A stretch of DNA of 64,000 bases from a virus, in IMG/VR virus record IMGVR_UViG_3300045988_120282, positions 70,940-134,939 of that record. One strand, written 5' to 3'. This document shows, piece by piece, positions 1 to 64,000 of the stretch. The translations under genes and the position numbers were made by a program. The notes beneath the pieces were generated by a model. The model was not told the DNA's origin. It was given only the letters and a program-made list of their open reading frames with translations, and ran no database searches. Positions within the stretch are counted from its first letter, which is position 1. Every line of letters begins with the position of its first letter.

Positions 1-2
1 TT

Positions 3-254
3 ATGACAAAATATAAAGTGATTTTTGGTTATTTCAGCGAACTTGTAACAGTTGACGAACCTACAACGAATTATGGTGCAATCTTAGATCTTGCGATCGA
101 TCAACTAGAATCTAATGGAAATATGGGCGTATTTGTTTCAGATGAAGATATAGAACGTGATGGGATCACTGATGATATGTATATCACTGGTGGAAATCAC
201 GGACTGAACTTATATCACGGTGGTAATTTTATGATAGAAAGAGTTGACGAGTAG
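3..254 (+). CDS. hypothetical protein (may be 5'-truncated at window edge)
   Basis: ORF track; first ATG at window start so true start unknown; acidic small protein typical of phage early genes. Confidence 0.4.
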   Translation: MTKYKVIFGYFSELVTVDEPTTNYGAILDLAIDQLESNGNMGVFVSDEDIERDGITDDMYITGGNHGLNLYHGGNFMIERVDE

Positions 255-269
255 GAGGAGGAAAGAACA

Positions 270-461
270 ATGGAAAAAATACAATTACATAAACCACAAC
301 CGATAGATATAGCCGTTGCGATTGTAGGAATTGCAATGGCTATTATTGCGTTTATAAAGATCCCGCAAGCCTTTATATTAGAAGCGTTGTTGGTAATGAT
401 TACCGCTGTCTATATGCTTGCTTGCGTTGGATTTTTTGATGATGATACAGATACAGAATAA
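270..461 (+). CDS. small membrane protein (two hydrophobic helices)
   Basis: ORF with strong RBS GGAGGAGG upstream; hydrophobic segments IAVAIVGIAMAIIAFI and ALLVMITAVYMLACVGF. Confidence 0.5.
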   Translation: MEKIQLHKPQPIDIAVAIVGIAMAIIAFIKIPQAFILEALLVMITAVYMLACVGFFDDDTDTE

Positions 462-473
462 GAAAGAAGGTAA

Positions 474-875
474 ATGATTATGAATTTTGAAAAATATAGA
501 GAACTTGACACAATTAAATTGCATGGGATTTCTGCCGACATATTTCAAGAGAATGAACATGGAGAACTTATTGATCCTTTACGTGGAAAAGATGCAGACT
601 GGTTAACGGGAAAATCCACATTAGCAAAAGCGGAAAATTTCAATTTTGAACAATTCGTTCTTAATGAAATCAATCAGCATTTTATTAACAATTTAGAAGC
701 AAAAGATATTTGTATTTGTGGTAGTTGCTTTTCTTTTTGGAAACAAGAAGATGATGATGGTTTAGAAGATGATAATGGAAAATATTTTGTATCCTATGCC
801 GTTAGTATCACAATTAATGGAAAATACATAGATGAAGAAGATTTATACGAACTATTTCCGAATTTTGAATATTAA
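474..875 (+). CDS. hypothetical acidic protein
   Basis: ORF after RBS AAGAAGGTAA; start could be 480. Confidence 0.5.
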   Translation: MIMNFEKYRELDTIKLHGISADIFQENEHGELIDPLRGKDADWLTGKSTLAKAENFNFEQFVLNEINQHFINNLEAKDICICGSCFSFWKQEDDDGLEDDNGKYFVSYAVSITINGKYIDEEDLYELFPNFEY

Positions 876-894
876 GAAAGAAGGTAAACACACA

Positions 895-1503
895 ATGAGA
901 ACAAAACAGAACAAAACAATCAAGATCCTATTAGCTGTAGCACTCATGTTTACGGCTTTTTTAATCTTTGGAAATACTGTACACGCAAAGACAAAAAGAA
1001 GCACGTACAGAACGATAAACGGCATTTATAACAGTGACGGTACAATTGATACGGCAGATGGTTATTGCTGGAAAGTTCGCAAGGAATCATATGCCTATCC
1101 AGGGACTACCGTTGTCATTGTAAAATTTAACACTCATAGAACAAAAAACAAGCTCGATGATTCTATTGTAAAGATCAATGCAAAGAATAAAAACATCCAG
1201 CTTGTAAACGATTATATACGCCACGAGTACGACTTAAAAGCCTATAGAGTAAAGTATATCAGCACTGGAAAATTAACCGATAAAATGATTCGTGAACGTG
1301 CTGTAAAGCATACGATTTATGTGGAAATTATTAAAAGTGTTTCTGCCGGAGGTAAACATGGAACGTATGGAAAAGGTTACTACCTTGCGTATAACAAACG
1401 TGTAAGAAAAGGAAAGCACGTAACAAGCTATTGTGTATGGAATCCTTGTAATAGTTACTGTGATGACGTAGAAGCGATCGCAGATAATGGAAAAATCAGA
1501 TAG
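895..1503 (+). CDS. secreted protein with N-terminal signal peptide
   Basis: Start re-placed to ATG at 895 behind RBS AAGAAGGTAA; N-term MRTKQNKTIKILLAVALMFTAFLIFGNTVHA is a classic signal peptide; the upstream part of the track ORF overlaps the previous gene. Confidence 0.55.
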   Translation: MRTKQNKTIKILLAVALMFTAFLIFGNTVHAKTKRSTYRTINGIYNSDGTIDTADGYCWKVRKESYAYPGTTVVIVKFNTHRTKNKLDDSIVKINAKNKNIQLVNDYIRHEYDLKAYRVKYISTGKLTDKMIRERAVKHTIYVEIIKSVSAGGKHGTYGKGYYLAYNKRVRKGKHVTSYCVWNPCNSYCDDVEAIADNGKIR

Positions 1504-1519
1504 AAAGAAGGTTAGAACT

Positions 1520-1804
1520 ATGAGAAAAGAAAATACAATGTACACTGGATTTTATGATATTCCTTGTCTTACTGGAAGAAAGAGTTTTTACGGTAAAGCA
1601 AAAGAAAGAGTTATCGACAATGGTTACGAGCTTAAATCATATGAAACTATTGTCTGTAAGTTAGTCAACGGAAAACTTATCCGATTGTGGAACGATTACA
1701 GCCCAACAACTATGAACCATGTAAACGGCTTCTTAGTGTTCCACGGTATGGAAAAGATCAAGAAAGCTGATTGGATGGCAATGGAAGTTAAGGAAGGAGT
1801 GTAA
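1520..1804 (+). CDS. hypothetical protein
   Basis: ORF; internal ATG behind RBS AGAAAGAAGG chosen as start. Confidence 0.5.
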   Translation: MRKENTMYTGFYDIPCLTGRKSFYGKAKERVIDNGYELKSYETIVCKLVNGKLIRLWNDYSPTTMNHVNGFLVFHGMEKIKKADWMAMEVKEGV

Positions 1805-1808
1805 AACT

Positions 1809-2042
1809 ATGACAACGATTACTATATACAGAAACAAAAGGAATGAGAACAAATACATAGAAGTCCACAACGATGGACATTATCACAATTCAGTTAAACA
1901 ATTTATGCAATGGAAGAAAGATCACAATGGGAATCAGCTTGCCAAACCGATTAGAAATGAAACGGGTGATCGAGTGTTGCATAGATGGAAAAAAGCAAAC
2001 CTGATGGAGCTACTGGAAGATTATGAACTGATTACGGCATAG
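1809..2042 (+). CDS. hypothetical protein
   Basis: ORF with RBS GGAAGGAG. Confidence 0.5.
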   Translation: MTTITIYRNKRNENKYIEVHNDGHYHNSVKQFMQWKKDHNGNQLAKPIRNETGDRVLHRWKKANLMELLEDYELITA

Positions 2043-2056
2043 GAGGATGGAAGATT

Positions 2057-2272
2057 ATGAATCATCGTGCAACGTATCTTATCTATTATGAAGATAAGAA
2101 TGGGTATAGGGATAGCTATGAAGTTTACGGGTATGAACAACTTAGAGAAACTATGAAGTGGTTACATAGTGATGAGATTAAAGCAACTGATATATCAATC
2201 TATAAGCATGGAAAAGATTTTGAAAATAATTCTGATGACATTATAGAAGTATATAAAAATTGGTGGAAATAA
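2057..2272 (+). CDS. hypothetical protein
   Basis: ORF with RBS TAGGAGGATGGA. Confidence 0.5.
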   Translation: MNHRATYLIYYEDKNGYRDSYEVYGYEQLRETMKWLHSDEIKATDISIYKHGKDFENNSDDIIEVYKNWWK

Positions 2273-2289
2273 CCAGGAGGAACGATAGA

Positions 2290-2595
2290 ATGGAAAAGAA
2301 CTTAAAAGATTTATACTTTGTATCTGTTTATTACAGTTTTGATTGTGATTCACCGCTTTATGTTTTTAGTACAGAAGAAGAAGCGGTTGCATTTATTAGA
2401 AAACAATATCAGGATGAATTGAACATAGAATGTAGAGAATTGGAAATTGATATGAGTGTTTCTGAAAAGGATTATAGTGATTATGGATTATTTGTCGATA
2501 TATCCGATGATGGAAGTTTTGCACGTATTGAACAAGTAAACGATGATTCGTCATTTATTGAATGGAATTTAACAACATTAAGAAATGATTTATAA
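2290..2595 (+). CDS. hypothetical acidic protein
   Basis: ORF; start moved to ATG behind RBS CAGGAGGAAC. Confidence 0.5.
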   Translation: MEKNLKDLYFVSVYYSFDCDSPLYVFSTEEEAVAFIRKQYQDELNIECRELEIDMSVSEKDYSDYGLFVDISDDGSFARIEQVNDDSSFIEWNLTTLRNDL

Positions 2596-2612
2596 AAAGG
2601 AAGGTACACAAA

Positions 2613-2849
2613 ATGGAAATTTCAAAGAAACAAACTTATGAACAGTATCAGTTACAATGGATGATTGATCACGGTTTTTCATTAAAAGATTTAATGGAAT
2701 CTATGGACAGATATTTTATGAACGATGGAGATTCTATCCAGGAATTGTTTGAGGATTGGGAGTGTAACTGTGGATTTGGCGGTATATTGTATGCTTGTAA
2801 AGATGAAGCAATAGATTGTGGCGAATGTATAGAAGATGAGGAAGAATAG
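2613..2849 (+). CDS. hypothetical acidic Cys-containing protein
   Basis: ORF with RBS AAAGGAAGG; C-terminal CNCGFGG...CGEC and acidic tail. Confidence 0.5.
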   Translation: MEISKKQTYEQYQLQWMIDHGFSLKDLMESMDRYFMNDGDSIQELFEDWECNCGFGGILYACKDEAIDCGECIEDEEE

Positions 2850-2859
2850 GAGAATAATT

Positions 2860-3132
2860 ATGGAAATTTTAAAGATGACAAGAACAAACATGGTAGTGAT
2901 TCAGACAGTGGAAAAGGAAGAACGTAACACTTTTGACATTGGAAAAATCAGAGTCGCAGCCTTGCCACCGATCGCAAAGAAAGATCTTATCGCAGAACTT
3001 AAAAGCAAGGGCTTCTGCGATGGAATGATCCATACGGTATTACAATGCAAGCTGGAAGATCTAAACGGATATGTGAACGTATGGAAGTATGTAGCGTATA
3101 TCTTAGCCGTAGAACTGATGGAAAGATTATAG
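2860..3132 (+). CDS. hypothetical protein
   Basis: ORF; start at ATG behind RBS AGGAGAATAATT. Confidence 0.5.
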   Translation: MEILKMTRTNMVVIQTVEKEERNTFDIGKIRVAALPPIAKKDLIAELKSKGFCDGMIHTVLQCKLEDLNGYVNVWKYVAYILAVELMERL

Positions 3133-3147
3133 AAGGGCGGTGGAAAC

Positions 3148-3606
3148 ATGGAAAATACAAATACATTAACAGTAAAATTCGTCGGTTTTGGTGGTGGATT
3201 TATGGAATATCCATGCTATAAAGATGAAAACGAAAAGCTATATTTTGACATAAACGATGGGAAAAATGGACTTGACTTATACACTGGTGCTTACATGGAT
3301 GAACTTGGAGATATTTGTGGTGAACCAAATCAGTCAGTAATGCAAGAAATCAAATGCGATAAACCATTTTCAAGGAATCTTAGAGAACGTGATTATCAGT
3401 TTCTAAGTAGATTAAAAGCAGATTGCGAATACTTCTTAAGAAATGGAAACGGTTGTAAGAAATACTTATATAAAGAAAGCATTGAAAAACATTGCGATGA
3501 GATGGAAAAAATATGGAATTCATTTACAGACGAACAAAAACCTAAATGGTTAACGATGGAACAAATAAAAGATTTTAGAAAGAAAATGTTAAATACAAGA
3601 AAGTAG
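3148..3606 (+). CDS. hypothetical Cys-rich protein
   Basis: ORF after GGCGGTGGAAAC. Confidence 0.55.
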   Translation: MENTNTLTVKFVGFGGGFMEYPCYKDENEKLYFDINDGKNGLDLYTGAYMDELGDICGEPNQSVMQEIKCDKPFSRNLRERDYQFLSRLKADCEYFLRNGNGCKKYLYKESIEKHCDEMEKIWNSFTDEQKPKWLTMEQIKDFRKKMLNTRK

Positions 3607-3615
3607 GTGGAAATT

Positions 3616-3804
3616 ATGATCGTAAGAAACACTTATACAGATGGTAGAACAGAAATTTTTTGTAATACGCCCGATGAATACAATGACTTATGTTGTGAGT
3701 ACGATTTAGAAGATTGTGGTATGAGTGGAAAATACGTTGGATCTAGTTGGAGCCACGATGATAAGAACAATGTAGACGTTTATTTTAAATATAAAGAAGA
3801 TTAG
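3616..3804 (+). CDS. hypothetical small acidic protein
   Basis: ORF; start placed at ATG after conserved AGGTGGAAATT RBS context. Confidence 0.5.
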   Translation: MIVRNTYTDGRTEIFCNTPDEYNDLCCEYDLEDCGMSGKYVGSSWSHDDKNNVDVYFKYKED

Positions 3805-3820
3805 AAAGTAGGTGGAAAGA

Positions 3821-4069
3821 ATGAGTCGCAGAACAACTATGGAATCATTAGCGTGTCACGTAGAACGCAAGTATCACACGTTATACTTTACGGAAAATCC
3901 TCCGAACGCTGGAATTGATGATAGCTTACATGGTTACAAATACTTCTTATTATTCAAGAACACGTTCGGAATTTTTCGGAAATACAGAACGCAAGAAGAA
4001 GCAATTAACGGCATGACGGAAATTTTAAAAGAAGATCCGTCAGAATTATTTAGTTACATAGCCAATTAA
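3821..4069 (+). CDS. hypothetical protein
   Basis: ORF; start at ATG after GTAGGTGGAAAGA. Confidence 0.5.
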   Translation: MSRRTTMESLACHVERKYHTLYFTENPPNAGIDDSLHGYKYFLLFKNTFGIFRKYRTQEEAINGMTEILKEDPSELFSYIAN

Positions 4070-4079
4070 AGGCTTTTAC

Positions 4080-4264
4080 TACTCATGATGATATGAGTAT
4101 ACACCATAACGGAAAGACTCGACTATTGAAGCTAATAGTTACTTTATATGAACGGAAAGACTGTACTACTGGTTGATGGTAGTGACGTATTGGAACGGAA
4201 AAACGGTGGCGTATGGTAGATAAAAGAGTGCTTTTATCGGTGGGTTCGATTCCTATCCCGTCAC
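4080..4264. repeat. non-coding region with palindrome, three 43-bp-spaced AACGGAAA(GACT) iterons and a tRNA T-arm-like fragment
   Basis: TACTCAT-N6-ATGAGTA palindrome 4080-4099; AACGGAAAGACT at 4108 and 4151, AACGGAAAAACGG at 4194 (exact 43-nt phasing); GGTGGGTTCGATTCC at 4239-4253 shares the 11-mer GGTTCGATTCC with the T-arm of the tRNA at 33740. Confidence 0.5.
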
Positions 4265-4344
4265 TTTTCACGATGGAAATTATCGTGTATAATAAAGGAA
4301 AACTATTAATATTTAAAGTCCTGATAGGCAGAAAGAAGGAAATT

Positions 4345-4824
4345 ATGTACGAGTTCAAAGAACTGATCTTGCCTGAACATTTTAGACACGCCTCTTACGG
4401 TGGATTTTGTGTAAAACCGGGAATGTTTTATGGCGTAGAAAAAGAAACTGGAAAATTAGTAGCTACAACGGGATTGAATGTAAACGGATTAACAAACATT
4501 TATATCCAGCACGAACCAAAGATCCAATGGAATAATGATTTGTGGGAAGATCTTTACGATGATTATGGAAAACCTTTAATCACGATTGAAGAGAACGACT
4601 TGCAACGGATTAGTGATAAGGTTAAAGATTTTCAGAAAACGGCAATGGATTTTGAAACGTGGGCAGACGAAAACGGATATAATGAAGAATATTGTGAAGA
4701 TCTTACTAGAGAAGAACTAGATCAGATAGAAGAATCTTATGAATGGTATTACTTTATGGGATATCCTGAGTTTGTGATCCAGCTTTTAAAAGAACATTGG
4801 GATTTAGAAAATTATGAAGAATAG
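4345..4824 (+). CDS. hypothetical strongly acidic protein (DNA-mimic-like composition)
   Basis: Start placed at ATG 4345 behind RBS AGAAAGAAGGAAATT; C-terminal half rich in D/E/Y/W; the track's upstream extension overlaps the non-coding repeat region. Confidence 0.55.
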   Translation: MYEFKELILPEHFRHASYGGFCVKPGMFYGVEKETGKLVATTGLNVNGLTNIYIQHEPKIQWNNDLWEDLYDDYGKPLITIEENDLQRISDKVKDFQKTAMDFETWADENGYNEEYCEDLTREELDQIEESYEWYYFMGYPEFVIQLLKEHWDLENYEE

Positions 4825-4837
4825 GAAGGTGGAAATT

Positions 4838-5176
4838 ATGAAATCATATAAAGAATACGATAGAGAATTTATTGGGGATAGTGATATTGCGGCTTTAATT
4901 TTTGTAGGCACAACAAAAGACGGATTGAAGGCGAATATCTTAAATTTTGGTTGTGATGGAAGATATAATGCTTATATTGTGGATGAGAACGCAAAGATCG
5001 GAGATCACTATACCTTAGAGATGGAATTTGAAACATCATCAGGATTCAGGGCATGGCTCAAAATCTATGACGATGTAGGATTGATGGCAGATTATAAGGC
5101 AGACAAAATTAGAGTATATCGTGCTGGAGATTTTGGTTGCATTATTCAGCTTATCGGAAAGAAAGAATGTGAATAA
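4838..5176 (+). CDS. hypothetical protein
   Basis: ORF; start after AGGTGGAAATT context. Confidence 0.5.
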   Translation: MKSYKEYDREFIGDSDIAALIFVGTTKDGLKANILNFGCDGRYNAYIVDENAKIGDHYTLEMEFETSSGFRAWLKIYDDVGLMADYKADKIRVYRAGDFGCIIQLIGKKECE

Positions 5177-5190
5177 GGATGGTGGAAAAT

Positions 5191-5634
5191 ATGCTTAGAT
5201 ATAAAGATTATTACCATGCAATTACAAAAACAGATCACGGATTAGATATTGACGTAAACAAATGTAATAATACTTGCAATCATCATTCTTATATAGATTG
5301 TAGTAGTTGCGATTGCAAAGATGGATGCTTTGGAAAATCGTTTGCCAAAGACACTTTAAATGAATTCAAGAAACATCATTTTACATGGAAAGATATCGTA
5401 CAAGTCAATGGAAAATTATATGAAGAAGAGTTCATGATTAGTGGTTTGATGGATGATAAAAATACATATCAGATTGATGATTTTTTAGAAGCTGTAGCAA
5501 AGAAGTATGATGTTAGTCCGAAGGATATTAAGACATATACAATGGATAATATACCATTAAATCCAACGGAAATTATTCTTGCCGGAGATTGTGGTTGCTA
5601 TATTGACGGAACGCCTGAATGGTGTATAGACTAG
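5191..5634 (+). CDS. hypothetical Cys-rich protein (paralog of 6049-6693)
   Basis: Shares KDYYHAITKT-GLDIDV, NEFKKHHFTW-DIV, K-YTMDNI-NPTE and DCGCYIDG-PEW blocks with the gene at 6049. Confidence 0.55.
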   Translation: MLRYKDYYHAITKTDHGLDIDVNKCNNTCNHHSYIDCSSCDCKDGCFGKSFAKDTLNEFKKHHFTWKDIVQVNGKLYEEEFMISGLMDDKNTYQIDDFLEAVAKKYDVSPKDIKTYTMDNIPLNPTEIILAGDCGCYIDGTPEWCID

Positions 5635-5663
5635 CGGAAAATTAAATAAGAACAAAGTAATCT

Positions 5664-5696
5664 AGGAAGATGCAGAAATGTATCTTCCTTTTTTTA
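5664..5696 (+). terminator. rho-independent terminator
   Basis: AGGAAGAT-N10-ATCTTCCT stem followed by TTTTTTT. Confidence 0.6.
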
Positions 5697-5721
5697 ATGG
5701 AAAGAAACGAGGTAAGAACGA

Positions 5722-6009
5722 ATGAAAGTTAGCAGAGAAGAGTATGAAAGATTAGACTTTGAAGATTTTGTGGAAAAATTAAAACCACAATACAGCACAT
5801 TATGTAGTTTAGAAGATATGAAGAACGCTTGCGTTCAGGCGGTAAACGTAATGGAAGTTAGTCTTGCGATCCATATATTGGAACCGATTGAAGAATACAG
5901 TGTATGGTATTACGACTACGATCGAGAAAAGGGTATGCAGTATGTACCGCAGCCATTATCACAAAAAGAGGATCTTGTGAAGGCTGGATACTTAGAATTA
6001 GTCGGATAA
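5722..6009 (+). CDS. hypothetical protein
   Basis: ORF with RBS ACGAGGTAAGAACGA. Confidence 0.5.
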   Translation: MKVSREEYERLDFEDFVEKLKPQYSTLCSLEDMKNACVQAVNVMEVSLAIHILEPIEEYSVWYYDYDREKGMQYVPQPLSQKEDLVKAGYLELVG

Positions 6010-6048
6010 TAAAATGCAGATTTGGAAGAAAGATATGAGGTGGAAATT

Positions 6049-6693
6049 ATGAACAAATATAGAGATTATTATAGTGCAATCGTAAAAACAGAGAACGGAC
6101 TGGATATTGATGTATTGGAATTAGTTAACTGCGAGCTAGAACGACAGCAATGCGGAAAACAGCCGATTATTGGAATGATTGCAAGTGACATTATTAATGA
6201 ATTTAAGGAACACAAATTCACATGGCGTGACATCGTAGAAATCAACGGAAAATATTATGCAGAAGAATTTAGTATTAGCGGTATCATGGAAAACCCTGAT
6301 GCGTATATACTTGATGATTTTTACACAGCGGTTGCAGAAAAATACAATGTAGATCTTACAAAAAATGAAATTAAAACATACATGATGGATAATATCACTT
6401 TTAACCCTACTGAATTAGAGTTTGGGGCAGAAGATTGCGGATGTTACATTGATGGAGAACCAGAATGGATTGACGTAGAAGAACAGGATGGAAGAATTAT
6501 GAATGCAGAAACAAAACAGGAAATTATCGGAATCGTTATGTGTCACGGAGAGAATGATTATGGATATTGGGGAGGATTTTCTCTAACAGAGGAAGAGGAG
6601 GAACAGATTTACGAGATCCTGATGCGACATGATACAGAAGGATGCTCTATCAGAGGAACAAGAAACGACATTGCAAACGAGATTAAAGAATAG
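6049..6693 (+). CDS. hypothetical protein (paralog of 5191-5634 with C-terminal extension)
   Basis: Start at ATG after GAGGTGGAAATT; shared sequence blocks with 5191-5634. Confidence 0.55.
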   Translation: MNKYRDYYSAIVKTENGLDIDVLELVNCELERQQCGKQPIIGMIASDIINEFKEHKFTWRDIVEINGKYYAEEFSISGIMENPDAYILDDFYTAVAEKYNVDLTKNEIKTYMMDNITFNPTELEFGAEDCGCYIDGEPEWIDVEEQDGRIMNAETKQEIIGIVMCHGENDYGYWGGFSLTEEEEEQIYEILMRHDTEGCSIRGTRNDIANEIKE

Positions 6694-6707
6694 GAGAGTG
6701 ATTAGTT

Positions 6708-6941
6708 ATGGAAAACAAAGAAGCAAAAAGAATCGCAAACATCTTATTTAATATGTCTTTAGGAATGGACTATGACACGTTTGTAGATGATTATAAAGAA
6801 GATATGGAAATGTTAACCGAAAGCGTTGGAAAATTGTCTAAAAAAGATGATCTGCTGTATTATGTGTTACACAATATTGCAGACAACAACGCAGAAATGG
6901 AAAATAAGCTTGTCAATGCAGATGGATCTATTTGCAGATAG
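6708..6941 (+). CDS. hypothetical protein
   Basis: ORF with RBS AGGAGAGTGA. Confidence 0.5.
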   Translation: MENKEAKRIANILFNMSLGMDYDTFVDDYKEDMEMLTESVGKLSKKDDLLYYVLHNIADNNAEMENKLVNADGSICR

Positions 6942-6953
6942 GAGATGGAAATT

Positions 6954-7235
6954 ATGAATGATAAAAAATATGATACAGAAATGATGGTGGCAATATGTCA
7001 AGAGTATGAAGATGCTTCTCAAACTTTATCTAGCCTGACGAAAACATTAGCAATTGTTCATATGAAGTTGGTTCAGGCAGAAAGCTATACGCAAGAAATC
7101 TCACTCAAACAGTATAAAAGACTGAAAGAAGAGGTAAAAGAATTAACAACAGCAGTACATGATGCAACTATTATGCTCAATGTTTGGGATAAAGCACGAG
7201 AAGTTTGTATGGAAGTTATAGATGATGAAAATTAA
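6954..7235 (+). CDS. hypothetical protein
   Basis: ORF; start after AGGAGATGGAAATT. Confidence 0.5.
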   Translation: MNDKKYDTEMMVAICQEYEDASQTLSSLTKTLAIVHMKLVQAESYTQEISLKQYKRLKEEVKELTTAVHDATIMLNVWDKAREVCMEVIDDEN

Positions 7236-7270
7236 ATGTCAATTTTATCGTAGGAAGGATGGAAATAATC

Positions 7271-7612
7271 ATGAGAGTTTTAGTAGAATCAAATTATGGA
7301 ACAACGACCAAACCAGATGGTCTTGGTGTAGTATGTAAATTGGTATGCAGCCCAGACTCAAAAAGAAATTTCTATTGGTATGGAAATGATATGGAATTAA
7401 ATAGTAGCTTAGGTCCCGACATCCGACAATGTGGAACACGAGAAGAATTGTTGGAAAAATTAAATAGACGAAAGAAAAATTATGAAATACGATTACAAAA
7501 TCTTTCTTCTGATTTATTTCTTAATCAAAAAGGCAAAGTGGTCTTTGAGAACTGTCTTAAGCAAGATATTCTTATGTATAAGACTTTTATTGAAGCACTA
7601 GAAAAACAATAG
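7271..7612 (+). CDS. hypothetical protein
   Basis: ORF; start after GGAAGGATGGAAATAATC. Confidence 0.5.
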   Translation: MRVLVESNYGTTTKPDGLGVVCKLVCSPDSKRNFYWYGNDMELNSSLGPDIRQCGTREELLEKLNRRKKNYEIRLQNLSSDLFLNQKGKVVFENCLKQDILMYKTFIEALEKQ

Positions 7613-7629
7613 GAAGGATGGAAATTTAC

Positions 7630-7824
7630 ATGAAAAAATATATAATAGATGTTGTAGAAACATATAAGAGATCAGTTGAAATCAAAGCAGAAACAGAGGA
7701 CGAAGCAAGAAATATTGTAGCGGAAAAGATTAATACAGGAGATATTGATATACCTTGTGATGGCGGTGGTTACGACTATGAGTACAAGTTATTCGCAAGT
7801 GAGGTAGAGGAAAGTGAAGTGTAA
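7630..7824 (+). CDS. hypothetical small protein
   Basis: ORF; start after GGAAGGATGGAAATTTAC. Confidence 0.5.
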   Translation: MKKYIIDVVETYKRSVEIKAETEDEARNIVAEKINTGDIDIPCDGGGYDYEYKLFASEVEESEV

Positions 7825-7932
7825 TTTCTACGGACTGTTTACGATGGTTGAAGAAAATGATAATATATACATATTGGTTGAGATACCAGATGATCAGAGA
7901 AACTTCAAGAACAAAGCAAAGGAGAATAAATT

Positions 7933-8103
7933 ATGCCGTTGGTTTTATTATTAATAATTATATTTATCGTTCCAGAGGATAGTTTGGAATATATGTTAGG
8001 AGCTATCTTAGGTGGTGGCTATGGAATTTTAATGGTTATAGCATTTGTTGCTATTCTGTATGGGATTTATAAGTTTTTTTCCGATCTTTGGAACGGAAGA
8101 TAG
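7933..8103 (+). CDS. small hydrophobic membrane protein (56 aa, below ORF-track cut-off)
   Basis: ATG at 7933 behind RBS AAGGAGAATAAATT; translation MPLVLLLIIIFIVPEDSLEYMLGAILGGGYGILMVIAFVAILYGIYKFFSDLWNGR has two hydrophobic helices; fills an otherwise empty 300-nt gap. Confidence 0.4.
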   Translation: MPLVLLLIIIFIVPEDSLEYMLGAILGGGYGILMVIAFVAILYGIYKFFSDLWNGR

Positions 8104-8155
8104 AATGGAAAATATTATTTGATAAAGCAGATTATATATGGAAGGAGTTATGAAT

Positions 8156-8677
8156 ATGAATAAATTCAAGCATTATGGAAAAGATGTGTGGAGACAAGCA
8201 TCTTCTATAAGAAATTGGGTAAAGGAACTAAAAGAAAGCGGATTAGAATATACGGCACTTCCAGACCTAGAACATGAAGTATACAAATACATTAAGGATG
8301 GAAACGAAAGATATGCTTTAGTTTATTATCCTGATGTACCTGAAGAAGCTTTACAAGAAGTATACATAATAGAAAAGATTCCTGATGATCTTAGCTGGGA
8401 TAACATAATAGAAGATTATAGACAGCAAAGTAGAGGATATGATCCGATGAAGCTGCCAACACGAGCTAGACTACTATATGATGAAGCATTTCACAGAGCT
8501 TATGAATGGGAAAAAGAAGATAATCCAGACTTCGCTAAAAATTTTTGGCATAGACCTGCGGGATATGTTGATCCCGAACAATTCAAATTGGCTATTATGT
8601 CATTAGGAACTAGCATTGAAGAACTAAGGGAAATGGATCATTCCGATACGCCAGAAATTGATGAACTAGAATTATAG
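8156..8677 (+). CDS. hypothetical protein
   Basis: ORF; ATG at 8156 has best spacing to RBS AAGGAG. Confidence 0.5.
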   Translation: MNKFKHYGKDVWRQASSIRNWVKELKESGLEYTALPDLEHEVYKYIKDGNERYALVYYPDVPEEALQEVYIIEKIPDDLSWDNIIEDYRQQSRGYDPMKLPTRARLLYDEAFHRAYEWEKEDNPDFAKNFWHRPAGYVDPEQFKLAIMSLGTSIEELREMDHSDTPEIDELEL

Positions 8678-8773
8678 TGAATACAAATTAATATAGGTAA
8701 CTAGGATACTTATGGAAAATTCCAGAGTGTCTTTTTTTATACAAATTTTTACATAAGAAAGGTGGAATTAATT

Positions 8774-10126
8774 ATGAATCTAAACGAAATGGAAATCCCT
8801 TGCGATCCAATTTTGGATAAGGCAAAGAGAGATGAACTGGTGCAGAACACAGAACTTTTAAAACAAGTTACGATCAAGCCGATTCCGTGGCTCCCTGGAC
8901 GAGATTATATCACTACGGAACAGGTAGCACGATTTTTTGATGGAGATGTTGAGGAAGTCAAACGATTGTGTACGAAGTATCGTAAAGAATTTTTGGAAGA
9001 TGGGATGGAAGTTAAGACAGTGCAGGAGATTATTGATGGTCAGGATGCAACAACGGAAAAACAGAAGGGAAGAATCATGGTAACGTATCCGAACGGATTA
9101 AATATCTCATTCGGTTATAAGGGTGCTAAGGTGTTCACTCTTAAATGCTTAATCAGATTATCTTTACTGATGGAAACTTCAAACCTTGCTGAGAGCGTAA
9201 GATATTATGTTTTTATCAACGATTATATCACGATAGAAGAACAGAGAGAACAAGAACAGGTAGAGGCAGGTGTGCAGCTTGTTGACACAACGGAAATTTT
9301 AGGCAGACGAATTGATCTGTATAGAAGTATTGAAGATCCGTTATTCCTTGCGAGAGATGTTGCAGAATGGATTGATTACAGTAAGAGAGATAATGGAAAA
9401 TATAAGACAGACATGATGTTACAATCTGTTGATTCAGATGAAAAATTTAAGACTAAAATTTTGACTGCCAACAATCTTGGCACTCAGAATTTAGGTCAAT
9501 TAGACACTGATGGAAAAACTAAAGTTCCATTTTGGTTTCTCACAGAAGATGGACTCTATGAAGTGTGTATGCAATCACGTAAGCCGATTGCAAAGCAGAT
9601 GAAGAAACAGATTAAAGAATATCTTAAAAACATCCGTAAGACAGGCGGTGCAGTTGACTTTGGGAAAGAGTCACAGTTCATTGAACACTACTTCCCGTCA
9701 TTTTCTGAGGATGTCAAGCTTGCTATGGTAACCGATCTGCGAACACAAAATAAAGAACTTAAAGAAGAGAATCAGAAGTTGCAGAATGATAACAAGTTAT
9801 TAGCAGCGGAAATTTTAACATGGGATGATCGCAATAAGATGAACGCTGGGATTAGGAAGTTGGCTGCGGTAACAGGAACGCAATTCTCTGTTATGTGGAA
9901 TGAGCTTTATAAGAACTTACAGTATAAATATCAGATTGATGTTAAGAAACGTGGAAAGAAACCATTTCTTCAGTGGATTCAAGAACATGAATGGGATAAG
10001 GTATTGAAAGTCTTTTGTGCAATGTGCGAGGCTAGAAACCTATCTCCAACAGATATGTTCCAACAGACGGCACCTGTGGAAAATTTATATGATAATGAAG
10101 ATGAGGATGATGAAGTATGGAATTAG
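8774..10126 (+). CDS. phage antirepressor-like protein (ORF6N-like N-terminal domain plus KilAC/Ant-like region)
   Basis: N-term TTEQVARFFDGDVEEVKRLCTKYRKEFLEDG resembles ORF6N; middle DGLYEVCMQSRKPIAKQMKKQIKEYLKNIRKTG resembles Bro/KilA-type antirepressor core; start moved to ATG after AGGTGGAATTAATT. Confidence 0.6.
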   Translation: MNLNEMEIPCDPILDKAKRDELVQNTELLKQVTIKPIPWLPGRDYITTEQVARFFDGDVEEVKRLCTKYRKEFLEDGMEVKTVQEIIDGQDATTEKQKGRIMVTYPNGLNISFGYKGAKVFTLKCLIRLSLLMETSNLAESVRYYVFINDYITIEEQREQEQVEAGVQLVDTTEILGRRIDLYRSIEDPLFLARDVAEWIDYSKRDNGKYKTDMMLQSVDSDEKFKTKILTANNLGTQNLGQLDTDGKTKVPFWFLTEDGLYEVCMQSRKPIAKQMKKQIKEYLKNIRKTGGAVDFGKESQFIEHYFPSFSEDVKLAMVTDLRTQNKELKEENQKLQNDNKLLAAEILTWDDRNKMNAGIRKLAAVTGTQFSVMWNELYKNLQYKYQIDVKKRGKKPFLQWIQEHEWDKVLKVFCAMCEARNLSPTDMFQQTAPVENLYDNEDEDDEVWN

Positions 10127-10353
10127 AACAGATTATTCGGTATTCAGATGTATTTGTAGGAGTAATGATTACATTAGAGACTATTGTTTTTATTGTTAAT
10201 GCAGCTCTGAAATTAATTGATGAATATTACAATACAAACTTAAAGAAATATACTGACTTACTAGATGATACAATAGGAGTTATTGATAAACCAACTACTA
10301 TTATTTTATGGACTTGGTTTATTATAAAAATAGGAACGGCATTTATTAAATAA
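10117..10353 (+). CDS. small membrane protein
   Basis: ORF overlapping stop of previous gene; two hydrophobic helices (VFVGVMITLETIVFIV, TTIILWTWFIIKIGTAFI). Confidence 0.45.
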   Translation: MELEQIIRYSDVFVGVMITLETIVFIVNAALKLIDEYYNTNLKKYTDLLDDTIGVIDKPTTIILWTWFIIKIGTAFIK

Positions 10354-10375
10354 TTCCATATAATAATTTTGGCAA

Positions 10376-10404
10376 AGAACCGAACGGAAGGTTCTTTTTA
10401 TTTT
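10376..10404 (+). terminator. rho-independent terminator
   Basis: AGAACC-N8-GGTTCT stem followed by TTTTATTTT. Confidence 0.6.
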
Positions 10405-10420
10405 ACGGAAATATTTGGCA

Positions 10421-10448
10421 GGAACCGATTTGGCAGGTCGGTTCTTTG
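10421..10448 (+). terminator. second hairpin (terminator-like)
   Basis: GGAACCGA-N9-TCGGTTC stem then TTTG; weaker U-tract. Confidence 0.4.
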
Positions 10449-10525
10449 TCAAATTTATTATACACAAATTAATGATTAACTAAGCATAGAATTGTTAATA
10501 GGTAAGGTGTTGATTATATAGAGAA

Positions 10526-10605
10526 CTAATAGGAATAGAATAGGTTTCTATTAGGATTGGCACACTAATAGTTGGAATTAAATGTTGATTTTATTTCTAT
10601 TAGTT
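10526..10605. promoter_or_regulatory. two imperfect inverted repeats built from CTAATAG / CTATTAG half-sites
   Basis: CTAATAGG 10526, CTATTAGG 10548, CTAATAGT 10565, CTATTAGT 10598; arms CTAATAGGAA / TTTCTATTAG; lies upstream of the Bro-N gene. Confidence 0.35.
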
Positions 10606-10675
10606 TACGGAATACAGTTATACAAAAATAATGAGTGTAGAGAAAAATAAGACAGTTTAGAAAGGAAGATGAAGA

Positions 10676-11770
10676 ATGAACCTACAGTTAGTAAAAACGG
10701 AAAATTTTAACGATATAGCGTGTGATTTTTATAGTGCTGAGGATCAGTTGTGGATGAGCAGACAACAGATTGGGTTTGCATTAGAATATAAAGATCCTAG
10801 AGTCGCCATTGCAAAAATTCACGATGCTAATAAAGAAAGACTAGATAGAGATTCAGTTGTTACCAAATTGGAAACAACTGATGGAAAATCTTATTCTAGT
10901 TATATCTATAATGAACGTGGCATTTATGAAATTTGTAGAAGACGTAGACAACCCAAGGCTGATGCCTTTATGGATTGGGTATGGGATGTGATTGGAGCTT
11001 ATCGTCATGGAAATTTAAGAACAGGAACTCCCGTAACAACAGTGGAGCAATTTCTTACAGAACAGACAGAACTTATGAGGCAGATGGAAAGAAACAATGA
11101 ACGCCTATACAATGTTACTATCAAAGGTTTTAATCAGTTGGCGGACATTGTAAAAGAGATGAAAACCGAACGAAAAGAACTATATAAGCAGATCGGTAAA
11201 CCTACGAAAGATATTCCAGTAGTAGATACTGAAAGTGTTATTGCAGAATACAAACTTAACGAATGGAAATCCAACGTATATTCTATCATTAATGATATTC
11301 TAAAAGAATCTGATGAATTAGGAACTACTACGAGAGATATTCTTAAAGAAGTATACAGGTATCTCACTAACACATATGGAATTGTGTGGGAACAGGATCG
11401 GAAAGAATACAAAGAGAAGTATAATATTAGCGAAAGAGGCAATGTACCAACGATTGATCTTTGCTATGACAAGTATCCTGATCTGTTAGTCAATTCATTG
11501 GAAAAACTTCTGCGACAGTTCCGCAAAGAAAATGCACAGCCTGATTGGGAAGAAATGAAGATCAAGATTACCAATTATGCTAATCATATTGGAAATAGGT
11601 CTAAAGGTGGAACGTCTGTGTATCGGAAAATCTACACTAAGATGACAGAGAATGGTGTCAACTGGGATGAATATGCTCATGGATTGTCTAAATCTCAGCT
11701 TATTAAAACAAATACAACTTTGTACAACAGATTTTACGAAGCAGCGGTGGAAATTATTTCAGAAGAGTAG
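10676..11770 (+). CDS. Bro-N domain antirepressor-family protein
   Basis: N-terminal VKTENFNDIACDFYSAEDQLWMSRQQIGFALEY...GIYEICRRRRQPKADAFMDWVWDVIGAYRHGN matches the Bro-N fold signature. Confidence 0.75.
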   Translation: MNLQLVKTENFNDIACDFYSAEDQLWMSRQQIGFALEYKDPRVAIAKIHDANKERLDRDSVVTKLETTDGKSYSSYIYNERGIYEICRRRRQPKADAFMDWVWDVIGAYRHGNLRTGTPVTTVEQFLTEQTELMRQMERNNERLYNVTIKGFNQLADIVKEMKTERKELYKQIGKPTKDIPVVDTESVIAEYKLNEWKSNVYSIINDILKESDELGTTTRDILKEVYRYLTNTYGIVWEQDRKEYKEKYNISERGNVPTIDLCYDKYPDLLVNSLEKLLRQFRKENAQPDWEEMKIKITNYANHIGNRSKGGTSVYRKIYTKMTENGVNWDEYAHGLSKSQLIKTNTTLYNRFYEAAVEIISEE

Positions 11771-11787
11771 GAAGGTGTGATATAATT

Positions 11788-12000
11788 ATGAAAATATATA
11801 ATGTGGCAGATTTGCCAGATGAATTTGGAGCTTGTATTGAGTGTAGAAAATTTTCGGATAAAGATAAGAATATGAAAAAGATTGTGTTTCAATATAAAGA
11901 TGGAAACTATGTAGAGACGTATCCAGTCTTTTTGTGTTCAAAATGCTTTAAAAATCTGTGTCAATCCACAGTAACGGCATTAATAAACACATGTCAGTAA
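11788..12000 (+). CDS. small zinc-ribbon protein
   Basis: CIECRKF ... CSKCFKNLC; RBS GGAAGGTG. Confidence 0.5.
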   Translation: MKIYNVADLPDEFGACIECRKFSDKDKNMKKIVFQYKDGNYVETYPVFLCSKCFKNLCQSTVTALINTCQ

Positions 12001-12041
12001 ATAGTAATGAAACAAATATTTGATAAGAAGGAATGATAGAA

Positions 12042-12413
12042 ATGGAAATATTAACATTAAAGGGTATTGGAAAGTCCAAATTGTTAACACGATTATTAAA
12101 GCAATGCCCACCAGAAAATTGTTTGATTGTATTATATAAAGAAAAAGATCTTTTTGCGAATATGAACTGGATTCCAGAAAATTATTTTTTTACAGAAGTA
12201 GACAGTTTCGATCTGATGGAAAAGGACATTACACAATATATTCAGAAAATGAAGCAGCTTAAATATGAACTCATTGATTATATTGTTATTTATTCTAATG
12301 TAGAAACGGAAAAAGATATGATAAAAGATGGAGTGTACAGAAGGCTGGAATCTTTGTTTAAAAAAATGTATAATTACAATTATCCAACTTGCATTGTAGC
12401 TTGTAAAGAATAA
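12042..12413 (+). CDS. hypothetical protein
   Basis: ORF; start chosen for RBS spacing. Confidence 0.5.
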   Translation: MEILTLKGIGKSKLLTRLLKQCPPENCLIVLYKEKDLFANMNWIPENYFFTEVDSFDLMEKDITQYIQKMKQLKYELIDYIVIYSNVETEKDMIKDGVYRRLESLFKKMYNYNYPTCIVACKE

Positions 12414-12438
12414 TTATGTTAGAAAGGAATGGTATAAA

Positions 12439-12942
12439 ATGGGGATGACAAGAAGAGATGGTGCATCATGTGCTTATGAACCAGCAGAACCTTATATCTG
12501 CATATATGAAACAAAGGAAGGTGAAATTTGTTATGCTTCATTTGATAACGAACAGAGTTTATTAGAATTGTTAAATGAGTGCAGAGAAAACGGAGATAAG
12601 ATTTTAGATGCCTGCAAGGTTGAGGATCGTTATGAATTCAAAGATGGAAAATTTGAGTCTAAATATCAAAGAATGTATGGATATGCAATTATCAAAGCGC
12701 TTAAAGATAAGAATAAGGAATTAGGTAATAAACTAAGAAAAGTAATTGATGAAAGGATCGCCATAGAAGAAAAACTAGCAGATACAAATATGCCGTATCA
12801 AAAATATATGTATTTATTGCGTGATAAAGAGGATATTGAAAAAACAGAAGCAAAGTTAAGTCAAAGGAAACAAATCGTAAGAGATGTGTTAGATGTCTGC
12901 TATGAAGCGGTATGGGAATGTGACGATCATAAGATAAAATGA
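12439..12942 (+). CDS. hypothetical protein
   Basis: ORF with RBS AAAGGAATGG. Confidence 0.5.
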   Translation: MGMTRRDGASCAYEPAEPYICIYETKEGEICYASFDNEQSLLELLNECRENGDKILDACKVEDRYEFKDGKFESKYQRMYGYAIIKALKDKNKELGNKLRKVIDERIAIEEKLADTNMPYQKYMYLLRDKEDIEKTEAKLSQRKQIVRDVLDVCYEAVWECDDHKIK

Positions 12943-12971
12943 AACTTTGATAGAAAGGAAAGGGGGTAAGT

Positions 12972-13961
12972 ATGGCTAAATATGAAGGTACTTACGCTTG
13001 TGGGCATGATGGCGTAGTAAATGTGATCGGAAAAATGAGTGAAAGACAGAGAAAAGCTGACTATGCTTTTTCTCATTTATGTCCGAAATGTGCAAAAGAA
13101 GAAAAAGAAAGAAAAATTGCAGAAGAAAACAAAAAGTCTAAAGAACTATCAGAAGAATACGGATTTCCAAACCTAACAGGAACGGAAAAACAAGTAGCAT
13201 GGGGTAATACCATTCGATTGGGTTTTTACAATGAGTTTGAAAACGACAGAACGGCACAATCTATTATTGAGAATGAAACGACAGCTTCTTTTTGGTTAGA
13301 CTTAGACCGATTTATTAGTAAACAAGATTTTCTGCGAAAATATAAACGAACTAAGAGGGAGAAAGAACGTCGAGAAAGAATCATTAGTATTGATGCTGTG
13401 GCACCAGAAAGATTAGAACATGAAGGTGTTGTGGAAATTGTAAAAAAACTTGATAAAATATGCCTGTTTTACCCGAAAGATCATGACTTCATCAATTTGG
13501 TTAAATCAAAAGATTATAGATGGAATGAAGATGATTGTTGTTGGTGTCGTTGTTTGACCGAGAAAAGCGGAAATTATGCTGATAGAGTAGCAGAAATTGG
13601 GCATGGCTTATTACAGAATGGATTTGCAATTTGTATTCACGATAGCGAAATTACAGAAATGGCAATCAGTGGAAACTATAAAAAAGAAAACACTCGTTGG
13701 ATTAATTACGATTCAGAAGATAAAGTTCTAACGTTGCGTTGGAGCGCAATGAGTAATGAAATTTACAATGCTGCAAGGAAAATTATGAATAATCGGTATA
13801 GTCGGGATAAAGGGTGCGTGGAAGTACCTATAGCCAATTACAGGTCTGTAAATAACTTTGCGAAAAAGTATGATTTTTGTTATACTGAAAATGCACTTGA
13901 TGCTATCGCACAGTATAAAAAAGAAGTCAGAGAAATGAGAAGGGTTAAGGTGGACAAGTAA
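12972..13961 (+). CDS. hypothetical Cys-rich protein
   Basis: RBS AAAGGGGGTAAG; CGHDG...CPKC and CCWCRC motifs. Confidence 0.55.
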   Translation: MAKYEGTYACGHDGVVNVIGKMSERQRKADYAFSHLCPKCAKEEKERKIAEENKKSKELSEEYGFPNLTGTEKQVAWGNTIRLGFYNEFENDRTAQSIIENETTASFWLDLDRFISKQDFLRKYKRTKREKERRERIISIDAVAPERLEHEGVVEIVKKLDKICLFYPKDHDFINLVKSKDYRWNEDDCCWCRCLTEKSGNYADRVAEIGHGLLQNGFAICIHDSEITEMAISGNYKKENTRWINYDSEDKVLTLRWSAMSNEIYNAARKIMNNRYSRDKGCVEVPIANYRSVNNFAKKYDFCYTENALDAIAQYKKEVREMRRVKVDK

Positions 13962-14746
13962 TGGAATATATTAATCATTATACTCTGTTGACAGGGCATA
14001 TGAGAAAATCTTATTCAGAGGAAATCAGTAGTGAAATAAGAACTAGAATGAGAGAGCTTATTGAATTTGATAGGAATGTATCATCTAATTACACAGTACC
14101 GTTTATGGATGGAACTAAATTGCATATTACTGCGGATGGAGCTTTCTATTGTGCGGAAGTTATATTAGAGGCTGAAGGCGAAAATATTGTATTGCTGACA
14201 ACAGTAGGATGCAAAGATAGAAGCGGATTATCCCTTGCAATGAAATCAATAGAGTGCGCTTACAAAGATTTGTTTGGAAAATCCTTGGGTGAATATCATC
14301 CTGAATTGCCATTTATTGTGGATATTCCAACGCCATTTTGTACCATAATTTCAAACTGGTCAGGAGATTTTTGCAGAACCTTAGCATGGTCGGTTTTTGA
14401 TGACAAAGATGATCAGACAGCAGAGGAAGAAGTAGAAACAAATACAATTCGTAGAAGTGTAGCAGATCTTCATGGAGTAAAGAAAGATAATTACGAAGGG
14501 CTTCCAGAGGAATTAAAAGAGTTCAATTATTACTTTGCGGATTGTGGACATTCTATTCTTGCAATTCCAGAATGTAAGTTAGACGAAGCAATTAAAGATG
14601 GAGATTTGGATATGTTTGAATGTCCATTTCCTGTAAAATATGTTCTCGAAAAAGGATATAGAATGTATAAGAATCATGTAGTTTGCGAAGCAAAATATCA
14701 TCCTGCATTTGGGTTAGTAATTGATGAAGAATGGGATGAATTTTAG
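13961..14746 (+). CDS. hypothetical protein
   Basis: ORF, start overlaps previous stop, RBS AAGGTGGA. Confidence 0.55.
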   Translation: MEYINHYTLLTGHMRKSYSEEISSEIRTRMRELIEFDRNVSSNYTVPFMDGTKLHITADGAFYCAEVILEAEGENIVLLTTVGCKDRSGLSLAMKSIECAYKDLFGKSLGEYHPELPFIVDIPTPFCTIISNWSGDFCRTLAWSVFDDKDDQTAEEEVETNTIRRSVADLHGVKKDNYEGLPEELKEFNYYFADCGHSILAIPECKLDEAIKDGDLDMFECPFPVKYVLEKGYRMYKNHVVCEAKYHPAFGLVIDEEWDEF

Positions 14747-14837
14747 AGTAACTTAATAAAATAGAACAGATTAAAGCATATCATTTTTGGTATGCTTTAA
14801 AAATACAAATAAAAATATAGGAAGGAAACGGAAATAA

Positions 14838-15566
14838 ATGGAAGAAAATATCAAAAAAGAAGGAGATTATGAAATCTCAGAAAATGCACTTGGAACATCA
14901 TATAAACACCCATCATTTGGCATGTTGTCATTTAGGCGTACTCATGGTGGGCATAGTAATTTGTTTGGTAGTAGTATTCAACATAATGATACCATCCACA
15001 TGGTATTAAGAGAAGGAAAAGTTACTAGAGGATTAAATGAAGACTGGTATGTTGGTGGACATGAAATTATTGAAGTTGCAATGTCTCAGTCTCAATTTGC
15101 AGAAGTTATTACCTCAATGAATGTAGATGCTGGTGTACCTTGTACTATTAAATATATACAAGGCAAAGGACACATTGATGAAGCGGATTTTATTAATAAA
15201 AGACAGCAGATTACTAATGAATTTAAAGATTCTATGAATGATCATATGAACGACGCACAGGAATTTTATGATGAAGTAAAGGAGCTTTTTAGCACAAAGA
15301 AATCTATTAGTAAGGGTGACAAAGAAATGATTCTTAAAAAATTAGGAAGGATCACTAAATCAATGGAATCTGAATCAAAATTTATTTTCGATCAGTTTCA
15401 AGAACAAATGGATAAAACAATTACAGAAGCTAAAGGCGAAATAGAAGCTTTTGCACAGAATAAAATTAATGCGATTGCTCAACAGGCTTTAGTAGAACAG
15501 AAAGAAGATATTCTCAAATTAGAGAACCCTGTTGATGTAAATCATATGGAGATTAATGAAGAATAA
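14838..15566 (+). CDS. hypothetical protein
   Basis: ORF. Confidence 0.55.
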   Translation: MEENIKKEGDYEISENALGTSYKHPSFGMLSFRRTHGGHSNLFGSSIQHNDTIHMVLREGKVTRGLNEDWYVGGHEIIEVAMSQSQFAEVITSMNVDAGVPCTIKYIQGKGHIDEADFINKRQQITNEFKDSMNDHMNDAQEFYDEVKELFSTKKSISKGDKEMILKKLGRITKSMESESKFIFDQFQEQMDKTITEAKGEIEAFAQNKINAIAQQALVEQKEDILKLENPVDVNHMEINEE

Positions 15567-15728
15567 AACGAAAATTTGATAGGTGGTGGTACGAATGGTG
15601 GATTGGGATCAACATAAATGTATAAAAGAGCGTTCCCTGCACATTTGACTAGGTTGCTAGTGGAAATTTCTAATCGCTGGGTAGAATCTATGTCTGAAAA
15701 ATAATGTATATTATAGGAGATGATAAGA

Positions 15729-15908
15729 ATGGAAAGTATTTATAAAAGAAGGGCAGATAGTGACTTGATTGTGGAATACAAACAATTTGAAAATAAAATG
15801 AAAAATGGTAAATTAACTGTACACGAACAAAGAATGTATGTTACATTACTATCTGAAATTTCTGATCGTTGGATAAAACAGAATGAAATTGAAAGAGGTG
15901 CAAAATGA
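15729..15908 (+). CDS. hypothetical small protein
   Basis: ORF; start after TAGGAGATGATAAGA. Confidence 0.45.
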   Translation: MESIYKRRADSDLIVEYKQFENKMKNGKLTVHEQRMYVTLLSEISDRWIKQNEIERGAK

Positions 15909-16150
15909 AGACTCTAATAACAAAATGTCCGCACTGCGGAAGTGATCGTGGAATGGCTGTTAGGTTTAAAGCTACTGGAACCGATATATATAGTTTTGAT
16001 GGACATTTTCAAGATGAAGAAATTATTGAATGCTGTACATATAATAAATGTATGACATGCTGTGACTGTGGTAAACGTATAATGAGTTATGATGAATTTA
16101 TGACACATTATGCAATTGATGAATTAACAGGTAAGCATTTAAAACAGTGA
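15905..16150 (+). CDS. zinc-finger protein
   Basis: CPHCGS ... CMTCCDCGKR; start overlaps previous stop (ATGA). Confidence 0.5.
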   Translation: MKTLITKCPHCGSDRGMAVRFKATGTDIYSFDGHFQDEEIIECCTYNKCMTCCDCGKRIMSYDEFMTHYAIDELTGKHLKQ

Positions 16151-16190
16151 AAGGAGAATTTTATCTCCACATATAGAGGGGAGCGATGCC

Positions 16191-16910
16191 ATGAGTAACA
16201 CAGGATGGATCAAACTCCATCGGAAAATTACAGATCATTGGCTATGGGAAGACAAACCATTTGCCAGAGGACAAGCAATGATTGACTTACTTATTCTCGC
16301 AGGTTATAATAATCAACCTAAGTATGTTGATGGAAACTTAGAAACAGTCGAGCGAGGATCGATGGTTACTTCGATCAGAAGATTGTGTGATCGATGGGGG
16401 TGGAGTAATTCAAAGGTTATCAAATTTTTAAAGACACTGGAAAACGACAGTATCATACATGTAAAAAGCGACACTAAAAAGACGGTCATAACCATAGTAA
16501 ATTACAGTGTTTATCAAGGTTTTGTAGACGAACAAGCTACACAGAAACGACACCAAAACGACGCAGAAGCGACACATAAAAAGAAAGTAAAGAATAATAA
16601 TAAATATAATAATAATATAAAGCGATTCACACCGCCTGATTGCGAGCAAGTCTCCAGATATTGTCAACAAAGAAACAATGGGATTGATCCAGAAGAGTTT
16701 GTGGATTATTACACAGCCAAAGATTGGATGATGGGCAATAGCAAGATGCAAGACTGGAAGGCAGCAGTACGAAACTGGGAACGAAATCAGGCTAAGAAGA
16801 ACGCTAAACAAAAGCCAAAGGTAACGAACCTTGCACACTTGGAATGTGATCGTGATTATGATTTTGGTGCGTTGGAAAGACAGTTGTTTGAGAAGCAGAT
16901 GACAGGATAA
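16191..16910 (+). CDS. phage replisome organizer / DnaD-like replication protein
   Basis: N-term GWIKLHRKITDHWLWED (replisome-organizer N-domain hallmark); C-term IDPEEFVDYYTAKDWMMGNSKMQDWKAAVRNWERNQ (DnaD-like C-domain). Confidence 0.6.
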   Translation: MSNTGWIKLHRKITDHWLWEDKPFARGQAMIDLLILAGYNNQPKYVDGNLETVERGSMVTSIRRLCDRWGWSNSKVIKFLKTLENDSIIHVKSDTKKTVITIVNYSVYQGFVDEQATQKRHQNDAEATHKKKVKNNNKYNNNIKRFTPPDCEQVSRYCQQRNNGIDPEEFVDYYTAKDWMMGNSKMQDWKAAVRNWERNQAKKNAKQKPKVTNLAHLECDRDYDFGALERQLFEKQMTG

Positions 16911-16931
16911 GTTTGACGAAAGGATGGAAAA

Positions 16932-17396
16932 ATGTCAGAAAATATTTATATTCACTACGGAAGTGATAAGTTTGAGAAAGAGTTGTTTATGTCAATTGTG
17001 AACAGAAACATGATTAACAAACCATTTGGAGGTTTATGGGCATCGGATATAAAGGCGGATCAGCCGTGGGAGAAATGGTGTATTGATAATGATTTTAGAA
17101 TTGATAAACTAGACAAAAACTTTAAATTTACATTGGATGATTCGGCAAATATTGTTGAATGGACAGCGAAAGCCGATTTAAAGCAGGTTCCAACGCAAGA
17201 TCTATCGGGATATCTCCCAGAATATTTATTTGATACAATGGGCGTTGTGCCAGATTTTGAGAAGATGGTCGAAGATGGAGTTGATGCAATTAAGCTTAAT
17301 TTATCCAAAGGTGATTATGAGTTATATTATGAGCTTTACGGTTGGGATTGTGATAGTATTCTGATCATGAATCCTGATATTATTAGACCATTGTAG
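16932..17396 (+). CDS. hypothetical protein
   Basis: ORF with RBS AAAGGATGGAAAA. Confidence 0.5.
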   Translation: MSENIYIHYGSDKFEKELFMSIVNRNMINKPFGGLWASDIKADQPWEKWCIDNDFRIDKLDKNFKFTLDDSANIVEWTAKADLKQVPTQDLSGYLPEYLFDTMGVVPDFEKMVEDGVDAIKLNLSKGDYELYYELYGWDCDSILIMNPDIIRPL

Positions 17397-17420
17397 AAAT
17401 TGAATAACAGAATGAGATTG

Positions 17421-17446
17421 AGAAGCTTATGGCTTCTTTTTATTTT
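17421..17446 (+). terminator. rho-independent terminator
   Basis: AGAAGC-TTATG-GCTTCT followed by TTTTATTTT. Confidence 0.6.
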
Positions 17447-17549
17447 GCCTAAATTTAGAGAATAGGAGTAAGAATTATGGAATTAATCGAAGTAGAAATT
17501 AGACCAGAAGTACGTGAACAGTGCAATAATTAGAGAGGAGATTGGAACA

Positions 17550-17846
17550 ATGAAATTATACGGAACAGTGAATACAGAGGTTGATGTGAGTAAATATAAT
17601 ATATTAATAGCTGCGGCTCAAATACTATACGATGGACATCTATATGATAGTTGGGGAATTCATACAGAGTTATTGGAGTCAGATCATAGAGAAAATAACA
17701 CTGGTAAAAGAGCATTATTTAAGGTTGAAGATATATCATATCATGGTTCCCCAGTATGGAAATATACATTGATTACTGACGATGAAAATGCAATAAATGA
17801 TTTTCTGTTGGCACAGGAAATAGAAAAAGTAATTAAGAGAGTGTAA
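17550..17846 (+). CDS. hypothetical protein
   Basis: ORF; start at ATG behind RBS AGAGAGGAG. Confidence 0.5.
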   Translation: MKLYGTVNTEVDVSKYNILIAAAQILYDGHLYDSWGIHTELLESDHRENNTGKRALFKVEDISYHGSPVWKYTLITDDENAINDFLLAQEIEKVIKRV

Positions 17847-17872
17847 GAATAATTAAGAGAGGAGAGATTATC

Positions 17873-18823
17873 ATGGCAGCAACACAGTTTGAAGTTATTA
17901 AAACAGCAAACAATAATAACGCAGAAGAACCTGAAGCAAAGATCAAAAGACGTAAGGACGGAAATCCTAAATGGACTCGATCTAATAAACAAAAAGGCGT
18001 ATCATCTTTAGTGTATCCAATTAAGAACAAAGAAAAATTTGCAGCCTTTAATGCATATTTTAGAGACCAGATTGATAAATCGTACACAGAGTACAAACGA
18101 TATGTAGCTGCCAGAAACAATCTTTTGGTTGCAGTTGGAAACAATACAGCATATCGTATCTCTGATATCGTCAGACTCAAATGGGGCGATTTATTAAACG
18201 ATAAGACTCGTAAGCAGGAAAAGAAAACAAAGAAATTCAGAACTGTATACTTTAACGATTTGGTAACTGAAGCAGTGGATATTTTCTTTGAAGCTGTTGC
18301 AGGAACTAAATATGATGTCAAGATTGATGGCGAAGTGCCAATGGATGATTATGTTTTTGGAACATGTAAGTCTGGATCAGGACACATGACTGAAGCAAAT
18401 GCTTTGGATTTTGTTAAAAAAGGTGCTAAAGCAGTTGGAATTGAGGACAATATTGGTACGCATACATTACGAAAGAACTTTGTGTATTGGACACTTGTCG
18501 ATCATAAAGATGATCAGAACGTATTGTATACACTTATGAGATTATTGAATCATAGTAGCCCTGCAATGACATTTCTGTATGCAACAATCACAGAGGAAGA
18601 AACTCATGTATTGTTTGATGATATTGCGCAGACATACAAGGAAATTATCAGTGGGGCTTTTAACGGATTGAAGGAAAATGTTGTTAATGTGAGTTATGAT
18701 AGAGTTATGGAGATTATCAAGTTTGCTTATAAGACTGGCAAAGATGATGCAGATCAAGATGATAGAGTACATGAAGATAATATGCAGGCATTAGAAGAGT
18801 TATTGGAAGGAGTAATTGTATGA
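17873..18823 (+). CDS. tyrosine recombinase / phage integrase family protein
   Basis: Catalytic signature present: box I AYRISDIVRLKWGDL (Arg), GTHTLRKNF (His-x-x-Arg), LLNHSSPAMTFLYA (His ... Tyr). Confidence 0.8.
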   Translation: MAATQFEVIKTANNNNAEEPEAKIKRRKDGNPKWTRSNKQKGVSSLVYPIKNKEKFAAFNAYFRDQIDKSYTEYKRYVAARNNLLVAVGNNTAYRISDIVRLKWGDLLNDKTRKQEKKTKKFRTVYFNDLVTEAVDIFFEAVAGTKYDVKIDGEVPMDDYVFGTCKSGSGHMTEANALDFVKKGAKAVGIEDNIGTHTLRKNFVYWTLVDHKDDQNVLYTLMRLLNHSSPAMTFLYATITEEETHVLFDDIAQTYKEIISGAFNGLKENVVNVSYDRVMEIIKFAYKTGKDDADQDDRVHEDNMQALEELLEGVIV

Positions 18824-19566
18824 TATTTGTAACAGGAGATACACATGGGGATTGGATGACTCGATTAAACAGTCGTTCTTTCCCAGAGGGAGTTGAGTTA
18901 ACCAAAGATGATTATGTGATTATCTGCGGAGATTTTGGACTGTGGCATGACACAAAAGAAGAACGATATAATCTGGAATGGTTAGATAACAAGCCATTTA
19001 CTACATTGTTTGTATGTGGGAATCATGAAAATTACGACCGCTTATATCAATATCCTGTAGAGAAATGGTGTGGCGGAAAGATTCACAAGATCAAAGACTC
19101 TGTATTTCATCTTATGCGTGGACAGGTGTTTGAAATTCAAGGAAAGAAATTCTTTACATTTGGCGGTGCCAGTTCCCATGATGTGCAAGATGGAATTTTA
19201 GAGCCAGACGATCCAAGAATTAATGAATGGTACAGAGATTATGACAAAATGTTTAGGATTAATCATGTGAGCTGGTGGAAAGAAGAATTGCCATCTGATA
19301 AAGAGATGGCAGAAGGTGTGATGAATTTAGAGAAAAATGACTTCCAAGTAGATTACGTTATTACACATAGTCCATACACATCTGTTTTAAGACAAATGGA
19401 TCAAGGATCAGGAGTGTACAAATCTGACAAGTTAACGGATTATTTACAGCAAATAAAAGACAAAGTGATTTATCAAAAATGGTTCTTTGGGCATATGCAT
19501 GTGAACCAGAACTTTCCAGGAGATAATGCGATTGCAATTTACGAACAAATTATTAGGATTTTATAG
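18820..19566 (+). CDS. metallophosphoesterase (calcineurin-like phosphoesterase)
   Basis: Motifs GDTHGD, ICGDFGLW, CGNHEN in canonical order. Confidence 0.8.
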   Translation: MIFVTGDTHGDWMTRLNSRSFPEGVELTKDDYVIICGDFGLWHDTKEERYNLEWLDNKPFTTLFVCGNHENYDRLYQYPVEKWCGGKIHKIKDSVFHLMRGQVFEIQGKKFFTFGGASSHDVQDGILEPDDPRINEWYRDYDKMFRINHVSWWKEELPSDKEMAEGVMNLEKNDFQVDYVITHSPYTSVLRQMDQGSGVYKSDKLTDYLQQIKDKVIYQKWFFGHMHVNQNFPGDNAIAIYEQIIRIL

Positions 19567-19577
19567 GAGAATTTTGT

Positions 19578-19898
19578 ATGAAGATAAATACGATTAGACA
19601 AAATAAGGAAGAAAAGAAAGCAAACCAGAATCTTATGTGGATTTCAGCCGAGATTCCGCCACTAAAACCAGATAATGCATCACGTTATATGAGATATAAA
19701 ACATATCCCGTTATTGTGGATTACAAATATAATGATGGATGTGTGGACGAAGTGCTTGATTTTTGTGACTATGATTTTGAAGAAAAGAAATGGAAACTGG
19801 ATAAGCCTCATAAAGTTAGACAGTATTTCCCCCTTCCAAGTAAGCACAAAGTAAAGTGTTCGAACAAAAAGAGAACATCTGTTCGAAAAATATCTTGA
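19578..19898 (+). CDS. hypothetical basic protein
   Basis: ORF with RBS TAGGAGAATTTTGT. Confidence 0.5.
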   Translation: MKINTIRQNKEEKKANQNLMWISAEIPPLKPDNASRYMRYKTYPVIVDYKYNDGCVDEVLDFCDYDFEEKKWKLDKPHKVRQYFPLPSKHKVKCSNKKRTSVRKIS

Positions 19899-19969
19899 TT
19901 TTGTTCTATGGTAGCATTATAATAAGAAATGTAGAGATTCTTTGTTCACAATAAAAATTAACTTTCTTT

Positions 19970-20007
19970 CTTGCACCTATTGACAGGGTGCAAAAAGTAT
20001 GGTATAT
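19970..20007 (+). promoter_or_regulatory. promoter with palindromic operator (copy 1 of 3): TTGCACC-TATTGACAG-GGTGCAA ... TGgTATATT
   Basis: -35 TTGACA 19979-19984, 17-nt spacer, extended -10 TGgTATATT 19999-20007; inverted repeat TTGCACC / GGTGCAA brackets the -35; about 55 nt nearly identical to 62425-62480. Confidence 0.6.
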
Positions 20008-20057
20008 TTAATTCATGAAAATAAAAAATGCAACTGGGGAAAGTTGAGGGACGTAAA

Positions 20058-20507
20058 ATGAACGGATATACTAACAAAGAAAGAAAAGGAAACGATAACA
20101 GAAAAAGAAAAGAATATGTATATGGCAAATATCAAAATCCTCAAGTTTGGGGAATATATTTTGCAGATTTGCCGAAAATTGAAGGTAGTCACATCTTGCA
20201 TGGGAAAAGACCAGTCATCGTATATTCTAATAATATTTGTAATAATACAAGCACTGAGATTAACGTGTATCCAATTACAAAAAAATTAAGGAACTGGATA
20301 CCGACACATGTGACCATTTATCCAAATACCAGTAATGGATTAAAAATGGTATCACAGGTGTATTTAGAGCAAGGAAGAACAATTCCAAAGAATAATCTTT
20401 TAGAGTATTGGGGAAGAATATCTGATCTATCTTTAATGTTAAAAATAGGGCATGGCATTTTAATACAAAACGGCATGTTATCGTACATGAATGCAATGGC
20501 ATCCTAG
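20058..20507 (+). CDS. PemK/MazF-fold protein (putative toxin-like endoribonuclease fold)
   Basis: VWGIYFADLPKIEGSHILHGKRPVIVYSNNICNNTSTEINVYPITKK...HVTI...MVSQVYLEQGRTIPKNNL follows the PemK/MazF consensus (G-i-v-f-g-sE-gk-RP-lV-snd---tv-v-PiT); start placed at ATG 20058 behind RBS GAGGGA. Confidence 0.6.
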   Translation: MNGYTNKERKGNDNRKRKEYVYGKYQNPQVWGIYFADLPKIEGSHILHGKRPVIVYSNNICNNTSTEINVYPITKKLRNWIPTHVTIYPNTSNGLKMVSQVYLEQGRTIPKNNLLEYWGRISDLSLMLKIGHGILIQNGMLSYMNAMAS

Positions 20508-20521
20508 AAATGGAGAATGTT

Positions 20522-21538
20522 ATGAATAATAAAGAATTGATACAAAATTATATAGATTCTCACGTATCAGAATCACGTCGCCCAACATGGAATTGGTTAT
20601 TAGATTCTGATATTGCGGACGACAATGAATCTGGGTTAACGTATGCACCAGGCACAATCCAAAAGGCTATATTATCAGATACTAGAGGTAAAAAAACCAA
20701 AAGTATGAATTCTATTAAAAAAAGATATGACCAGCTTGTGAAATTGTATACTTATGCATATGAACAAAATTACATTAAATATAATCCATTTGTTAATGAT
20801 AAATTTATAAACTTGCAATTAGCAGTTGATATATATTTTTCAAATAGAGTTAATGTTAATTATGTTACGCCAGATAAAATAAATGCGTTTATTTCGAATC
20901 TGATGTCGTGCAATGCATCAGCCGATACCAAATTGAATACTAGATTTCACATTGTGAGTTTATATAATGGGATAAATGGAAAGGAGTTAAGAAATCTAAA
21001 ATTCTCGGATATTAATCAAAATGATTTAACAATTTTTGGGAAACCAGTCTCCAAAGATTTTATCGAGACATTGAATGAATATAAATTGAAAATGGGAGAT
21101 ACGAATATATATGATGATTTTGTATTAATACCACGAAAAAAATGTAATAATATAGAAGAATATAAAGCAGAGCAAAAGAGGATATATAATAATGTGCAGT
21201 CTCAATTAGAATTAACAGGCAATACTTTATCTTATGAAAAATTGACAACCATTGATGTTATTAATTCTGGTTTTATACAATATTTAAAATCTAAAATGGA
21301 TATCAAGGCAATTGCAGATTTATATTATATTAAATCAAAAGAAGGAATTGCACGATCTGTAATCGCACGTCAATTTAGTGATATTGCAATTGATTTTTAT
21401 TATAATTATTATATATCATATAGAATAAAGAAGAAACAATTTAGTGATCGTCAAACGGTAATCGGTAAAAGTATTGGTTACCTATATAAAGATGAGGACT
21501 ATAAGAATTATCGTGTACATCAAATCATGGCAGAATAA
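20522..21538 (+). CDS. hypothetical protein with tyrosine-recombinase-like N-terminal/core-binding features but degenerate catalytic motifs
   Basis: AYEQNYIKYNPFVN resembles the core-binding domain end and GINGKELRNLKFSDI resembles box I; no H-x-x-R or His/Tyr box recognisable, so functional call is weak. Confidence 0.3.
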   Translation: MNNKELIQNYIDSHVSESRRPTWNWLLDSDIADDNESGLTYAPGTIQKAILSDTRGKKTKSMNSIKKRYDQLVKLYTYAYEQNYIKYNPFVNDKFINLQLAVDIYFSNRVNVNYVTPDKINAFISNLMSCNASADTKLNTRFHIVSLYNGINGKELRNLKFSDINQNDLTIFGKPVSKDFIETLNEYKLKMGDTNIYDDFVLIPRKKCNNIEEYKAEQKRIYNNVQSQLELTGNTLSYEKLTTIDVINSGFIQYLKSKMDIKAIADLYYIKSKEGIARSVIARQFSDIAIDFYYNYYISYRIKKKQFSDRQTVIGKSIGYLYKDEDYKNYRVHQIMAE

Positions 21539-21552
21539 AGGAAGGTATATGT

Positions 21553-21918
21553 ATGGACAATCAAATATTAGAAATGTTAGCAGCGAATCAATCAAATCAA
21601 ATGCATATTGATGTACTTGATTTACACTCATCAGAAATGTCATCGTGGTTTCTGAGTGAATATAAGATTCGAGCAGATGATAGAAAGATGAAGATCTATG
21701 GCAAAGATAAAGATCTTTCATATCATTGGATCGAATTTATTCAAGATGAGAATTTGTTCTCTCATATTAGGCAGGACGACATATTTGACATAATCAAATG
21801 CCTGCAATTTACATACAAAGAGAGATACAATGTTGGAATAAAAATACAGACAATAAAAAAGAAAGCAGAAGTCTTTGGTAAAACTTCTACTTTCACACAA
21901 ACTAAAAATTTCAACTAA
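21553..21918 (+). CDS. hypothetical protein
   Basis: ORF with RBS AAGGAAGG. Confidence 0.5.
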   Translation: MDNQILEMLAANQSNQMHIDVLDLHSSEMSSWFLSEYKIRADDRKMKIYGKDKDLSYHWIEFIQDENLFSHIRQDDIFDIIKCLQFTYKERYNVGIKIQTIKKKAEVFGKTSTFTQTKNFN

Positions 21919-21994
21919 ACAAATCATAGATAACAAAAAAAGATTTTTTGAATCTACCGTGTTGGCAGCACGATAGAAAATCGAATTTGATATT

Positions 21995-22070
21995 TAGAAT
22001 TGTTTAATCTGAAAGGATAATAATATCCTTAAAATCATTATAACAATTCTAAACATGTTCGTCAACATGA
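21995..22070. repeat. cluster of nested palindromes
   Basis: TAGAATTGTT 21995-22004 and AACAATTCTA 22042-22051 (perfect 10-nt IR); inner AGGATA-ATAA-TATCCT 22014-22029; CATGTT-CGTC-AACATG 22053-22068. Confidence 0.45.
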
Positions 22071-22111
22071 AAATTTTTCCAAAAAACTACAATTAAATAC
22101 AGGAGTGATGT

Positions 22112-22762
22112 ATGAAATACATAATTACGAATGAAGAGTTCTATGTGAAAAGAGATCATGCAAGAAATAGATACGTTCGTGATAACCGTAAGTCTGAAGC
22201 TACTCAATTTACCTCCAAACAAGCAAAGCACATTTTAGGTTTGAAGCATAAATATACGTGGATGAAAGACGGATTTCATGCCAGAGAAATTGAGCTAGGT
22301 AAAGTTGGAAAACCTATGGAATCTAGTGAAATAATGCGTAAGGGTAATGGAAATTGCTTTATGGATTGGGAATGTGATAATACATTGATCGACAATATAG
22401 AGACTGAGGAAAGAGCTATAGTAGGACTTCTAGCATATGACTCAGATCAATTAGGAGAAAAGAAGTTTGAATTAGAGCAGGCATTATCATATGCCGATTC
22501 TGCCAGAAGTGATATTCTTCATGCGATTGAGTTTAAAAAGATTGATGCTGCGAAACGTGCAGTGATTGTTGGGTATCTTAAAACCTTACAAGAATTACAC
22601 AGAAAAATCAAGAATTGTATTCGATACATAGAAGTGATGCAGAATTGTATGGATAATCAGAAAGATATATGTACTTTGAAGAAAGAATTAAAAGATGCAG
22701 AACATAAGTCGTATGTCGGCAGGACAAAGTATTATGAGCTGATCCAGAATATAATTGGGTAG
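22112..22762 (+). CDS. hypothetical protein
   Basis: ORF with RBS ACAGGAGTGATG. Confidence 0.5.
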   Translation: MKYIITNEEFYVKRDHARNRYVRDNRKSEATQFTSKQAKHILGLKHKYTWMKDGFHAREIELGKVGKPMESSEIMRKGNGNCFMDWECDNTLIDNIETEERAIVGLLAYDSDQLGEKKFELEQALSYADSARSDILHAIEFKKIDAAKRAVIVGYLKTLQELHRKIKNCIRYIEVMQNCMDNQKDICTLKKELKDAEHKSYVGRTKYYELIQNIIG

Positions 22763-22845
22763 AGTTTCTTCCTTATTATATATGATGACTCGCACAGGCA
22801 TTTGTGCAAAATTAAAATGTAAATATTATGTTAGAAAGGAGAAAT

Positions 22846-23283
22846 ATGGGTATTTACATACAAAAGTTTGGGGAATTAGGACAAAGATATTTTAAACCAG
22901 ATGAAATAGAATATAGTCCACACTCAGGAGACTGCATTAAAGTATTAAATAAGCAAAATGGAAAAGAAAAAACATATGTAGTGATTAATGAAGATGTAGG
23001 TGATCTACGATTACACACAAGAGAGTTAATGCCAAGAGTTCATTATACAATCTGCGATGAAAAACATTTGGATAATATTTATATGTTTAGTGTTTCAGCT
23101 TTGCTTGATAAAGAAAGGTGGATATTGCGTATATATGATTCGTTTGGTATTGAAAGAAAACGAAATGGAATATATTCGTTTGTCGATACGTTAGATTCAG
23201 ATGTCATTATTACCATTTTGATAGGAAAATACAAGCGTGAAGATACATTTAATGTAAAAGTACCTTGTGAATTAAGAAATTAA
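22846..23283 (+). CDS. hypothetical protein
   Basis: ORF; start after AAAGGAGAAAT. Confidence 0.5.
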   Translation: MGIYIQKFGELGQRYFKPDEIEYSPHSGDCIKVLNKQNGKEKTYVVINEDVGDLRLHTRELMPRVHYTICDEKHLDNIYMFSVSALLDKERWILRIYDSFGIERKRNGIYSFVDTLDSDVIITILIGKYKREDTFNVKVPCELRN

Positions 23284-23297
23284 AAAAGGAGAATCGT

Positions 23298-24611
23298 ATG
23301 GAAGAAAATAAAACGGGCGTTTGGATACGCTGTATGAATGGCAAAGAAGTTAAATATAATCATAATCAGATTTCATCATTTAATGTAGGAGAGATTGTCG
23401 AAGTAGATAACGATGATGTGTATGTAAAGTTTAAAATTGAGACAGTTGAATTAAAGTTTGGTTCAGCGATAATAGCTACCTACACGATAAAACCTCAAGG
23501 TATAATTACTAAAACATTACATCCTTATCAATATAAGGCGTTTGATGATGCGGAGTCAATTGTAATGGATGTTTATAAAAATGATGTAGTAAATATTATT
23601 GTGCCATATTGGCACGAAAAACTGCGATATAGATTACAAAGTATAAATTCGACAGAAGCTGCTATTAGAATCACAAGACAAGAAACAATGAACGAGGATC
23701 TTGAGATTCATACAGGTACGATTTTAGCTGACGAAATAAAAATTGGAACATTAGCCCCACCACCACTTTCAGAAAGAAGAGTGTCTGCTCTGCCACACTA
23801 TCAGCAAAAACCAATTACTGCAACGTCAGAAGCAGAAAAGAATTGGTGGAAAGAATGTTATGGAGGATCCGAAACTGAACGTGGATTACGAGCAGACGCA
23901 CCAACACTTGATGATTGGAATGGTGAAATGAGTGCAACTTTAACATTTGCGTCAGAAAAATTGGATGAAATCATGAGTGAACTTACAGGAAACGAAGAGG
24001 AGAAAGATATGAATACGAAGAATTTAAAAGAAATGATCAAAAAACCAATCTATGTTGATAAGGAAATTACAGTAAAAGAACCAATGTTAGACAATAACGG
24101 TAAACAGATTGAAAAAGATGGCGAACCAGTGTTTAAAGTCAAACATTATCATGGAATGGTTAAAATCTTATGGACTTCTGGAGCGGAAACTGTTGCGTAT
24201 GTAGAAGGAAATGATGTGTATGACAGAGAAAATGGCTTCAAAACCTGTGTATTAAAATACCTTTGCGGCAACGCAGGGGCTTATGATGCAGTTGACTTCT
24301 GGACAAACAAATATGTGAAATATCCAAGCAGCTGTATTGAAGTAACAGAAAATTTATGCAAATTAGAAAAAATTCTTGAGAATGACAAGCAGAGAGAAGA
24401 AGAAAGAAAAGGTTTGCCTCATGCAAAATTCTTTGTCGTAAAGAAAGAAGAATTAATGTTTGATCCACTTAAAGAATCATATGAGGACGAGAATGGTCAA
24501 AAGATTAAGGAATTTAAGAAACTTGCTAAGAAGTATTTCCCAGAACTCAAGGGCAAAGAAATTTATATCAATGACAATAAGAGTTATGAAATCTTCGTAG
24601 CAATTAAATAA
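23298..24611 (+). CDS. hypothetical protein
   Basis: ORF with RBS AAAAGGAGAATCGT. Confidence 0.55.
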   Translation: MEENKTGVWIRCMNGKEVKYNHNQISSFNVGEIVEVDNDDVYVKFKIETVELKFGSAIIATYTIKPQGIITKTLHPYQYKAFDDAESIVMDVYKNDVVNIIVPYWHEKLRYRLQSINSTEAAIRITRQETMNEDLEIHTGTILADEIKIGTLAPPPLSERRVSALPHYQQKPITATSEAEKNWWKECYGGSETERGLRADAPTLDDWNGEMSATLTFASEKLDEIMSELTGNEEEKDMNTKNLKEMIKKPIYVDKEITVKEPMLDNNGKQIEKDGEPVFKVKHYHGMVKILWTSGAETVAYVEGNDVYDRENGFKTCVLKYLCGNAGAYDAVDFWTNKYVKYPSSCIEVTENLCKLEKILENDKQREEERKGLPHAKFFVVKKEELMFDPLKESYEDENGQKIKEFKKLAKKYFPELKGKEIYINDNKSYEIFVAIK

Positions 24612-24632
24612 TACATGAAAAGGAGATAAATT

Positions 24633-26702
24633 ATGTGTACGCCAATGAATGAAAACTGGAGCAATTTTTTAAACAAATTGTCAGAGCGTTTAAATAAAAT
24701 GCTCGACTATGTAGAGAAAAACAATTCTACATTGTATGAAACTGATATTGATAAAGATGTGCTGTGGGAAGTATATCTGAGTAGTTTTCCTGAAGGAACA
24801 AACAAAATGTATCGCAAACGACGAGAATATGACTGTGGTCATTGCCGAAACTTTATTAAAACAATCGGTGGAGCTGTGGCAATTGTTGACGGCAAGATTC
24901 ATACAATCTGGGAGATCGACACAGATGATGTAGTATTTCAGCCAGTAGTTGATGCCTTAAGAACATATGTCGAATCAAAGCCGATCAAAGATATTTGGAG
25001 ACATTTTACAAATACAATTGGTACAAAAACCACAAATGAGTATACAGAAGATAAGCAGATTATCAAATGGACTCATATGTATACACCGATTCCAGAGAGG
25101 TTATTGGAAAGGAAATCTGATATTCCTACAATTAAAGCAAAAGTGAGAGATCGAAAGAATGTGTTTAAAAGATCACTTGATGAAATTACAGAAGAAGCTG
25201 TTGATACAGTATTAGAACTGATTGCTTCAAATACTCTTTATAGAGGACAGGAATGGGAAAGAGTATTAAAAGATTTTAGAAAATATCAGCGAGAATACAA
25301 CGGTTTGTCAGATGAAGAAAAAGATACATACACATGGACAAAAGCCATGACGATCGGAGATGTAATTGGTCGTATTAGAAACCATAGTATCGGTACATTA
25401 CTTGTGAATATCAGCGAAGGTATGGATTTAGATAATGCAGTAAAAGCTTATGAAAATGTTGTAGCTCCTGCGAATTACAAACGACCAAAGGCAATTTTTA
25501 CGAAGAAAATGCTTGAGGATGCAAAGAAAACTGTAACCGATTTAGGATATATGGATTCATTGCAGCGTAGATTTGCAAGACTTGACGATATTACGGTAAA
25601 CAATATTCTGTTTTGTAATCGTGATGCAGCACCACGTATCCAGGGCGGCTTAGATATTTTTGATGAGATGAGTAAGGAAGTCGCTGTAAATCCTAAGAAA
25701 TTCTCTAAAGTAGAAGAGATCAGTGCAGAGAAATTTGTATCAGATGTTCTTCCAACCGCAAAAGAATTAGAAGTCTTGTTTGAAAATCGACATAAGAAGA
25801 ACATGGTTTCACTGATCGCACCTGTAAACAAAGATGCCAAGAACATGATGAAGTGGAGCAATCCTTTCAGTTGGGCGTACTCAGGAAATATGACAGATAG
25901 CGAGATGAAAGAAAGAGTTAAGAACGCAGGCGGAGCAGTTGATGGTGTCCTAAGATTTTCAATTCAGTGGAACGCAGGAAAAGATTGGAATAGAGATGAT
26001 TTTGATGCACATTGTAAAACACCTTGTCAGCATATTTTCTTTAACCATATGGTTGATCATAAAACACGAGGTAGACTTGATGTTGATGTGATTAATCCAG
26101 TAAAAGGCGAACCTGCCGTAGAGAATATCACATGGGCAGATAAATCCAAGATGGTTGATGGAGATTATGAATTTTTCGTACACAATTATTGTCATAGCAA
26201 CGGTACATCAGGATTTACAGCAGAGATTGAATTTGATGGTCAGATTTATGAATTTGAATACGATCAACCTTTAAGACAGGGGCAGAACGTGCCAGTGGCT
26301 ACAGTTACATTAAAAGATGGAGTATTCACAATCAAAGAGAAACTTCCATCAACAACATCTTCAAGAGAAATCTGGGGAATCAATACAAATCAGTTTGTGT
26401 CAGTCACAGTAATGTGTTATTCACCTAACTATTGGGATGAACAGACAGGTATTGGACACAAACATTATCTGTTCATGTTAAACGGATGTGTAAATGAAGA
26501 TACTCCAAATGGATTCTTCAATGAGTTCTTGAAACAGGAATTGGTACAGCACAAGAGAGTATTCGAGGCTTTAGGAAGTAAGATGCATGTCGCAGATGAT
26601 CCGAACCAGTTATCAGGAATTGGTTTCAGTTCTACAAAGCGAGATGATGTGATCATCAAAGTTAAGGGTGCAACTGAAAGAGTTCTTAAAATTAAATTTT
26701 AA
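24633..26702 (+). CDS. large hypothetical protein (689 aa) immediately upstream of NAD cluster
   Basis: RBS AAAAGGAGATAAATT; no motif I can confidently assign. Confidence 0.6.
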   Translation: MCTPMNENWSNFLNKLSERLNKMLDYVEKNNSTLYETDIDKDVLWEVYLSSFPEGTNKMYRKRREYDCGHCRNFIKTIGGAVAIVDGKIHTIWEIDTDDVVFQPVVDALRTYVESKPIKDIWRHFTNTIGTKTTNEYTEDKQIIKWTHMYTPIPERLLERKSDIPTIKAKVRDRKNVFKRSLDEITEEAVDTVLELIASNTLYRGQEWERVLKDFRKYQREYNGLSDEEKDTYTWTKAMTIGDVIGRIRNHSIGTLLVNISEGMDLDNAVKAYENVVAPANYKRPKAIFTKKMLEDAKKTVTDLGYMDSLQRRFARLDDITVNNILFCNRDAAPRIQGGLDIFDEMSKEVAVNPKKFSKVEEISAEKFVSDVLPTAKELEVLFENRHKKNMVSLIAPVNKDAKNMMKWSNPFSWAYSGNMTDSEMKERVKNAGGAVDGVLRFSIQWNAGKDWNRDDFDAHCKTPCQHIFFNHMVDHKTRGRLDVDVINPVKGEPAVENITWADKSKMVDGDYEFFVHNYCHSNGTSGFTAEIEFDGQIYEFEYDQPLRQGQNVPVATVTLKDGVFTIKEKLPSTTSSREIWGINTNQFVSVTVMCYSPNYWDEQTGIGHKHYLFMLNGCVNEDTPNGFFNEFLKQELVQHKRVFEALGSKMHVADDPNQLSGIGFSSTKRDDVIIKVKGATERVLKIKF

Positions 26703-26720
26703 TATAAAGGAGATTGAATT

Positions 26721-27110
26721 ATGACAACAGAAAATTTATTCGAAATGGCAACAAGAAGCAAATTGAGATTCCCATCAACAAAGGGAGAATTATCCGTAGA
26801 AGATTTATGGGATTTATCTGATAAAGATTTAGACGTGGTTTATAAAAATCTGAAAGATCAGGAAGTTAAATCGTCAGAAGAAAGCCTGTTGGATGATGCA
26901 AATGTTGATCCAAAATTAACGGCTGCAATTGGTATTGTAAGATACATCTTTACAACAAAACGTAAAGAGAAACTTGCCGAGAAGGAACGTATTAATAAGA
27001 AATTGAAACAGAAAAAGTATATTGATGCTCTTTCCAAGAAACAGGATGAGGCTATTGAGAAGATGTCAGAAGCGGAATTACGTGCAATGATTGATTCTTT
27101 CGAAGATTAA
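26721..27110 (+). CDS. hypothetical protein
   Basis: ORF with RBS AAAGGAGATTGAATT. Confidence 0.5.
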   Translation: MTTENLFEMATRSKLRFPSTKGELSVEDLWDLSDKDLDVVYKNLKDQEVKSSEESLLDDANVDPKLTAAIGIVRYIFTTKRKEKLAEKERINKKLKQKKYIDALSKKQDEAIEKMSEAELRAMIDSFED

Positions 27111-27183
27111 GATGATATGCCTACTCGTCATATTTGACGGGTGGGTGTTACATAAAACAGTAATTTAATGGAAGGAGAAAACA

Positions 27184-27780
27184 ATGGACGTTAATAAATT
27201 ATTGGTTGTCGTCGATATGCAGAATGATTTCATCGACGGAAGCCTTGGAACCAAAGAAGCACAGGAAATTGTTCCCAAAGTAATTGAGAAAATTAAAAAT
27301 TTTGATGGCATTATTGTAGCAACAATAGATACACATCACGAAGATTATTTTTCTACACAGGAAGGAAAGAAACTTCCAGTAAAACATTGCATTAAAGGAG
27401 AAGATGGTTGGCGATTCAATAAAAAAATTGCAAAGGAGTTATTATCATCTGAAATGTTTACAGAATATCATAAGCAAGAAAAAGGAATATATCTTTTAGA
27501 CACATATCGTAAAGAAACATTTGGGTCATTAGATCTTGCATGTGATTGTGAAGCTGAGTTTGGAGAAGGTAATAGATCTCACCCAGAAGATGTTGAAATT
27601 ACACTCATTGGTCTTTGTACAGATATTTGTGTAATCTCCAACGCAATGTTGTTAAAAACAACGTTACCAGAGGCAAAGCTTATTGTAGATGCATCGTGTT
27701 GCGCAGGTGTAACGCCAGAGAGTCACAAGAACGCACTTGAAGCTATGAAAATGTGCCAGATTGAAGTAATCAATGAGTAA
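27184..27780 (+). CDS. isochorismatase-family hydrolase, nicotinamidase (PncA)-like
   Basis: LLVVVDMQNDFIDG (catalytic Asp region) and LIGLCTDICVISNA (catalytic Cys) typical of PncA/isochorismatase fold. Confidence 0.75.
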   Translation: MDVNKLLVVVDMQNDFIDGSLGTKEAQEIVPKVIEKIKNFDGIIVATIDTHHEDYFSTQEGKKLPVKHCIKGEDGWRFNKKIAKELLSSEMFTEYHKQEKGIYLLDTYRKETFGSLDLACDCEAEFGEGNRSHPEDVEITLIGLCTDICVISNAMLLKTTLPEAKLIVDASCCAGVTPESHKNALEAMKMCQIEVINE

Positions 27781-27794
27781 AGGAGTGATGAAGG

Positions 27795-28631
27795 ATGATT
27801 ACTATTGGTGGAGTACCAGTTGTTCCAGAATCTTTTCCAGATGGAACACAGAAAATTGATTTACCGTTAGGAGCAATGAGATCACGGATTGCAGTAAATA
27901 AATTTGTATCAATTGAATGGCTGTATGAATCAGATAAAGAATTATTTTCGCTATATTGTATTTCAAAAAGTATTCGAGAATATTTCCCACATTTATCACA
28001 GTGTTTAGTGATGCCGTATATTCCGAATGCAAGATTTGACAGGGTTAAAGATCATAACGAATGTTTTACATTAAAATATTTTGCAGAAATCATCAATGAA
28101 TTAAATTTCAGAAAGGTCATCGTAGCAGATCCTCACTCAGATGTTTCTAAAGCATTGATTGATCACCTACAATATATACCAATTAAACTATATATTTCTA
28201 AGGTTTGCAATAAAGTCCTTAAAGCAGAACCATCAAGAAATCTTGTAATCTATTTCCCAGATAGCGGATCACTAAAAAGATATTCTGAATTTGTATCAGA
28301 TGATTATCCGATTGTCTATGGAATTAAAAATCGTGATTGGAAGACAGGCAAAATTCTTGGTATTGAGATTCATGGAGATACAGATAAATTAGATGAGAAT
28401 ACAGCAATTTTAATGATTGATGATATTTGTAGTAAGGGTGGCACATTCTACTACGGATCAAAAGAATTAAACAAATACGGTTGTAAAGATATGTATTTAT
28501 ATGTTAGTCACTGTGAAAATACAATTCTTGATGGAGAATTATTAAAGGAAGATAGTTTGTTTAAAAAAGTGTATACGACACGTAGTATTTTTACAAAAGA
28601 GCATGAGAAGGTTGAGGTGTTAGATTTATGA
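27795..28631 (+). CDS. ribose-phosphate pyrophosphokinase (Prs) homolog; candidate ADP-ribose pyrophosphokinase (Adps-like)
   Basis: Prs-family blocks VMPYIPNARFDR (vs PYYGYARQDR), VIVADPHS (vs IALDLHA), AILMIDDICSKGGT (vs AILIDDIIDTAGT); shorter and divergent relative to housekeeping Prs. Confidence 0.75.
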   Translation: MITIGGVPVVPESFPDGTQKIDLPLGAMRSRIAVNKFVSIEWLYESDKELFSLYCISKSIREYFPHLSQCLVMPYIPNARFDRVKDHNECFTLKYFAEIINELNFRKVIVADPHSDVSKALIDHLQYIPIKLYISKVCNKVLKAEPSRNLVIYFPDSGSLKRYSEFVSDDYPIVYGIKNRDWKTGKILGIEIHGDTDKLDENTAILMIDDICSKGGTFYYGSKELNKYGCKDMYLYVSHCENTILDGELLKEDSLFKKVYTTRSIFTKEHEKVEVLDL

Positions 28632-30097
28632 AACAGACAAATCCAATGTTATTAATTGATTTTTACAAAGCAGTCCATGCTGAAATGTTACCAAAAGGTA
28701 TTACAAAATCTGTTTCTTATTTTACTCCACGTATGAGCAGAGTAAAACGATGGAATGAAGTAGCCATGTTTGGATTACAAGGATTCATTAAAGAGTATTT
28801 GGTCGATTATTTTAATGAGTATTTTTTCTTTGAATATAGAAACAAAGCAATTGGTACTTATAAGACAGTAATGGATGCAGCTCTTGGAGAAGGTACATAT
28901 GGATTACAGAAAATCGAAGATTTATATGATCTTGGCTATCTTCCAATTGAGATTAAGGCTCTTCCTGAAGGAACTTTAGTACCAATGCATGTGCCGATGT
29001 TTAGTATTGAGAATACTCACAAAGATTTTGCATGGTTACCACAGGCATTAGAAAGTTTAATTTCAGCAGAAATGTGGCATCCGATGATAGCTGCGACTGT
29101 CGGGCATACATATAGACAGATCGTTAATAAGTTTTATGAAATGACTTGCGATGATGATATCCCAAAATCTAAGGCATTAGGGGCTTTCGATTTTCGTGGC
29201 GAAGAATGTTTACAGTCTGCGGTTAAAGCAGGGGCAGGATGGTGTTTATCATTCTTGAATACAGCAACAGTTCCAACAATTCCGTATTTAGAGAGAAATT
29301 ATAACTGTGATTGTACGAAAGAGCCAGTTGCTTTTGGTAGTCCGTCTACTGAGCATTCGGTTATGTGTAGTAATTATGCGATTGACGGAGATGAAGAGAC
29401 ACTGATTAAAAGATTGCTAACAGAGATTTACCCAAATACAAGCTTCTCCGCAGTGTTAGATTCTTATGATTATTGGAATGTTGTAGAGAATATTCTTCCA
29501 AAACTCAAGAATGAGATCATGAATCACAATGGATGTTTTCTTGTAAGAGGGGATTCAGGAGATTGTGTAGATGTAGTAACCAGAACAGTATTCAAGTTAT
29601 GGGAAGAATTTGGCGGAACTACGAATAGTAAAGGATACAAAGTATTAGATCCTCATGTAAAAGCAATTTATGGAGATTCAATTACAGTGCAGAGATGTGA
29701 GCAGATTTATGACATCTTAGAGAAAAATGGATTCGCAGCAAGCAATGTTGCACTTGGCGTTGGATCATTCTCATTTCAGTGTATCGAAGAAGATGGAGTT
29801 TTGAAACCATTTACAAGAGATACGTTTAGTAGTTGCATCAAAGCAACATATTGTGAGATTGATGGCAGACCATATCCGATTTTTAAGAATCCAAAAGATG
29901 GCGGATTTAAGAAATCTCAGAGAGGTTTATGTCATGTCTATAAAGGATCAGACGGCAAACTGACATTTAAAGATGAATATACTTCAGAAAATCTTCCAAT
30001 GAATAATTTGCTTGAGACGGTATTTAGAGACGGTAAATTGGTCAAAGAACAGTCATTACAGGAGATTAGAAGAGTGTTAAACGAAGGAGAATTTTAA
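28628..30097 (+). CDS. NAMPT-family phosphoribosyltransferase (NadV / Namat-like)
   Basis: Collinear with NAMPT over full length: LLIDFYKAVH, LPIEIKALPEG, FDFRGEE, PSTEHSV, VLDSYD, VRGDSGD, NSKGYKVLDPHVKAIYGDSI. Confidence 0.85.
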   Translation: MKQTNPMLLIDFYKAVHAEMLPKGITKSVSYFTPRMSRVKRWNEVAMFGLQGFIKEYLVDYFNEYFFFEYRNKAIGTYKTVMDAALGEGTYGLQKIEDLYDLGYLPIEIKALPEGTLVPMHVPMFSIENTHKDFAWLPQALESLISAEMWHPMIAATVGHTYRQIVNKFYEMTCDDDIPKSKALGAFDFRGEECLQSAVKAGAGWCLSFLNTATVPTIPYLERNYNCDCTKEPVAFGSPSTEHSVMCSNYAIDGDEETLIKRLLTEIYPNTSFSAVLDSYDYWNVVENILPKLKNEIMNHNGCFLVRGDSGDCVDVVTRTVFKLWEEFGGTTNSKGYKVLDPHVKAIYGDSITVQRCEQIYDILEKNGFAASNVALGVGSFSFQCIEEDGVLKPFTRDTFSSCIKATYCEIDGRPYPIFKNPKDGGFKKSQRGLCHVYKGSDGKLTFKDEYTSENLPMNNLLETVFRDGKLVKEQSLQEIRRVLNEGEF

Positions 30098-30114
30098 GAG
30101 AGGAGATATAAAAC

Positions 30115-30885
30115 ATGAGTTTTAATGCAGCAGAAACCAAAGACAGATTAGTACAGTGGATTAGAGATTGGTTTAAAGTTAATGGAAGATGGTGTAATGC
30201 CGTTGTAGGAATTTCAGGCGGTAAAGATTCATCAGTTGTCGCTGCCTTATGTGTCGAAGCACTAGGTAAAGATCGAGTTATTGGAATTATGATGCCACAG
30301 GGTGTGCAGAGTGATATTGAGTATTCTCAGATGCTATGTGATCATCTAGGAATTGAACATTACACAGTTAATATTTTTAATGCTTGCAGAGATATTAAAC
30401 ATGAAATCAGAGATGAATTAGGCGGTAAATGGAGTAAACAGAGTGCCACAAATTTACCTGCTCGTATCCGAATGGCTACATTGTATGCTTTTGCACAGAG
30501 TATGAATGGAAGAGTAGCAAATACATGTAATTTATCTGAAGATTGGGTCGGATATGCAACAAGATATGGAGATTCAGCCGGAGATTTTAGTCCATTAAGT
30601 GATCTGACTGTGACAGAAGTTAAAGCAATTGGTAGAGTTCTGGGACTTCCAACAGAGTTAATCGAAAAAACACCTACTGATGGATTATGCGGTAAGACAG
30701 ATGAAGATAATCTTGGATTTACATATGATATGTTAGACGAATATCTGAGAACTGGAGTATGTAAAGATGAAGCAGTGAGACAGATCATTGACGAGATGCA
30801 TGAGAAGAATGTATTTAAACTTGCTCCAATGCCTAAATTTATATCTGGCATGTGGATCGAGGCAGGAATGGAGTTGGATGATTAA
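30115..30885 (+). CDS. nadE: NH3-dependent NAD+ synthetase
   Basis: PP-loop VVGISGGKDSSVVAALC and overall NadE length/architecture. Confidence 0.85.
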   Translation: MSFNAAETKDRLVQWIRDWFKVNGRWCNAVVGISGGKDSSVVAALCVEALGKDRVIGIMMPQGVQSDIEYSQMLCDHLGIEHYTVNIFNACRDIKHEIRDELGGKWSKQSATNLPARIRMATLYAFAQSMNGRVANTCNLSEDWVGYATRYGDSAGDFSPLSDLTVTEVKAIGRVLGLPTELIEKTPTDGLCGKTDEDNLGFTYDMLDEYLRTGVCKDEAVRQIIDEMHEKNVFKLAPMPKFISGMWIEAGMELDD

Positions 30886-30887
30886 AT

Positions 30888-31220
30888 ATGGAAGTTAAAG
30901 CAAAATGGACAGGTCGTGGTTTTGCACTCTGTATTGGAGAATGGAAGCTTGATGTTGATGGCAAAGATGTTACCGATAAGATTCCAGAAGACTTACGCAC
31001 AGAACCTATGAATACATATAAAAGATATGAGCGATGGTATTTTAAGGACTGGGTTGAAGAATGGGAATCATATTATGACGGACTGAAACAAGATGAGTGG
31101 ATTGAGGCTAATAAGTATTGGTTAGATAAAATTACAAAAGATATTGATGTTCAGCGCCAGATCTTCAAAGCAATCAATGAAGAGGATTTTCGCACTAATT
31201 CTTGTGGCGGATGTATTTAG
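30888..31220 (+). CDS. hypothetical protein
   Basis: ORF. Confidence 0.5.
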   Translation: MEVKAKWTGRGFALCIGEWKLDVDGKDVTDKIPEDLRTEPMNTYKRYERWYFKDWVEEWESYYDGLKQDEWIEANKYWLDKITKDIDVQRQIFKAINEEDFRTNSCGGCI

Positions 31221-31285
31221 TAACAAGATTATGACATCTATATATGGTGTTGTGATAAATAAATTTTATAACAAAGGAGATATTT

Positions 31286-32746
31286 ATGATTGAAGTAATT
31301 GGAACAGTGGTACCAGTGGTTATTGCGGTAGGTGGCGTAGGAGCTATTATCGGTAGCGGTTATGTCAAAGCAAGTCCAGATAAAGCTTATATTATTTCTG
31401 GACTTAGAAAGACACCTAAGACATTAATTGGTAAGGCAGGGTTAAAAATCCCATTCTTTGAAAAAGCAGATCATCTTAATCTTGAGTTAATTCCAATTGA
31501 TGTTAAGACATCAAGTTCTGTGCCTACAGCAGATTATATCAATATCAATGTAGATGCAGCGGTCAATGTAAAGGTTAGCAGTAATCCAGAAAGATTAAAA
31601 CTTGCAGCAGAAAACTTCTTAAATAAGCCAGTAGGCGATATTGGACAGGTCGCAAGAGAAGTCCTTGAAGGTAATATGCGAGAGATCGTTGGAAAGATGA
31701 GCCTCGAAGAAATGGTTTCTGATCGTCAGAAATTTGCACAGCTTGTTACAGAAAATGCGAAGCCAGACCTTGCTGCAATGGGATTAGATATCATCAGTTT
31801 TAATGTGCAGAATTTTATGGATGATAATGATGTTATTGAAAATCTTGGTGTAGATAATGTTGTTAAAATTCAGAAGAAGGCTGCAATTTCCAGAGCTGAA
31901 AGCGAAAGAGATATTGAAAAAGCAAAAGCAATGGCTGAAAAAGAAGCGAATGATGCAAGGGTTGAGTCAGAAACAGCGATCGCAGAAAAGAATAACAATC
32001 TGGAAATTAAAAAATCTGAACTTGAGAAGATTTCAAAAGCAAAGAAGGCTGAGGCAGATGCAGCATACAAGATTCAGGAAGAAAAATCACGTAAAGAAAT
32101 TGAAATTGTAACTGCGGATGCTAATATTATGCGTCAGGAAAAAGAAATTGAACTGAAACGTAAAGACGTTGAGGTAACAGAGCAGACATTAGATGCACAG
32201 ATCAAGAAACAGGCAGAGGCTGAAAGATATGCCTCTCAGCAGAAAGCAGATGCAGATTTATATAAGAGACAGAAAGAGTCAGAAGCTAATAAATATGCTA
32301 AAGAAAAAGAAGCTGAATCTACAAAATATGCTATGGAACAGGAAGCTGAAGGTATCCGTGCGAAAGGTGTAGCAGAAGCTGAGGCGATTAAAGCAAAAGG
32401 TATTGCTGAAGCAGAAGCGATCGAAAAGAAAGCCGAAGCTATGAAGCAGATGGGTAAAGCTTCTATCGTCGAAATGATGTGCCAGATGTTCCCAGAAGCA
32501 GTTAAAAATGCAGCTGCGCCATTAGGAAACGTAGGAAGTATCACTATGTATGGAGAAGGCAATACAACAAAATTAACAAAAGATATTATGAATGTTGTGA
32601 ATCAGGTATCAGATGGTGTTAAAGGATCTACAGGTGTTGATCTTGCAAAGATGTTGAAAGATTTTGTTTCTGAAGATAAAGAAGTAGAGTTTACAGATAA
32701 TGAAAATCTTGGAACACCAGAGCCAGCAGATTACCGTGAGTTCTAA
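31286..32746 (+). CDS. floT: flotillin (SPFH/band-7 domain, FloT/YuaG-like)
   Basis: N-terminal TM helix, SPFH core (REVLEGNMREIVGKMSLEEMVSDRQKFAQLV...MGLDIISFNV), Glu/Ala-repeat coiled coil (AEAEAIKAKGIAEAEAIEKKAEAM), C-term IVEMMCQMFPEAVKNAAAPLGNV as in B. subtilis FloT. Confidence 0.9.
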   Translation: MIEVIGTVVPVVIAVGGVGAIIGSGYVKASPDKAYIISGLRKTPKTLIGKAGLKIPFFEKADHLNLELIPIDVKTSSSVPTADYININVDAAVNVKVSSNPERLKLAAENFLNKPVGDIGQVAREVLEGNMREIVGKMSLEEMVSDRQKFAQLVTENAKPDLAAMGLDIISFNVQNFMDDNDVIENLGVDNVVKIQKKAAISRAESERDIEKAKAMAEKEANDARVESETAIAEKNNNLEIKKSELEKISKAKKAEADAAYKIQEEKSRKEIEIVTADANIMRQEKEIELKRKDVEVTEQTLDAQIKKQAEAERYASQQKADADLYKRQKESEANKYAKEKEAESTKYAMEQEAEGIRAKGVAEAEAIKAKGIAEAEAIEKKAEAMKQMGKASIVEMMCQMFPEAVKNAAAPLGNVGSITMYGEGNTTKLTKDIMNVVNQVSDGVKGSTGVDLAKMLKDFVSEDKEVEFTDNENLGTPEPADYREF

Positions 32747-32760
32747 TAGGAGAAATTATT

Positions 32761-33495
32761 ATGGCAATTATTATTATTTGTGTAATTGTAGCAATTATCG
32801 CATATTTACAATTTACTAAAAACGGAAAGCAGATTAAAAATGTGGCATCTGGAACAGTTGCAGAAAAGATCAAAGAAAATGCAATGACTCCAGAGGGAGC
32901 AAGAGCCAGATATAATACTGCAATTAAAGAGAAACAGGACTTTTATAAGAAAACAATGGGTACATACACAACGGTAGCTGGTAGATTGGCAACAATGGAA
33001 GATGATCTCAAAGAAACAAAAGAAGAAATTTCTAAAACCGAGGCAATGATCAACCAGTACATTGATAATCATGATGATAAAAAAGCAATGTATTATGCTC
33101 AAAAATTAGCCACGCTAAAGGCACAGAAATCAGTGTACGAAAAGAAAATCCCAGAGTTGCAATCCACAAAAGATAAACAAGAAGAAATTAAAAACCAAGC
33201 GTATGATCAGCTCATTAAGCTAAAAAGCGAAAAAGATACTGTGGTTCTTCAGATGGAGGCAGATCAGCAGATTGCAGAATTGCAGAAAAATTTAGATCAA
33301 TACAATAGTTCAAATGCTGCTCAGGAAGGTTTGGAAGAGGTTCGAGAAGGAGCAAAGAAACTTAGCGAACAAGCCAAAGGCGTTGCTATTGCGTATGAAT
33401 CTAGTGCAGAAACATTGGATTATCATATGGAGCAAGAAGAGCGACAGCAAGAAGCTAAAGCCATATTAGATCAGATGAAAAATGCTCGCAAATAA
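32761..33495 (+). CDS. membrane-anchored coiled-coil protein, PspA/IM30-like
   Basis: N-terminal TM helix then long heptad-repeat region; MEDDLKETKEEISKTEAMI and later segments resemble PspA helices; assignment is tentative. Confidence 0.4.
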   Translation: MAIIIICVIVAIIAYLQFTKNGKQIKNVASGTVAEKIKENAMTPEGARARYNTAIKEKQDFYKKTMGTYTTVAGRLATMEDDLKETKEEISKTEAMINQYIDNHDDKKAMYYAQKLATLKAQKSVYEKKIPELQSTKDKQEEIKNQAYDQLIKLKSEKDTVVLQMEADQQIAELQKNLDQYNSSNAAQEGLEEVREGAKKLSEQAKGVAIAYESSAETLDYHMEQEERQQEAKAILDQMKNARK

Positions 33496-33536
33496 CGAAT
33501 AAATTCATCTACAAAAATTAATTTCACAAACATAAA

Positions 33537-33630
33537 ACTGGCATTTTATGACTCTATAAAACACAATATATAGTGATTATCCAATTATTGAACCACTATA
33601 TATAGTTGTATAAAGTGCCAGTCATGGAAA
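33537..33630. repeat. large nested inverted repeat upstream of tRNA
   Basis: Outer arms AACTGGCATTTTATGAC / ATAAAGTGCCAGTCAT; inner arms CACAATATATAGTG / CACTATATATAGTTGT. Confidence 0.45.
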
Positions 33631-33763
33631 CATAGCTCAGTTGGTAGAGCAGGCAATACATAAACATTCATTTTTCTACCTCCATATAAGTATTTTTATT
33701 TATTTACATTTAATTTTCATCACATATAAATTGCCGACACAGGTTCGATTCCTGTTGTTTCCA
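33626..33763 (+). tRNA. tRNA gene interrupted by an ~67-nt AT-rich insertion in the anticodon loop (anticodon region CAT?)
   Basis: 5' half GGAAACA-TA-GCTC-AGTTGGTA-GAGC-A-GGCAA (33626-33656) and 3' half TTGCC-GAC-ACAGG-TTCGATT-CCTGT-TGTTTCC-A (33731-33763) form perfect acceptor, D, anticodon and T stems; loop begins TACATAA; no encoded CCA. Confidence 0.5.
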
Positions 33764-33765
33764 CT

Positions 33766-33802
33766 AAAAAAGACCTCAACCTAAATGGTTAAAGTCTTTT
33801 TG
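33766..33802. terminator. bidirectional rho-independent terminator
   Basis: AAAAAAGAC ... GTCTTTTTT two-segment hairpin with U-tracts on both strands, between convergent tRNA and repressor gene. Confidence 0.55.
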
Positions 33803-33803
33803 G

Positions 33804-34007
33804 TTAATCGTTTGGTATGACCTCGATAACATCTTCAACTTTGCAATCAAGATATAAGCAAATTTTGTCAATGTTTTCGAGACTGATATACTGATTCTTT
33901 GCCATCTTGGCAATTGTACCAGACCCCATATTTAAAGCGGTTCGTAAATCAGATTTTGTCATACCCTTTTTCGCTAAAGTTACGAAAAGCGGTTTATAAC
34001 TTATCAT
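33804..34007 (-). CDS. XRE-family helix-turn-helix transcriptional repressor (Cro/CI-like)
   Basis: MTKSDLRTALNMGSGTIAKMAKNQYISLENIDKICLYLDCKVEDVIEV is a canonical XRE HTH; RBS GGAGGT 7 nt before ATG 34007; only minus-strand gene, divergent from an operator-bearing promoter. Confidence 0.8.
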   Translation of the reverse strand: MISYKPLFVTLAKKGMTKSDLRTALNMGSGTIAKMAKNQYISLENIDKICLYLDCKVEDVIEVIPND

Positions 34008-34083
34008 ATGATATACCTCCACATCTATATTGTAACATATTATATACAGGATGTAAAATAAAATATTCAAGAAGTTGAAGATT

Positions 34084-34117
34084 TTGCATTGACACTATGT
34101 GCAAGAAGTGGTATATT
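34084..34117 (+). promoter_or_regulatory. promoter/operator copy 3: TTGCA-TTGACA-ctatg-TGCAA ... TGgTATATT
   Basis: -35 TTGACA 34089-34094, 17-nt spacer, extended -10 TGgTATATT; TTGCA / TGCAA inverted repeat around the -35; divergent to the XRE gene. Confidence 0.55.
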
Positions 34118-34173
34118 ATATTCAACAAATGAAAGGTAAACTTCAAGAAAATGAAATATGAAGGAGTGAGAAA

Positions 34174-34581
34174 ATGTCAAATAAAATTTACAGATATTAT
34201 CAACCAAACGATAAAGATACAAAAGACAATCATTCAGATTGCGTGATCAGAGCATTAACAAAAGTGCTTGATAAAGAATGGTTAACAACATTTGATGATT
34301 TGTTACCATACGCAAGGGATATGCAGTGTATGCCATCAGAGCGAAAATGTTACGAAGAATATTTATTCGATAATGGGTTTGCTTATCAAGGTATTAGCAA
34401 CCGAAAAGGATCTAAACGACCAACAGTTGAAAGTTTTGCAAAAGATCATAAACAAGGCAATTACTTGGTAAATGTTGCGAATCATGTAGTTGCAATTTCA
34501 GACGGTTGTTATTACGACACATGGGATTCTGGAGATTGTTGCTTGTATGGATATTACTATAAGGAAGAAGGAGAGAAATAA
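34174..34581 (+). CDS. papain-like (C39-like) cysteine peptidase candidate
   Basis: Cys in NHSDCVIRAL, His in NHVVAISDG and Asp in YYDTWDSGD in the order expected for C39-type triad. Confidence 0.45.
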   Translation: MSNKIYRYYQPNDKDTKDNHSDCVIRALTKVLDKEWLTTFDDLLPYARDMQCMPSERKCYEEYLFDNGFAYQGISNRKGSKRPTVESFAKDHKQGNYLVNVANHVVAISDGCYYDTWDSGDCCLYGYYYKEEGEK

Positions 34582-34869
34582 ATGAGAAAGAAAATTTTGG
34601 CAACGGTTCTAGGAACAACGATTTGCTTAGGATCAATGACAGGATGTACCGCAGGATTCAAAAGAGGAGTTGTTGATATGAAAAGCAATTGGAATGGTGG
34701 TATGAATAGAGTCATTACAGTATACACGGCAGACGGTAAGAAGATTGCTGAATATAAAGGAAAAATTGATATTGATACAAATGATGGTGGATATGTCAAG
34801 TTTGACTACAAAGGTAAGAGATATATTTATTATAACTGTTTTGTAGAGAGTATCGCAGATATTGATTAG
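34582..34869 (+). CDS. lipoprotein
   Basis: MRKKILATVLGTTICLGSMTGC signal peptide with lipobox Cys. Confidence 0.6.
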   Translation: MRKKILATVLGTTICLGSMTGCTAGFKRGVVDMKSNWNGGMNRVITVYTADGKKIAEYKGKIDIDTNDGGYVKFDYKGKRYIYYNCFVESIADID

Positions 34870-34884
34870 AGAGGAGAGAAACAA

Positions 34885-35169
34885 ATGAATTTAGAAGAAA
34901 CTATCAAATGCGCAAATGATATGGCAACAAAGAAATACACAGAAGCCATGTTGTGTCATGCGAATCCAGACGATGAAGAACTTGATGGATTGATTGACTG
35001 TGCCTTAAATCATGAGCAACTTGCGAAGTGGCTGGGAGAATTGAAAGAGTTAAAAGAATATAAAGAAAAGTATAGATGGCATGACTTAAGAAAGAATCCT
35101 GATGATCTGCCAGAAGATATTAAGTACGTTTGGGTTTTTATAAAAGGTGAATGCACTCATAGGTCATAG
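34885..35169 (+). CDS. hypothetical protein
   Basis: ORF with RBS GAGAGGAGAGAAAC. Confidence 0.5.
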   Translation: MNLEETIKCANDMATKKYTEAMLCHANPDDEELDGLIDCALNHEQLAKWLGELKELKEYKEKYRWHDLRKNPDDLPEDIKYVWVFIKGECTHRS

Positions 35170-35277
35170 CACGATTCTCATGGATGGAGAAGGCGTAACA
35201 GTAACATTTTATACTATAACGACGAAAGTGTTTTGGCGTGGAGAGAGATTGAAGAGTTTAAAAGTGAGGGGAAATAA

Positions 35278-35790
35278 ATGAGTACAACAAAAACAATTGA
35301 TATTTCAGTGCTGCCAGAGGCAGAACAGGATCTAATAAAAGCATTATTTGATAAATGTTGTGAAAGAGCGAAACCAAAAGAAAAAACTAATTCAGGGTCT
35401 AAAGTTTGGAAACCAAAATACGGTGAAAGATATCATTACATTGATGGTAGCGGATCTATTTATAGTGCAATATGGTTTAATAGCATTGTCGATAACGGTA
35501 GATGGGTATTAGGCAACGTATTTAAAACACAAGAAGAAGCAGTATTTGCAAGAAAGAAAAGAAAAGTAGAAGTTGAACTTGAGCGGTATGCAAAGGAACA
35601 CAATGGCACAGAATTTGCCAATCGTTGTTATTGTATTCGATGTGAAGAAGACGGAAAAAGACTTCTTTGCGATACATGGGCTACAACAAAAATACAGGGT
35701 ACAGTTATGTTTACATCAAAAGATGTTTTAGTTGATGCAATTGAAGCAATCGGAAGAGACAGAATCATTAAATACATCTTTGGAGCATAA
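35278..35790 (+). CDS. hypothetical protein (tandem paralog 1)
   Basis: Shares TIDIS-L-EA-Q-L-K-LF---CER and GNVFKT blocks with 35807-36340. Confidence 0.55.
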   Translation: MSTTKTIDISVLPEAEQDLIKALFDKCCERAKPKEKTNSGSKVWKPKYGERYHYIDGSGSIYSAIWFNSIVDNGRWVLGNVFKTQEEAVFARKKRKVEVELERYAKEHNGTEFANRCYCIRCEEDGKRLLCDTWATTKIQGTVMFTSKDVLVDAIEAIGRDRIIKYIFGA

Positions 35791-35806
35791 AGTGAGGTGA
35801 AAGAAA

Positions 35807-36340
35807 ATGGGTACAGAAAAGACAATTGATATTTCAAAATTATCTGAAGCACAACAGAATTTATTCAAATCATTATTTGAGCAATTTTGTGAAAGATCAG
35901 AAAAAGAAGAAAAAGCTAATTCATGTGGTTTAAAGAATGGGGATACGTATTATTTCATCACTGATGATGGGCATATCTGTATGGCAAAATGGCAAGGTAG
36001 AGCATCAGATTTTAGAAGATTAGCTTTAGGTAATGTATTTAAGACTGAAAAGGATACAGAGTTTGCTATTGAAAAGCAGAAGGTTAGGGTTGAATTGCAA
36101 ATATATGCTGATGAACATAATGATCCTGATCAAGAAGAATGGGATGGAGCGAATTTTCATTATTATATTGGATATGATGTGACTGAGGATGATTTGGCAA
36201 AAATCCCTGCCGTACAACTTAGACGCCTAAATGAGGTATATTTTTCTTCTAAAGAAATCGCTGAGGATGCCGCCAACAAGGTTGGAGCAAAACGCATCAT
36301 AAAATATCTATTTGATGTTGATTGTGAGTTGGATGAATAG
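35807..36340 (+). CDS. hypothetical protein (tandem paralog 2)
   Basis: See 35278-35790. Confidence 0.55.
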   Translation: MGTEKTIDISKLSEAQQNLFKSLFEQFCERSEKEEKANSCGLKNGDTYYFITDDGHICMAKWQGRASDFRRLALGNVFKTEKDTEFAIEKQKVRVELQIYADEHNDPDQEEWDGANFHYYIGYDVTEDDLAKIPAVQLRRLNEVYFSSKEIAEDAANKVGAKRIIKYLFDVDCELDE

Positions 36341-36341
36341 T

Positions 36342-36536
36342 ATGAAAGTTTTATATAAAGGTAAGCCATACAAAGTGTATGGAGTAAGCCCTAGCCCATA
36401 CACACAAGGTTATTACTATGAAAAGGGTGCAGATTTCTTAATCTATATAAAAAATAGTTGGGTATGGGTATCTTCTGATTATTGTGTACCATACAAAAAG
36501 AAAAAACATAAGAAGGAAGAGGGTAAACGATATTAG
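36342..36536 (+). CDS. hypothetical small basic protein
   Basis: ORF; start moved to ATG 36342; weak RBS. Confidence 0.4.
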   Translation: MKVLYKGKPYKVYGVSPSPYTQGYYYEKGADFLIYIKNSWVWVSSDYCVPYKKKKHKKEEGKRY

Positions 36537-36636
36537 ATACAGATACGCACTTAGAGATGTTTCGCTATTTGCACTTACTGACGATACAACCGATGAAGAA
36601 AAAATAATATTTACAATTCAAGGGAGCAAGGCTGAT

Positions 36637-36957
36637 ATGAATTACAATCTAACATTTCCTGTCGTAGTTCTAAAAGATGAGAATGACTCGGTTCCATATA
36701 TGGCATATATCCCATATTTTGACGTAATGACACAGGGATATGATGAAGAAGAATTGCAGATGATGGTCAAAGATTTGTTGAATCTTTGCTTAGAAGATAA
36801 GGAATCTTACACAATTCCTGCATGGGCATATAGTTATTTTAATGAAGACGATGTTAAGGAACGAGGCAGAAAATATTTCACAGAACTTGATGACGGAGAC
36901 GATACATATTTTCAGAAGAATTTTTACACAGTATGGTGGTTTGATTTTAGGAGATAG
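36637..36957 (+). CDS. HicB-like (UPF0150) antitoxin-fold protein
   Basis: MNYNLTFPVVVLKDENDSVPYMAYIPYFDVMTQGYDEEELQMMVKDLL fits the HicB N-domain pattern (Y-y-v-e-dedg-y-a-vP-l-gc-t-G-t-eEa); RBS GGGAGCAAGG; no HicA partner seen. Confidence 0.45.
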   Translation: MNYNLTFPVVVLKDENDSVPYMAYIPYFDVMTQGYDEEELQMMVKDLLNLCLEDKESYTIPAWAYSYFNEDDVKERGRKYFTELDDGDDTYFQKNFYTVWWFDFRR

Positions 36958-36982
36958 TAGTAGACAGAAAGGAGTTGTTGAT

Positions 36983-37249
36983 ATGCAGATTTTAAATCTT
37001 TCCAAAGAAGATAGTGAGGCGATCATTAGATTGGATGCAACAGAGCTAACAACATTATGTAACGCATTGTATTATTGCAGAAAAGAAATGGTCAAAAACG
37101 AAACATATCATAAGATTTATGGAGATTTGACAATGGCACGAAACTTTGCATCGTATGGACACATAGATGATTTTGCATTTAATGTGGTCGAAAAACAAAG
37201 AAGGTATCTCAGAAAAATAGAAAGAGATCGAAGAAAAGGAGAAAGATAA
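36983..37249 (+). CDS. hypothetical protein
   Basis: Start at ATG behind RBS AAAGGAG. Confidence 0.45.
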   Translation: MQILNLSKEDSEAIIRLDATELTTLCNALYYCRKEMVKNETYHKIYGDLTMARNFASYGHIDDFAFNVVEKQRRYLRKIERDRRKGER

Positions 37250-37250
37250 A

Positions 37251-37433
37251 ATGGACGTTTTATTTTACATAATTTGGATATTGGCGTTTATGGTGATCAT
37301 AGCAATTGGTGTTGGAGTACCATATATGACCTATTACAATTACAAAAGAATTAAGGCAATGGACAAGAAACTTACTGGAATGTGTACGGGTCTTGGTATT
37401 ATGTTAAGACCAGAAGAGGATGATAATGAATGA
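37251..37433 (+). CDS. small membrane protein
   Basis: FYIIWILAFMVIIAIGVGVPYMTYY hydrophobic helix. Confidence 0.45.
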   Translation: MDVLFYIIWILAFMVIIAIGVGVPYMTYYNYKRIKAMDKKLTGMCTGLGIMLRPEEDDNE

Positions 37434-37597
37434 GAAAATTAATTTGGTATATAAGATCTTGTTTCTGCAAACATGAGTGGGAACAGATATTTGATTCAGA
37501 TATATATTGGAGCAATAAATCAACTAAGCCTTATAAGTGTGAAAAAGTTTATCGCTGCAAGAAATGTGGTTGTGAGAAAAGATATGTAATAGAGTAA
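37430..37597 (+). CDS. small zinc-ribbon protein (55 aa, below track cut-off)
   Basis: ATG overlapping previous stop, RBS AGAGGATGATA; CFCKHEW ... CEKVYRCKKCGCEK. Confidence 0.4.
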   Translation: MRKLIWYIRSCFCKHEWEQIFDSDIYWSNKSTKPYKCEKVYRCKKCGCEKRYVIE

Positions 37598-37632
37598 AAT
37601 CTGAGTTTTATGTAAAGAGAGGATGATGAGAA

Positions 37633-38217
37633 ATGAGTTGGTGGACATATGTAAAGGGATTTGTTGAAGTTATACCATTTGGAAGAACACAGGCAGAGGA
37701 AAGATACATACTTGAAACTGCATTGAATCATTTGCCTAGAGTAACAGGGTCTGAAAGCGATATGAATATACATATAGTTCAAAAAGCAGGATATGATATG
37801 AGCGATTCATGTAATGAATTTGAACAACGAACTTATTTGGGAAATGGTAGAAGAGGAAATTTCGAAACACAGGGAACATATTATTTGTTAGTCGAAGGCA
37901 GTTTGCGAGACAGAGAATTTCAAGAAACATATAGAGAATTACAAAAATGGCTATGTCGGCTTGCTAAAAGAGTTAGTGTCCAAGATGTAATGATTGAGGT
38001 CAAAGCATGGAACAGAAATAAACTTATTAGAAATGATAAAGGAATTTATACTCAAATGCTCGAAGATGTTAGTTGGATAAACAAGAATAGCATTAATTGG
38101 TGCGAATATCTAATGTGGAAACCTTATGGAACACATAGAATGGTTGGTTATCCTGAGAAGCTTGTAGAAAAATATTATCCAGAGATATACAAGAAAGAAA
38201 AGGAGTATGAGGAATGA
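37633..38217 (+). CDS. hypothetical protein
   Basis: ORF with RBS AGAGAGGATGATGAG. Confidence 0.5.
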   Translation: MSWWTYVKGFVEVIPFGRTQAEERYILETALNHLPRVTGSESDMNIHIVQKAGYDMSDSCNEFEQRTYLGNGRRGNFETQGTYYLLVEGSLRDREFQETYRELQKWLCRLAKRVSVQDVMIEVKAWNRNKLIRNDKGIYTQMLEDVSWINKNSINWCEYLMWKPYGTHRMVGYPEKLVEKYYPEIYKKEKEYEE

Positions 38218-38552
38218 TAAATATAGTTGCGATTATATTGGGAACGATTGTTGGTAACATTATTGGTAACGAAATATTTGATAGTTTGTGTCGAAAAGAT
38301 AAACGTGTTAGTGATTTTCACAAGGATAATGATGTATCACTGCGTACTCGGACAGAAAATGATATGAAGCAATTAGATATGATGTTTGATGATCAGGTTA
38401 TTAGGATATTAAGAGATATTCAAAACCATTGGTTACCTGAAAGACCAATAATATACGGAGATGATCGTATGTATACAGAGTCACAATACCAGGCAGAAAA
38501 GATGCATCAGGCTATTGACGATGCCGTTACTGTGTTATTAGAAAAAATGTAA
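38214..38552 (+). CDS. hypothetical protein
   Basis: ORF overlapping previous stop, RBS AAGGAGTATGAGG. Confidence 0.5.
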   Translation: MINIVAIILGTIVGNIIGNEIFDSLCRKDKRVSDFHKDNDVSLRTRTENDMKQLDMMFDDQVIRILRDIQNHWLPERPIIYGDDRMYTESQYQAEKMHQAIDDAVTVLLEKM

Positions 38553-38567
38553 AGTGAGGTAATTAAT

Positions 38568-38888
38568 ATGGGAGCCAATATTGAGTTTGCCATTGGCTAT
38601 GCGATCGGGTTTTGTATCGTTGGAGCGATTGTATTCCTGAGATACGAAAGAAAGATGGATCGGATGAGGCAGACAAATGTAAGTTTGATCTTAGATAAGA
38701 TGTCATTCATGGCTGATGCGAACGACAAAGAAAATGGTACATATAATAAGGAAGAAACTCGTTCAGATGTTAAGGACGCAGTGAAGTATGCAATGAAGAA
38801 AAGTCATCCAGATAATGGTGGCAGTGCAGATGATTTTAGAAAATTTAGAGAGCTTTATGAAGAAATGGAAGGTAAGACTCATGAGTAA
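38568..38888 (+). CDS. membrane-anchored J-domain-like protein (HPD motif)
   Basis: N-terminal TM helix IEFAIGYAIGFCIVGAIVFL; C-terminal AVKYAMKKSHPDNGGSADDFRKFRELYEEM resembles J-domain helix II-III with the invariant HPD tripeptide. Confidence 0.45.
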   Translation: MGANIEFAIGYAIGFCIVGAIVFLRYERKMDRMRQTNVSLILDKMSFMADANDKENGTYNKEETRSDVKDAVKYAMKKSHPDNGGSADDFRKFRELYEEMEGKTHE

Positions 38889-38957
38889 GCAAGACTCATT
38901 AAAGTTCCTGCAAGGTTTGATTGACGAAGTAGAAAATTGGACAAAAGAATTTGAGGC

Positions 38958-39239
38958 TTGATGCCTATTGAATTTTACATAGGTACAAAACCTGAACATG
39001 GCTATATGATTTATGAAGATAGTTTGGTAACTATAAAAATAACAAAATCAAAAGGAATTGAAATAAAAATGAAAACAAGACAAGAACGTAAACAGGAAAT
39101 AAAACGATTCTTTGATCAGTTGAGCCCAGACGAATTGGACAGGCTATTAGAAAGAAATGGAATTAATGACAAAGAGTCTGATGAGGCTCTTGCATATAGA
39201 ATTATTAAAGAAGAAATTGAGAAAGGAGAGATAACATGA
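38958..39239 (+). CDS. hypothetical protein
   Basis: ORF. Confidence 0.45.
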   Translation: MMPIEFYIGTKPEHGYMIYEDSLVTIKITKSKGIEIKMKTRQERKQEIKRFFDQLSPDELDRLLERNGINDKESDEALAYRIIKEEIEKGEIT

Positions 39240-39547
39240 ACCACTTTTTATATATTGAATCACGAGAAGAAGAGGATTCATCGCTTGACTCTAAGCGTGT
39301 TTTATTGAATGAAGAAAACTACAAACATATTATTGCATCATTAGATCATTATCCACCGACAGCACAAGAAGTTAAGAAAGCAATTTGTATTTTGGTAGGA
39401 AGATTGATTTACAGAAGTGTTTGGAATATGGAAACTGATATTGATAGTTTGAATATGAGTTATTCTCCGCCAAAAGAAATGACGATTGAAGAAATTGAAA
39501 AGGAACTTGGTTATAAAGTTAAGCTTGTAAAGGAGGAAAAAGAATAA
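39236..39547 (+). CDS. hypothetical protein
   Basis: ORF overlapping previous stop, RBS AAAGGAGAG. Confidence 0.5.
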   Translation: MNHFLYIESREEEDSSLDSKRVLLNEENYKHIIASLDHYPPTAQEVKKAICILVGRLIYRSVWNMETDIDSLNMSYSPPKEMTIEEIEKELGYKVKLVKEEKE

Positions 39548-39621
39548 AAACTAAGAAGGGCTATGAAAACAACAGTATTGAAAACTGTCTAAATCATTAT
39601 AAATCAGCACAACAATTATTT

Positions 39622-40251
39622 ATGGAACTGTATAATACAGGGGATCTTTACTTGATAGGCGGAGCCCCAAGAGAATTTTTAGAAACAGGCAACATTAAAG
39701 ATGCAAAAGATATTGACGTTGTGATTGATACAAAAGAAACAGATAAGTTTGATGCAGTTTGTAAAAAATATCATGCCAGAAAGAACTTTTTTGATGGATA
39801 TAAAATTACCTACCATGACATTGTTGTTGATGTATGGAGAATAGAGCAAACATGGGCATATAGAGAGAATATCATTAACTGTTCTGAAGAAGATTATCTA
39901 AAGAATTTACCTTTTACTGTATTTTTCAACTTAGATTCTTTAGTGTACGACATAAAAAGAAACGTATGGTATGATGAGCTTTATATAAAGGCAAAGGAAA
40001 GCAATACATTAGATATTGTATTAGAAGAAAATCCACATATTGATCTAAATATTTTGAGGGGAATGATTTTTCAAAACAGATATCATATGAAATATTCTAT
40101 TCGTCTTAAAGAGTTGATCTTGGATCACTATAAGAAAGAGAGAGAATATGAAAAGATACTGCATGACATTCAATTTAAACGATATAAGAAAGAAATTTTG
40201 TCTTTGAATGATATTAAAAATCAATTGGATTATATCTTTTCAAAAAGATAG
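39622..40251 (+). CDS. nucleotidyltransferase with polyA-polymerase/CCA-enzyme head-domain motif
   Basis: YLIGGAPREFLETGNIKDAKDIDVVIDT aligns with the GGaVRD...DiD head motif of CCA-adding/polyA polymerases; only ~209 aa; no obvious RBS so start uncertain. Confidence 0.6.
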   Translation: MELYNTGDLYLIGGAPREFLETGNIKDAKDIDVVIDTKETDKFDAVCKKYHARKNFFDGYKITYHDIVVDVWRIEQTWAYRENIINCSEEDYLKNLPFTVFFNLDSLVYDIKRNVWYDELYIKAKESNTLDIVLEENPHIDLNILRGMIFQNRYHMKYSIRLKELILDHYKKEREYEKILHDIQFKRYKKEILSLNDIKNQLDYIFSKR

Positions 40252-40301
40252 ATTAGTAGATGTTTGTATATAAACAGAGAAATGAGAAGGAGGACTAAAG
40301 A

Positions 40302-41255
40302 ATGAAATGTTTTTATCATGTGGATCAAGACGGAATCGTGTCTGGATTCTACGTCAGAAAAGCTTGCGAACAGCGAGGCTTGGCATTTGAACCAGAGGAC
40401 TTTCGAAAAATTAATTACGGTATGAAATTCCCGTTTCATGACATTGAGCAGGATGAATTTGTGTTTATTGTAGACTACAGTATTGAGCCAGAAGAGATGT
40501 GGCAGTTGCTCAGTATTACAAAGAATGTATTTTGGATCGACCATCATCAGTCTACGATTGAAGCGTATAAAGATTTCAAGTGTGATGTAAAAGGAATCAG
40601 AATTACTGGAGCGGGTATTTCAGGAGCGAATTTGACATGGTTATATTTTAAATATATGTGTGATGAAAATTGGGAGCAAATTGAGAGGACGGATGAGAAA
40701 AATGTAAAAAGATTACTCAATATATATAAATATAAAGCAGATTATCCAAAACTGGTAGAATATACAGCCATGTGGGATACATTTTATTTTGGTGAAACGT
40801 CAAAACAATTCGTAAAAGCATTTCACTATGCATTTGAATCGTATGATTTTGATGCGTTAAGTCCTTTGCTAAACACGTTAAATAAAGATCAAGGAATTTA
40901 TGAAGCAGCAAAAATTATTGGTGATATGATAGCAGATGGCTTATCAATTATTGAGTATTTAGCAGCAAATGCAGAACAATATCTTAGAGCATATGGTTTT
41001 GAAACCATATTTGAAGGGCATAAAGTCTATGCAATCAATCGAGCATTAATCAATTCTGATTTCTTCGAATCTATTGACGCTTCTAAATACGATATGTTCA
41101 TCGGTTTTTCATTCAATGGAAGTATGTGGGAATACCAGCTACGATCCGCAGAACAGGATAAAGTAAATGTGTATGAGCTTGCTGTGAAATATGGTGGTGG
41201 CGGTCATCCAAATGCAGCTGGGTTCAGAAGTGATAAATATGTGTTAGGAGTGTGA
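40302..41255 (+). CDS. DHH/DHHA1 phosphoesterase (NrnA-like nanoRNase / pAp / cyclic-oligonucleotide phosphodiesterase family)
   Basis: HVDQDGIVSG (H-x-D-x-DG-x-S), IDHHQS (DHH) and C-terminal GGGGHPNAAGF (DHHA1 GGGH). Confidence 0.8.
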   Translation: MKCFYHVDQDGIVSGFYVRKACEQRGLAFEPEDFRKINYGMKFPFHDIEQDEFVFIVDYSIEPEEMWQLLSITKNVFWIDHHQSTIEAYKDFKCDVKGIRITGAGISGANLTWLYFKYMCDENWEQIERTDEKNVKRLLNIYKYKADYPKLVEYTAMWDTFYFGETSKQFVKAFHYAFESYDFDALSPLLNTLNKDQGIYEAAKIIGDMIADGLSIIEYLAANAEQYLRAYGFETIFEGHKVYAINRALINSDFFESIDASKYDMFIGFSFNGSMWEYQLRSAEQDKVNVYELAVKYGGGGHPNAAGFRSDKYVLGV

Positions 41256-41258
41256 TGT

Positions 41259-42044
41259 ATGTCAAGGAAAAATACAAGAGAAATTGAACTTGCTTTTAGT
41301 AAACACAGAGATCCAGATTGGGAAGCCGATGTTGAAATTTATGGTAAAAGAGTTTTAAAAACAGTTCGTGGTATTTGTCTTGGAGATGAATGGACGGAAA
41401 TTGATTCATTGAAAAATAAAGATTGGATTGAGCTGTCAGATATGTTTGGTAATTTTGACAATCATAATCCCTATTTCAATCATAACCCACAATATGTTTT
41501 ATTGGATAAATTCTCTATAACATCTCCTGCGATATTGTGTAGCAATGAAATAGTTATGAAAAATGGCAAAGTTTTGAGTGTTAATAATATATCAGCAAAT
41601 CTATCAGGCGAAAAGGAGGTATACAAGATTTATTCAAATACGAAATATGATGATTATACATATTATGATGAATCAAAAAATTTAGTATTTGAATTAGCAT
41701 CAAAAGATGTTGATAAGATAATCCGATTTATGAGAGATTTTATGGATGTATTGCGTGACAGTAAGTTAACAAAGTATAGAAATAGTAGTTTTTTATGGAG
41801 ACTATTTAACACTCTTGATATGCCATATTTTAAACAAACATATTCCATGAATGATTTGAAAAAATATACAAACACATTTAGATCCGAGGTTTGTGGTCAA
41901 CTAAAAGAAACTATTCCTAATTTTAAATATACTGGAGTTCCAATGGGCGGGTATATTGAAAGATATTTTGAATTAAGCTATGTAGAGGAAGTACAAAAAT
42001 TCATTAAAGAACAGGAGGATAAAAAATGTGAAGAAATTAAATGA
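41259..42044 (+). CDS. hypothetical protein
   Basis: ORF with RBS TAGGAGTG. Confidence 0.5.
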   Translation: MSRKNTREIELAFSKHRDPDWEADVEIYGKRVLKTVRGICLGDEWTEIDSLKNKDWIELSDMFGNFDNHNPYFNHNPQYVLLDKFSITSPAILCSNEIVMKNGKVLSVNNISANLSGEKEVYKIYSNTKYDDYTYYDESKNLVFELASKDVDKIIRFMRDFMDVLRDSKLTKYRNSSFLWRLFNTLDMPYFKQTYSMNDLKKYTNTFRSEVCGQLKETIPNFKYTGVPMGGYIERYFELSYVEEVQKFIKEQEDKKCEEIK

Positions 42045-42561
42045 TGAACAGCGAAAGCTGATTGAAGATAATTATTCTTTAATTTGGCATTTACATGAAA
42101 AATATTTTACAAAGTTTACAGATTTTGATACATATATGGATCTTGGTCGTATGGCAATTTGTAAAGCAGCATTAAAATGGGACGAGTCTAAAGGAACTTT
42201 TGGTACATATCTCTTCTGGGTATTACGTTCAGAAGTGAATCAATATTATACAAAATGGCACAGACCAACAGAAAAAATGAATAGGAATGCTGAATCGTTA
42301 GATACGCCATTGGCAGGATATGAACCAGAAGATGATATTACAATCGGAACAACACTGATGAGTGGGGATAACGTAGAAGATGAGGTGCTTACAAAGGTAC
42401 ATTTTCAAAATGAGTTTGATAAATTGGCACCGAGAAATAAAAAGATTATCACGTTAAAGCAGAAAGGTTTAACACAAAGACAAATTGCAAGTCAGCTTGG
42501 AATCACTCATCAGTGGGTTAGTCAAAATATTGTACAGTTTAAGAAAGCATTATGTGGATAA
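42028..42561 (+). CDS. sigma-70-family RNA polymerase sigma factor (region 2 + region 4)
   Basis: GTG start behind AGGAGG; LIWHLHEKYF..YMDLGRMAICKAALKWDESKGTFGTYLFWVLRSEV (region 2) and LTQRQIASQLGITHQWVSQNIVQFKKAL (region 4 HTH). Confidence 0.8.
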   Translation: MKKLNDEQRKLIEDNYSLIWHLHEKYFTKFTDFDTYMDLGRMAICKAALKWDESKGTFGTYLFWVLRSEVNQYYTKWHRPTEKMNRNAESLDTPLAGYEPEDDITIGTTLMSGDNVEDEVLTKVHFQNEFDKLAPRNKKIITLKQKGLTQRQIASQLGITHQWVSQNIVQFKKALCG

Positions 42562-42574
42562 AAGAGGTGAGACC

Positions 42575-43408
42575 ATGACAATTGAAGAAGTAAAGAATTA
42601 CATAAACTCGTCTACAGAGTATGACTTTTTGCGAGATTATCCGCACAAAATCGCTTTTCTCACGTTAGGTGGAAGTTATGCCTACGGAACAAACACAGAG
42701 GATTCTGACATTGATTTACGTGGTGTTTTTCTTAGTGATAAAAGAGAGATTTTGTTGAATAATAACCAGAACAATCTTGAGAAGACCGATAATCATAAAG
42801 ACATTGATACCGTGTTACATTCGCATATTAAGATGATTAATATGCTTGCCAAGGGCAATCCTACATTTTTAGAGTTGCTATACTTTGCGCCAGACCGCTA
42901 TTTGTATGTATCCGATATTGGTATGGAGTTGATCAAAAATAGAGACATGTTCTTATCTAAGAGAGTTTATCATGCATATAAAGGATATATATGCGATTGT
43001 CTGACTCGAACGAGTTTTAAGTATTATAAAAATAAAGATTCAGAGAAAGAAAAGCAAAAGGCAGAACGATACGCTAATAAATCAATGATGCATGCAGTTC
43101 GATTATTGTTGCAGGGCATTGAATTATTACATAACGGAACAATGTTTGGGTCTATGGACGACATAGGAAAAGATCTTGTAAAGATCAAAGAAGGGTATAA
43201 TAGTACGCATAAAACATATAGATTTAGCAAACACAATGAGCATACAGAATATTTCCCAAATCAGTCATACGATGTTTTTATTGAAGGATTACTTTATCAA
43301 TTTGATTATGATTATATGAATACTGATTTGCCAGACGAACCAGACTGGGATCGTATCAATAACTTCTTGATGACAACAAATGAACGAATTGTGAGAGGAA
43401 TGGTGTAA
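42575..43408 (+). CDS. predicted nucleotidyltransferase (minimal NTase-fold, GS-x-D-x-D)
   Basis: LTLGGSYAYGTNTEDSDIDLRGVF is the NTase-fold G[SG]...D.D signature; start at ATG 42575 behind RBS AAGAGGTGA. Confidence 0.55.
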   Translation: MTIEEVKNYINSSTEYDFLRDYPHKIAFLTLGGSYAYGTNTEDSDIDLRGVFLSDKREILLNNNQNNLEKTDNHKDIDTVLHSHIKMINMLAKGNPTFLELLYFAPDRYLYVSDIGMELIKNRDMFLSKRVYHAYKGYICDCLTRTSFKYYKNKDSEKEKQKAERYANKSMMHAVRLLLQGIELLHNGTMFGSMDDIGKDLVKIKEGYNSTHKTYRFSKHNEHTEYFPNQSYDVFIEGLLYQFDYDYMNTDLPDEPDWDRINNFLMTTNERIVRGMV

Positions 43409-43410
43409 AA

Positions 43411-43680
43411 ATGTATGTAAAGATTGGAGACGAAATTGCTTTTCATCCTGGCGAATGCTTAGAAGAATTTGTTGAATCTTGCAGGATGACTCCTTATCAG
43501 CTTGCGAGTAAAATTGGCATGGATGTTGATTATGTTCAAGGGTTGATTGACGGATCACAAAGTGTTACAAAAGAATTTGCGAAAACAATGGCAGACCATT
43601 ATGGGTTTGCTGATGATGGGCAGTTCTGGTTAAATTTGCAAGAAACATTTGATAAGAAAGTAGGTGATAGGGATGTTTAA
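43411..43680 (+). CDS. HigA-family HTH antitoxin-like protein
   Basis: HPGECLEEFVESCRMTPYQLASKIGMDVDYVQGLIDGSQSVTKEFAKTMADHYGFADDGQFWLNLQETFD matches the HigA/antidote consensus (HPGE-L-E ... WlNLQ--yD). Confidence 0.65.
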   Translation: MYVKIGDEIAFHPGECLEEFVESCRMTPYQLASKIGMDVDYVQGLIDGSQSVTKEFAKTMADHYGFADDGQFWLNLQETFDKKVGDRDV

Positions 43681-44209
43681 ATTAATAAAACGCCCACGTT
43701 CTGATAACGATAAATATACTAAATATGATGTTGTGCTTGATAAAGAATATACTGTAGAAGAATTTATTGATGCGATTGCAGATGGAAGAAATGGAACGCA
43801 TGGTCAAATTACAATAAAAAATGATAAAGAAGCCATTGAATCACTTGTCTATAATATCGAGAGTATTGATTATAGACATTGTGTACTTCAAAATGCTGAA
43901 GAAAAAATTAAACAAGTATGGGCATATGGTAGCTGGTTAAAAATCAATTATACTATTTTACTTGAAAATAAAAAGGAAACACAAAAAGGTGCGCTCAGAT
44001 TTATTGTTAAGAAACCAGATGGAGAAGAATCAGTGGTTGTTATTTTTAGGAACAAGTCAGATGGCACATATTCATTTGTTAATTTGACCAAAGAGCATAT
44101 TTGTTCATGTAAATTTAAGACAATTGAGGAAGCGATTCAGGATATGAATGATCGACTAAGAAAAGGATTGATTGAGTCCTATGTTGTGAAAGGAGAAATG
44201 AAACAGTGA
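43673..44209 (+). CDS. hypothetical protein
   Basis: ORF; start at ATG behind GTAGGTGA. Confidence 0.5.
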   Translation: MFKLIKRPRSDNDKYTKYDVVLDKEYTVEEFIDAIADGRNGTHGQITIKNDKEAIESLVYNIESIDYRHCVLQNAEEKIKQVWAYGSWLKINYTILLENKKETQKGALRFIVKKPDGEESVVVIFRNKSDGTYSFVNLTKEHICSCKFKTIEEAIQDMNDRLRKGLIESYVVKGEMKQ

Positions 44210-44676
44210 GTAATGTATTTCAGATTTATTTAGCAGGCGGTATGCAGGATTTATCGTTTGAAGAGCAGAATGCTTGGAGAGAAAGAATTTGCAATCAAAT
44301 TATTGCTATGCGTAGGATTCTTAATGTTAATATGAAAGAAGTTAATATTATTAACCCTGTTGATTATTACAATTTTCAAACAGAGTTGCATGATACAGAA
44401 AAAGAAGTAATGAGATTTGATACAAATTTTGTTAGAAATAGTGATCTTGTTGTAGTAAATGCGAATGATCCGAAAAGCATTGGTACATCTATGGAGATTG
44501 CAATTGCATATGAACGTCATATTCCTGTACTGGTTTTGAATACAGAAAAGAAAAGATTACATGCTTGGTGGGTGCAAATGTCTGACAAGATATTTGACGA
44601 TGAGAAAAAATTATGTACATATATATATGATTTTTATCTTAAGATGGGTCATTGTAGTATTCGAGCATGGGTGTAA
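44206..44676 (+). CDS. nucleoside 2-deoxyribosyltransferase / Rcl (DNPH1)-like protein
   Basis: N-terminal IYLAGGMQDL and later acidic MEIAIAYERHIPVLVL fit the Rossmann-like deoxyribosyltransferase/Rcl pattern (YLAGp ... E..A); tentative. Confidence 0.5.
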   Translation: MSNVFQIYLAGGMQDLSFEEQNAWRERICNQIIAMRRILNVNMKEVNIINPVDYYNFQTELHDTEKEVMRFDTNFVRNSDLVVVNANDPKSIGTSMEIAIAYERHIPVLVLNTEKKRLHAWWVQMSDKIFDDEKKLCTYIYDFYLKMGHCSIRAWV

Positions 44677-44837
44677 ATGCAATGATATAAAATAGGAATT
44701 TGAGGCAAAATGAAAGGAGTTGAAGCACTATCACAGCAGAAAAACAAGGCAAGTTTATTATTTTCCATCTGGATGATGGTAAAACTTGCAAATATGATTT
44801 ATCAAATGGTGATTGTTATGGCAAAAGTGGTAAGAAA

Positions 44838-45869
44838 GTGAAAGCTTTAAATAATATTCTGTCTGGACATTCAGCTGATGAATTGGATAAATTGTTTGTG
44901 TCCGATCCACATTATGCAGAGTTTCTAAAATATGTAAATTGGCGAAGAAATTGTGAAATGGGAAGAACTACATGTGGCTTCATTGATTATAATTTGGGAA
45001 CTTTGTTTGAATATGCAAGTCAATATTCAGTATGTGAGCAGTTCTTCGCTATAGGGTTTACGCACAAACAAATTGCAGAAGATTTCAGATATTCAATTAA
45101 TGAAGTACCAAAATGGTTAAGAAATTATTGTATTGGTGTGAAGATGAACCGCTTATTAAATAACAAGTTTGTTGATTTTTACAAAAAATATCCAGATTAT
45201 GTTCAAACAATTCTTCAAACACAATATATGACAGTGACTCAATCCGACTTAATGTTCTTTTTTGCTAATCGTAGCACAGATTATTATATGGAAATATTAA
45301 CGTCTTTAAATAAGGATTATGGATATAATCTCGCAGATGTATTTGTTTATATGGATAAGATAATGACGTTTGAAGCAATTGTTGCTATAAATTGGTTGCT
45401 CAGAGAATTGCGTGATTATGCCCGTATGATGGACGCAATCAGTCATAAATTTGATAGATATCCAAGACATTTCAAAACAACAATGGATATTGTCACAAGA
45501 AATTACAAAAGATTACAAAAAGAATTTTCGGAAGAAGTCTTTAAGAGCCGTATTAATAAAGAATACGAATTTACATATAAAGGACTGAGATTCTTTTATC
45601 CAGACTCCACTCAAGACATTAAAGACGAAGCGGTACAGCAGAATAATTGTGTGGCAAGTTACATAGATCGAGTCATTGATGGCGAATGCCATATTATGTT
45701 CTTGAGAAGAGTAAAAGAACCAGAAAAATCGTTAGTGACGATTGAAATACAAAATGGACGAATCGTACAAGCACTGCAAAGATTCAATGATCCTCTAACC
45801 GCTGATCAGCAAGAAGCGGTCGATGCATGGAATGAACATTTTAGCAAGAAAGGTAAGGTGGCAGTATGA
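44838..45869 (+). CDS. PcfJ-like protein (tentative)
   Basis: GTG start; C-terminal QQNNCVASYIDRVIDGECHIMFLRRVKEPEKSLVTIEIQNGRIVQALQRFND resembles the PcfJ-like domain end. Confidence 0.45.
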   Translation: MKALNNILSGHSADELDKLFVSDPHYAEFLKYVNWRRNCEMGRTTCGFIDYNLGTLFEYASQYSVCEQFFAIGFTHKQIAEDFRYSINEVPKWLRNYCIGVKMNRLLNNKFVDFYKKYPDYVQTILQTQYMTVTQSDLMFFFANRSTDYYMEILTSLNKDYGYNLADVFVYMDKIMTFEAIVAINWLLRELRDYARMMDAISHKFDRYPRHFKTTMDIVTRNYKRLQKEFSEEVFKSRINKEYEFTYKGLRFFYPDSTQDIKDEAVQQNNCVASYIDRVIDGECHIMFLRRVKEPEKSLVTIEIQNGRIVQALQRFNDPLTADQQEAVDAWNEHFSKKGKVAV

Positions 45870-46405
45870 TTAATATTAATGAATTGACAACAGACCATAA
45901 GATTAAATTAAAGAAACCAATGGGATGCTTCGATAATCTTGGCGAGGTATGCGAGATTGTTAAGATTGATACAGATGAAAATGTTATCAATTTTAGATTT
46001 GGTGCGAATGGAGTGCATCTTGGTGTGATGTCTGGAGATGAATTAGAGAAATATTTTGATGTTATTGAACCAACTGTTATTCCTGATGATTATGAGTGGC
46101 ATCCATATGGGTTTATTGAAGATAATCAGGTTATGTATCATGCTCTTAAGAATGGTAGTATTTCGATGGAGACTACATATGATGGAGATGGAACAATTTC
46201 TGTTGTGTATGAGCACCCTGAAAATCCTTATCGGCAAATTAAAAATGGGCAAAGAGGTAGGTTTTATTGTGAAGATTTGAAAGTAGCATTTTTTAAATTA
46301 AAGAAAACATACTATGACAAATTATATGAAGATATACAAGAAGAAGTCATGTTGGATTTTGTTAAAAATAAAGACACATTAGAGCCAGTTGAAGTCAATG
46401 AATAG
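45866..46405 (+). CDS. hypothetical protein
   Basis: ORF overlapping previous stop. Confidence 0.5.
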   Translation: MININELTTDHKIKLKKPMGCFDNLGEVCEIVKIDTDENVINFRFGANGVHLGVMSGDELEKYFDVIEPTVIPDDYEWHPYGFIEDNQVMYHALKNGSISMETTYDGDGTISVVYEHPENPYRQIKNGQRGRFYCEDLKVAFFKLKKTYYDKLYEDIQEEVMLDFVKNKDTLEPVEVNE

Positions 46406-46414
46406 TAGGATGCA

Positions 46415-46618
46415 ATGATAGATAATGTTAAATTAACAATCAGAATATTTTCAATTGCTGTGTGCGTATTGTTGTATGTAGCTGCTTGGGTTTGGTTCAT
46501 AATTACTGGTTGTGATGATTCATATAATTGGGATTTAACTGAATGTAGGATATTTTTCTTATGGGTTATGTTCCATGTATCATGCTTAATTGGAGTAATT
46601 TTGTGGGCTTGGTGTTAG
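46415..46618 (+). CDS. small membrane protein
   Basis: Two hydrophobic helices, Trp-rich. Confidence 0.45.
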   Translation: MIDNVKLTIRIFSIAVCVLLYVAAWVWFIITGCDDSYNWDLTECRIFFLWVMFHVSCLIGVILWAWC

Positions 46619-46633
46619 AAAGAGGTGATAAAG

Positions 46634-47020
46634 ATGGGCGATTTCAAAGTTGGAAACGAAGTGTATTTTGCTTGGTACGATGAACCATATACTGTTAAGT
46701 CTGGAATCATTACGGAGATTAAATGTCTTGGCGATCTAATATATGTAATGATACAAGACAGTATAACGCATGGTTTATATATGGTTCTTTTAGAAGAGAT
46801 ATATCGCACTGAATCAGAAATAAAAGCGGTTCTAAAACGAGAGTTTTATGCCAAGGTAAATGAAGTCAAAAAAGATATTCATACCTTAGAAGAGTTACTA
46901 AAATTCATGTACAATAATGATCTTACAATTGATGAAGATGATGGATATTGTGTTTGTGAAGAACGTGTTGCGGTAAGAGAACTGGCGAAAGAAATTTGTG
47001 GGATTGAGTTAGGAGAGTAA
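46634..47020 (+). CDS. hypothetical protein
   Basis: Start after AAGAGGTGATAAAG. Confidence 0.5.
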   Translation: MGDFKVGNEVYFAWYDEPYTVKSGIITEIKCLGDLIYVMIQDSITHGLYMVLLEEIYRTESEIKAVLKREFYAKVNEVKKDIHTLEELLKFMYNNDLTIDEDDGYCVCEERVAVRELAKEICGIELGE

Positions 47021-47025
47021 TGTAG

Positions 47026-47667
47026 ATGGAGAAGAAACTTTTGTGCGCATATTGTCGAAAGCTAGTTGATTATGAACTTGAAACAAGGTTTACAATTGTT
47101 CCAATGATAGGTGAAAGAATTTCGTTTGCAGAGACATATGGTATTTGTAAGATTTGTGGAAGGGAAATTTTTATTCCAGAGGTACATGATCATAACATGG
47201 AAGCTATGGACAGAGTATATCGGATTACAAAAGAGCGAAAGGGGAATTTAGCAATGAATCAAACCTATCAAAATTGTGGTATATACTGCAAGGCACAGAA
47301 TTATGATACTAATAAGTGGATTACTGGGACATACATCGGTAAAGGATGGTTATTATTCCCAAGATGTGAACCAGCAGACCATAGTGGTATGTATGGGTGT
47401 CAAGTAAAAGAAGATACCATTTGTCAATCAACTGGCAGAGAAAATGAATTCGAATATGATGTTGTACAATTGGTTGATGATGACGAAGACGTATATTTGA
47501 TTATTTATAATGATGAAGATTTGGCGTGGCAGATGTTATCTGTTTATGGTTCTGATATGATTGATTTAGGAGAAATTAAACCAGATCAATATGTGAAACT
47601 TGGCAATATCAAAGAAGATGATTATTGGAGAAAGGAATGGGAAAGACAGAGTGAAAAAAGAAAATAA
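47026..47667 (+). CDS. zinc-ribbon protein
   Basis: CAYCRK ... CKICGRE. Confidence 0.5.
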   Translation: MEKKLLCAYCRKLVDYELETRFTIVPMIGERISFAETYGICKICGREIFIPEVHDHNMEAMDRVYRITKERKGNLAMNQTYQNCGIYCKAQNYDTNKWITGTYIGKGWLLFPRCEPADHSGMYGCQVKEDTICQSTGRENEFEYDVVQLVDDDEDVYLIIYNDEDLAWQMLSVYGSDMIDLGEIKPDQYVKLGNIKEDDYWRKEWERQSEKRK

Positions 47668-48109
47668 TAAAGTATTTACATACGGGCAGTTAGAAGAATT
47701 AAGAAATAGTTTAGCACTTTCAATAGGCGAGGTTGAATCATCAAATAAGCAAGATCATATACTTCGAAAATATTATAATATATGTAGTTTTCTTGATACG
47801 TTTCAACTGACGAAACCGCTAGTTGATGAACTAAAACGTCATCCGATTGCAGCGAGATATTTTGTTTTGTCGTTATGGAACGAATTGGTGGATTCGTGTC
47901 TTAATGCGTGCGATACATTGACTGTGAATGATATAGAGAATCGAGATTCCGAAAAGCTACTATCTACTAAAACCAATGCGGCACAGTACATCCATGTATT
48001 AAATGATATGATTTCCATAAATGATTATACAACAATTCAAGATGAGGCGTTGCAGTTTGCAATTGATACAATTAAGGAGAAATATAATGGAGAAAGAAAA
48101 GAAAAGTAA
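47618..48109 (+). CDS. hypothetical protein
   Basis: ORF; overlaps previous gene by ~50 nt, start uncertain. Confidence 0.45.
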   Translation: MIIGERNGKDRVKKENNKVFTYGQLEELRNSLALSIGEVESSNKQDHILRKYYNICSFLDTFQLTKPLVDELKRHPIAARYFVLSLWNELVDSCLNACDTLTVNDIENRDSEKLLSTKTNAAQYIHVLNDMISINDYTTIQDEALQFAIDTIKEKYNGERKEK

Positions 48110-48320
48110 ATTACATACGCCAAAAGAAATTTTAAATGCACTGCATGTGATTCAGGATACGTGCGAATACCATCTTGATGGAGCAGACGAAGATTGTAAA
48201 GCCTGTCCTTTATGCACGATGATGGGCGAAGCCCCGACTTGTACACCTAGAGACCTTGACCCTTGTAATTGGGAAATTGATGATGATCCAGATACTATAT
48301 GGCGAGCATTCAAGAAGTAG
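48087..48320 (+). CDS. small Cys-rich protein (tandem paralog 1)
   Basis: Start at ATG behind AGGAGAAATATA; PKEILNALHVIQDTCE...CKACPLC. Confidence 0.45.
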   Translation: MEKEKKSKLHTPKEILNALHVIQDTCEYHLDGADEDCKACPLCTMMGEAPTCTPRDLDPCNWEIDDDPDTIWRAFKK

Positions 48321-48331
48321 GAGGTGATATT

Positions 48332-48574
48332 GTGAGCGAGAAAAATTATAAAGAGTATACACCTGATGAGATATATGATGCTTTAAGCGTAGTTCAAAAT
48401 ATCTGTAAGGCAAACAGAGTTCATGATATGGGAAGTAGAAGTGTCGATTATGAGAATTGCTTAAATTGTGATTTTTATAATGTAGTTAGAGGTTGCAGGG
48501 TAAGAGTTTCATTACCGAAATATTGGAAGCTAAATGCTCCACCCAGAGAATGGGAACCATTTGTTCATGATTAA
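48332..48574 (+). CDS. small Cys-rich protein (tandem paralog 2)
   Basis: GTG behind GGAGGTGATATT; PDEIYDALSVVQNICK...CLNCDFY parallels the previous gene. Confidence 0.45.
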   Translation: MSEKNYKEYTPDEIYDALSVVQNICKANRVHDMGSRSVDYENCLNCDFYNVVRGCRVRVSLPKYWKLNAPPREWEPFVHD

Positions 48575-48603
48575 CACATAAACACAAGTAAATAAAGGAG
48601 AAA

Positions 48604-49143
48604 ATGTCGTTGAAATTAAATGACGAACAGAGAAAATTGGTAGAACAAAATCATAATTTGATTTACTCTGCTATGACAAAATGCGGTATCCGCAGACAAG
48701 ATTTTGATGACTATTATGGATTCGCTGCTATTGGGTTGTGTAAGGCAGCAATTGATTATGATGAATCCAAAGCTAAATCATTCTCTACATATGCATATAA
48801 ATGTATGCAAAAAGAAATTATAGCATATACTCGATGGAGATTTGCAGATAAAAGAGATGAACGACTTACCTTATCGTACAATCAGTTAATGAATGATTTA
48901 GATGAAGACGAAAAAGAATATTCTTTTTTGCTAGCTGATAAAAAAAATAATGAAAAAAAATTAATTTTCTTTTTGTGTTTTGATGAGCAAATGCGAATAC
49001 TAAATAATAAGGACAGGTTAATTATTAATTTAAAGGCAAAAGGGTATACGAACGAAGAAATAGGAAATACCCTTGGTGTTACATATCAAGCAATTCAATA
49101 TCAATTGAAAAAAATTAAAAATAAATTAATCCCATCCTTATAA
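48604..49143 (+). CDS. sigma-70-family sigma factor (paralog of 42028-42561)
   Basis: N-term MSLKLNDEQRKLVEQNHNLIY parallels MKKLNDEQRKLIEDNYSLIW; region 4 HTH YTNEEIGNTLGVTYQAIQYQLKKIKNKL. Confidence 0.75.
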   Translation: MSLKLNDEQRKLVEQNHNLIYSAMTKCGIRRQDFDDYYGFAAIGLCKAAIDYDESKAKSFSTYAYKCMQKEIIAYTRWRFADKRDERLTLSYNQLMNDLDEDEKEYSFLLADKKNNEKKLIFFLCFDEQMRILNNKDRLIINLKAKGYTNEEIGNTLGVTYQAIQYQLKKIKNKLIPSL

Positions 49144-49148
49144 TTTCA

Positions 49149-49178
49149 AAAAAGCTTTTTGCTTTTATTATTTTTTTT
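49149..49178 (+). terminator. rho-independent terminator (AT-rich stem)
   Basis: AAAAGC-TTTTT-GCTTTT then ATTATTTTTTTT. Confidence 0.45.
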
Positions 49179-49351
49179 GACGCATTTGTTATAAACGTAA
49201 TAGAACGATTATAACAATATAAGCCGATCAGATAAAATTATTTTTTGTTCCTGTTGACTTTGGCAGAGTTGACAGTGGATATAAATTGATGACTTATTTA
49301 CAAACTAAAAACTAACTAAACAAATTTAATAACAGAAAGAGGTAAATTTAT

Positions 49352-50473
49352 TTGGCAGAAAACACAAAATCTAAAAGACTTTTCAACTTACCAGAAACTA
49401 AAGGTACATTTCAGTTAGAAGGATTAATCACTGATTGTGCAAAAGACGACTTTTATAAGGAAGGTAAAACGCAGAAAGGCAAAGGTAAACGAACGTTATC
49501 TTTCGGAGTTAAAGTAGAACCTGACGTAAAAGTTAGATGTAAAATCCAGGCATTTGAAAAACCAAAAGTTTATTTCCTTAAAAGAGAAAAGAACGGTAAA
49601 AAAACTACATACAAAACTAAGGATATTCCTTGGGCTGACCGTTTTAAATCTGTTAAGGAGCTTGGGCTTGGAGATGATTGGTCATTGATTGGTTCAAGGG
49701 TTGGTCTTGAGAAAGAGACTAATGATAAAGGACAGGTCGTTAACAAAAAACTGGTATTAGATCCATTTGATTTAACAAAATATGCTTCAGAACACATGGC
49801 AGATAACCAGAGTGTATTCATTAAAGGAGATATTGAATATGGAAGTTTTACTGGGGAAAACGGAACTAAACGCCAGTGGTCAAGAATGTCTCCAACACAA
49901 ATTAGTTTAACAAGTAAAGAAATTGATCTTGATAATGAGGAGCATAAGGTAAGATCTGATTTTAAACAGACAATGGTTTTTACAAATATTGAACAGGAAA
50001 AAGAAGATGATGTGCCAACAGGACGTTTTATCGTTTATGGAAAGATTATTGGTTATTCATCTGTTGATGATGCTGAATTCTATATGACAAATAAGAAATT
50101 AGCAAAAACTTTTAAGAAGAATGTTAAGCCATATTCATCTATCGAAGTTTGGGGACATATTAAGACAGAAATTCAGACAGAAGAAGTTGAAGTAGAAGAT
50201 GATGGATGGGGAGAAGCAGATCCTACAAAGAGAGTCGTAGATTCTGCAAGAAAAGAACTTATTATCACTGGCGCAAGCAAAGATAGTATTGATTCAGAAA
50301 CATACACCAGAGAAGCAATTGATGCAGCGATTGAAGCTATTAAAAAGGCAGAAGCAGCAAGAAGTGATTTCGGTGAGTCTGATGACGAACAGACAAGTAG
50401 CTCTTCTACAGATGATGAATGGGGATCTGGTTTTGATGATTCTTCAGATGATACTGAAGGCGATGTTTGGTAA
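49352..50473 (+). CDS. hypothetical protein with acidic C-terminal tail ending in W (SSB-like candidate)
   Basis: TTG start behind AAAGAGGTAAATTTA; tail SDDEQTSSSSTDDEWGSGFDDSSDDTEGDVW resembles SSB-type acidic tails; sits at head of replication module; functional call speculative. Confidence 0.35.
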   Translation: MAENTKSKRLFNLPETKGTFQLEGLITDCAKDDFYKEGKTQKGKGKRTLSFGVKVEPDVKVRCKIQAFEKPKVYFLKREKNGKKTTYKTKDIPWADRFKSVKELGLGDDWSLIGSRVGLEKETNDKGQVVNKKLVLDPFDLTKYASEHMADNQSVFIKGDIEYGSFTGENGTKRQWSRMSPTQISLTSKEIDLDNEEHKVRSDFKQTMVFTNIEQEKEDDVPTGRFIVYGKIIGYSSVDDAEFYMTNKKLAKTFKKNVKPYSSIEVWGHIKTEIQTEEVEVEDDGWGEADPTKRVVDSARKELIITGASKDSIDSETYTREAIDAAIEAIKKAEAARSDFGESDDEQTSSSSTDDEWGSGFDDSSDDTEGDVW

Positions 50474-50537
50474 GAACAATTCTAAATCATTTCACAAATA
50501 AATAACAAAACAATATATACATAAAGGAGTTTTACAT

Positions 50538-51752
50538 TTGGCAAAAGCAAGAAAAGCAGCAAAAACACAGAGTAAATTGATGACTATTATTTATGGAGAA
50601 CCTTTTACTGGTAAAAGTACACTGGCAATGCAGTTAGCGTATTTTAAACGCCCAGATGGGAAGCCTTTCAGAGTCTTATACCTAGACTCTGAATCAGGAA
50701 GTATTGATGATTATTTACCAGAATTAGAGGAAAATGGTGTAAATCTCGAAAACATTTACATTGTTTACACTCAGAGCTTAGGAGAAGTAAGACATTATAT
50801 TGATACAGTTAAAACAAACGGTGACTTCTACGAGCTTGATGACGATGGAGAAGAAACTGATGATGTAGTTTTAGACGCAGATGGTCTTCCATTTAGAGCT
50901 GACGCAATTGTTGTGGATGGATCAACAATCTTAAATCTGACTACAAAACAGGGATTGATTGAGTTCTCTAAGAAAAGAAATCGTGTAAAAGCGGATGCTG
51001 CAAATATGACAGGTGAAGCCAGACTTGTCAAGATTGAAGGTGCAGGTATGGAATTAAAAGATTACCAGACTGTAAACTTTAAAGGTCAGGATTTAATCCT
51101 TGATTTATTAGCTTCTGGAGCACATTGTGTTGTAACAGCAAGAGAAAAAGATGAAACAGAATCTAAGATGATTGACGGTAAAAGAGAAACTGTTACGACA
51201 GGTCGTAAGATTATTGATGGATTTAAAGGTATGGATTATAACGCAAAAACAGTAATTCGTACATTCGTTGATAATGAAACTGACATGGTTTGTGCTCAGA
51301 TTGTAAAAGATAGAACGCATACATATAAAAAGAATGAGATTGTAGAAGATCCACAGATGTTAGCTTGGCAGAAAGTTATTGATAATTCTGTTGGAAACAA
51401 AGAGTTTACACTTGGTAATGCTCTTACAAAAGCAGTAGATGTTGAACAGAAAATCTATAAGAGAGAAATTCTTGGAGAAGCAGGTAAGCCAGTTTCCGAA
51501 GAGGAAGCAGAAAAAGAAGAATCTGGTGCGTCATCCAGTGAATCATCTAGTAAAAAAGATTCTGTTCAGGATGTAAAAAAACGAATTTCTGACAGAATCA
51601 AAAAATTAGCTCCTCCAAAACGACAGGAAATGAAAGATAAGCTCGCCAAAGAAGGATTACCTACCGCCTTTAGTCGTCTTAATGATCTTGATCAGCTAAA
51701 GAAGATTGAAGAAATCTTAGTGAAAAAAATCAAAGAAGATCAGGAAGGATAA
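50538..51752 (+). CDS. RecA-fold AAA ATPase, Sak4-like phage nucleotide-binding protein
   Basis: TTG start behind AAAGGAG; Walker A IIYGEPFTGKSTLAMQLA; Walker-B-like IVVDGSTILNL; long acidic/Ser-rich C-terminal extension. Confidence 0.65.
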   Translation: MAKARKAAKTQSKLMTIIYGEPFTGKSTLAMQLAYFKRPDGKPFRVLYLDSESGSIDDYLPELEENGVNLENIYIVYTQSLGEVRHYIDTVKTNGDFYELDDDGEETDDVVLDADGLPFRADAIVVDGSTILNLTTKQGLIEFSKKRNRVKADAANMTGEARLVKIEGAGMELKDYQTVNFKGQDLILDLLASGAHCVVTAREKDETESKMIDGKRETVTTGRKIIDGFKGMDYNAKTVIRTFVDNETDMVCAQIVKDRTHTYKKNEIVEDPQMLAWQKVIDNSVGNKEFTLGNALTKAVDVEQKIYKREILGEAGKPVSEEEAEKEESGASSSESSSKKDSVQDVKKRISDRIKKLAPPKRQEMKDKLAKEGLPTAFSRLNDLDQLKKIEEILVKKIKEDQEG

Positions 51753-51778
51753 GGTGAAATTACAAAAGGGTTTATGTG

Positions 51779-51796
51779 GTAGCCATTTTGGCTACC
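51779..51796 (+). terminator. GC-rich hairpin (weak terminator)
   Basis: GGTAGCC-ATTTT-GGCTACC perfect 7-bp stem; poor U-tract. Confidence 0.35.
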
Positions 51797-51831
51797 TAAT
51801 CCTTTGATATTGGACGAGGAGTAACTGTAGC

Positions 51832-52527
51832 ATGGCAGATGTTTTAACAGTAAAATGCGCTTATTGTAAAGAAGTAATTGAACTTGATTTAGATAAAGTG
51901 CAAGAGATTGTTAAATATGACAATAGTTATTATCACAAAGAATGTTTCCGCAAAATGTGTAAAGCAAAATTATTATCCAAAAATACTAAACATGACAAAT
52001 GGTTATCTGCATTGTCTAAGATTGATGAATATAATCAGAAAGCACGAGTGTTACTTGAACCAAGATTGTTAGAAGACAAAGTATATCGGTTTATTCTTGA
52101 TAATTATAACTACATTGGTTCTGTACCAGCATATGTTTTTACAAAATTGAAAAGTATTTATAAAGGTACATATCGTGGTCTGGCGAAACCAATTCCACCA
52201 AGTGATCTTTTAGATATGTGGAAGCGTCAAATGAAATATCTTAAGAAAAATCGAACATTTTTGATACAAAAAGGAACGATGGATAAAGATAATCCAACGC
52301 ACCAGGTTAATTATGATTTGGCAGTTTTAGTAGGAAAGTATGATAGTTATTTACGATGGAAAGAGAAACAGAAATTAAATGAAGTAGACAAAAAGAATAA
52401 TGAAAAATTTGCAAAATCTTTTGTTGAAACAAATAATATCACAACTCAGAAAACTGTAGTAACAGCCACACAAGACGATAACATGGACGACATTTTAAGT
52501 GATATTTTTGGTGAGGGACTTGATTGA
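51832..52527 (+). CDS. hypothetical protein (zinc-ribbon N-terminus)
   Basis: CAYCKE...YYHKECFRKMC. Confidence 0.5.
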   Translation: MADVLTVKCAYCKEVIELDLDKVQEIVKYDNSYYHKECFRKMCKAKLLSKNTKHDKWLSALSKIDEYNQKARVLLEPRLLEDKVYRFILDNYNYIGSVPAYVFTKLKSIYKGTYRGLAKPIPPSDLLDMWKRQMKYLKKNRTFLIQKGTMDKDNPTHQVNYDLAVLVGKYDSYLRWKEKQKLNEVDKKNNEKFAKSFVETNNITTQKTVVTATQDDNMDDILSDIFGEGLD

Positions 52528-54077
52528 CAGAAGAAGCAGTAGAACGTAAAAGTGTAACTAACATTCAGAGTGAAATGATGTTTATCGGTGCTTTGTATAA
52601 ACAGCCAGATTTATATGTTTCTTATGGTGGATATATGAGAAGTCAGTATGATTTCAGCGATGAGGCATGTAAATTCTTCTATGATATGTTTGAGATTATG
52701 TATAAAACATTTACTCAGACGATTGAGGAGGATAAGGTAAATATGTTCATGAGTCAATCAGATGAAAGACTTAGGACATACAAAAGATACAAAGGGTGGA
52801 AGACGATTTCATCATGGATGCAGGTTGCAGATTGTGATGATTTTAAAAAATATTATAATCTCGTTAAGAAATATTCTCTTGTAAGAGAGTATGACAGAAA
52901 TGGATATCCTGTTCAACGAATTTTAAACCATAGGTTATTTGAAAAATGGGAAGCAAAAGATATTTATAGAGTGATTCGATCTCAGGCAGACAAAATTAAT
53001 ACTGTTATTAGCGCAGGCGAAGATTCTGTCTTATTGAATAGTGGTGTTGAATCACAGGTTGAATCATTTTTATCAAAACCAGATTTAGGGATTCCGTTAC
53101 CTTGGGGGATTCTCAATAAGATGTTCAGAGGGTGTCGACTTGGAAAGGTAATTTTTAATGGATTCTTAAGTAATGAAGGAAAATCAAGAAATATGATGTT
53201 GTTGATCGCATATATCGTATTGGCAATGGATGAGAAATTTTTATTACTCAGTAACGAAATGGATGAAGACGATTTGCGAAATTGCTTAGTCGTTACAGTG
53301 ATCAACAACAAATGTTTTAAAGAGCTTCATGGGGTTGATATTGAAAAGCCAGAAGAAGAAATAGTTCTTGGTATTTACAGAGACAACAATGGCAATGTGA
53401 TTGAAAGAAAAACAAATGAAAATGGCGACTTTATTGAAACAGAAGAGGAGTACAGACATAGAGTAGCTACGACGTCAGATGAGTTTCAAAAAGTTATGCA
53501 AGTTGCAAAATGGGTAGATCAGAAACGTCAAGGAAAATTATATTTCAAAGATGTTGGCTCTGATTACTCAGATTCGGCATTAGAGTTTGAATTTAGAAAA
53601 CATCGTATGTTATATGATGTGAAATATTGTGGTTATGACACGTTAAAAGGTTATCGTATTGATGATTGGCAAACGGTGAAACAGACAGCCACAAAAATTA
53701 AAGAGCTTATGAAAGAGATCCATATGTTTTGTTTTTCTGTATTCCAGTTAACAGATGACACAGTGTATACAGATATATTCCAACTAAGTAGTAATAATAT
53801 TGCCAATGCAAAACAGATTAAGCACGTTGCTGATATCTTAATGCTTGGTAAAAGATTACATCCTGACGAATATTACAAATATCAGTATATATCAATTAGT
53901 GATTGGGGAGAGCCACAGGCGCACGATCTAAAAAAGGACAAGACATATTTCTGTATTAAGGTTGATAAAAACCGAGGCGGTAACAAAAATGTTATTCCAA
54001 TTTTTGAAATCAATTTGGATTTAAATACTTGGGACGAAATAGGATATGTCATAAAACGAGAGAAAAACGGAGCGTAG
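52524..54077 (+). CDS. DnaB-like replicative helicase
   Basis: TTG start; N-domain IQSEMMFIGALYKQPDLY as DnaB; degenerate Walker A GFLSNEGKS. Confidence 0.6.
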   Translation: MTEEAVERKSVTNIQSEMMFIGALYKQPDLYVSYGGYMRSQYDFSDEACKFFYDMFEIMYKTFTQTIEEDKVNMFMSQSDERLRTYKRYKGWKTISSWMQVADCDDFKKYYNLVKKYSLVREYDRNGYPVQRILNHRLFEKWEAKDIYRVIRSQADKINTVISAGEDSVLLNSGVESQVESFLSKPDLGIPLPWGILNKMFRGCRLGKVIFNGFLSNEGKSRNMMLLIAYIVLAMDEKFLLLSNEMDEDDLRNCLVVTVINNKCFKELHGVDIEKPEEEIVLGIYRDNNGNVIERKTNENGDFIETEEEYRHRVATTSDEFQKVMQVAKWVDQKRQGKLYFKDVGSDYSDSALEFEFRKHRMLYDVKYCGYDTLKGYRIDDWQTVKQTATKIKELMKEIHMFCFSVFQLTDDTVYTDIFQLSSNNIANAKQIKHVADILMLGKRLHPDEYYKYQYISISDWGEPQAHDLKKDKTYFCIKVDKNRGGNKNVIPIFEINLDLNTWDEIGYVIKREKNGA

Positions 54078-54080
54078 GTT

Positions 54081-55109
54081 ATGGATGTAGCACAGCTAAA
54101 AGAATATATATACGACAATAATTATGTAGAAAATATTCTGAAAGATATAGGCTGTCATCATATTAAATATCATTCGTCTGGATATTGGAGCTGTGCAAAT
54201 AAAGATGGGGATAATGAATCCGCAGTTATTACATATAACAACGAAAACCTAAATTGCACAAATTATACAAGAAAAATGACAGCAAAAGAAAGACAGACAG
54301 ATTTAATTGACTTGGTATGCTTTACAAAAAGTCTGTCTTTCCCAGACGGTTTAAAATATCTAGCCAATTTGATCGGCATAGATTATTATCATGATTTTAA
54401 TGAGCAACTGCCAGAAAGTTTGCAGATCACTCAATTGATTCATGATATGAAAGAAAATATAGAAACCGAAGAAGATAAACCAGTCAAACCAATTTCAAAA
54501 CGAATTCTTTCTTATTATAAGGACTATGTTAATGATCTGTTTTATGAAGATCATATTACTTATTTAACACAGAAAGAATTTAATATTGGCTATGACGAAG
54601 ATACAAACAGAATTACAATACCTATTTTTTCTGAAATTGGTGATTTGGTAGGTGTTAAAGGACGATTGTTCAAGAAAGAGTTAGATAAACATGATTTGAA
54701 ATATTTATATATTGAGCCATGCGCTAGACAAAGAATCTTATACGGATTGAATAAAACTCTACCTTATATAGAAAGGGTTGGAAGAGTATATGTTGCAGAA
54801 GCAGAAAAAGCTGTCATGCAGCTATGGTCATATGGATATCAAAATGTTGTAGCAACTGGCGGCAAGCAAGTTTCAAGACAGCAAATTGATATGTTAACAA
54901 GACTCGGAGTTGAAGTAGTATTTATTTTTGACAAAGATGTTGAGTTAGAAGAGATTCAAAAGCTTGGCGATCGTTTTATTGATGGAGTTCCGATTTCATA
55001 CATCATGGATAACTCAAAAGAAGGAATCCTTGATGAAAAAGAATCACCTACTGATGATCCTAAAAAATGGGAACTATTGTTAAATAACTATTTGTATACA
55101 CTTAAATAA
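54081..55109 (+). CDS. DnaG-like primase (zinc-binding + TOPRIM)
   Basis: Cys/His-rich N-domain; TOPRIM-like VYVAEAEKAVMQLWSYGYQNVVATGG ... VVFIFDKD. Confidence 0.6.
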   Translation: MDVAQLKEYIYDNNYVENILKDIGCHHIKYHSSGYWSCANKDGDNESAVITYNNENLNCTNYTRKMTAKERQTDLIDLVCFTKSLSFPDGLKYLANLIGIDYYHDFNEQLPESLQITQLIHDMKENIETEEDKPVKPISKRILSYYKDYVNDLFYEDHITYLTQKEFNIGYDEDTNRITIPIFSEIGDLVGVKGRLFKKELDKHDLKYLYIEPCARQRILYGLNKTLPYIERVGRVYVAEAEKAVMQLWSYGYQNVVATGGKQVSRQQIDMLTRLGVEVVFIFDKDVELEEIQKLGDRFIDGVPISYIMDNSKEGILDEKESPTDDPKKWELLLNNYLYTLK

Positions 55110-55176
55110 GAACAGGCAGGTTATACATATAAAATACAAATTATATGAAGGTGGCACAAATGATACCTCTAATGTT

Positions 55177-56925
55177 GTGCCAGAAATTTTAAGAAATAGA
55201 GGGATTGATGATTATGAAACGTATTTGAACCTCGATGATAGCGTAATTCAAGATTATGCTGATTTAGAGGGTATCAAAAATGCAGTAAATACAACGATTT
55301 TTGCACTTGAAAATGGACATAAAATCGGTATTTTAATTGACGAGGACGTAGACGGATTTTGCTCGGCTTCGATGGCATATATGTACTTAAATCGCATTAA
55401 TAATGAACTTTATGATGGTAAGAGTAACATTTGTTACTTATTACATAAAAAAGCAAAAGCTCATGGATTAAGTGAAGATATTACTATACCTGAAGACGTG
55501 AAACTTCTAATAATTCCAGATGCAGGCACCAATGATGTAGCACAATGTACAGAACTTGTAAATCGTGGCGTACAGATTGTAATTCTTGATCACCATGAAA
55601 AAGAAGAATCTGAAATTAAAATGCCAGAGGAAGTTGTAATTGTAAATAACCAGTGCAGTCCACGCTATAAGAACAAAGACTTATGTGGGGCAGGCGTTGT
55701 TTATAGATTTTTGCAAGCAATGGATGACGAATTATGGATCAATTATGCTGATGATTATTTAGATTTATGTGCATTAGCGAATATCGGTGATGTCATGGAT
55801 ATGAGATCATTTGAGACACGTCGATTAGTGGATAAAGGGCTTCAGAATATTCAGAATAAATGCTTTAAAGCACTAATTCAGGCACAAGATTATTCAATGC
55901 ATAGTATTGTTAATATCCATAATGTTCAGTGGTATATCGTTCCAATTATCAATGGTATGGTACGATTTGGTTCTTTGAAAGATAAAGAATTAGTTTTTAG
56001 AGCATTTATTGAAGACTATGAGGTATTTGACTATAAGAAAAGAGCAACAAAAAACAACCCTGCGGAAGTAATCAAAGAGAATATTTACGATCGTGCCGCT
56101 CGATTATGCAAAAATGCTAAAGGCAAACAGGATCGTCAAAAGAAAAAGATGGTTCCGATTATTATGAAAGAGGCAGAAAAAGATAAAGATAGTAAGATTA
56201 CTATTCTTGATGTTACAGAAACATTAGATAGCAGTTTGACAGGATTGGTTGCTATTAAGATTGCTGAAGATATGAACAGACCATGTTTGTTATTACGAAA
56301 ACATATTAATCCAGAAACAGGATTAGTAGAAATGAGTGGTAGTGCAAGAAATGTAGACCATAGCCCGATTGATAGTTTGAAAGATGTGATATCCGAAACA
56401 AATTCATTTTTATGGGCAAAAGGTCACGCCAATGCATTTGGATGTTCGACAGATAATATCTCTGGAGCACTCACAGAATTAAACGACAAGCTGAAAGATA
56501 TTAAATATGATTCAACTTATAGAGTTGATTTCATTGTAGATGCTTGTAGATTAGATTTTGAACTACTACAGGAAATGTCTAAATTGGATGATATTCGCGG
56601 GCAGGGCATTGATGATCCGATGATTGCTGTCGAGAATATCACATTAAATAAGGAAGAAATTAATGTTGTTGGTAAGAAAATGGATACAATGCAATTCAAG
56701 ATTAATGATATTCCATGCGTGATGTTTAGATGTAATGAAAAAAATAAGATTTATGATTGGATTATGAATGATTTTTCTGACGAAGGCACAGTTACATTTG
56801 AATTAGTAGGAACTGCACAGACTAATATCTTTAACGGAATTAGACAATATCAAATTGCGGTTGATGATATTAATGTTCTGAGCATCACAACAGATGAAGA
56901 ATTAGACGAAGATATTTGGGATTGA
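55177..56925 (+). CDS. RecJ-like DHH-family ssDNA exonuclease
   Basis: IGILIDEDVDGFCS (DxD) and VILDHHEKE (DHH); start is GTG without RBS, while a strong RBS+ATG at 55160 opens a 10-codon ORF in another frame. Confidence 0.7.
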   Translation: MPEILRNRGIDDYETYLNLDDSVIQDYADLEGIKNAVNTTIFALENGHKIGILIDEDVDGFCSASMAYMYLNRINNELYDGKSNICYLLHKKAKAHGLSEDITIPEDVKLLIIPDAGTNDVAQCTELVNRGVQIVILDHHEKEESEIKMPEEVVIVNNQCSPRYKNKDLCGAGVVYRFLQAMDDELWINYADDYLDLCALANIGDVMDMRSFETRRLVDKGLQNIQNKCFKALIQAQDYSMHSIVNIHNVQWYIVPIINGMVRFGSLKDKELVFRAFIEDYEVFDYKKRATKNNPAEVIKENIYDRAARLCKNAKGKQDRQKKKMVPIIMKEAEKDKDSKITILDVTETLDSSLTGLVAIKIAEDMNRPCLLLRKHINPETGLVEMSGSARNVDHSPIDSLKDVISETNSFLWAKGHANAFGCSTDNISGALTELNDKLKDIKYDSTYRVDFIVDACRLDFELLQEMSKLDDIRGQGIDDPMIAVENITLNKEEINVVGKKMDTMQFKINDIPCVMFRCNEKNKIYDWIMNDFSDEGTVTFELVGTAQTNIFNGIRQYQIAVDDINVLSITTDEELDEDIWD

Positions 56926-56936
56926 GGTGAAAGTTA

Positions 56937-59900
56937 GTGAGCAGTTCATTACATACACATTCGCATTATTCATTGTTAGATGGATATGCATTACCTGAAG
57001 AAAACTTACAAAGAGCAGAAGAGATAGGACTAAAAGCCCTGGCTATCACAGAACATGGCAATGAGTATAGTTGGTGCTATTATGATAAGCTTCATGAGAA
57101 ATATCCAAGTGTTAAATTGATTTTTGGAGTTGAATTTTATGAATGCTTTGATATGACAGAACAGAATAAGGATAGCAAATATTTCCATTTAATTGTATTA
57201 GCAAAGAATGAGAATGGTAGAAAAGCAATTAATCAATTGGTAACTGATTCAAATTTTCATGGATTTTACTATAAGCCACGAATTGATCTGAATGCGTTGA
57301 AACCATATGCTAAGGATCTGGTTGTGAGTAGTGCTTGTTTAGCATCTAAACTTGCCAGAGAGCCAGATTATCAGAAATGTGTTAAATATGTTCGTGAATA
57401 CAAAGAGATTTTTCCACATTTTTATTTAGAAATGCAGTCACATTCACATCAGGATCAAATGGTATATAATCAGAAAATCTTACAGCTTTCAGTAGACACT
57501 AATACACCATACATTATCACAACTGATAGTCACGCTGCTAGAAAAGAAGATCTGTATTATCAGAACTGGCATGTAAAGCTTGCTCACGATACTGAAACCG
57601 CAGCAGAAATTTATGAAGGATGTTATTTACAATCTGACGATGAAATTCATGCAATTATGGATAACCAAATTGGAGAAGACGCAGTAACTAAAGGACTTGA
57701 AGAAACTGATAGGATTGCAGATTTAATTGATGAAATTCACATGCCATTTCAGGCACCTCAGTTACCATCTTTCCCATTACCAGAAGGATTTGAAGATAAT
57801 TATTCTTATTTAAAGTATCTGATTGATACAGGGTGGGTAAAACGAGGATTCGATAAATTACCAGAAGATGAGCAGAAACTCAGAAAAGAAAGAATTGATT
57901 ATGAGTTAGATATTATTCATTCAATGGGATTCGATGGATACTTCTTGATTGTTTGGGATTTTATCAATTTTGCAAGAGAAAATGGTATTCCAATTGGTGC
58001 TGGTCGAGGTAGTTGTGCAGGTAGTTTGGTGTGTTACACGATTACAATTACAGACTTAGATCCTATCAAATATGGACTGATTTTTGAAAGATTTTTAAAT
58101 CCAGAACGAATTTCAATGCCAGATACAGATACAGATGTTGGTACACGAGATGAGATTATCCAATATTTGATCGATAAGTATGGCGAAAACAGAGTATGCC
58201 AGATTATCAATTTCAGTTTTATTACTCCAATTGTGGCAATCAAAGATGTTGGCAAGGTTTTAGGGTTCAATTATCACGAGATGGACAAACTAAGTAAAAA
58301 ATTTGTATATGACACGATTGAAGAATCTTTATGGAATAACAGAGATTTAGCAGAGAATCCAAGATATGAAGAGCTTTTTGACGTTGCATCTCATCTTGCA
58401 GGTAGAGTAAAAACAGTATCTTCTCATGCAGGTGGTGTTGGAATTGTAGATACAGATATTAGCGATTATATGGCAATGAAACTTGGAACTGATGGAGAAC
58501 ACGTCATCCAAGTAGATAAACGTATCGTTGAAGAGATTGGGATTATTAAATTTGATATTTTGGGTGTTGCTACATTGAACACTGTAAAAGAAGCCGAAAT
58601 TGACGCAGGGTTAACTGAGTTTGATGTAAATATTAACAATCCAAAGTTTGAAATGGATAAAGGATCATATGAATTATTGCGTAGTGCAATGACGAATGGT
58701 GTTTTCCAGGTCGAAAGTGCTGGTATGAAGGATTTGCTGGTTAGGTTACAAGTCTCAAACATGGAAGAGTTGGCAGCTGTATTAGCACTGTATAGACCAG
58801 ATGCAATGGATGTTTTAGAAGAATTCATTGAGTATAAACATCATCCAGAGAAAATTGCATATATCCATCCAGATATGGAGCCAATCTTAAAGGAAACGTA
58901 TGGATGTATGATTTATCAGGAGCAATTACTTGATATTGTTCGTAAATTTGGTGGTCGAAGTTATGGAGGAGCTGACTTATTCCGTAAGGCGATTGGTAAG
59001 AAGAATATTGAACTTGTAAAGTCTGAATCTAAAAAGCTTTATTACGAGATTATTGAGAATGGATACCCCGAAGAAATTGCAAAACAGATTAGCGAGACAT
59101 TATCCCAAAAAGGGGGATACTTATTCAACAAAAGTCATGCGTACTCCTACGCTGTATTATGCTTACAAACAGCGTTTTTAAAGAAACATTATGCGTTGTG
59201 TTTTTTTAAGGCATTATTGAATCGCAATAAAGATAAGGCAGGAATGGTAAATAAATATATTCTTGATGCTAAGGCGTTTAAGATTCAAGTGTTACCACCA
59301 AACTTAAACAAATCAATGATGAATTTCAGTATTGACGATGTGTATATATTGTTTGGATTATCGGCTATCAGTGGCATTGGAGAAAAAATTGCAAAGGTAA
59401 TTCTTGAAGACCGTGATAAAAATGGTAAATTCATAGGATTTGAAAACTTTTGCGAACGTATTAATCCAAGTAAATCACAGGTTATTCAGTTGATCAAAGC
59501 AGGTGCAATTCCAACAAAGAATAAGCGTAAAACTTTAATTCAGTATTTGAAATCTATGTATCAGCCAACAACATTCAAGCCAGTTGCAAAAGCACCGAGT
59601 TACAAACAATTACTTATTAAATGGGATATTGACGCTGAAGATTACCGTATAGGTGAGAAGAAATATGATTACGACAAAGATGCAATATTGAAAGTTTATA
59701 ACGATAAAAAGTATGAATTGTACAAAGATAAGGAAAAAGAACGATTTCAGAAATTTATCGCACAGAATCAAAAATATCTTGAGAATGAAGATTTTTGGGA
59801 ATTTGAAGCATTGCAAATCTTTATCAACGATAACCCATTTGATCAGGCATACAAGTATATGTCAAAACAATTTCAAGATGTTGAAAATGGAGATGATTGT

Positions 59901-60170
59901 ACTGTGGTTGCAGTGATCGCTAAAGTTGATAAAAAGAAAGACAAAAATAAAAAGACATTTGCGTATGTGAATTTATATTCTAGTTTTGGATTGACTGAGG
60001 CAATCGTCTGGCATTCGCAATTAAAAGAATATGAAGATATGATTACCAAAGGAAATCAGATTGCGATGTTATGCAGAAAAGATTCAGAAGAGAAGGTTAT
60101 CGCAAAGAAAATTAAACCATATAAACAATGGCTAGAAGATATTAAGAAAGTGAAGGGGGTTGTCGCCTAA
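56937..60170 (+). CDS. dnaE: DNA polymerase III alpha subunit (DnaE-type)
   Basis: PHP N-terminus LHTHSHYSLLDGYALPEE; length and collinear Pol III alpha architecture. Confidence 0.9.
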   Translation: MSSSLHTHSHYSLLDGYALPEENLQRAEEIGLKALAITEHGNEYSWCYYDKLHEKYPSVKLIFGVEFYECFDMTEQNKDSKYFHLIVLAKNENGRKAINQLVTDSNFHGFYYKPRIDLNALKPYAKDLVVSSACLASKLAREPDYQKCVKYVREYKEIFPHFYLEMQSHSHQDQMVYNQKILQLSVDTNTPYIITTDSHAARKEDLYYQNWHVKLAHDTETAAEIYEGCYLQSDDEIHAIMDNQIGEDAVTKGLEETDRIADLIDEIHMPFQAPQLPSFPLPEGFEDNYSYLKYLIDTGWVKRGFDKLPEDEQKLRKERIDYELDIIHSMGFDGYFLIVWDFINFARENGIPIGAGRGSCAGSLVCYTITITDLDPIKYGLIFERFLNPERISMPDTDTDVGTRDEIIQYLIDKYGENRVCQIINFSFITPIVAIKDVGKVLGFNYHEMDKLSKKFVYDTIEESLWNNRDLAENPRYEELFDVASHLAGRVKTVSSHAGGVGIVDTDISDYMAMKLGTDGEHVIQVDKRIVEEIGIIKFDILGVATLNTVKEAEIDAGLTEFDVNINNPKFEMDKGSYELLRSAMTNGVFQVESAGMKDLLVRLQVSNMEELAAVLALYRPDAMDVLEEFIEYKHHPEKIAYIHPDMEPILKETYGCMIYQEQLLDIVRKFGGRSYGGADLFRKAIGKKNIELVKSESKKLYYEIIENGYPEEIAKQISETLSQKGGYLFNKSHAYSYAVLCLQTAFLKKHYALCFFKALLNRNKDKAGMVNKYILDAKAFKIQVLPPNLNKSMMNFSIDDVYILFGLSAISGIGEKIAKVILEDRDKNGKFIGFENFCERINPSKSQVIQLIKAGAIPTKNKRKTLIQYLKSMYQPTTFKPVAKAPSYKQLLIKWDIDAEDYRIGEKKYDYDKDAILKVYNDKKYELYKDKEKERFQKFIAQNQKYLENEDFWEFEALQIFINDNPFDQAYKYMSKQFQDVENGDDCTVVAVIAKVDKKKDKNKKTFAYVNLYSSFGLTEAIVWHSQLKEYEDMITKGNQIAMLCRKDSEEKVIAKKIKPYKQWLEDIKKVKGVVA

Positions 60171-62433
60171 AGTGGTGGATAGTACAAAAGAATATGAGTT
60201 TGAGATTGTCCCATTATATCAGATTTATTATAATGAAGAATCTTTATTTGGGATTTACACATTCTGTACAGCAGAAGATTTACCAGAATGTAAACCATAT
60301 AATAATAATGATTTTGATGACTTATCCGATAAAAAAATGAATAAATGTGGCAAATTGGTTGGTAATATGCAGGAGTTGTATTTAGGAACGAAATATAAGG
60401 TTAAAGCCAATATGACATATTCTAAGAAATACAATGAATACCAATATAAACCACTTTCTATAGTTGCTGAAGTTCCTAAAACTTTTGAAGCACAAAAGGT
60501 ATTTTTAAAAACACAGACGAACGCAGTGATCGCAGATCAGTTAATTGCGAAATATCCTAATGTTGTTGAAGATGTAATGAATGGTCAGTTAGAGATGATT
60601 GACCATTCAGAAATCAAAGGACTAGGAGATAAAACTTGGAAGAAGCTTAGAGATAAAATTATTAAAAACTATGTGATTTCTGATATTGTTGTAATGTTGC
60701 AACCATATGGGGTTACGTTACCAACGATTGAAAGATTATTGAAATCCGAACCTAATCCAAGTGTTTTAAAAAAACAGATTGAACAAAATCCATATATACT
60801 AACTAGGGTAAAGGGCATGGGCTTTAAACGAGTTGATGATATTGCGCTCAAATTAAAACCAGAATTGCGATGCTCAAATCAACGGTTAAACGCATTTATT
60901 TCTTACGACTTGCATCAAGTTGGTGATAATGATGGACATACATATGTGTATATCAAAAATTTAAGAAGCAATATTAGTAATGCAGCGTCTGAATGCTTAC
61001 CTATATTTGACGAATGGTTTGATGAAGAATCAGATAAAAAATTACCAAATTATTTATATACATCTGGAGATAAAATTGGTCTGAAATCGTATTATAAAAT
61101 TGAAATGGATATTTACGAATTTATTAAAGATATGGAGAAATATTCATTTGGAAATACAACAGATTACGAACCAATAACAGATAGTGAGATTAGTCAGACG
61201 ATTTCTGAAGTTGAAGATGAAGAAGGGTTTATGTTTTCAGAAGAACAAATTACAGGAGTTAACAAAGCATTAAATTGCCAAGTTGTGTTTATTTCTGGAG
61301 AAGCTGGAACTGGTAAAACAACAATTCTGAAACCAATTATTAAATGCTACCAAAAAAGAAATAATAGCATTGTTGCGTGTGCTTTATCTGCAAAAGCAGC
61401 CCAAAGAATTAAAGAAGCAACAGGCTTAGACTCACGGACTATTCATAGGTTACTTGTAGCAGAAGGTATTGATAGTTTTTGTTATAACCAAGATAACCCA
61501 TTACCTGCTGATGTAGTAATCATGGATGAAAGTAGCATGACAAATGCGAGCCTTTTCTATAATTTTTTATTGGCAATTCGACCAGGAACACGATTAATTT
61601 TTTGTGGTGACTATATGCAGTTGCCACCGATTGGATTTGGTAATATTTTCTCGGATCTGTTGAAAAAGAAAGGTTTAAATAGTGTACAGCTTACCAAACC
61701 GATGAGACAAGCAGAAAAATCTGGTATTTTAACGGATGCAAGAAAGATTCGCAGAGGGATTAATCCATTGGATAGCCCACAATTAAAAATTGTTCATGGT
61801 GAACTAAATGATATGTTTTATTTGTTCAGGAAGAATAGAGAATCATTGTTCAATATGGCAGTAAAGCAGTATATCAAATCTGTCAAAGAGGAAGGGCTTG
61901 ACAATGTTGTGATTATTTCTCCACGAAGAAGTAATTGTACGAACAGCACAGATGAATTGAACAAAGCAGTACAGAAAGAATTATTTGCTAGTAGTAACAA
62001 ACCATTTGTTGAATTCAAAGATCGTAAATACTATTTAGGAGATAAGGTATTACAGACTTCAAATGATTACGAGCGAGATGTATTCAATGGTGATATTGGA
62101 TACATTACAGAGATTGACAAAGAAAAAGAAATATGTTTGGTGTCTATGAATGCAAATATTGAAGAAAAGCTGATTGAATATTCTTTCGCTCAGTTAGGAC
62201 AACTGCAATTAGCATATGCATTAACCACGCATAAACTTCAAGGATCAGCTGCGCAAACTGTGATCGGTATTATTGACAATACACATTACAAATTGCTTGA
62301 TAACTGTATGTTATATACAATGTTGACACGAGCTAAGAAAAGATTTGCACTCCTTGCAGAGCCAGAAGCGTTTAAGAGATGTATTATGACAAATCATAAT
62401 AAGAGGCGCACTTGGTTAAGCCTAAAAAATTAA
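60160..62433 (+). CDS. RecD-like (SF1) DNA helicase
   Basis: Walker A VFISGEAGTGKTT, Walker B VVIMDESSM, motif VI YALTTHKLQGSAAQ; start uncertain (TTG 60160 or GTG 60172). Confidence 0.8.
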   Translation: MSPKVVDSTKEYEFEIVPLYQIYYNEESLFGIYTFCTAEDLPECKPYNNNDFDDLSDKKMNKCGKLVGNMQELYLGTKYKVKANMTYSKKYNEYQYKPLSIVAEVPKTFEAQKVFLKTQTNAVIADQLIAKYPNVVEDVMNGQLEMIDHSEIKGLGDKTWKKLRDKIIKNYVISDIVVMLQPYGVTLPTIERLLKSEPNPSVLKKQIEQNPYILTRVKGMGFKRVDDIALKLKPELRCSNQRLNAFISYDLHQVGDNDGHTYVYIKNLRSNISNAASECLPIFDEWFDEESDKKLPNYLYTSGDKIGLKSYYKIEMDIYEFIKDMEKYSFGNTTDYEPITDSEISQTISEVEDEEGFMFSEEQITGVNKALNCQVVFISGEAGTGKTTILKPIIKCYQKRNNSIVACALSAKAAQRIKEATGLDSRTIHRLLVAEGIDSFCYNQDNPLPADVVIMDESSMTNASLFYNFLLAIRPGTRLIFCGDYMQLPPIGFGNIFSDLLKKKGLNSVQLTKPMRQAEKSGILTDARKIRRGINPLDSPQLKIVHGELNDMFYLFRKNRESLFNMAVKQYIKSVKEEGLDNVVIISPRRSNCTNSTDELNKAVQKELFASSNKPFVEFKDRKYYLGDKVLQTSNDYERDVFNGDIGYITEIDKEKEICLVSMNANIEEKLIEYSFAQLGQLQLAYALTTHKLQGSAAQTVIGIIDNTHYKLLDNCMLYTMLTRAKKRFALLAEPEAFKRCIMTNHNKRRTWLSLKN

Positions 62434-62442
62434 CTTTATTCT

Positions 62443-62480
62443 TTGCACCTATTGACAGGGTGCAAGAAGTATGATAAGAT
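62443..62480 (+). promoter_or_regulatory. promoter/operator copy 2: TTGCACC-TATTGACAG-GGTGCAA ... TGaTAAGAT
   Basis: Near-identical to 19960-20000 over ~55 nt; -35 TTGACA 62452-62457. Confidence 0.55.
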
Positions 62481-62510
62481 ACCAATATGCTAAGGAAAGG
62501 AAATGTGAAA

Positions 62511-63149
62511 ATGAGAAAAAGATTTTTAATGAAAGTTGTCTCGTTTAGTTTTTTAGCAATGTGTTCGGGCTTTATGACTCACACGGTTAAAGCAGAGGAG
62601 CGACCCTCGGTAGAGGCTTCAACCTTATCAACAGAGACAACTGTTGCAGAAAATAAGCAAGGCAATGTGATTTCAGACAATCCAATCAGCCAAAGCGTTG
62701 CATTAAAAGATGTTCATGAGCATTATCAGAAATGTAAGAAAGCTGATGAAGAGCAAGCAAGACAGATTCGATTAGAAAAACTTCGAAAGAAACGATTGCG
62801 AATTAAACGACAGCGGCTGAAGCGAAAGCGAGAACTTGAAAAGAGTTCACTTGGAACATTTTTGATCACGGCATATTGTCCATGTTATGAATGTTCTGAA
62901 GGATATGGATCTAAGATTGCTTGGAATCATGCAGGGCATAAATTTGCTCGACCATATCATACGATTGCGGTTGATAAAAACATTATCCCTTATGGAACAA
63001 GAGTTAAGATTGAGGGATACGGTGACACAATCTTTGTGGCAGAAGATTGCGGAGGCAAAGTAAAAGGAATGCATGTAGACGTGTTCAAATCAACACATTC
63101 CGAAACAATAAATGTGCAACAGCACAGAAAAATATATGTAGTGAAGTAA
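62511..63149 (+). CDS. secreted 3D-domain (MltA/YuiC-like) cell-wall-binding/hydrolase protein
   Basis: Signal peptide MRKRFLMKVVSFSFLAMCSGFMTHTVKA; C-terminal ITAYCPCYECSEGYG...IAVDKNIIPYGTRVKIEGYGDTIFVAEDCGGKVKGMHVDVF is the 3D-domain signature. Confidence 0.7.
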   Translation: MRKRFLMKVVSFSFLAMCSGFMTHTVKAEERPSVEASTLSTETTVAENKQGNVISDNPISQSVALKDVHEHYQKCKKADEEQARQIRLEKLRKKRLRIKRQRLKRKRELEKSSLGTFLITAYCPCYECSEGYGSKIAWNHAGHKFARPYHTIAVDKNIIPYGTRVKIEGYGDTIFVAEDCGGKVKGMHVDVFKSTHSETINVQQHRKIYVVK

Positions 63150-63233
63150 TTGGCAGTTACTGAAAGACATAGAAAACACAAATTAAAATAATTAACTAAA
63201 CAATATAAACAAGAAAAGGAAAATCCAAAAATT

Positions 63234-64000
63234 ATGAAAACTGAATATGTGAAAGAAATGAATGTCTTGATCGACAGAATCAATGATGCTTCATATGCGT
63301 ACTACGCAGAGGATAATCCGCTCATTTCAGATAAAGAATTTGACGATTTATGCGCTGCTTTAGAACGACTTGAGAGAGATTCTGGCGTTGTTTTGAATAA
63401 TTCACCCATCCACCACGTTCAAGGATTTATAATTGATTCTTTGGCTAAAGTAAAGCATACACGCCCAATGTTATCAGCTCAGAAGACGAAGGATGTCAAT
63501 GAGGTCAAAAAATTTCTTGCGGATAAAATTGGTGTTTTATCGTGGAAGGAAGACGGTCTCAGTATTGTTCTCAGATACGAAAACGGACGCTTAAAACAAG
63601 CAATTACAAGGGGAAATGGCGAAATCGGTGAGGATGTCACTCACACGATGAAAATGGTACGGAATGTTCCACAGTCAATCCCTGAAAAGCGTTATCTTGA
63701 AATTCGTGGTGAAGCAGTTATTGGATATGATGATTTTGCTAAGATTAATGAAAAATTACATGGCAAATACAAAAATGCAAGAAATTTAGCAGCAGGTACT
63801 GTTAGACAGTTAGACTCCAATGTGGCAAAAGAAAGGAAGTTGGCTTACAAAGTATTTGAATTAGTCAAACTTGGAGACACACCTGAATCAGAAATGCCAA
63901 GCATTGCAGATAGTTTTAAATATCTTGCAGAACAAGGGTTTGACGTAGTAGAGCATCAGGTCGTTAACCGAGATAATGTTGAAGAGTATATGGCAACATT
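63234..64000 (+). CDS. ligA: NAD+-dependent DNA ligase, 3'-truncated by window end
   Basis: Adenylation motif LSWKEDGLSI (KxDG) and ITRGNGEIGEDVT; N-terminal Ia-like segment SYAYYAEDNPLISDKEFD. Confidence 0.8.
   Translation, partial: MKTEYVKEMNVLIDRINDASYAYYAEDNPLISDKEFDDLCAALERLERDSGVVLNNSPIHHVQGFIIDSLAKVKHTRPMLSAQKTKDVNEVKKFLADKIGVLSWKEDGLSIVLRYENGRLKQAITRGNGEIGEDVTHTMKMVRNVPQSIPEKRYLEIRGEAVIGYDDFAKINEKLHGKYKNARNLAAGTVRQLDSNVAKERKLAYKVFELVKLGDTPESEMPSIADSFKYLAEQGFDVVEHQVVNRDNVEEYMAT

Follow-up and report, generated by a model that had tools for sequence, protein, structure and literature searches.

The question raised by this locus is why a PncA-like gene and a nadE gene should accompany what appears to be the NARP1 pair, Adps and Namat (Osterman et al., bioRxiv 10.1101/2024.02.11.579819; structures in PMC12774641 and PMC13586617), given that NARP1 has been described as a two-enzyme, nicotinamide-dependent pathway. 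The window analysed here is the whole 64,000-nucleotide (64-kb) stretch of viral DNA, drawn from a genome of ~160 kb.

Organization of the cassette and its phage setting

Four consecutive co-oriented genes had been called at 27184–30885, and this layout was confirmed, with all ORFs on the + strand and at exactly these positions:

27184..27780, + strand: PncA-like nicotinamidase-type cysteine hydrolase (198 aa; Pfam Isochorismatase, E 9e-19)
27795..28631, + strand: Adps-like PRPS-fold enzyme (278 aa; phrog_619, 3e-66)
28628..30097, + strand: variant Namat-family transferase (489 aa; NAPRTase and NAMPT_N; phrog_448, 2e-158)
30115..30885, + strand: NH3-dependent NAD+ synthetase NadE (256 aa, single domain; Pfam NAD_synthase, 3.5e-57)

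The adps and namat genes are adjacent on the same strand, as in NARP1, and overlap by 4 nt; gaps of 14 nt (pncA/adps) and 17 nt (namat/nadE) separate the other pairs, and each of the four genes is preceded by its own Shine-Dalgarno site. The cassette is carried by a gut phage. Its phage origin finds support in a fully identical (100%) Namat-like protein on a 141-kb IMG/VR viral contig and in proteins of 98–99% identity on contigs of up to ~170 kb; in addition, a family sweep of the window revealed genes for DNA polymerase III alpha, a RecD-like helicase, sigma factors, and Bro-N proteins.

The Adps-like and Namat-family partners

The succession of a Prs-like and a NAMPT-like gene was originally taken as the signature of NARP1, and this reading holds, as the two partners group with Adps and Namat, respectively. 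The Prs-like protein gave no match in the Pfam scan and scores 74 bits against TIGR01251 (ribose-phosphate diphosphokinase), under the cut-off of 113; its 278 aa also fall short of the 315 aa of E. coli Prs. It shares 34% identity with SPbetaL1 Adps (E 2.7e-40) but 24% with E. coli Prs (E 5e-8), and in an NJ tree with E. coli Prs as the root it falls inside the clade of validated phage Adps. Equivalents of Adps F18, R87, H121, D161, and K185, together with the DD pair, are kept (positions from the Adps structure, PMC13586617), and its PP loop has an Adps-type sequence, DDICSKGGTFYY. By identity, tree, K185 equivalent, and PP loop, the protein thus falls with Adps rather than with housekeeping Prs.

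Similarly, the transferase falls with Namat and not with Nampt. Its top PDB matches are 9w5x/9w5w (1.3e-115), the chains of which (491/496 aa) fit the SPbetaL1 Namat numbering of PMC12774641, as against ~1e-50 for human and Xcc-type Nampt, and NJ trees with NARP2-type Nampt as the outgroup put it inside the Namat clade. In the transferase family, little or no variation is seen at D13, Y15, F189, R192, H245, R306, D308, G360, D361, G390, T398, R399, and D400, and the variant differs systematically from classical Namat at positions 215, 242, 190, and 396.

The nicotinamide pocket

The transferase of the window carries Ala at SPbetaL1 position 215, where the classical enzyme has Asp, and Ser at position 242, where it has Ala, so that the Asp215 of the NARP1 nicotinamide pocket is absent. 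In SPbetaL1 Namat, Asp215 hydrogen-bonds the nicotinamide amide, and the D215A substitution reduces NAD+ formation 8.1-fold (PMC12774641); the equivalent Asp219 of human NAMPT sets substrate specificity, with D219A losing activity and D219S switching the substrate (PMC7096376, PMC4919578). Of 175 aligned variant sequences, 164 have Ala and 11 have Ser at position 215, whereas 37 of 38 classical sequences have Asp there and the other has Glu; moreover, the residues at 215 and 242 change together almost without exception in the best 150 cluster representatives (94 with D/A, 50 with A or S/S). Ala rather than Ser is the residue of most clade members, and in the human enzyme it is the Ala substitution that brings loss instead of a substrate switch. 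Judged from the sequences, the changed pocket suggests that NAD+ may be rebuilt via nicotinic acid and deamido-NAD.

The altered pocket bears directly on the reading that the locus encodes ordinary NARP1, in which nicotinamide and ADPR-PP would give NAD+ and PncA and NadE would be passengers that, for example, boost host Preiss-Handler flux. This would agree with the coupling of the Adps–Namat pair by a 4-nt overlap, as in NARP1, and with the intact catalytic core of the transferase. It is nevertheless very improbable, because the amide-binding residue, the loss of which impairs classical Namat, is missing from every variant, because a nicotinamidase made by the phage would draw on the same nicotinamide as Namat, and because neither PncA nor NadE stands beside Asp215 Namats: neither is present in any of 38 loci with Asp/Glu215 and Ala242, and both of the nearest Asp215 controls possess adps and namat only.

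The PncA-like hydrolase and NadE

Among solved structures, the PncA-like protein is closest to P. horikoshii pyrazinamidase/nicotinamidase (1ILW/1IM5, E 1e-12), and the alignment matches P. horikoshii D10, D52, H54, H71, and C133. Among 143 unique homologues, with identities as low as 29%, at least 98% keep the catalytic triad D11, K110, and C149, and likewise the metal site D49, H51, and H68. However, the protein reaches 30.7 bits against the NCBIfam nicotinamidase equivalog NF008623, far under the cut-off of 174, and is therefore a divergent nicotinamidase member at best. NadE passes TIGR00552 (190.3 bits; cut-off 63.65) and best matches 2E18, an NH3-dependent NAD+ synthetase (5e-37); it consists of one synthetase domain with no glutaminase domain, the architecture of the NH3-dependent type. 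From the known reactions, the NH3 released by PncA would be consumed by NadE.

Related loci and evolution of the variant

A survey covered 214 Namat-family loci, 176 of which combine Ala/Ser215 with Ser242 and are all of the window type. The pncA, adps, and nadE genes are all present in 149 of these 176, most of the others being cut by contig ends, and 144 of the 149 complete loci show the order pncA-adps-namat-nadE, at Namat identities down to ~48%. The four-gene arrangement is not a matter of chance, as its order is repeated across related loci. Among six further variant lineages, four (P0263, P0272, P0266, and P0284) have all four genes. In one variant lineage, P0382, Adps, PncA, and NadE were not found near the gene on its 13-kb contig, and in another, P0274, the contig is too short for a gene-neighbourhood call.

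The tree was built from 142 near-full-length sequences, namely representatives of clusters made at 50% identity and three references, and the variant enzymes, which make up 45 of the 142, form one deep clade. The clade is large and old; at the same time, its unity implies that the pocket change arose once, and because of this single origin the locus counts do not represent independent events. Its members occur mainly in phages of gut Clostridia, although at least one locus, beside an NrtR-like regulator gene, is probably bacterial. The PncA and NadE proteins of Clostridial chromosome fragments are ~52% identical to the phage proteins. It had also been proposed that the 689-aa and 129-aa genes directly upstream (24633–27110) may belong to the same operon, but these accompany only part of the clade and at varying positions, and the proposal is not supported. 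Neither modelling of the 689-aa protein, which yielded only a TerD-like beta-sandwich, nor family scans of the 129-aa protein gave an NAD link or an annotated family.

The proposed deamidated route and its likely donor

The cassette probably encodes a deamidated, four-enzyme form of NARP1. Once a host NADase has split NAD+ into ADPR and nicotinamide, the PncA-like enzyme would convert nicotinamide and H2O to nicotinate and NH3, and the Adps-like enzyme would convert ADPR and ATP to ADPR-PP and AMP; the variant Namat would then join nicotinate and ADPR-PP into NaAD with release of PPi, bypassing NaMN and NadD, and NadE would finally turn NaAD, ATP, and NH3 into NAD+, AMP, and PPi. For the central step, the formation of NaAD from nicotinate and ADPR-PP by the variant Namat, which would define a four-enzyme 'deamido-NARP1', the sequence evidence tips the balance slightly in favor. 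This route was not described in the literature searched. Compared with NARP1, it costs two extra ATP equivalents, and its benefit is conjectural.

The original prediction had raised such a variant, with PncA, an NaAD-making transferase, and NadE, next to a conventional PRPP-based nicotinamide-to-NMN salvage. The deamidated variant is now favored by the pocket change that goes together with PncA and NadE and by the absence of NadD from the loci, and the conventional salvage is weakened. None of the related loci yielded NadD, NMNAT, or PncB, nor did the window; a BLAST search with phage G PncB and NadD detected no homologue in the loci, and the Pfam sweep of the window showed no cytidylyltransferase-type family among the matches listed. 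The absence of NadD fits the deamidated route because that route would make the NadD step unnecessary.

A PRPP-based Preiss-Handler pathway of the phage offers a different account, in which the Prs-like enzyme would supply PRPP, the transferase would make NaMN, host NadD would convert it to NaAD, and phage NadE would complete the synthesis, with ADPR-PP either uninvolved or used alongside PRPP. The pocket change is equally compatible with nicotinate use in this pathway, and classical Namat also accepts PRPP in vitro. Because most bacteria need NadD for NAD+ synthesis, the phage could do without a copy of its own, and the hosts have Preiss-Handler enzymes, as the Clostridial PncA and NadE indicate. 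In the window enzyme, moreover, the clamp motif reads GSFSFQC-IEEDGVLKP-FTRD, as compared with GSFTYQYNTRD in SPbetaL1; the 9-aa insertion in this helix motif displaces the position-7 aromatic, by which donor preference could have changed and adenine recognition could have been loosened. The window enzyme consequently departs from the strict Namat clamp motif, although its position-3 Phe and loop Arg (PRMSRV) are in place.

Several observations nonetheless make the PRPP-based pathway unlikely. The Prs-like protein branches within the Adps clade, and no product could be measured when SPbetaL1 Adps was put through a Prs assay. The window transferase still has R40 and F392 of the clamp, and ten early-branching cluster representatives of the variant clade that already possess the four-gene set match the strict clamp motif, early-branching members including phage Phass-1 bearing the full GxYTYQYVTRD; the classical adenine clamp is likewise kept in all six further variant lineages. 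The retention of R40 and F392 together with the full clamp of the early branches favors ADPR-PP over PRPP as the donor, and the PRPP-preferring NARP2-type Nampts carry GMGGGLLQ at the clamp site. Furthermore, a PncB-type NaPRT turned up in one phage only, Bacillus phage G, whose classical Preiss-Handler set (gp275/277/281/283) includes NadD and which lacks Adps or any other Prs-like gene.

Comparison with known NAD+ pathways

As in NARP1, the phage-borne Adps-like and Namat-like genes are adjacent, co-oriented, and translationally coupled, and the two proteins lie within the Adps and Namat clades, respectively, with the catalytic core, R40, and F392 retained. Unlike NARP1, the cassette contains two further conserved genes, encoding the PncA-like protein and NadE, and its transferase has Ala215 (Ser in some relatives), Ser242, and the 9-aa clamp insertion; its predicted Namat product is NaAD instead of NAD+, and the pathway would comprise four steps. 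NARP1-AP, which adds the Macro-domain ADPR-1''-phosphate phosphatase Adpp to NARP1 (bioRxiv 10.64898/2026.01.28.702374), is likewise an extension of the NARP1 operon, its additional enzymes fitting the core genes to another input. However, NARP1-AP extends the ADPR side (ADPR-1P to ADPR), whereas the present cassette would extend the pyridine side (nicotinamide to nicotinate, and later NaAD to NAD+); no Macro domain was seen in the window, and NadE, PncA, and nicotinic acid are unmentioned in the NARP1-AP paper.

The Preiss-Handler pathway (PncA-PncB-NadD-NadE) shares with the cassette a nicotinamidase as the first enzyme, NadE as the last, and NaAD as an intermediate, but PncB and NadD are replaced here by the Adps-like and Namat-family enzymes, and the ribosyl-adenylate source is therefore likely ADPR, not PRPP plus ATP. 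NARP2, composed of Nampt and a bifunctional Nmnat as in Vibrio phage KVP40, also employs a NAMPT-family enzyme for phage NAD+ synthesis. Nevertheless, NARP2 Nampts have Asp215/Ala242 and their glycine-rich entrance in place of an aromatic clamp, a site at which the window transferase is Namat-like (F392, R40), and they pair with Nmnat rather than Adps; no Nmnat was found among the family matches listed for the 64-kb window.

Biological role and significance

The sequence data establish which genes are present and in what order, the families of the four proteins, their intact catalytic residues, and the pocket substitutions with their strict co-occurrence with PncA and NadE; we infer all substrates and products of the cassette enzymes, and the anti-defence role. 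A metabolic booster that raises NAD+ for phage replication regardless of any host NADase, for instance by recycling ADPR and nicotinamide from ADP-ribosyl-transferring enzymes of phage or host, is an improbable description of that role; it addresses the biology rather than the chemistry and could hold alongside the deamidated route. In relatives, Tpt1/KptA and NADAR genes occur within or next to the cassette, families that use NAD+ or process ADP-ribose, and NARP2 increases NAD+ also when no defence system is present. In contrast, the proposed input ADPR is abundant only upon NAD+ cleavage, and NARP1 intermediates have been detected only with an active defence system.

If the deamidated route is correct, NARP1 would have a second branch that proceeds via nicotinate and NaAD, and a new enzymatic reaction would be added to NAD+ biochemistry. 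Residues 215 and 242 would provide a sequence rule for separating nicotinamide- from nicotinate-using Namat in annotation, and the company of PncA and NadE with NARP1 genes across hundreds of gut phage contigs would be accounted for. A nicotinate-using pathway could permit NAD+ rebuilding in hosts whose nicotinamidase quickly depletes nicotinamide, which raises the question of whether the deamidated route is selected by host nicotinamidase activity or by features of the NADase defence.

Gene content and genomic setting

The window is phage DNA. A Namat-like protein 100% identical to that of the window is carried on a 141-kb IMG/VR contig, with 98-99% identical proteins on others reaching about 170 kb, and the other window genes include those for DNA polymerase III alpha, a RecD-like helicase, RecJ, two sigma factors and Bro-N proteins; a PemK/MazF-like toxin and a phage integrase are also encoded. 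Related contigs are binned mostly to Lachnospiraceae and other gut Clostridia, and one 97% identical protein in NCBI is named from an Anaerostipes isolate. The original prediction of four co-oriented genes was borne out exactly, in all four ORFs, their strand and their coordinates.

Genes of the cassette in the window
27184-27780, + strand: isochorismatase/nicotinamidase-fold (PncA-like) protein, 198 aa; Pfam PF00857, E 9e-19
27795-28631, + strand: Prs-like protein, 278 aa; phrog_619, 3e-66
28628-30097, + strand: transferase, 489 aa; NAPRTase and NAMPT_N domains; phrog_448, 2e-158
30115-30885, + strand: NadE, 256 aa; PF02540, 3.5e-57; TIGR00552, 190 bits against a cut-off of 63.65

The genes are spaced by gaps of 14 nt and 17 nt and one 4-nt overlap, with a Shine-Dalgarno site at every gene. 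In a scan of 21.5-34.5 kb, promoter and terminator counts did not exceed those of shuffled sequence and no + strand terminator was found; the cassette therefore lies inside a long co-directional gene array. An Rfam scan returned no riboswitch, the NAD+ riboswitch included. Because a megablast search of 50,697 phage records with the cassette gave zero matches, searches at the protein level were needed.

Family placement of the core pair

The known two-gene NARP1 pathway employs Adps, which converts ADPR to ADPR-PP, and Namat, which joins ADPR-PP to nicotinamide to yield NAD+. When the NAMPT-like protein was checked against Namat and Nampt, it proved nearer to Namat (1.3e-115 to PDB 9w5x/9w5w, as opposed to about 1e-50 to human and bacterial Nampt); the 9w5x/9w5w chains, of 491/496 aa, agree with the SPbetaL1 Namat residue numbering of PMC12774641, which is used here throughout. 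In a neighbour-joining tree rooted on the NARP2-type Nampts of Vibrio phage VH7D, Aeromonas phage Aeh1 and phiEap-3, the transferase falls within the Namat clade. Similarly, the Prs-like protein is closer to Adps (34% identity to SPbetaL1 Adps, E 2.7e-40) than to Prs (24% to that of E. coli, E 5e-8), and in a Prs-rooted tree it is nested within the classical Adps. It has no match in Pfam and scores below the cut-offs of ribose-phosphate diphosphokinase models (TIGR01251: 74 bits against 113), and its PP loop, DDICSKGGTFYY, is of the Adps type. Equivalents of ICP1 Adps F18, R87, H121, D161 and K185 (PMC13586617) are retained; these residues are also conserved in Prs and therefore attest to an intact active site, not to specificity.

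Nicotinamide pocket and its association with gene content

The nicotinamide pocket of SPbetaL1 Namat is formed by F189, R192, D215, A242, R306, D13' and Y15', in which D215 hydrogen-bonds nicotinamide and its replacement by Ala lowers NAD+ formation 8.1-fold (PMC12774641). For the corresponding Asp219 of human NAMPT, Table 2 of PMC4919578 lists D219A as losing activity and D219S as switching substrate affinity. In the window transferase, Ala stands in place of D215 (LSFLNTATVP against LSFTGTDTIP) and Ser in place of A242. An Asp beside the carboxylate would be repulsive, and the loss of this Asp together with an added hydroxyl is as we would expect of a nicotinate site. Variant (Ala/Ser215 with Ser242) and classical (Asp/Glu215 with Ala242) sequences differ systematically at positions 215, 242, 190 (Ser to mostly Asp) and 396, and both groups keep every other residue that contacts ligand (D13, Y15, F189, R192, H245, R306, D308, G360, D361, G390, T398, R399 and D400) invariant or nearly so.

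Gene content was compared across 214 Namat-family loci gathered from IMG/VR, GTDB genomes and GenBank phages.

Pocket type and partner genes in the collected loci
Ala/Ser215 + Ser242: 176 loci; 149 with pncA, adps and nadE; the remainder mostly cut by contig ends
Asp/Glu215 + Ala242: 38 loci; 0 with pncA, adps and nadE; 0 with pncA or nadE

The order pncA-adps-namat-nadE is found in 144 of the 149 complete loci. A wider search covered 1.84 billion cluster representatives, and among the best 150, which were examined, 94 carry D215/A242 and 50 carry Ala or Ser215 with Ser242, the rest being mostly incomplete or odd. Context look-up in variant lineages with the classical clamp motif placed all four genes in P0263, P0272, P0266 and P0284; lineage P0274 lies on a 4.6-kb contig too short for its gene context to be judged, and P0382, with no partner gene on its 13-kb contig, is a real exception. 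P0265 and P0275, the Asp215 representatives scoring closest to the variants, have adps and namat only. Phage Phass-1 (OQ749652.1) is annotated with a nicotinamidase, a ribose-phosphate pyrophosphokinase, a nicotinamide phosphoribosyltransferase and two hypothetical proteins, the last of which is NadE-like.

GenBank records of "Bacteriophage sp." with PncA alone or NadE alone were considered as counter-examples and rejected, as their neighbours are bacterial housekeeping genes; two such records marked UNVERIFIED, L225 (MT835706.1) and L228 (MT836475.1), encode GreA, a germination protease, a Tad ATPase and a tRNA-editing domain protein, and look like fragments of Clostridia host chromosomes. 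Cyanophage P-TIM68 carries NadE among nucleotide-sugar genes and without Namat; hence NadE alone is not diagnostic.

Origin and order of events

In a tree of 142 near-full-length sequences (cluster representatives and three references), from which pocket and clamp columns had been removed, all 45 variant sequences form one clade with a single state change. Several independent origins of Ala/Ser215, which would be stronger evidence, are thereby rejected, so that the association is a clade-level trait held over deep divergence (identities below 50%) and not a repeated convergence, and the locus counts are not independent trials. The classical clamp motif (e.g., GSYTYQYVTRD) is kept in ten variant representatives and in Phass-1, and classical-clamp forms adjoin insertion-bearing forms in the tree; the pocket change and the four-gene set seem to have come earlier and the clamp insertion later.

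Donor of the transferase reaction

The main alternative is a PRPP-based Preiss-Handler route, dependent on the NadD of the host. In its favour, the window transferase has a 9-aa clamp insertion and departs from the strict published motif, and classical Namat also accepts PRPP in vitro. On the other side, phylogeny makes the Prs-like partner an Adps, and a Prs assay of SPbetaL1 Adps gave no measurable product; the adenine-clamp residues R40 and F392 are kept in the window transferase and the full clamp in early branches, whereas the PRPP-preferring NARP2 Nampts have GMGGGLLQ where Namat has the clamp. Moreover, neither a NadD nor a PncB homologue turned up in any collected locus or in the window. 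Bacillus phage G differs, having a true PncB-type NaPRT adjoining an isochorismatase and NadE, as well as NadD, and no Adps. Direct formation of NaAD from ADPR-PP would make exactly the NadD step unnecessary. As judged from these sequence comparisons, ADPR-PP is favoured over PRPP as the donor, and the PRPP route is considered unlikely.

Neighbouring genes and other Namat-family loci

The 689-aa and 129-aa genes upstream of the cassette (24633-27110) had been proposed as members of the module; this proposal was not supported, as homologues accompany the cassette in only part of the clade, and their position varies, some upstream and some about 4.5 kb downstream. Both proteins belong to PHROGs without functional annotation. 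The 689-aa protein has no match in Pfam or NCBIfam, and its sole structural match is a TerD-like beta-sandwich (AlphaFold2 model of medium quality, pLDDT 69; Foldseek E 2.7e-4); as a candidate NAD-metabolism gene it was rejected, no link to NAD being found.

Features downstream of the cassette in the window
31286-32746, + strand: flotillin/SPFH-family protein (Band_7, 8e-24; FloT model, 298 bits, below cut-off)
32761-33495, + strand: Lys/Glu-rich ORF of 244 aa after the flotillin gene, without Pfam match
33626-33763, + strand: Rfam tRNA match, 46.4 bits, spanning 138 nt

The flotillin and 244-aa pair, an unusual phage cargo, lies shortly after the cassette, and only some close relatives share it. 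In the tRNA match the acceptor, D and T arms fit and 81 nt stand in place of the 15-nt anticodon arm, a layout suggestive of a tRNA gene interrupted by about 66 nt of insertion or intron; ARAGORN found no tRNA over the whole window. The first 23 kb contain a calcineurin-like (Metallophos) phosphoesterase gene, and genes of this family also occur close to the Adps-Namat pair at L236 and L238, two unrelated loci.

Further genes accompany the family elsewhere. An ORF of about 250 aa with a HAD-like DxDxT motif (FCVDFDDTLYDF) and no Pfam match lies between the Namat-like gene and nadE at L032:7482-8240 (+) and in 37 other loci; its product could be a phosphatase acting on a pathway intermediate, for which the Macro-domain phosphatase of NARP1-AP offers an analogy. 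In the Ser215 subclade, Tpt1/KptA and NADAR genes occur within or beside the cassette, for instance an RNA 2'-phosphotransferase at L120:7891-8469 (+; PF01885, 3e-48) and a NADAR protein at L120:10176-10694 (+; PF08719, 7e-28); the NAD salvage cluster of Bacillus phage G likewise includes a KptA-like gene. Two unrelated loci (L123:2797, +; L231:4305-5510) have adenylosuccinate-synthetase-like (PurA/PurZ-like) genes close to their Namat-family gene. The variant cassette at L232:128-4614 (adps, pncA, an Ala215/Ser242 Namat and nadE), flanked by a weak NrtR winged-helix match upstream and a methyl-accepting chemotaxis protein gene downstream, probably represents a copy on a bacterial chromosome, controlled by an NAD-responsive regulator.

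Namat-family genes in large part encode 550-1100 aa or match in two or three pieces, a sign that inteins or other insertions interrupt them; in Felixounavirus VpaE1, adps and namat are separated by a gene for an HNH endonuclease. In Vibrio phage ICP1 isolate 2018_Mat_002 (L223, MW794175.1), the Adps ORF of 232 aa and the Namat ORF of 439 aa are apparently truncated relative to the described sizes of about 280 aa and 490 aa, and the isolate may have lost a functional NARP1 pair.

PncA-like protein, NadE and the proposed pathway

The best solved relative of the PncA-like protein is the P. horikoshii nicotinamidase (E 1e-12), and its score is far under the NCBIfam equivalog cut-off. The triad D11, K110 and C149 and the metal ligands D49, H51 and H68 are kept in at least 98% of the 143 unique homologues compared, whose identity falls as low as 29%. 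NadE is of the single-domain, NH3-dependent type, for which the ammonia would come from PncA. The PncA and NadE of the Clostridia fragments L225 and L228 share about 52% identity with the phage proteins, a resemblance suggesting that phages acquired these genes from hosts which use deamidated salvage themselves.

NadE, PncA, nicotinamidase, nicotinic acid and NaAD are unmentioned in the original NARP1 preprint (bioRxiv 10.1101/2024.02.11.579819), the Namat structure paper (PMC12774641), and the aRES/NARP1-AP (10.64898/2026.01.28.702374) and RyR-domain preprints; the Phass-1 genome paper lists the nicotinamidase and leaves the module undiscussed. Within the searchable literature, no paper was found that brings phage and NAD+ reconstitution together with nicotinic acid adenine dinucleotide. 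On balance, the cassette is probably a deamidated, four-enzyme variant of NARP1, for which we infer the substrates, the products and an anti-defence role, and in which the transferase would join nicotinate to ADPR-PP.

Follow-up and report, generated by a model that had tools for sequence, protein, structure and literature searches.

In every domain of life, the upkeep of membranes relies centrally on PspA/ESCRT-III proteins and flotillins. The LiaI-LiaH system of Bacillus consists of a small membrane anchor and a PspA homologue. In B. subtilis, PspA depends on the SPFH protein YdjI for its localisation at the membrane (PMC8581546), and PspA operons encoding proteins with TM, Band-7 and flotillin parts have been described in bacteria; neither viruses nor vWA proteins are mentioned in that description (PMC11237479). 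Jug (jumbo gut) phages transcribe a terD-pspA-like operon and a P-type ATPase that translocates calcium, and a Ca-ATPase is encoded by gut phages of Bacteroidaceae and Bacillota (PMC12880540). Iyer et al. 2021 proposed that the Ter components of jumbo phages, including sub-membrane TelA and TerF-vWA proteins, act against superinfecting phages (PMC7824862). The SPFH-PspA link in bacteria and the terD-pspA-like pair in Jug phages are already known, while we found no published report of a flotillin variant or of a cassette swap.

Layout of the locus and comparison with described systems

We investigated a window of 64,000 nucleotides, the whole stretch of viral DNA that was analysed, which is phage DNA as replication genes are present. 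An earlier note on this DNA had described a flotillin gene followed by a membrane-anchored PspA-like gene. Both genes are present on the plus strand at the positions given there (ORF A and ORF B below), and they are placed in a slot with the following features.

30888..31220, plus strand: 110-aa backbone gene of the Pfam PM0253 family (phrog_20678), left border of the slot
31221..31285, plus strand: leader with the RBS AAAGGAG (31273-31279), part of the backbone and outside the cassette (direct reading and sister-phage comparison)
31286..32746, plus strand: ORF A, flotillin-family protein of 486 aa (Pfam, NCBIfam, flotillin-1 match, dN/dS), with an N-terminal membrane anchor, SPFH/Band_7 domain, EA-rich coiled coil, Flot C-terminal domain and acidic tail running to YREF
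32747..32760, plus strand: 14-nt spacer holding the RBS of ORF B, AGGAG (32748-32752; direct reading)
32761..33495, plus strand: ORF B, TM-anchored PspA/IM30-like protein of 244 aa, with a TM helix (2-18), alpha0-like helix (20-41), TPEGA motif, hairpin (44-102/106-183) and two more helices
33804..34070, minus strand: Cro/C1-type HTH gene (Pfam HTH_26, 3e-14), right border of the slot

The pspA-ydjGHI (samGHI) operon of B. subtilis likewise encodes SPFH-family and PspA-family proteins adjacently (PMC8581546). However, YdjI is cytosolic, whereas the phage encodes a FloT-type flotillin that has a membrane anchor of its own, and a TM helix is built into the phage PspA-like protein. The two genes stand in the opposite order, a phage carries the module, and counterparts of YdjG/YdjH (TPM, zinc-ribbon) are absent among the scanned phage neighbours. 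The bacterial PspA-flotillin operons share the flotillin domain architecture and the associated PspA homologue (PMC11237479), but no CesT/Tir, AAA+ or YqiJ/YuaF partner was found at the phage locus, and ORF B represents a TM-anchored PspA subfamily. In LiaI-LiaH, a TM element also holds a PspA-family protein at the membrane (also in PMC11237479); there the anchor is a separate protein, whereas that of ORF B is fused, and LiaF/LiaRS regulation is absent from the phage module. The Jug phages have a Ca-ATPase and a phage-borne pspA-like gene adjoining terD, which fits the sister cassettes described below; their report contains no flotillin, no TM-anchored PspA family, no contiguous ATPase-vWA-TerD-PspA-like operon and no cassette swap (PMC12880540).

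Each ORF is preceded by a Shine-Dalgarno site. Promoter-like sites around the pair, including those between the two genes, were no more numerous than expected by chance, and a terminator scan around the pair found no intrinsic terminator 3' of ORF B on the plus strand. The neighbourhood of the slot contains NAD-salvage, regulatory and replication genes. A linkage of flotillin to NAD salvage was rejected, because it occurs within 6 kb at 4 of about 50 other loci, close to our chance estimate for 150-kb genomes. The minus strand of the tRNA insert is unlikely to hold a small-protein gene, as alleles differ by 1-nt indels within it. The bearer of the module is a large gut phage of about 150–165 kb; IMG/VR contigs of 67–164 kb, three of which are 160–164 kb, carry ORF B with 100% identity. 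A megablast search of 50,697 phage records with the 8.5-kb region gave no match; therefore, this phage has no close sequenced relative among GenBank phages.

From homology and gene context, we propose that ORF A and ORF B form a two-gene accessory module at the cytoplasmic face of the membrane, which would keep the host membrane sealed and energised during infection. We hold this proposal with about even confidence.

A flotillin gene in an exchangeable slot

Profile searching, the check set by the earlier note, places ORF A in the SPFH/flotillin family. It matches Pfam Band_7 (PF01145) over residues 50–207 with 85.1 bits (cut-off 23.6, E 7.8e-24) and, marginally, Pfam Flot (PF15975) with 27.7 bits (cut-off 27, E 3.2e-6). 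Human flotillin-1 (9bq2_B) aligns from residue 5 to 418 with residues 29–455 of ORF A (E 5.3e-54). The N-terminal anchor (mean Kyte-Doolittle value 2.26 over residues 7–23) aligns with the anchors of cellular homologues, in which the core positions of the C-terminal PEAVKNAAAPL block are also kept. The anchor, SPFH core, EA-rich stretch and C-terminal block listed in the earlier note are all found. Its statement that ORF A is collinear with FloT stands as to family and full length, residues 47–461 covering model positions 54–476 of 477 in NCBIfam FloT (NF058507), but not as to the exact type, because the score of 298.5 bits is under the equivalog cut-off of 700 bits. Judged by sequence, ORF A is thus a full-length flotillin-family member with FloT-type architecture, and not a FloT equivalog. 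Pfam found no NfeD match in the adjacent genes, which were those scanned (30888-31220 and 32761-33495).

ORF A is about 68–71% identical to the flotillins of Longibaculum and Coprobacillus, which are gut Bacillota, and is an intact flotillin taken from bacteria with a recent cellular ancestry. Erysipelotrichales such as these two genera are candidate hosts of the phage. Its dN/dS of 0.03–0.06 among phage alleles indicates strong purifying selection. The view that flotillins are very unusual in phages was borne out by matches in 10 of 50,697 phage records (tblastn) and by the lack of a PHROG family match for ORF A; yet 145 IMG/VR viral contigs from several large-phage lineages carry relatives. 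The cellular flotillin of the donor lineage comes after a PadR-HAAS membrane-stress dyad.

Comparison with related phages showed that the flotillin ORF is exchangeable. Near-identical sister phages carry, in place of exactly this ORF, genes for a Ca-type P-type ATPase, a vWA protein (TerF/copine-like) and TerD, while farther-related phages have the ATPase and one to three TerD genes before ORF B. The blastn homology to loci L043 and L053 stops at 31291 and restarts at 32744-32751. In L043, an almost identical leader, RBS and ATGATT start stand before the Ca-ATPase gene, and an RBS similar to that of ORF B follows TerD. ORF B comes last in every arrangement: it follows ATPase-vWA-TerD at about 20 loci, the ATPase with two or three TerD genes at about 40, and flotillin at 37 IMG/VR loci. 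The PM0253-family gene lies upstream of both cassette types with 78–100% identity, and the HTH gene downstream of both is conserved at 91–100%. The former was considered as a cassette member and rejected; it accompanies both types and belongs to the backbone. Within the window, tblastn found no relatives of TerD, vWA or ATPase proteins. ORF B is the conserved phage gene, flotillin is a lineage-specific replacement of the Ca-ATPase/vWA/TerD block, and the two genes do not form an ancestral unit. The slot, filled by flotillin or by the Ca pump and calcium-binding TerD proteins, looks like a swappable kit for an intact membrane of the infected cell.

This exchange raises the alternative that ORF A and ORF B have no functional connection: the flotillin would be a free-standing host gene, captured as a moron at a hot spot of recombination, and its place beside ORF B would be mechanistically meaningless. 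We consider this possible but somewhat doubtful. It is favoured by the precise borders of the exchange site and by locus L026, where flotillin is cleanly deleted while ORF B and its RBS are kept; flotillin is dispensable in at least this one natural variant. At about 50 flotillin loci of other phage lineages, ORF B and TerD are both absent within 6 kb; LemA, vault-like and other TM proteins are among those encoded nearby. A related flotillin at L093 lies beside RNase H and Ca-ATPase genes, with no ORF B across about 7 kb downstream. The pairing is thus limited to one phage lineage, and the idea that it recurs across lineages was rejected. Joint capture of both genes from a host was also rejected, because no PspA-like neighbour was found at the cellular (Longibaculum-type) flotillin locus examined. 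These three absences, of ORF B in other lineages, of PspA in the host and of flotillin in L026, mean that flotillin may not act through ORF B. However, the spacing of 14 nt without a promoter-like site beyond chance, and the functional SPFH-PspA link demonstrated in B. subtilis (PMC8581546), argue against independence. The block that flotillin replaced is in turn closely tied to ORF B, up to a TerD::ORF B fusion protein (P0023). Flotillin and the N-terminal half of ORF B segregate together in every case, although mere linkage could explain this.

The sister cassettes, with TerD, a TerF-like vWA protein and a sub-membrane coiled-coil protein, resemble the jumbo-phage Ter systems, whose proposed role against superinfecting phages (PMC7824862) would suit a different reading of the locus. 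A coiled-coil polymer, with flotillin or TerD/vWA, might form a sub-membrane barrier that blocks the entry of competitor DNA or the uptake of toxic compounds, with no repair involved. ORF B would then occupy the operon position of the TelA-type coiled-coil protein. We regard this barrier as unlikely. ORF B matches PspA/IM30, whereas the listed 25 Pfam families with the most matches do not include TelA; the window lacks the Ter-type genes (TerD, TerF-vWA, TerC, TerB and TelA), of which the sister phages carry TerD and vWA, and in those cassettes a Ca-type P-type ATPase stands in for TerC. Moreover, neither ORF A, ORF B nor their neighbours match PADLOC models (E <= 0.01); therefore, the module is not a known defence system.

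A membrane-tethered PspA-like family

In ORF B, the TM helix is followed by a K/R cluster, and the remainder is helical. The predicted structure contains a long hairpin (residues 44–102 and 106–183, pLDDT 89), corresponding to alpha1 and alpha2/3, and then alpha4 and alpha5. The PspA/IM30-type core of ORF B is complete, from alpha0 to alpha5, and is preceded by an additional TM helix at the N-terminus. This helix is found in 74 of 74 family members, preceding the alpha0-like helix, and follows the positive-inside topology; the predicted orientation is N-out/C-in. Classical PspA, IM30 and Vipp1 bind the membrane peripherally through an amphipathic alpha0 and have no TM helix, a pattern from which the ORF B family departs throughout. 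With such a tether, no host recruiting factor would be needed.

The PspA-like character, which the earlier note had read from ORF B itself, is borne out by the family profile and by the predicted ESCRT-III-type hairpin. The single sequence scores 15.5 bits against Pfam PspA_IM30 (PF04012; E 0.014), under the gathering score of 33.9. In addition, the profile search of the PDB also lists tropomyosin and designed coiled coils, with E values of 3.7e-4 or weaker. These two observations could be taken to mean that ORF B is a generic membrane-anchored coiled coil whose resemblance to PspA is compositional, which we think improbable. Forty-seven of the 74 family members match PspA_IM30 at E <= 0.01 (best 6.6e-13), whereas the next Pfam family is matched by three. 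PspA/Vipp1 entries ranked first in three independent searches. The deeper family profile (A3) found 8qbw, 8qbv, 8qbr and 6zvr at E values of 1.2e-6 to 1.8e-6 (positions 49–207 against 28–187), about 200–300 times better than the first coiled coil other than PspA. The alignment to PspA/Vipp1 runs collinearly for about 160 residues and places the TPEGA motif opposite the DPEKM segment of Vipp1. The profile comparisons therefore point to a PspA-like protein at the family level. The sole NCBIfam match to ORF B, an SMC-related coiled-coil family, was weak and was dismissed.

The family comprises 308 clusters at 50% identity and is almost phage-only, occurring in 197 IMG/VR contigs compared with 4 MAG contigs in 185,579 species genomes (GTDB scan with alignment A1). 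The dN/dS of ORF B among phage alleles is 0.05–0.13; together with the value for ORF A, it marks both as real genes.

Proposed function and its meaning

The reading as a membrane-stabilising module draws on the identities of the two proteins, the conserved TM anchor, the tight operon-like spacing and the shared leader. Purifying selection on both genes, the cassette swap, the TerD::ORF B fusion and the near phage-only distribution also support it, as do the published SPFH-PspA, PspA-flotillin and terD-pspA-like links and the PadR-HAAS context of the donor. In the proposed mechanism, the flotillin would build SPFH scaffolds at the membrane, and these may arrange or support the polymer of tethered PspA-like protein, in the way that YdjI serves PspA in B. 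subtilis. This polymer would cover stressed membrane areas and curb the leakage of ions and protons. The alternative calcium-handling cassette hints that the common selective pressure could be membrane damage and ion influx, arising from gut stresses, the phage's own processes or host responses. Flotillin would be the derived component, replacing calcium-handling partners. The earlier note had likewise suggested that the pair stabilises the host membrane, or else that it might interfere with host signalling or defences localised in microdomains. The first of these is still the best reading and fits the bacterial systems (PMC8581546, PMC11237479), but the pair proved not to be an ancestral unit, and flotillin is missing from L026.

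A role in lysis timing, in which the pair would guard the membrane against holins that trigger too soon or organise the machinery of lysis, is very improbable: it draws on the position of both proteins at the cytoplasmic side of the membrane and otherwise on general knowledge of PspA, which counteracts the dissipation of the proton-motive force, whereas the slot lies among NAD-salvage, regulatory and replication genes and has no holin, endolysin or spanin gene beside it among the scanned neighbours.

The membrane-stabilising reading can be extended, speculatively and with little confidence, to a phage membrane-repair kit. A TM-tethered ESCRT-III-superfamily protein would act with exchangeable calcium-handling or flotillin cassettes as a counter-defence against membrane-perforating abortive-infection effectors, and would complement the NAD+-reconstitution neighbours, directed against NAD+-depleting defences. 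In such a kit, a Ca2+ pump would work with TerD and the copine-like vWA protein as calcium sensors, in parallel to the calcium-triggered ESCRT-III wound repair of eukaryotes, and the captured flotillin would be the scaffold cassette.

To our knowledge, almost nothing has been described about viruses of bacteria that bring their own PspA/ESCRT-III or flotillin proteins. This locus defines a membrane-tethered, PspA-like family that is almost phage-only. It also provides natural "isogenic" variants of one phage, in which ORF B is preceded by flotillin, by the Ca-pump/vWA/TerD block, or by neither. The purpose of TerD proteins is a long-standing puzzle. The variants are a ready-made genetic experiment on that purpose, on the role of SPFH proteins for PspA, and on the reason for calcium pumping by gut phages. 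Should the counter-defence reading prove true, membrane repair would join the anti-defence strategies of phages.

Organization of the gene pair and identity of the flotillin

The window is AT-rich (GC ~0.34), and nearly all of its genes lie on the plus strand. Its replication genes encode a DnaB-like helicase, a RecJ-like exonuclease, a DNA polymerase (phrog_405), and an exonuclease V/Dda-like helicase, and ORF B recurs with 100% identity in IMG/VR viral contigs that range from 67 to 164 kb, including three of 160-164 kb. Therefore, the window is a piece of a large phage genome. ORF A and ORF B occupy exactly the positions assigned to them in an earlier note; they are separated by 14 nt, and each is preceded by a Shine-Dalgarno site.

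Features around the gene pair
27184-27780, plus: nicotinamidase-like
27795-28631, plus: PRPP-synthetase-like, 4-nt overlap with the next gene
28628-30097, plus: NAMPT-like
30115-30885, plus: NAD synthase NadE
30888-31220: PM0253, a 110-aa backbone gene
31286-32746, plus: ORF A, flotillin
32761-33495, plus: ORF B, PspA/IM30-like, membrane-anchored
33626-33764, plus: interrupted tRNA gene
33804-34070, minus: Cro/C1-type HTH gene
34089-34117, plus: sigma-70-like promoter

ORF A exceeded the gathering scores of Pfam Band_7 (E 7.8e-24) and Flot (E 3.2e-6) and matched human flotillin-1 (E 5e-54) and flotillin-2 (E 1e-48) end to end. The NCBIfam FloT model aligned with residues 47-461 and scored 298 bits, below its cut-off of 700. 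Therefore, ORF A is a flotillin-family protein but not a FloT equivalog, and its earlier description as a FloT homolog holds at the level of the family. Alignment with cellular homologues recovered all of the elements that had been read from the sequence, namely the N-terminal hydrophobic anchor (TM helix), the SPFH core, the EA-rich coiled coil, which is somewhat shorter, and the PEAVKNAAAPL block. The aligned phage proteins have in addition an acidic C-terminal tail of their own, which ends in YREF in the phage lineage of the window. The nearest cellular proteins (~68-71% identity) belong to Longibaculum muris, Coprobacillus cateniformis, and other gut Bacillota. Phage alleles of the flotillin gene give a dN/dS of 0.03-0.06 (dS ~0.2); therefore, the gene is kept by selection.

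Exchangeable partners of ORF B

We compared 79 loci from IMG/VR that carry relatives of ORF B. A flotillin gene followed by ORF B (at least 94% identical) was found in 37 of them. Thirteen others share the backbone of the window (identities: NAMPT-like mostly 97-99%, NadE 88-95%, PM0253 78-96%, HTH 92-100%), and their slot holds a Ca-type P-type ATPase, a vWA (TerF/copine-like) gene, and TerD; the ORF B allele behind them has 72% or 50% identity. A more distant type (35 loci) combines the ATPase and three TerD genes with an ORF B of 38-42% identity. Loci from other collections follow this partner pattern, and one encodes a TerD::ORF B fusion protein. The sister phages that carry the ATPase/TerD block (~90-220 kb) were binned with Bacillota MAGs; the contiguous order is a Ca-type P-type ATPase, vWA (TerF/copine-like) or nothing, one to three TerD genes, and the TM-PspA-like gene.

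Examples of sister-phage loci
L012 3896-8738, L043 2873-7735, and L007 3444-8780: ATPase/TerD/TM-PspA-like block
L006 8001-9080: TerD::PspA-like fusion (P0023)

In blastn comparisons of the window with the ATPase-type phages, homology stops at 31291 and restarts at 32744-32751, so that the exchanged segment coincides exactly with the flotillin ORF. The flotillin and ATPase genes have nearly the same leader, ribosome binding site, and ATGATT start. In one locus (L026), the flotillin is cleanly deleted, and PM0253 runs directly into the ribosome binding site of ORF B. Between cassette types, dS is 1.17 for ORF B alleles versus 0.2-0.3 for flanking genes. The flotillin-type ORF B allele of L001 is a recombinant that matches the TerD-type allele at 98-100% identity over its C-terminal half. 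ORF B is the constant element, and its partner is exchangeable. Because ATPase/TerD with ORF B spans deep lineages, whereas flotillin with ORF B is limited to one species-level cluster, we infer by parsimony that the flotillin is a derived replacement.

The note had called flotillins very unusual in phages, and only 10 of 50,697 GenBank phage records contained a match. They are rare in phages yet recur in large ones; relatives were found on 145 IMG/VR viral contigs. At ~50 flotillin loci of other lineages (41-66% identical), no ORF B-family or TerD gene was present within 6 kb. Membrane-related neighbors of other kinds occur there (L141 2790-3569 and 8104-10623; L151 4133-4705; L155 7632-8087). 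They include a LemA-family protein, a vault-shoulder-like protein of 839 aa that carries the shoulder and repeat domains of the major vault protein, and TM proteins, one of 259 aa encoded 41 nt upstream and one of 151 aa with a coiled coil encoded 89 nt downstream. In a phage-like contig (L093 2020-6941), genes for an RNase H-like protein and then a Ca-type P-type ATPase follow an 81%-identical flotillin; the locus lacks TerD, and ~7 kb of downstream sequence contained no ORF B relative. No PspA-like gene is present at the cellular flotillin locus, where the flotillin is preceded by a PadR-HAAS dyad, which has been tied to membrane-stress signaling (Ravi et al.). The coupling of flotillin with ORF B is specific to the phage lineage of the window. 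As the main rival explanation of the pair, the flotillin would be a captured gene that acts independently and sits in a recombination hot spot, which we consider possible but rather unlikely. The tight pair encodes two membrane-anchored proteins with cytoplasmic domains, both under purifying selection.

For Jug phages, a terD-pspA-like operon and a Ca-ATPase were reported to be transcribed (PMC12880540), and the present loci extend these observations to phages of ~90-220 kb. A role in superinfection exclusion has been proposed for jumbo-phage Ter components (PMC7824862). A Ter-like exclusion barrier is an improbable reading of the module.

The genes at 27184-30885 (plus) form an NAD+ salvage or reconstitution cluster, which several phage lineages carry close to the ORF B cassette. 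Its Prs-like and NAMPT-like pair has the architecture of NARP1 (Adps and Namat), a phage anti-defense pathway of which it is a candidate member (bioRxiv 10.1101/2024.02.11.579819; PMC12774641). Downstream of ORF B, the tRNA gene matched the full Rfam model (46.4 bits, cut-off 29, E 6e-9) and folds as a cloverleaf with a ~70-nt loop (z = -3.2). Its anticodon loop is split by an AT-rich insert of ~67-81 nt, which is too short to be a group I intron. ARAGORN missed the gene at default settings and, with introns allowed, gave a doubtful Tyr(ata). The insert is present with small indels in all ~48 related phage loci, and the exon parts are conserved. The HTH gene is the only clear minus-strand gene around 33804-34120. 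It faces a strong promoter (TTGACA-17-TATATT with a TG extension), and its own 5' end, within the listed ORF, contains a promoter-like site (34057-34029); this may be a regulatory switch immediately 3' of the cassette. Two large proteins of the window (8762-10126 and 10676-11770) contain anti-repressor (Ant)-like domains. The adjacent genes 35278-35790 and 35807-36340 are paralogs (170 and 177 aa) whose products resemble each other at both the N-terminus (MSTTKTIDIS versus MGTEKTIDIS) and the C-terminus. In two related phages (L004 12474-13751; L012 13550-14458), the ORF B cassette is followed after a few kb by a TnpB/Cas12f-like (OrfB_IS605) gene.

The ORF B family

As a single sequence, ORF B matched only phrog_33389 (unknown function, E 1e-21) in PHROGs and, weakly, Pfam PspA_IM30 (E 0.014), which was also touched by 15 of 16 close homologues. 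With a 16-sequence profile, Vipp1/PspA ranked first in the PDB (E 0.04, residues 31-195 collinear with 8-175). A profile search of 1.84 billion representative proteins gave 308 clusters at E <= 1e-3, mostly of 240-260 aa and matched end to end. From a 74-sequence alignment (members 15-48% identical), the profile reached PspA/Vipp1 at E 1.2e-6 to 1.8e-6 and the leading non-PspA coiled coil at E 3.7e-4. PspA_IM30 was matched by 47 of the 74 members at E <= 0.01 (best 6.6e-13), and the next Pfam family by three. The AlphaFold2 model from this alignment (pLDDT 89) predicts helices at 2-18, 20-41, 44-102, 106-183, 189-214, and 216-243, and places 1-10 of a Foldseek search of the PDB with the first model were Vipp1/PspA. 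The PspA signal is therefore consistent at the family level, and it is very improbable that ORF B is a generic coiled-coil protein.

An N-terminal TM helix (median Kyte-Doolittle value 2.9) is common to all 74 members. The membrane anchor and, at the family level, the PspA/IM30-like character proposed for ORF B are borne out. Lys and Arg residues are almost absent before the helix and average 2.5 after it, which indicates a cytoplasmic location of the PspA-like part. Helix 20-41 and a nearly invariant TPEGA align with the end of Vipp1 alpha0 and its DPEKM segment; therefore, the TM helix is added to a complete PspA core and does not replace alpha0.

The family is almost confined to phages (197 IMG/VR contigs versus four MAG contigs among 185,579 species genomes), although distant members are undercounted in the genome scan because it used two peptide patterns only. 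The ATPase/TerD arrangement is present in all three MAG contigs that reach upstream of the match; the remaining one is a fragment of 1.2 kb. The sole cultured-phage match is gp247 of Bacillus phage G (25% identity, E 3e-11; L100, NC_023719, 497 kb, region 4690-7693), a distant member. Directly 5' of it are an ABC transporter permease (gp243), an ABC ATPase (gp245), and gp246, a third kind of membrane-transport neighbor for the family.

Possible function of the module

SPFH proteins scaffold membrane complexes. Their association with PspA is already known in bacteria: PspA-flotillin operons exist (PMC11237479), and placement of PspA at the membrane requires YdjI in B. subtilis (PMC8581546). Mention has also been made of a terD-pspA-like pair in Jug phages. 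The literature that we searched contained no description of a TM-anchored PspA-like phage family, of its pairing with a phage flotillin, or of the swap between flotillin and a Ca-ATPase/vWA/TerD cassette.

Control of lysis timing is the least probable of the functions considered. A membrane-sealing module, to which we give about an even chance, is preferred. The tethered PspA-like protein would polymerize at the inner leaflet and limit leakage, and the flotillin, or the calcium pump with TerD/vWA in the sister phages, would aid this task. Such a module may hold the infected cell energized until lysis.

Follow-up and report, generated by a model that had tools for sequence, protein, structure and literature searches.

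A conserved phage gene with a tRNA-Val-like body and a long, G-poor loop in place of the anticodon loop: a candidate non-decoding tRNA mimic

Is a phage gene that has the cloverleaf of a tRNA and a long AT-rich sequence in its anticodon arm a broken tRNA, a tRNA with an intron, or an RNA of another kind? This question was raised by a locus in a 64-kb stretch of phage DNA (the window, to which all coordinates below refer). The first-pass annotation of this DNA had described a gene of tRNA shape divided in two by an AT-rich insertion of about 67 nt, and that description held. The Rfam tRNA model RF00005 matched the + strand from 33626 to 33763, aligning end to end (model positions 1 to 71) with a score of 46.4 bits (gathering score 29; E = 9.6e-07) and with 81 nt in the anticodon arm in place of the 15 that the model expects; ARAGORN run in its intron mode (-i) drew a cloverleaf with a 67-nt insert after position 32. 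The drawing confirmed the perfect stems of 7, 4, 5 and 5 bp that had been claimed, and the conserved D-loop and T-loop residues of a canonical tRNA were present as well. Run without intron mode, ARAGORN reported no tRNA in the whole 64 kb. The RF00005 match was the sole Rfam match within the window, and no second tRNA or Rfam RNA was found there or in either 10-kb flank (about 84 kb in all), the flanks being taken from the 180-kb JGI contig Ga0250207_00017.

The 5′ half of the gene is made up of the acceptor strand GGAAACA, the dinucleotide TA, a D arm GCTC-AGTTGGTA-GAGC, A26 and the anticodon-stem strand GGCAA; the 3′ half consists of TTGCC, a variable loop GAC, a T arm ACAGG-TTCGATT-CCTGT, the acceptor strand TGTTTCC and the discriminator A73, which is followed by CTA, so that CCA is not encoded (Table 1). 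The gene departs from a decoding tRNA in two places. Where a decoding tRNA has a contiguous 7-nt anticodon loop with U33, a purine at position 37 and a standard anticodon, this gene has a loop of 74 nt; and where a decoding tRNA has a variable loop of 4-5 nt (class I) or a long arm (class II), all variants of this gene have 3 nt (GAC). A hairpin lies on each side. The upstream hairpin is separated from the gene by the 4-nt leader TCAT (33622-33625) and is not an intrinsic terminator, since no T-run follows it; its loop carries in this window a polymorphic extra segment of about 60-70 nt, and its stem was kept in every relative whether the loop was short or long, with T-A or T.G as the seventh pair. 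The downstream hairpin, which is imperfect and flanked by an A-run and a T-run, is from its sequence likely to end transcription in both directions, from the + strand operon and from the minus-strand HTH gene; the consensus terminator scanner made no call for it.

Table 1. Coordinates of the tRNA-like gene, its parts and neighbouring features in the 64-kb window
Feature	Position	Strand	Basis or remark
Integrase-family genes	17873-18823 and 20510-21538		12-15 kb from the tRNA-like gene
phrog_33389 gene (last protein gene of the operon, upstream neighbour)	32761-33495	+	N-terminal membrane helix, then long coiled coil
Conserved upstream hairpin	33538-33621	+	CTGGCAT (33538-33544) pairs with GTGCCAG (33615-33621)
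28-codon ORF with GGAGG-N7-ATG	33671-33585	-	Present in the window; rejected as a gene
5′ half of tRNA-like gene	33626-33656	+	tRNA positions 1-31; RF00005 match, ARAGORN -i drawing
Loop plus insert replacing the 7-nt anticodon loop	33657-33730	+	74 nt, 82% A+T
ARAGORN 'intron'	33658-33724	+	67 nt
3′ half of tRNA-like gene	33731-33763	+	Sequence reading, RF00005, ARAGORN -i
Imperfect hairpin flanked by A-run and T-run, AAAAAAGACCTCAACC-TAAAT-GGTTAAAGTCTTTTT	33766-33801	.	Sequence reading
Cro/CI-type HTH regulator gene, convergent	33804-34010	-	Pfam HTH_26, E = 1.4e-14

The origin of the tRNA body could be traced through its 3′ portion. The 23-nt pattern covering the T arm and acceptor, CAGGTTCGATYCCTGTTGTTTCC, occurred at 102 genome loci, where it forms part of tRNA-Val(UAC); almost all of these loci belonged to Clostridium sensu stricto (the species nigeriense, disporicum, tertium, hominis, saudiense, sartagoforme and cuniculi), with a few from Oscillospiraceae. 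Among the 77 distinct tRNAs of those loci, the best match to both halves of the phage gene was tRNA-Val, with a score of 34 compared to 20.5 for the next. The phage gene hardly differs from Clostridium tRNA-Val(UAC) in its acceptor, D arm and T arm, and at the 3′ end 23 to 27 nt are fully identical. In contrast, the anticodon stem (GGCAA/TTGCC in the phage, TCTGC/GCAGA in host tRNA-Val) and the variable loop (GAC in the phage, GGGTC in host tRNA-Val) differ, and therefore the whole anticodon arm has been replaced, not merely interrupted. Judged by these sequences, the body is derived from a Clostridium-type tRNA-Val(UAC), and the phage, a large gut virus, probably infects a gut Clostridium, the candidate hosts by tRNA-Val identity being C. 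disporicum, C. saudiense, C. tertium, C. hominis and C. nigeriense. A Met or Ile(CAU) identity, which had been read from a CAT at the start of the loop, did not survive this comparison: the body is that of a tRNA-Val(UAC), and the 5′-proximal CAT is not conserved, being shifted in register by +1, -1 or -2 nt among the variants and replaced by CGT in one. No phage DNA or prophage junction was found beside the tRNA at the 102 host tRNA-Val loci, which had only the tRNA 3′ end in common with the phage.

The loop differs sharply in composition from the rest of the window. Over 75 nt (33656-33730) it contains 27 A, 35 T, 12 C and a single G, and it is the only stretch of the 64 kb with no more than one G per 75 nt, the mean being 15.9. 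The number of G residues is one or two in every variant, and the loop length is 70-77 nt in 36 distinct haplotypes. CAU occurs seven times, ACAU four times and UACAU twice, which relative to shuffled sequences gives enrichment at p about 0.001, 0.004 and 0.05, respectively. Neither minimum-free-energy nor consensus folds gave any conserved secondary structure in the loop, showing only the 5-6-bp anticodon stem, and an Rfam search of 33450-33850 at E up to 10 returned no intron or ribozyme family, only noise with E of 5-9. The indels are located in T-runs and beside the 5′ stem; there is almost no variation in the 18 nt that precede the 3′ stem.

A number of more specific roles for the loop were tried and rejected. 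The opposite-strand ORF reported by the first-pass annotation is present, with its GGAGG-N7-ATG and 28 codons, but its status as a gene is not supported; frameshifts reduce it to 9-11 codons in five haplotypes (L039, L041, L046, L053 and L065), its length ranges from 17 to 45 codons in other relatives, and its Shine-Dalgarno sequence varies. The same hexamer, ACCTCC, was discarded both as an anti-Shine-Dalgarno (CCUCC) element and as a Shine-Dalgarno sequence for the ORF, since it is replaced by GCCTCC, ATCTCC or ACTTCC in relatives. The loop is perfectly complementary over 17 nt to window positions 7223-7239 (E = 2e-4); antisense regulation of that site was dropped because the match is not conserved, the loop of contig 122050 having an indel with the target unchanged and the target itself being present in only four contigs. 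A decoy for MazF was discounted, since the phage shows no avoidance of UACAU (115 observed, about 100 expected). A promoter inside the insert reached only a 9/12 match, and promoter-like sites were not enriched over shuffles. A tmRNA-like tag reading frame through the insert is incompatible with indels that are not multiples of 3, and the idea of a mobile element was abandoned as no second copy of the insert occurs within the window.

With the phrog_33389 neighbour protein as an anchor we assembled 72 related loci. The split gene was present in all 38 loci with 72-100% anchor identity, with inserts of 63-71 nt, and absent from all 34 with 36-38% identity; the known carriers all belong to one clade. 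Scanning with RF00005 confirmed the split gene in six of six relatives. By DNA pattern, the exact 3′ half was found in 33 IMG/VR contigs, the longest about 170 kb and most from human-gut samples, and all 33 had the interrupted form. A pattern for the uninterrupted allele had no match in IMG/VR or in 241 million JGI metagenome records, and a pattern for shorter inserts gave, in IMG/VR and the JGI metagenomes, one chance match only, in unrelated GC-rich DNA. An uninterrupted tRNA in homologous phages had been named earlier as the mark of a disrupted gene; what varies among the 38 relatives is the length of the insertion and not its presence.

We compared diversity among the 36 haplotypes using the four-fold degenerate sites of two flanking genes as the neutral reference. 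Diversity at the four-fold sites was 0.129, with 46% of them variable. For the tRNA body (64 nt) it was 0.018, about 7-fold lower (Mann-Whitney p = 5e-5 relative to four-fold sites), and for the loop (74 nt) it was 0.043, about 3-fold lower (p = 3e-4); body and loop did not differ significantly from each other. With a diversity of 0.0105, the 5′ half was at least as constrained as the 3′ half. We concluded that body and loop are both under purifying selection across the phage clade. As every one of the near relatives carries the split gene and it is far less variable than neutral sites, the match to a tRNA is more than chance. Across 20 distinct variants 99.5% of the stem cells were paired, the sole unpaired cells arising from two acceptor-stem changes in one relative (L050). 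Six stem pairs varied, each by a one-sided change to G.U (C11U, C13U, C29U, C42U, C43U and A49G), so that the anticodon stem contained three G.U-compatible changes and no disruptive ones. All six changes were C-to-T or A-to-G on the + strand, with no mirror-image changes. This strand asymmetry, together with the lack of disruptive stem changes, fits selection at the RNA level on a + strand transcript. There were no compensatory double substitutions across the 20 variants; the relatives are therefore too close for true covariation, and covariation alone proves nothing here.

The window has a G+C content of 33%, with almost all genes on the + strand; the HTH gene is the only minus-strand gene of the region, and divergent promoter-like sites lie beyond it at 34029-34117. 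Genes upstream of the locus encode PRPP synthase, NAMPT, NAD synthase, a flotillin/SPFH protein and the phrog_33389 protein. Elsewhere in the window are genes for a sigma factor, an RlaP nucleotidyltransferase and two integrase-family proteins and a replication module, and in the 10-kb flanks are genes for ArdA, a Tad2-like protein, an ADP-ribosylglycohydrolase and LigA. The locus had no megablast match in a set of 50,697 phage records, and the phrog_33389 protein matched among phage records only gp247 of Bacillus phage G and one unannotated record, at 25-27% identity. This protein was considered as an RNA-binding partner and dropped, since it is a membrane-anchored coiled-coil protein with no relative in the PDB. 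To an E of 10, none of the window's six-frame ORFs matched the profiles of other candidate partner proteins (Ro60, DUF2828 and phrog_33734), and a T4 Rnl1 profile likewise had no match in the window.

We propose, with a probability of roughly 45%, that the locus encodes a tRNA-Val-derived, non-decoding RNA that would be matured like a tRNA and would display a single-stranded loop. The processing steps are deduced from the known behaviour of RNase P, RNase Z and the CCA-adding enzyme. The + strand would be transcribed at the end of an operon with NAD-salvage, SPFH and coiled-coil genes; RNase P would cut 4 nt after the conserved upstream hairpin, RNase Z would cut after A73, since CCA is not encoded, and the CCA-adding enzyme would complete a stable, unspliced, L-shaped RNA of about 141 nt. 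Having no 7-nt anticodon loop, such an RNA could not read codons. Its tRNA-shaped handle would instead present the long single-stranded loop, which may bind or titrate a host or phage factor or tether two factors, on the same principle as YrlA-type Y RNAs and engineered tRNA scaffolds. Anti-defence would be the most likely setting, because counter-defence genes surround the locus (PRPP synthase, NAMPT, NAD synthase and RlaP in the window, ArdA and the Tad2-like gene in the flanks). We consider a tRNA mimic likelier than a broken gene or a classical intron because selection keeps both of its parts. Against it are the acceptor-stem breaks in L050, the lack of compensatory double substitutions, the negative profile searches for a partner protein in the window, the absence from the loop of the motifs of Ro60-associated RNAs (see below) and the 3-nt variable loop, which is unusual for a well-folded tRNA core, and the conservation of the loop could alternatively reflect splicing signals or a DNA-level site.

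Several other readings must be weighed against a tRNA mimic. The least probable of them is that the gene is a tRNA pseudogene, one of the possibilities listed in the first-pass annotation: a captured copy of tRNA-Val that was disrupted by an insertion, or is left over from an att site, and is passively inherited. A pseudogene would account for the lack of a usable anticodon, the 3-nt variable loop, the damaged acceptor stem of one relative and the restriction of known carriers to one clade; but body and insert evolve 3-7 times more slowly than the four-fold sites in the same 36 haplotypes, the gene is present in 100% of near relatives, no uninterrupted homologue occurs in the collections searched, the loop length is held at 70-77 nt, and the depletion of G extends to all variants. 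Very improbable, too, is a function at the DNA level, either as an attP-like site for host tRNA-Val or as a protein-binding or AT-rich unwinding site at the boundary of transcription modules. The locus does lie between convergent and divergent transcription units, the window does contain two integrase-family genes, and identity to the 3′ end of host tRNA-Val over up to 27 nt is of the extent typical for a T-loop att core; tRNA fragments at att sites (PMC9897764) are likewise phage-borne copies of a host tRNA 3′ end. However, such copies comprise the 3′ part only, with an adjoining integrase gene and attL and attR in the host, whereas the phage element has a matching 5′ half that would be useless for an att core and is no less conserved than the 3′ half, the integrase genes lie at a distance of 12-15 kb, and no integrated copies or adjoining phage DNA were found at the 102 host tRNA-Val loci. 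The earlier proposal of an attachment-site remnant is not supported, on the same evidence from the 5′ half and the host loci. Nor does the cumulative GC skew turn at the locus, and the + strand bias of the G.U stem changes points to selection on RNA.

Unlikely, though with more in its favour, is a new protein-dependent intervening sequence: an endoribonuclease would excise it, and an RNA ligase, either RtcB of the host or a phage enzyme acting together with the RlaP nucleotidyltransferase, would seal the flanks to leave a decoding tRNA of 71 nt. The exon-exon junction would join GGCAAU to UAUAAAUUGCC or similar, or alternatively GGCAA(U) to (U)AUAAAUUGCC. The loop that ARAGORN -i predicts after splicing is formally canonical in all 38 relatives (U/A32, U33, A37 and A38) and is closed by a perfect 5-bp stem, the insert is constrained throughout, and the 18 nt that hardly vary adjoin the 3′ stem. 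The best in-silico excision, however, leaves the loop U/A-U-AUA-A-A and so an AUA anticodon on a tRNA-Val body with a 3-nt variable loop; to our knowledge no bacterial synthetase or decoding system uses an AUA anticodon on such a tRNA, and the excised form is not plausible as a decoding tRNA. The predicted 5′ boundary coincides exactly with a U^ACAUA site, a sequence that MazF of Gram-positive bacteria cleaves (PMC10893535), and the phage encodes RlaP, whose family is found alongside RNA ligases (PMC7824862); but UACAU is not avoided genome-wide, the register of the 5′-proximal loop sequence differs by -2 to +1 nt between variants, features of group I or BHB introns are absent, and no RNA ligase or splicing endonuclease was found among the scanned ORFs of the 64 kb or the Pfam labels of the two 10-kb flanks. 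More doubtful than splicing in general is its specific form in which the 67-nt G-free spacer is a new bacterial-virus tRNA intron excised by MazF-type cleavage at U^ACAUA and sealed by an RNA-repair ligase with RlaP; tRNA maturation would then be conditional on an active host nuclease. Between these two in likelihood, and itself improbable, we place a cis-acting processing module in which the tRNA shape would only recruit RNase P, leaving the upstream mRNA to end in the conserved hairpin and releasing a tRNA-like RNA without a role of its own, by the logic of MALAT1/mascRNA and of tRNA punctuation. Such a module would suit a position at the end of a long + strand operon, with a terminator-like hairpin directly downstream and, 4 nt upstream of position 1, a hairpin stem conserved despite the 60-70-nt insertion in its loop. 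RNase P, however, is not known to require an anticodon stem or an anticodon loop, and here the changes in the anticodon stem are all G.U-compatible and the loop itself is constrained and almost free of G.

Comparison with known systems bears on both the tRNA mimic and the intron. We know of few tRNA-shaped RNAs that do not decode: YrlA-type Y RNAs, tmRNA, viral tRNA-like structures and mascRNA. Like tmRNA, the phage element joins a tRNA-like acceptor and T arm to a non-tRNA module. tmRNA, of some 260 nt or more, is marked by the G3.U70 alanine identity pair, by pseudoknots and by a tag ORF; the phage element differs in having A3-U70, in indels that break every reading frame, and in giving no tmRNA match. 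Ponchon and Dardel, in 2007, reportedly engineered tRNA scaffolds in which a foreign RNA is placed on the anticodon stem and the chimera is processed and stabilised like a tRNA; the architecture is identical, but those scaffolds are artificial, whereas the phage element is natural and conserved and its cargo is unstructured. YrlA Y RNAs (RF02553), which occur in phages too, are also non-decoding, with tRNA-like acceptor, D and T arms and a module in the place of the anticodon loop, and they mimic tRNA and are acted on by RNase P, by the CCA-adding enzyme and by enzymes that modify tRNA (Chen et al. 2014, PMC4201824). YrlA, however, ends in a Ro60-binding stem, its acceptor stem being closed, adjoins a Ro60 gene and has the motif GNCGAAN0-1G; the phage element ends at the acceptor, as in a real tRNA, and its loop has a single G and no helix. 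RF02553 gave no match at the locus at E up to 10, and the 64 kb contained no Ro60, TROVE or DUF2828 genes (profiles to E 10; the Pfam scans gave no TROVE domain). The tRNA-like domain of YrlA is thus present, and the adjoining Ro60 gene and the Ro60-binding helix are absent.

The tRNA genes with group I introns (Leu UAA, fMet, Ile and Arg, and Asn/Asp in Patescibacteria; PMC13011429) resemble the phage gene in being interrupted in the anticodon loop and in being missed by standard tRNA finders. Group I introns, however, span about 200 nt or more and adopt a conserved P1-P9 structure, whereas the phage insert is 63-71 nt, unstructured and almost G-free, and there was no Intron_gpI match at the locus at E up to 10. 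The BHB introns of archaeal and eukaryal tRNAs, which are removed by an endonuclease together with RtcB or Trl1, are short and lie in or near the anticodon loop, as the phage insert does; but their site is 37/38, whereas the site predicted in the phage is 32/33, the setting is bacterial, and the folds contain no 3-4-3 BHB motif. The first-pass annotation had judged the insert too short for a group I intron, which is borne out, and had expected no BHB splicing, in keeping with the absence of the motif. In the literature on short tRNA introns, tRNA mimics, Y RNAs in phages and MazF specificity, we found no such element described. If the tRNA mimic is correct, the element would be a natural, selected counterpart of the laboratory 'tRNA scaffold' in a counter-defence-rich phage, and a binding partner of its loop or of its tRNA-Val-like body could reveal a new RNA-based manipulation of host tRNA biology or immunity by phage; should the insert turn out to be removed, bacterial-type tRNAs would gain their first intron outside the group I and BHB classes.

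In a generic scan of IMG/VR we required a T-loop 70-100 nt downstream of a common D-arm string; from the more than 100 loci obtained we removed tandem tRNAs and giant-virus tRNA-Tyr genes, whose ordinary introns at about 37/38 are unlike the phage insert in position. After filtering there were dozens of unrelated phage contigs with tRNA-topology genes. Their inserts are 44-70 nt long and lie on the 5′ side of the anticodon arm, mostly after nucleotide 28 and sometimes at 29/30 or 31-33; they are structured, with an A-rich run, a G-C-containing hairpin and then a (A)CAGCAA or GTTACTT motif. Removal of the insert often restores a perfect Lys(UUU), Asn(GUU), Ser(UGA), Gly(UCC), Tyr(GUA) or Val(UAC) anticodon arm, and in some lineages the anticodon loop is degenerate. 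The element in our window is like these RNAs in topology and in the side of the arm that carries the insert, but it has no hairpin, motifs or partner gene; since the motifs and such a neighbour are absent, we did not file it with them. The scan suggests that inserts in the anticodon arm may be a recurrent phage design that standard tRNA finders miss. Rfam labels the RNAs of the scan only as 'tRNA', with sub-threshold matches to the YrlA model that straddle neighbouring tRNAs. YrlA RNAs have the same parts in permuted order and adjoin Ro60 genes (PMC4201824), and TROVE proteins and RlaP have been described among the components of RNA-repair systems in jumbo phages (PMC7824862). At 17 loci of the scan a gene for Ro60 (TROVE plus vWA), DUF2828 plus DUF7788 (phrog_850) or phrog_33734 is found 30-650 nt away from the RNA on the same strand, and at three further loci a gene for a T4-type RNA ligase is located about 2 kb away, again on the same strand.

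The region just upstream of the tRNA-like gene contains a conserved hairpin whose loop varies among related phages. Roughly half of the relatives carry a polymorphic segment there, which includes a 13-16-nt inverted repeat (ACAATATATAGTG ... CACTATATATAGTTGT), while the rest have a loop of 8-9 nt; the segment may serve as an operator or have arisen as a miniature insertion. The tRNA-like locus of L050 (IMG/VR contig 3300045988_101578) was the same as that of the window throughout, except for T66C and T69G (tRNA positions 66 and 69), which break two acceptor-stem pairs. These changes are due to a sequencing error, or else the allele is a rare, defective one.

The coordinates of the two integrase-family genes are listed in the table below; in one relative (L321), two larger integrase genes were found at the contig end. 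When host loci were considered, no integrated copy of the integrase-bearing phage was seen next to host tRNA-Val. In Clostridiaceae bacterium AF10-41 (L127, contig JAQCTH010000011.1), we observed a tRNA-Glu-like 5' part joined at TTCA to a tRNA-Val 3' part, an apparent chimera that arose either by recombination or as an assembly artefact.

A tRNA-like element also occurs just upstream of a CCA-adding-enzyme gene in phages of 213-217 kb, whose homologue of phrog_33389, the coiled-coil protein encoded upstream of the window's tRNA-like gene, is 38% identical to that of the window. Its acceptor reads GTGCAG/CTGCAC and its D stem is 3 bp long; a T arm is also present, and the element is preceded by ~250 nt of apparently non-coding sequence. 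In place of the anticodon arm, L072 has ~12 nt, and L075, L076 and L104 have an AT-rich stretch of ~90 nt that contains two hairpins. ARAGORN detected the element in intron mode only, with the calls in the latter three phages being forced, and Rfam missed it.

We also noted RNAs of tRNA topology in unrelated phage contigs. Their anticodon arm is interrupted on its 5' side, in most cases after nucleotide 28, by 44-70 nt of structured sequence. These inserts combine an A-rich run with a hairpin and a motif that reads (A)CAGCAA or GTTACTT, and taking them out in silico left many of the RNAs with a perfect anticodon arm for Lys, Asn, Ser, Gly, Tyr or Val. At 17 loci a gene for Ro60, DUF2828 or phrog_33734 lies 30-650 nt from the RNA on the same strand; at three further loci a T4-type RNA ligase gene lies ~2 kb away, again on the same strand. 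None of the insert-bearing RNAs was called as YrlA, the tRNA-mimicking Y RNA type, by Rfam at the gathering score. They may constitute a class that resembles Y RNAs but is unpermuted, or else introns of a new kind.

Locations of the features described in the window, its flanks and other phage contigs
Feature	Location	Context
Polymorphic segment, ~60-70 nt	window 33545-33614	loop of conserved hairpin upstream of tRNA-like gene
Two tyrosine-recombinase (integrase-family) genes	window 17873-18823 and 20510-21538	
tRNA-like element	L072 4081-4136; L075 4061-4194; L076 and L104 likewise	upstream of CCA-adding-enzyme gene
Insert-bearing RNAs	L215, L220, L227, L238, L253, L257, L270, L305	DUF2828-associated
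Insert-bearing RNAs	L217, L222, L265, L280, L296	Ro60-associated
Insert-bearing RNAs	L246, L247, L272, L307	phrog_33734-associated
Insert-bearing RNAs	L234, L256, L291	T4 Rnl1 nearby
PRPP synthase, NAMPT, NAD synthase, RlaP nucleotidyltransferase	window 27795-30885 and 42485-43408	
ArdA, Tad2-like protein, ADP-ribosylglycohydrolase	L319 7619-8167; L316 14671-14934 and 17731-18570	10-kb flanks of window

The window and its flanks have a high density of counter-defence-type genes. PRPP synthase, NAMPT and NAD synthase together make up an NAD+ reconstitution set, and the RlaP nucleotidyltransferase is of the RNA-repair-associated type. Over the whole window, CCTGG and CCAGG were both strongly depleted, with observed/expected ratios of 0.22, the lowest of all 5-mers, and 0.43, respectively, which suggests that the phage avoids a CCWGG restriction site.
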